From assembly GCA_951406725.2 (NCBI GenBank), contig OX597820.1, positions 96,968,001 through 97,032,000 on the forward strand: a stretch of 64,000 nt of DNA. Direction: 5' to 3'. The notes beneath the pieces were generated by a model that did not search any database, had not been told where the DNA came from, and saw only the letters and a program-made list of their open reading frames with translations. Source of the DNA: Octopus vulgaris (Eukaryota). The position numbers were made by a program, and so were the translations under genes. Of the stretch, positions 1-64,000 are shown one piece after another (positions within the stretch are counted from its first letter, which is position 1; each line of letters opens with the position of its first letter).

Positions 1-2701
1 TTTCTTTTCAAATACTTTTGTCAGTTTATATAATTAATTAACAAATTTCTTGGCACACAAGCTTGATGTAGATGGTGATACTGCACATTTTTGACATAAC
101 TCTGAAGAAAAAGTTCATTTATATATACGCACACACATAAACATCGCATGTGTAGTTGTCATTCCAGTAAAGAGGCTGCTGTTATACACATTCACACATG
201 CTTGTTCACCATTTACATGCACATAGATATATATAATAAAAATAAACAGAACAATGTAGGGATCTTTTCCCAATGTAGTACAGTTGCTGAGCTATTGACA
301 ACATGGTTATGAGTTCACGTCTTACTACAGATCTTGTGGCCTTCAAACTAAAGACAGAACTTTGCTGCCCTCAATGGTAAGCAGTATCCTGTAGTAAAAA
401 TTAAACCATAGCTGCTACACTAAAGATCATCTCACCTCTGCTAGCATTAGAAAATGTAAGGAGAATAATAAATAACAACCAATGTTTCGCTTACTCGAGT
501 TTCTGCTTTAAGTAAACTGCTACACCCTCTTTAGGGTATAACATTAGCTAAAACTTACTTAGATGATCCGAATTTTTTTCCCTGTTGTATGTATTTTATT
601 TATTTTGGTGGGGCCACTGAGTTTTAAAACGATCCGTTTCCATACATCAACGATATTTTTGGTAATGATTATAGTTTTGTATTTAGTCTTTGTACAATGT
701 AATCTTTAACTATGACTAGGTATTGGCTTTCTTGTTTAAAAAAAAAAAATCTGTTGCCAGTAAACAGAAAATGTGAATACCCTTCTACATCCACTTTGCA
801 AACCTTGCGTAAAGGCAAGCATCTTCAACTCCTTCCACACGTCCCACTTAAATTCCCTGTTGTTGGTTTTGGTAAATAGCTGTTTTTATTTATTTATTTA
901 TTTTTGACATAGTTTTCTTTCGTTTGTTACTGTGTGTGCAAGCTGTGGAGGAGATTGCTATTTCCATTTTGAAATGAAAATTGCTTTAAGGCTTTGAATT
1001 GAACTATCTGCGAAAAAACCCTTTAACGGCATTTGCAGTAACACAGATGTTCATTAACATCAAAGTATATTCTTTTTTCACTCTAAGCACAAGGCCCGAA
1101 ATTTTGGGGGAGGAGGGACAGTCGATTAGATCGACTCCAGTACACCAACTAGCACTTAATCTATCAACCCCGAAAGGATAAAAGGCAAAGTCAACCTTGG
1201 CGGAATGAACTGTATATTGCAAATTCTGCATGCCTGGTCTTGTTCAGCGGCCTTGCAAATTTCCCCAACTAAATTCAATTTTAGCCTGGTTACAGAACTT
1301 ACCTCCCTTTAACCTTCCTATACTTACAACATCAAGGGCAGAAATAGCCTAGTTTTACGATGGCAATTCTTCAGCTCTCTTTATATTATGAACATTGCAA
1401 AGAGCATAGCCCTTCTTGTAGCTTTCAACCATCCTTCTAGAATAGATCAACAGCTTCCACATATTAACATCAGGTACTCAAGTTTAGTCTTTATACTATC
1501 TAGAATTTGGCATTTTTCCTGATTTTATGTGATATCAGTGATATCTACTTGGTTCCTACATAATATCCACAAGCATAATGTATTTGGCAGCTTTTTGAAT
1601 TTTCTACTTGCTATATTCTACAATGTTAAGATACACAATTCTATGAAACAGGAAGATATAATTTTAGAAATTTAGGTGAAAAGGCATTTTTTTTATATAG
1701 TGCAAACCATTCTTTAAAAATTAGAATTACACGTGTGGAATTTGGTAATGGGCAGTGAAAAATATGATTAACAGAAATTCTGCTAAATTTGTTATTTCCT
1801 TCTCTATAAGTACTCTGATATTTAGAAATGGTCTAAGATTGTCAAAGCCCCAAAGTGGAATGAAATATCTATAGTAGAACCCACAATGTGAACTGGTTGT
1901 CTAATACCTATACATTTACAGTACATAAACTGATTATAATTAACTGTATAATTCTTTCCCCCAAAGACTTCTGTACTGGTAGTGGGATAAGAACTTATCC
2001 ATTCAGGCATGATAAATTCTTAGGAAGTTTGTTAGTCTGTTTGATATAACACAGTGGTTTGCTTAGTCTGCTAGAAATGGTAGCTAAATGTTTCTTTTAC
2101 TCACTCTCTACAACTTCAACAAGGCAGGACATTTTGGACAGTGTTGTCCTAGATTCCTAGATATGCTGTTTGAAATATGACAGGTTGATCACAGCTGGAT
2201 TATCATTGCTCAGTTTGGACCTGTGACTAAACAATAGTATTTAGTTTGTCTTACAGCCTTTCAGTGTTAATTAATTAAGAATTAATGTATTTGTGCAATT
2301 CATATAAGTGATTATTCCCTCCTGCAGAATGTTTCTCTTTTTAGAAAGTAATATTTTTCCATCACCTTTTCATAAGGAAATGTTTAGGCAGTAGCTGAGA
2401 GGTAAATGTCTTCTTGAGAATGGTACACAGTATAAACTGTTGCCATCCCTTTCAAACAAATGGGCTTGTAAGAAATATATAAATAATAATTTTTTAAAAA
2501 TTAATATTTACCCTACCCCAACTTTTCCATCACAGAAACTGCAGTAATTTCTGGGAAATATCACTTTTTGACAGTTTAGCTCTTTAAGATCTAATATAGA
2601 TATATCTTGTGGAAACTACACGTATTAAATAAATTTTAAAACTTATTTAGTATTTGCAACTATCATTGATATCTTGGAGTGAAATGGCTTCATTGTTACT
2701 A

Positions 2702-3940
2702 TTGGGTCATCCCATAAATAATGCAATTTTTTTTTTTAATACTTCTTTTATTTTCAAAATTAAGATAAACAAAGTTCTTTTTAAATCTAAAATATACTCT
2801 CCTTCGTTTTCTACTACAATGCTCTTCCATCTATCCGGTAGATTTGCAAGGCCCCTCTTCCAAAATTCACTTGTCCATGACAAAAAACACTCCTCCAGTA
2901 CTATTCTGATCTTGTCTACAGAATTCATATTTTTTTCTGTCCAAATGATTTTGAAGACAGTGGGATAAATGATAATTAGATGGGGCAATGTCTAGTTCCA
3001 ACTGCTCCAGCCTTTGGAATGTCATCTACGCTGTGTGTGGCATTATCCTGATGGCAGAACACCTTTCGTCTTGAAACCAAAGATGGTCGTTTTTCTTCTA
3101 GTGCTGACTTAAGCTGCTCACAGTAGATCTCCTTTGTTATTGTTTGGTTTGGGTTTAAAAGTTCAAAGTGGACTGGACCTTTTGTATCCTATCAAACAGA
3201 TAACAACACCTTACATGGGGGAAGACCTTCTTTAACCTGGGATGCCAGTGTTTCTCCTTTCCCTACCCACTGTCTTCGCTGCTTGACATTTTTATAGAGA
3301 ACCCATTTCTCATCACCAGTCACTATTCAGTCAAAAAAAGGTTTGTTCATGAGATGTGACTGCAAAGAAGAGCACACATTCACTCTCTGTGTGCAATTAG
3401 ACTCGGAAAGTTTGTGAGGAACCCATTGACCCAATTTGCTGACTTTCTGATGACCTGCAGGTGTCGATGAATGGTTGAATGACGAAATCCAAGCTTTTCT
3501 GCAAATTCCTCAACAGTTACGATGGGATTTTGTTCCACCAGGGTTTGCAGGACATCCTCATTGAGCTCTAACAATTCTTCCAGGATGAGGCTTGTCTTCT
3601 AGGCTGTAGTTTCTGGCTTGGAATTTCTGGAACCACCGTTAACACTGGCTTACATTTATTGTCTGATTCTCATATATTGCATTGATATTCCTCACACTTT
3701 CTGTTGCATTGTTGCCTTTATTGAACTAATAAAGCAAAATATGCTCCTTTGTCATTTCCATTATGGCTTTAAAAAAAATAACTAATAAAATTGAACTGTA
3801 CTCTTCAAAACTTGCACTAAGAATAAAGGTAAAATTACTACATGCTTTTATAACAAGTTGATGCTGGTAGTTTATCCTGTCCCCTTTTGACTTTTAGTTC
3901 ATGTATTTGAAAAAACTGCATTATTTATGGGATGATCCAA
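2702..3940 (-). mobile_element. Full-length decayed mariner (Tc1/mariner) transposon
   Basis: TIRs ttgggtcatcccataaataatgca / tgcattatttatgggatgatccaa with TA flanks; about 1.24 kb; fragmented transposase with HTH (VEQNPIVTVEEFAEKLG..STIHRHL), LDIAPSNYHL (YSPDLAPSDY-like) and C-terminal FWKRGLANLPDRWKSIVVENEGEYI. Confidence 0.92.
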
Positions 3941-5560
3941 TATTTCTTTAACCCTTTTGTTACCATATTTTTGTTGGAATACACTATATTTTTAGAACGA
4001 ATAATTTTGTCATTATTAAGTTGGTGTTTGGAACAATTTAGGATGAAATTTTGATGGAAGATTAATTATAGATCCCTTTAAAACAGTCTCTATCATATAA
4101 CCAAGGGTGTTCTTGAGCAATTTGGTATCAAAATAAAGTAATTCATTTCTGTGAATTTCTACGAAAACTTTGTCAGTTTAATGTGGAGTTTTGAAATGGA
4201 ATGTCAAATATGTTTCTTTATCAGTTTGATCCTTTATTATCTTCTCTCTGGGGCCCTATCAAGTTGAATAATTTATTAAAACTGAAATAGCAGCTGGAAT
4301 TAGTTTCTTTTTCTAAGTCAACAAAAATTTCATTATTTTGGCATCCATTTTTCTAGGCTCGTATATATGTAATATAATATCTGTATGTCCTGGTCTTGAA
4401 TCATGTTATCTCTAAATGGAAAATATTCTCAGATTTGGCTGCCATTACGTCTCACATTTTACTAAAATGTCTTATTAGCAGATTTCCCAATTTGCTTGAT
4501 TTTATTGTATTCTTTTATATATGGTTAAATGGCATCAAACTGGCAAAATTGTTTAATACAACGGACAAAATGCTTAGCAACATTTCTTCCTGCTTTACAT
4601 TCTGAGTTCAAATTCTGCTAAAGCCAACTTTGCATTTTGTCCTTTCAGGGTCAATAAAATCAAGAACCAATTGAACACAGGGGTTAACGATATCAACTAC
4701 CCGCTCCCCTCAGAATTGCTAGCTTTGTGCCAAAAATTTGAAACCGTCGTATCTGGTTGGATGTAGTTTGTTATTTGTAACTGAGTACTTATCATATCAC
4801 CTTAAATCCAAACATAGCTACCACCACATCATACTGACTGGCTCAGTTCTTCAGGAGCTGTGTGGTTAAGTTTGCTACCCAACCATGTGGTTTCAGATTC
4901 AGTCCCATTGAGTGGCACTTTGGGCAGGTATTTTTCTCCTATAACCCCAAAACTCTACTTGCGAAGACCTGTTGAGGCAAGTGAAATCGATTAAAATCAA
5001 TGGAAATAGTAATTGTGATACCTGTGCCGGTGGCACGTAAAAAGCACCAACTACACTCACGGAGTGGTTGGCATTAGGAAGAGCATCCAGCTGTAGAAAC
5101 ACTGCCAGATCTGGCTGAACCGTCCAACCCGTGCTAGCACGGAAAACGGATGTTAAACGATGATGATGATGAATTTGTTCAAAATAACTTTTCAAATATT
5201 GGTTTCAAATTTTGGCACAAGGCAAGCAATTTGGGGGAAGGGGTAAGTTGATTATATTGACCCCAATGATCAACTGGTACTTATTTTATCAACCTCTGAA
5301 AGGCAAAGTCGACCTTGGCAGAATTTGAATCCAGTGTGTAAAAATGGATGAAATGCTGCAAAGCATTCTACCAAACATGCTAACAATTCTGCCAGCTCGC
5401 TGCCTTTAACTTTTCAAATATTATTAAAAAAAAGAACATTAAGGGATTTTCATTTTTTTTTTATGTTTTTAAAACTTTGTATGAATGTGTTTTTTAAAAA
5501 AAATTTTTTATAATTAGTCATATATTTCAGAGATACCTTATTTATTTGTCTTTATTTTAG

Positions 5561-54149
<48,589 letters not shown>

Positions 54150-54192
54150 ATGATGCCTCAGAGACCAATGTAAGCAGTGTAAAATCTCTCAG

Positions 54193-54198
54193 AATAAA
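54193..54198 (+). terminator. Candidate proximal polyadenylation signal AATAAA
   Basis: AATAAA 43 nt after the exon 19a stop, followed by T/GT-rich sequence; AT-rich background lowers specificity. Confidence 0.45.
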
Positions 54199-55699
54199 AC
54201 TAATATATTTTAGTAATTTATTAGTCTTACATATTTATAGTATTTCTTTTAGTTCATGTTTAGTGCATCTTGGTTGCAGTTTTAAATCTTGCTTTTGCTT
54301 GTTTTCTCTTTTTTTTTTTTTTAAACTTCAATATAAGCATTTCAAAAAGTAACTTATATTTAATAAACATCATTTATACTTATCTCATGTTAAAAAAAAA
54401 AATTTTTTTTAATTCTGAAAATTTCTCAGCAATTTATCTTTGTTCAAGACCCATTCTTTATGCCTTCCTTTTAAGAAGCCTTTGTTCTAAAACTTAAATT
54501 TCAAAGTCATAGAAAGTTTAGTACATCACATTTAGGTTTAGTTTGGGTTTTTTTCTTTATTTTCAGCTTTGTTCCTCTACTTATCTTTTACCTTGTTGTA
54601 TGTAAATCTTTAATATCCCTCTATTTGTTTCACATCATCAAAGATGTGTGAAATAACGGTTAGCTACAGGAAGGGTATCAAGCTGTAGAAAAATGCCTCA
54701 AGGATATAAACGTCTAACTCCTGCTAGCATGGAAAAACAGACATAAAACAAATGATTGATTTTTTCAGTCATTTATGCCATTTCCATACTGCCTTGTTAT
54801 TCCCCACTCAGATTTCTCTGCATTTCTGTAATATCTCAGTGTTTTCCAGGATATATATATCTTCTTAACTTGTTTCCTGTATCTTTTTAGAAATATTGAT
54901 TTGTTGATGATTACCACTTTAGCATTTAAACTGGCCATTTCTGACCCAAATAATCTGTTTTAGTTGAAACTAGCCAGATCTAGCACCTCACTCCTACCCT
55001 TCATTCTACAAATAAGCAATTATATCATCAAAATTTTGAAGCTATGAGATAATGTATGATAAACTCAATACAATATGAATAAATAAGCATTACATTTGAC
55101 AGGCAAATCTGATTGCTAATGGGTTAAACCTGTCCTTTCGAAGTAGTTTGAATTTGATGTTCACATTTTATGCCTCTCCTGTTGGAGATTTTTCATAGAA
55201 TAAGTATCACTTATAAGCTAGTACTTACTGTAGACTTAGTGAACTTATCACGTATCTTCTAATAAGCATTCACTATAGGGTAAAGCACTTATGCAAACAT
55301 GTAAATATATGTGCATAACTATCCAGATATATTCCTTTTCCCTTCTAGATAATAGTTGTTTGTTTAATCCTGGATCAGGCCTGATTGAACTGATCTAAAT
55401 TCAAAAACAAATGCAACCTTAACCTTTTGCTAAACATCTTACCTCAGATGCTCCCGCCATAGATTGAAAATTATTTTCATTTATAGAAACTTGTTATCTC
55501 AACTACTGTTGTTAGTAATTTATTAAGCAAGAAATAGTTCATCTTATTTCAGTACAGGAAAAAAAATACAGAATTAGTTTTTCTCCTTTTTCTCTTCTCT
55601 TATGTACCACTGAAAAAACAGATTGTTTACATCTAATTTGATTGACTTCATGCTCTTACTTGATGGAGCTAGGGTCATTCAAAGTTAGTGGTCCCAGAG

Positions 55700-55865
55700 A
55701 CATCATCATGCATAGAGCTGACCAGATCCACCAGCTCTCTCCATTGCCAGCCCCTCTGCATCTTCCAAGGTGACATCGATCCTCTGGAGATCTTCCCCAA
55801 TCATGTTCAGCCATCTGGTGCAGGGCTTGTCACAGGGCCTCTTCCACCCTGCTGCTGCTGCTGCA
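55700..55865 (-). mobile_element. RTE-like LINE 3' fragment
   Basis: Minus strand reads GWKRPCDKPCTRWLNMIGEDLQRIDVTLEDAE, resembling the WKRPRGRP.TRW.D...DL terminus of RTE ORFs. Confidence 0.6.
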
Positions 55866-56303
55866 TCAAATGACGTATACAAATCTTGTAACTACCATAC
55901 ATATCTGGATCAACAAATTGATGAACTAGTTGCTATAGTAATTGAACTGTGATCTGAGAAAAGTAATACTGAATTTGATTCTGATTGCATTCTAATTACA
56001 CATTTGCTCAGTTCTTACTTTTGCTTTCTAATCTTAAATCTCTGGCTTAAACCTATTCCTCTTCTGTAACAATATCCATAAGTTGCAATTTAACTTGAGA
56101 TCTATTAGTTTTAGCCCTGCCTTTGACAGCACTTTTGCTGTTCATTTTTTCTTTCAAGCGTATATTATACTCTCTGCTGCTGTATTGCATTCTTCTACAT
56201 GACATTCTCTCCTATGACACCTAAACCGTCTTTTAAAATTCGTTTTGAATTGAAGAGAGAAATTCTCCCTCTCTCTTGAATAGTTTTTTTAAGAATTGTT
56301 TCT

Positions 56304-56685
56304 AGGAGTGGCTGTGTAGGTGTGGTAAGTAGCTTGCGTACGAACAACATGGTTCCGGGTTCAGTCCCACTGTGTGGCACCTTGGGCAAGTGTCTTCTAC
56401 TATAGCCTTGGGCCGACCAAAGCCTTGTGAGTGGATTTGGTAGACGGAAACTGAAAGAAGCCCGTCGTATATATATATATATATATCTATATATATATCT
56501 ATGTTTGTGAGTCTGTGTTTGTCCCCCTAACATCGCTTGACAACCGATGCCGGCAAAAGAGACTGATAGAATAAGTACTAGGCTTACAAACAATAAGTCC
56601 TGGGGTTGATTTGCTCAACTAAAGGTGGTGCTCCAGCATGGCCACGGTTAAATGACTGAAACAAGTAAAGAGTAAAGAGAGTAAA
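56304..56685 (+). mobile_element. SINE family A
   Basis: Copy with an internal deletion. Confidence 0.88.
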
Positions 56686-57540
56686 TCCCTGAAGACTAGA
56701 TGTATTTTAAAAATAAAAACACATGAATAGGATTGTCTCTTTACCAAAACCATTATATCATTTAAATTGTGGTTCTATTACTGAGTCATCTGAATAGAGA
56801 GGTTTTTCTTTTATCTATTAATTCAGAGGTGCACTCTGTTCGATTCTTTTGTTTCACAAAAATCTTAGTAAAAACCACAAAGACCTACTGAAACTACATT
56901 TTATATTTTCCAATAAATCGTCTATTTTATTTGGATAGCTTGTTTCATCGCTATTGTTTATTTGCGTATATTCGTCCACCTATTCACGTTCTGAGTTCAA
57001 ATCCTGCTATGGTCGACTTTCCTTTTTATCCTTCTGAGAGTAAAATATACAATCAAATGTTCCCCTCTCTCCAAATTCCTGCTCTTATACCAATAACTAT
57101 TATTCCATCACAGCAAATACAGCATTATTATTTACTTTTATTATTGACTGTCAACTTCATTTTGGTGTTTAGTTCTTTGCATGCTTTCATTTCATTGACA
57201 TCAACTTTCATCTCTTTAGAATCACTAAAGTAAGAACTAGTATTATATTTAAGGGTTAATTACATCAATTACCCCATTTTCCAGCACACAAGACACTGTA
57301 GTACATAGTATAAATATGTAGTGTAACCATTCAAATCTCAACACTATCTTTCCAAATCCTGATGCATTTCAAATGGAATTTTTGGGCCTCCAAAGTCATC
57401 TTGGTGCTTAAGTCAACCTATGCTTTTTGGATGTAAATTTTGGTCTAAAAAATTTGACTATTCTGCTAGAAAATATAGTGTCCATCAATAAAAGTTGGCC
57501 TTGTGCCTCTTCACTATGTTTTACATGTTGGAGATACTCC

Positions 57541-57739
57541 TTAACCCTTTAGTGTTTAAATATCCTGACCCAAATATTCTACCCGTTTTATGTTCAAACT
57601 GGCAAGATCTAGCTTCTAAAACATAAACAATCACATCATTTAAGATGTTGAAGTTGTGAGATAATCCATGATTAATTCCAAATGATGTGAATAGATAAAC
57701 ATTAGATTTGACAGGGTAATCTAAGTGCTAAAAGGTTAA
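57541..57739. mobile_element. piggyBac-like MITE
   Basis: ttaaccctttta ... gctaaaaggttaa. Confidence 0.65.
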
Positions 57740-57884
57740 GATTTGTGGCAAAAATGTGAATGACATACTTAAACGTGCACAGGTATAAGTTAAAAGCATG
57801 TTTGTTTTGTATATGCATGTACTTTAATCTGGCCATCACACATAGGCAAAAATAGCTTGCTAACATGTACCATGCTTTCACTAA

Positions 57885-58383
57885 CTGTTTTTGATGCCTA
57901 TTCAAACCAAAATCAAATTTCAATGACTGGCATCCATGCTAGTGGGGTGCAAAGAGCACCGTACGAGGGTGATCGTTGACAGAGTGGCTAACCGGCTTCC
58001 GTGCCAGTGGCACATAAAAGGGCACCATCCGGGCGTGATCGTTGCCAGAGCAGCCAACTGGCTCCGTGCTGGTGGCACGTAAAAGGGCACCATTCGAGCG
58101 TGATTGTTACCAACGTCGCCTTACTGGCACCTGTGCCGGTGGCATGTGTAAAAAGATTCAAGCGAGGTCATTGCCAGTACCGCCTGACTGGCCCCATGCC
58201 GGTGGCACGTAAAAAGCATCCACTACACTCTCGGAGTAGTTGGCGTTAGGAAGGGCATCCATCTGTAGAAATTCTGCCAGATCAAGATTGGAGCCTGGTG
58301 CAGCCATCTGGTTCGCCAGCCCTCAGTCAAAATCGTCCAACCCATGTTAGCATGGAAGGCGGACGTTAAACGATGATGATGAT
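57885..58383 (+). mobile_element. Family B SINE variant with four or five internal subrepeats
   Basis: Repeated gtgccggtggcacgtaaaa units plus the shared tail. Confidence 0.85.
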
Positions 58384-58985
58384 TCAGGCATGAGCAGATA
58401 TAGATACCCTCTTGACACATCCATCCTTTGACCCAGCAGTACATTCAGAATCTGACAGCTGGAGTTGGTGAGAGCTTCACCAACACTCAACACTTGGGAA
58501 ATGTGTGCGTGTGTGTGTGATTATGTTATTGTTTCTATTGCTTTCTAACACACATGGATATATTATTGCTTCTATTTATGTATATGTCTATGTGTGTGCA
58601 CATTATGTAGGAGTTTCTGTGTATGTAGACTTTCTGCCATTAACACCTTATCTTTTTGATGTTCCCTTTGTGTGTAGAGGTTGTTGGTAGTTTCCCCGAG
58701 TCTGAGAAAGATGTTTGTGCAATTTCTTGCTAAACAACATCCGCACATGATTTGCTTATCATTACATGTTTTATGCTCAATCTCGCCATCAAATCGACAT
58801 TACTTAAACAGGTGCACTGTGTGTCAAACATCAGATGTCAGAGTGATCGCAAAGCAACATGAAATGAAGTGTTTTGCTCAAGAATACAACGCACCATGCA
58901 GTTCTGTAATCAAAATCACTATCTCACAATGATGATCTCAACACTTGGCACACACCTTAGTGTGACTGCATGTGTGTGTGTATTA

Positions 58986-59939
58986 GGAAGTTAAAAGTTA
59001 TGGCAGGTCATAGAGTGACCATTGGTTTCGCACCTACAAAACGCTTAGCACTGTAGGTGACTCGTGAGATTCGAATTACAGAAGAAGCATAACTTCTTTA
59101 GAACTAGAGGTAGAAATAAGTAACGGCCGGTCGGTTTTGTTAAACAAAAAAATAATTGTCCATACTGTGGGACAGTTATCTCCCTTACATCGGCTTCCGC
59201 TATAGTGATATTCGAAGGAGCTGTGGTGGGACTACTCAACGAATGGCGAATTCCATTCGTTGAACAGTCCCATGTCGATGTAAGGGGTATAACCGGATCT
59301 TTTCGGTTTGAACGGCAGTTTTTCCTAGCGGTGTCATATGAAATTGTCACCCATAATTATGACCCTAGTATCGATCTATTGCATTTCAATTTGTTTTAGG
59401 GTTAAAGTTAGGGGGGAAAGGTATCTTTTTTTCCTTCAGAAATGTAAATAAACCCAATCTGTTTCTTAAACGAGGGACATATTCATACGGCACATAATGT
59501 TTTCACCTCAATAGACGTCATTGATTGGTTGAAATTGAAGAATAAAAACAAATATCTTACAAACTATAGAATTTTCTCAATAAAGCCAAGAGAAAAAGAT
59601 GTTTTATAAACACATTCTACCAGTATACGAAGTTTAAAAGTGTTTAGTTACGTGGAAATTATTTTTAAAAACTGCTGTTCAAACCGGAAAGATCCGTATA
59701 ACCCCGTCTCGCAACATGGACAATTATTTTTTAGTTTACAGCACCAACTGACCATTTGCATATCTCTTCTTCCAGTTGTTGAGAGATTATGCGCCTTCCG
59801 CCATTTAAGTCTGACGAAACGCTTATACCGCTAAGCGCTAATTGATGCAAAACAAATGGTCTCTCCGTGACCCACCTATACTGCTTTATTGGTGCGAATC
59901 CAATGGTCACTCAATGACCGGGCATAACTTTTAATTTCC
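58986..59939. mobile_element. Foldback/long-TIR DNA element hosting the nested MITE
   Basis: Termini ggaagttaaaagttatggcaggtcatagagtgaccattggtttcgcacc / ggtgcgaatccaatggtcactcaatgaccgggcataacttttaatttcc; TA flanks; further imperfect inverted similarity inside. Confidence 0.8.
59295..59695. mobile_element. Same MITE (copy 3), nested in a foldback element
   Basis: TSD gtataacc. Confidence 0.9.
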
Positions 59940-60153
59940 TAAAAAATATATTATTGCTCTAATGTCTTGGAGTGTGCTTTTTTTCCCTACTGTGTGGCTG
60001 TGTGGTAAGAAGCTTGATTCCCAACCACATGGTTCCAGGTTCAATCCCACTGTGTGGCACCTTGGGCAAGTGTATTCTATGATAGCCCAAGGCTGACCAA
60101 AGCCTTGTGAGTAAATTTAATAGATGGAAACTGAAAGAAGCCTATCATGTGTG

Positions 60154-60186
<33 letters not shown>

Positions 60187-60190
60187 GGAA

Positions 60191-60423
60191 AAAAAGTCAA
60201 GGTAGAAAATGCTAAAATAATTTTATAAAAAACATTTTAGTACTGGTTTCGGTCATTGAGACTTTTTCAACTGTAAGTATGGAAAACAATTAAATTTTGG
60301 AAAAATTAAATGAAAAGTATTTTAAAAGAATATTTGTATTTGAATGAAAAGTTCTCAATGACCGAAACCGGTACTGAAATGTTTTTTATAAAATTATTTC
60401 AGCATTTTCTACCTTGACTTTTT
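60191..60423. repeat. Inverted repeat (about 78-bp arms)
   Basis: aaaaagtcaaggtagaaaatgct...gtttcggtcattgaga / tctcaatgaccgaaac...agcattttctaccttgacttttt. Confidence 0.92.
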
Positions 60424-60426
60424 CTC

Positions 60427-60481
<55 letters not shown>
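60423..60481. repeat. (CT)n microsatellite
   Basis: Direct reading. Confidence 0.95.
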
Positions 60482-60483
<2 letters not shown>

Positions 60484-61344
60484 CATTACTTGACAGCCGA
60501 TGTTGGTGTGTTTAAGTCCCTGTAACTTAGCTGTTCAGCAAAAGAGGCCAATAGAATAAGTTTGTCTTATTGTTTTTTAAAATAATTTTTTTTTTCTCTT
60601 CCTCTAATATTTACATGTATGCATCAAATTTTTTCCACATTAAATTCATCTTTCCTTATTTATACTGTGCCTATTATTATCATTCATCAGACAGCAAACT
60701 GTTAGAAACGGCAGCATATTGGCAAAATGCTTAGTAGTATACCTCCAGTTCTTTATGTTCTGAGTTCAAATTCTGCCATGGCCAACTTTAGTACTGGATG
60801 GGGTCAATACATTAACCTTTGTCAAATCCAGCTGATACAATGATAGCACTTATTAATTTAAACAAGCTCTGTGGCTCCTTTTTGATAGTCAGTAGCAAAC
60901 TATTAAATTAAACAGCTAGCCAAATGTTCTTTTAATGAGCTATTGCAAATGCTAACAATGTTCTCATTCAGTAAATATTCATTGGCACAGGCATGACTGT
61001 ATAATGAAGTGCTTGCTTCCCCACCACATAGTTCTGGGTTCAGTCCTTGTATGTGGTATCTTGAGCAGGTGTCTTCTACACAACAAAATCTTGTCAGTGG
61101 ATTTGGTAGATGGAAAGTGAGAGAAGCCTGTCATATACTAAGAACAGTTTGTTTCAGCTCCATGCAACTTAGTTTCATAGGCTTGTCATGGAAATTTAGC
61201 TCAGTTTATAATACAAAATATCAGGTTGCATGGAGCCAAATCAAACTGTTATTAATAGATATTATATGTAACTCCTATCAAATGTGCTGAGACATTGTTT
61301 CTTTCGTTTGTCCCCTCGTGTGTGTGTGTATTTGTGATCTATTT

Positions 61345-61717
61345 GGAGTGGCTGTGTGATAAGTAGCTTGCTTACCAACCACATTGTTCTGGGTTCAGTC
61401 CCACTGTGTGGCACCTTAGGCAAGTGTCTTCTACTATAGCTTCGGGCCGACCAAAGCCTTGTGAGTGGATTTGGTAGACGGAAACAGAAAGAAGCCTGTC
61501 GTGTGTGTATGGTTGTGTCTGTTTGTCTCCCCAACATCACTTGACAACCAATGCTGGTGTGTTTACGTCTCTGTAACTTAGTGGTTCAGCAAAAGAGATT
61601 GATAGAATAAGTACTAGGCTTACAAACAATAAGTCCTGGGGTCGATTTCTTCAACTAAAGGCAGTGCTCCAGCATGGCCACAGTCAAAAGACTGAAACAA
61701 ATAAAAGAGTAAGAGTA
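61345..61717 (+). mobile_element. SINE family A
   Basis: Full-length copy about 250 nt upstream of the distal terminal exon. Confidence 0.88.
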
Positions 61718-61972
61718 CCCACATGACAATGGGTGTTAGTTTGTTTACATCCCCTTAACTTAGCAGTTTGACAAAAGAGACCAATGGATTAAGTATCTTT
61801 CAAGGCAGTAGTCCAATGACTGAAAGATTGATAAAAACTATCTCTTATACTATAAGCTATTGTGAATGCTAACAATAATTTTGTTCAATAAATATTGAAA
61901 TGCATTTTTTTTTATCTGTTATTTGGTTTTATAATGTTTCTCTTTTTTCTTTTCTCTTTTTCCTTCCAACAG

Positions 61973-62014
61973 ACTGACCAACCACGACACTTACTGAAGA
62001 GCTACACACACTAA
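61973..62014 (+). CDS. GFPT: Candidate alternative distal terminal exon 19b of GFAT: TDQPRHLLKSYTH*
   Basis: About 32-nt polypyrimidine tract plus caacag acceptor; phase 0 matches the exon 18 donor; 7/13 residues identical to exon 19a in register. Confidence 0.82.
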   Translation, partial: TDQPRHLLKSYTH

Positions 62015-63881
62015 AGGCTTTAACAGAAATAAGCTTTTTTCTTTTTTTATCTTGTTAAAGGAACTCCTCCAACCTAACGTCTAGTAATTCTTGTTTGGCT
62101 TACTGCCCCATATATATATATATATGTATTTCAGATATGGACATATTATTTTTTGCTATGAGTTTACATCTAACCAGTTCTCAAATTTGGTAATTCATTA
62201 AACCTTGGAATTTATATTGTTTTTTTTTTTTTTTCTGTCGTTTAGAAGAAAAGGGAAGGATAGGAATTTATTATCATCAGTGTAGCTTTTGGATACAGAG
62301 CTTGATTTCTTTGGCTGTTATGTGGCTCACCGTTCTGTTGTGCAGATGTTTTCATACAATAGTAAAGTGGAAAAATTCTTTAACACTTTACTTGATTTCA
62401 GATGTCAAATGAATAAACTCGTTTTTCTGTTTCCAAACTTATGAAAATTCACTTGGAGATTGGACGTTAAACGCTGATGAGAAGCTCTTATAACGTTGGT
62501 CTTTATTTTTTTACCAGGTGAGAGTGTACATGGTTGCTTGATACCAGCCAAATCTCTGTTGTGTCACCAATGCAATGACGTGAAACACATTTTGACAGAT
62601 AAACATGAGACATGTAACCTTGTGTGTGGTCGCTTGACTTGCTAGAAATAGCAGTTAAATCTCCTTCAAATCCCACTACTGTCTTAAAGAAAGGACACAT
62701 TAGATAATGTAGTCCTACATGCTCTGTTTCAATAAAACATAGGTCACAACTAGAATGCCTTTTACCCACTGGCCTCCTTGACAAAGGTTGACTTGGGATG
62801 ACTAAACAACTGTCAAAGTCAAAATATATGGAAATGGTACATACTGTTGCTCATGGTATCCTATCAAGGGTTTTGTATTTTTTTTTTATTCATTCCTTTA
62901 TTACTTACCCACAAGCATAAAAATTGAAAAGGAAAAAAAAAAAACTTTTTTTTTTCCTCCCCTCAAAGTCTGATTTGGTTTCTACTCATATCTGAGTATG
63001 GTTTCCATATTCACATACATCTTATAAAATATGGTTCTGTAACTACAAATTTTTTTCCCTCATAGCTAATGGTGACCTCTTACTTTTCAAACGTGCGTTA
63101 ACTTTAAACCTATACACATCAATGTTTTCAGTACCTTTTAAATGTTTTTGTACCAAGAAATATAAATATATATAATGTGATTTAATTTAGGGGACCAAAG
63201 TGAATACATTAAATTACTAAGGCTTACCTTAGTTATTATACTGAATATATATACATATATATACCTTAAATTACTGTATACTATTTAATTTATTATTTTG
63301 GATGCAAAGTGGAGTTTGAATTAGTTACATACAATACATACAATCACATGTCTACATTGTCAACTGTTAAATATTTTTGTGTGTGGATAATTAATTTCTT
63401 TTGACTTATACTAAACTGTTGATAACTGCTTTCTGTTAACACTGTTTTATGGTTTATGTGTGTTTCTTTGTAACAGTTGGTTTTATTTAATTGTCTATAT
63501 TTGTTTTCTGTTGAAATTTTTATTTTTTATCGTGAATGTTGCTCCTTAACCTTCACAAACTTCAATCAAGTAAATTATTTACTCACACATATTTCCACAT
63601 GGGTCATATGACATATCTGCTAAAAATTCGGCTTCAATTTGATTTTGTTTTTTGTTTTTTTTTTATGTATCCCTCTGCCCATTTTATCAATCTATCATAG
63701 TTTCATTTCATGTAATTTGACTAAATTTGGAACCATACTTTTGTAAATAATTTCCTATATGAATTTGTGATGGTATAAAAAGCATACATTTACTATTGAG
63801 GATTTTTCTTTTATTTACAAAAAGAAAAGACAATTTCTATACGATTCCATCCTGAAGTACCGCAATGATCTATATATAACG

Positions 63882-63887
63882 AATAAA
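63882..63887 (+). terminator. Candidate distal polyadenylation signal AATAAA
   Basis: AATAAA followed by a T/GT-rich tract (tttcgttgtcttt) at the end of a largely repeat-free 1.9 kb region; other AATAAA at 62412 and 62731. Confidence 0.4.
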
Positions 63888-64000
63888 ATTTATTGATTGA
63901 AAATACTTTCGTTGTCTTTAACACTGTTTGAAGTATTCATCATGAAATGTTTAATCTTATCTTATGTTTGTCATACTGGGGCAACATCTTGAAGGGTAAG

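Follow-up and report, generated by a model that had tools for sequence, protein, structure and literature searches.

The GFAT gene of the window and its last exons

The window, i.e. the whole stretch of 64,000 nucleotides of Octopus vulgaris DNA that was analysed, holds one gene for GFAT, the enzyme with which the synthesis of amino sugars (for chitin and glycans) begins; its exons match the O. vulgaris proteins CAI9726014.1/15.1/16.1. Judged by its sequence, this gene carries, next to the exon for the canonical C-terminus (exon a, tail a), a second version of the normally invariant catalytic tail (exon b, tail b). The features are as follows.

5560..43825, + strand: upstream GFAT coding exons (glutaminase and isomerase domains), including an optional microexon; tblastn with P0040/P0043
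45080..45241, + strand: penultimate coding exon, 54 codons, phase 0 at both ends, common donor GAT/GTAAGC; one match in the genome
54105..54149, + strand: coding part of exon a, canonical C-tail plus stop, weak acceptor (rank 163/499)
54150..54175, + strand: UTR of 20 nt followed by a candidate donor AAT/GTAAGC (GT at 54170); from sequence
61935..61972, + strand: polypyrimidine tract and acceptor of exon b, the AG ending at 61972; from sequence, rank 1/499
61973..62014, + strand: coding part of exon b, phase 0, alternative C-tail TDQPRHLLKSYTH plus stop; from sequence, homologues and annotation
62015..63900, + strand: probable 3'UTR of the last exon, with AATAAA at 62412, 62731 and 63882; from a sequence scan and inference

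Exon b begins 7,824 nt beyond the coding part of exon a and is read in phase 0 after the penultimate exon, to whose donor at 45241 it is predicted to splice in phase. An earlier note on this DNA had called its acceptor very strong, which was borne out: by its polypyrimidine tract it ranked first among 499 YAG sites, the canonical acceptor being number 163. The phase given in that note proved correct, as did the identity of 7/13 residues between the two tails (21/42 bases) and the use of a different codon for 4 of the 7 shared residues. Among the 970 AG sites downstream of 45241, just the canonical exon (13/13) and exon b (7/13) showed more than four identities to the canonical tail; on the minus strand the best of 4,120 sites had 5. 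The final 67 residues of CAI9726014.1 (P0040) correspond to the penultimate exon followed by exon b. It is very probable that exon b gives rise to a real, translated isoform. A genome search returned a single match for the exon b stretch and likewise one for the penultimate exon, so that exon b as the end of a second GFAT gene was rejected.

The optional microexon of 27 nt (23633-23659) distinguishes isoforms of 687 and 678 residues; it lies in a loop region and recalls human GFPT1-L. Two versions of the penultimate exon, an LHIAE type and an FHIAV type, exist in other molluscs and in Ridgeia (variants were seen in P0046, P0051, P0061, P0082 and P0111-P0114), and both pair with both tails. A search of the window with related GFAT proteins did not reveal a second penultimate exon. 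The one at 45080-45241 is of the LHIAE type only, which suggests that the FHIAV type has apparently been lost in this octopus. By eye, intronic open frames at about 35700-36600 resemble the reverse transcriptase of a decayed non-LTR retrotransposon, and the intron between exons a and b contains a 65-nt tandem repeat (2.5 copies, 57951-58112) amid interspersed-repeat-like sequence.

Distribution and conservation of tail b

Tail b has one and the same sequence in O. vulgaris (P0040), O. sinensis (P0039), O. bimaculoides (P0002) and Argonauta (P0003), and RefSeq/GenBank already annotate it in the three Octopus species and Argonauta as an unnamed predicted isoform. The a and b isoforms are otherwise identical in 3/3 Octopus pairs; in this genus the alternative use of both exons is seen by annotation only. 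A search for the tail in relatives, as had been proposed, reached well beyond the cephalopods into molluscs and annelids, a wider range than was guessed. Homologues were found in gastropods (named proteins of Patella, Gigantopelta, Pomacea, Babylonia, Biomphalaria, Bulinus, Arion, Elysia and Plakobranchus), in bivalves (named proteins of Mercenaria, Dreissena, Mya, Pecten, Magallana and Mytilus), in the chiton Liolophura and in Ridgeia, an annelid with a mis-joined gene model that nonetheless has b at its end. The 402 proteins collected comprised 235 that end in a, 62 that end in b and 105 that end in neither (fragments and other ends). Other non-canonical tails, with different changes around the lysine and unrelated to tail b, were seen in the GFAT fragments P0321, P0330 and P0347.

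D, P, R, L, L and K are common to all 22 distinct b tails; the position of Val605 is occupied by Y or H and that of Thr606 by T, S or A in 22/22. The b-tail profile aligns to E. coli 1JXA and ends at residue 605. On this alignment the fixed changes therefore are Ala602>Leu and Val605>Tyr/His, Lys603 being retained and Glu608 not. The catalytic lysine, claimed for a second isoform, is thus found in 22/22 b tails, and the loss of the terminal glutamate could be confirmed. Of the substitutions read off the octopus tail, A>L and V>Y/H are shared by every b tail, while conservation is lacking for N>H and V>H.

In seven exon-b DNAs the identity by codon position was 0.72/0.77/0.44, the differences lying mostly at third positions, and every invariant residue of the tail was encoded by 2-5 codons. 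This free synonymous variation indicates that selection acts on the protein, and it bears out the earlier idea of a copied tail exon that diverged under such selection. That exon b is a decaying duplicate, or a conserved UTR element mis-called as coding by gene predictors, could be argued from its place in the 3'UTR of tail-a transcripts and from the named records with tail b, which are mostly predictions; this very improbable reading is already largely refuted by the conservation of the codon pattern over two phyla, by reading frames that are unbroken across the junction in intron-free contigs and by the existence of genes without any other tail.

None of 18 Haliotis proteins, of 10 proteins in a squid-like cluster and of 12 in a bivalve-like ENA/Logan cluster had tail b, which suggests that it may be rare or lost in some lineages. 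It was also absent from the few proteins of Capitella (1), Lingula (1) and Tubulanus (3), and from the few insect, tunicate, lamprey and fungal proteins examined, the sampling of both sets being incomplete. Among the best 150 HMMER matches, which are 50%-identity representatives where isoforms collapse and thus leave the range unbounded, an LLK tail occurred in 0/145 new proteins. The simplest reading of the sequences is one origin of tail b, before the split of molluscs and annelids.

Arrangement of exons a and b

A metagenome search with P0364 yielded 79 loci, and in 15 of these tail a directly follows penultimate-exon sequence. Exon b was also present in four of the 15 (L003, L005, L012 and L014), at 45, 14, 32 and 25 nt, respectively, from the stop of tail a, and with no AG before b. 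Genomic copies of b (L051 and L052) have a normal acceptor in front. This implies that the four contigs are products of a-to-b splicing. In quick trees (58 and 46 selected rows, the last 16 residues left out) 11 of the 15 tail-a loci were placed: 5 in a clade with Capitella and Ridgeia (support 99) and 6 outside it. Exon b came after tail a in 4/5 contigs of the annelid clade and in 0/6 outside that clade. The layout in which a is followed by b is shown for the annelid-clade records: in 4/5 intron-free contigs exon b lies within the 3'UTR of the canonical mRNA, so that both exons stand in one contig (annelid-clade contigs, not octopus RNA). Intron-free records from JGI and Logan contain reading frames that run directly from the penultimate exon into b, and within a single JGI cluster the same protein body occurs with either tail (b in P0119/P0360/P0363/P0364, a in P0361/P0362). 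In the annelid-clade gene both exons are used alternatively in spliced transcripts. The mutually exclusive last exons proposed in the earlier note did not hold for these relatives, in which the canonical exon is spliced onto b, and the switch is most likely the skipping of a canonical cassette. A further contig of the annelid clade, L011 (= P0143), carries tail a and 1.9 kb of UTR without exon b; it would be an a-only paralogue or reflect another poly(A) site.

In octopus the candidate donor 20 nt after the canonical stop has the same hexamer as the donor at 45241 and falls inside the range of 14-45 nt; for randomly drawn points, a GTAAG within about 50 nt was present 4% of the time. A cassette layout, in which exon a would extend over 54105-54169 and exon b would be the shared last exon, is likely for octopus, the use of the donor at 54169 being deduced by analogy with the annelid-clade transcripts. 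Exon b probably has a dual use, as coding sequence if exon a is skipped and as 3'UTR if exon a is included. Alternatively, the same isoforms could arise in octopus if a and b were true alternative last exons, selected by the poly(A) site that is used; this route can coexist with the cassette route. The AATAAA at 54193, a possible alternative end 24 nt past the candidate donor, is in line with this, as are more such signals between exons a and b, the 7.8 kb that separate them, the end of L011 without b and the statement, in the accessible text of PMC8373072, that homologous C-terminal swaps usually proceed via alternative poly(A). However, the a-then-b transcripts in 4/5 annelid-clade contigs, the consensus donor 20 nt past the octopus stop and the fact that b holds the strongest acceptor, as a constitutive exon would, argue against alternative last exons, which are regarded as rather doubtful.

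In the preferred cassette reading the last GFAT exon would have been duplicated in the mollusc-annelid ancestor. Of the two copies, the one upstream (exon a, with the canonical tail, its stop and 14-45 nt of UTR) would have become a cassette and the one downstream, b, the shared last exon. A stop that is close enough to the last junction escapes NMD (the 50-nt rule). Inclusion of exon a would thus give ordinary GFAT with b as 3'UTR and a stop near the last junction that evades NMD, and skipping of exon a would give the isoform with tail b (GFAT-b). The layout is also a warning, as expression of the exon-b region alone is no proof of tail b production.

Two genomic contigs, L051 and L052, span the region from the penultimate exon to the tail. 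The intron in front of b measures 1.5 kb in L051 and about 360 nt in L052, and neither intron contains an exon a, so that these genes have exon b only. Long branches lead to the b-ending proteins of Elysia/Plakobranchus (0.61), to that of a second chiton gene (0.84) and to three from Logan (0.43-0.97), the median end branch being 0.12; these Elysia, chiton and Logan paralogues are putative b-only genes. Outside the tail they alter 21-35 of 285 near-invariant columns, against 0-5 in other b-ending proteins, the count for the chiton being partly an artefact of N-terminal truncation. Rapid change is common in any gene duplicate. Five full-length diverged or unpaired b-ending Logan/Elysia types retain Cys2, Arg95, Trp96, His99, His108, Asn123, Gly124, Lys558, Glu561, His577 and the UDP-GlcNAc residues (human numbers). 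Of the glutaminase, sugar-binding, catalytic and UDP-GlcNAc residues listed in the available part of PMC7000685, those checked in the b-ending paralogues were unchanged apart from Thr98>Ser. Changes recur at Arg29, Arg33, Arg202, Ala260, His269, Met317, Leu405 and Gly646 (human numbers), and the residues altered can be read as those of inter-domain signalling; Ala260Ser is not b-specific, being present in the a-tailed P0143 and also in Bulinus. The changes per domain were roughly even (9/93 versus 16/192, 7/93 versus 14/192, 12/93 versus 23/192), with one case of 16/93 versus 15/192.

The Elysia orthologue of the two-tail snail gene is annotated with tail b only and is fast-evolving; a second heterobranch paralogue ends in a. 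A division of the two isoforms between genes is possible in heterobranchs (P0035, P0102, P0120 and P0121 versus P0112, P0113 and P0171). Two separate lineages of b-ending proteins (P0035, P0102, P0144) combine Arg33>Lys with loss of the PKA-motif arginine that precedes Ser205.

Possible properties of the enzyme with tail b

The octopus protein matches GFAT/GlmS (human GFAT-1, PDB 6R4E; E. coli 1JXA; EC 2.6.1.16) over its full length (E 0, 1018 bits) and shares every catalytic, substrate and feedback residue checked. An N-terminal Ntn glutaminase domain with Cys1 and the glutamine-binding residues is present, as are two SIS domains with Lys558, Glu561, His577 and Lys676 (human numbers). Isoform a has the canonical C-loop that lines the ammonia channel and isoform b does not: compared with GFAT/GlmS, tail b keeps Asp, Pro, Arg, Leu and the catalytic Lys, in octopus also Ser and Thr, but it has Leu at Ala602/675, Tyr or His at Val605/678 and no terminal Glu. 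In contrast to known GFAT/GlmS, the octopus gene has two C-loops that can replace one another, and no such variant is described for any of the 21 matched PDB sequences. AlphaFold gave a pLDDT below 50 over the tail of both isoforms (b: 634-677; a: 664-678).

According to the accessible parts of the structural literature, the C-loop covers the sugar site and provides Lys676 and Thr679, with Tyr32, Arg33, Tyr35 and Trp96 holding it; Thr679 acts in glutamine hydrolysis, Arg33 signals between the domains and the active sites are built from two subunits, His577 coming from the partner (PMC7000685). The ammonia channel forms between Trp and C-tail residues (PMC7948480, PMC10087520). In GFAT2, Trp93 contacts Leu675/Ala676/Arg33, and ammonia transfer amounts to only about 47-50% in the human GFATs versus 84% in GlmS (PMC7948480). 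Leu405 faces Glu681 (PMC8041777), and in Candida deletion of the last four residues disrupts the communication between the domains (PMC3224219).

The replacement of Ala602 by Leu and of Val605 by Tyr/His, together with the loss of the terminal Glu, would remodel the lid and the ammonia channel, most likely with less efficient ammonia transfer and weaker inter-domain coupling as a consequence, and GFAT-b would be a lower-output isoform for particular tissues or stages. Floquet reportedly found in 2007 that A602L and V605L partly suppress ammonia transfer in the E. coli enzyme. Because of this reported partial block upon enlargement of Ala602/Val605, a looser-coupled, lower-output synthase is favoured. 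The direction of the kinetic effect depends on these E. coli point mutants, and bulky residues could instead seal a leak. Glutamine-dependent GlcN6P synthesis and inhibition by UDP-GlcNAc are predicted for GFAT-b, the binding residues being present, and it presumably still binds UDP-GlcNAc. Tail b probably yields a retuned form of GFAT; a glutamine-dependent GlcN6P synthase with reduced coupling ranks first among the functional readings, with about an even chance of being right. The overall explanation, a duplicated last exon with a skippable cassette a and GFAT-b as a looser-coupled, lower-output, glutamine-using synthase, is considered slightly more probable than its opposite.

Second in rank, and quite unlikely, is a different enzyme with a plugged channel, i.e. 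a glutaminase activated by sugar, an isomerase or an enzyme that uses ammonia or deaminates. Both narrow-passage residues are larger in 22/22 tails, Arg33>Lys arises in Elysia and P0144, and the profile has weak matches (E 0.13-0.14) to the single-domain SIS proteins 2cb0/2dec, which are deaminases. However, the b-ending paralogues have preserved both active sites, Trp96 and the UDP-GlcNAc site, and change is about even across the domains, although a glutaminase-only variant is compatible with both points. The isomerase-only or ammonia-only enzyme suggested earlier is disfavoured, as the b-ending paralogues keep the glutaminase site; from the sequences an isomerase-only role of GFAT-b in particular seems disfavoured. 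GlmD and NagB-II (PDB 2CB0, 2DEC and 8EOL), single-domain SIS glucosamine-6-phosphate deaminases, resemble GFAT-b in the GlmS-type isomerase fold and a lysine-bearing C-tail freed from channel duty, but they are without the glutaminase domain that GFAT-b keeps intact and that is conserved in the b-enders, and the tail similarity is insignificant. It is unlikely that in molluscs and annelids the skip of one exon plugs the channel with both sites working, which would create a fructose-6-phosphate-gated glutaminase or ammonia source, or an enzyme for another amine or sugar phosphate, to which several lineages would have dedicated entire gene copies.

Slightly less probable again is a synthase of higher output, either more tightly coupled or regulated in another way, that would serve heavy production of chitin or mucus; the human transfer efficiency of 47-50%, compared with 84% in GlmS, leaves room for such an improvement (PMC7948480, as far as available). 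The b-only gene copies were retained and multiplied, and the PKA-motif Arg202 was lost in Elysia and P0144, both of which would fit such an enzyme. Against it, tail a dominates the transcript-derived squid-like and bivalve-like clusters, and the reported A602L/V605L results from E. coli point the opposite way. A near-inactive subunit that dampens mixed oligomers is improbable. The two-subunit active sites with His577 from the partner (PMC7000685, accessible part) and the last four residues being essential for coupling in Candida (PMC3224219, likewise) are compatible with it, yet its own Lys676 and glutaminase site would be needless and are kept in all b tails and paralogues; the purely dominant-negative role once suggested is weakened by the genes with exon b only.

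From bacteria to humans, the C-loop of GFAT is regarded as invariable, and tail b is a natural second version that two phyla have kept. With its fixed residues at two positions of the channel neck, it lends itself to testing how glutamine hydrolysis is coupled to sugar amination by the lid, and it suggests that hexosamine flux (chitin, mucus, O-GlcNAc) in molluscs and annelids is under a splice switch that has gone unrecognised. Full-text searches, without most subscription journals or supplements, found no description of an alternative GFAT tail, as the earlier note had supposed, although RefSeq/GenBank do list the unnamed isoform. What is new here, and unusual, is a C-terminal swap by a duplicated exon in a catalytic lid, with a last exon of dual use. 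Exons a and b are two homologous exons of the same phase in one gene, i.e. a tandem exon duplication. The C-terminal substitutions derived from such duplications (PRKCB, GNAO1 and FBLN1) likewise involve homologous duplicated exons, are ancient and conserved, and arise by alternative poly(A) or exon skips, according to the accessible text of PMC8373072, from the main text of which 'GFPT' is absent. Unlike the cases found there, the octopus swap concerns a core metabolic enzyme, whose catalytic lid and channel wall are exchanged, and its second exon copy would also serve as 3'UTR of the first isoform. Tissue-regulated splicing of GFAT is also described for human GFPT1-L (muscle exon 9; PMC10514471, available part), the octopus 27-nt microexon being at a comparable mid-protein position; GFPT1-L is an internal insertion, whereas exon b replaces the catalytic tail.
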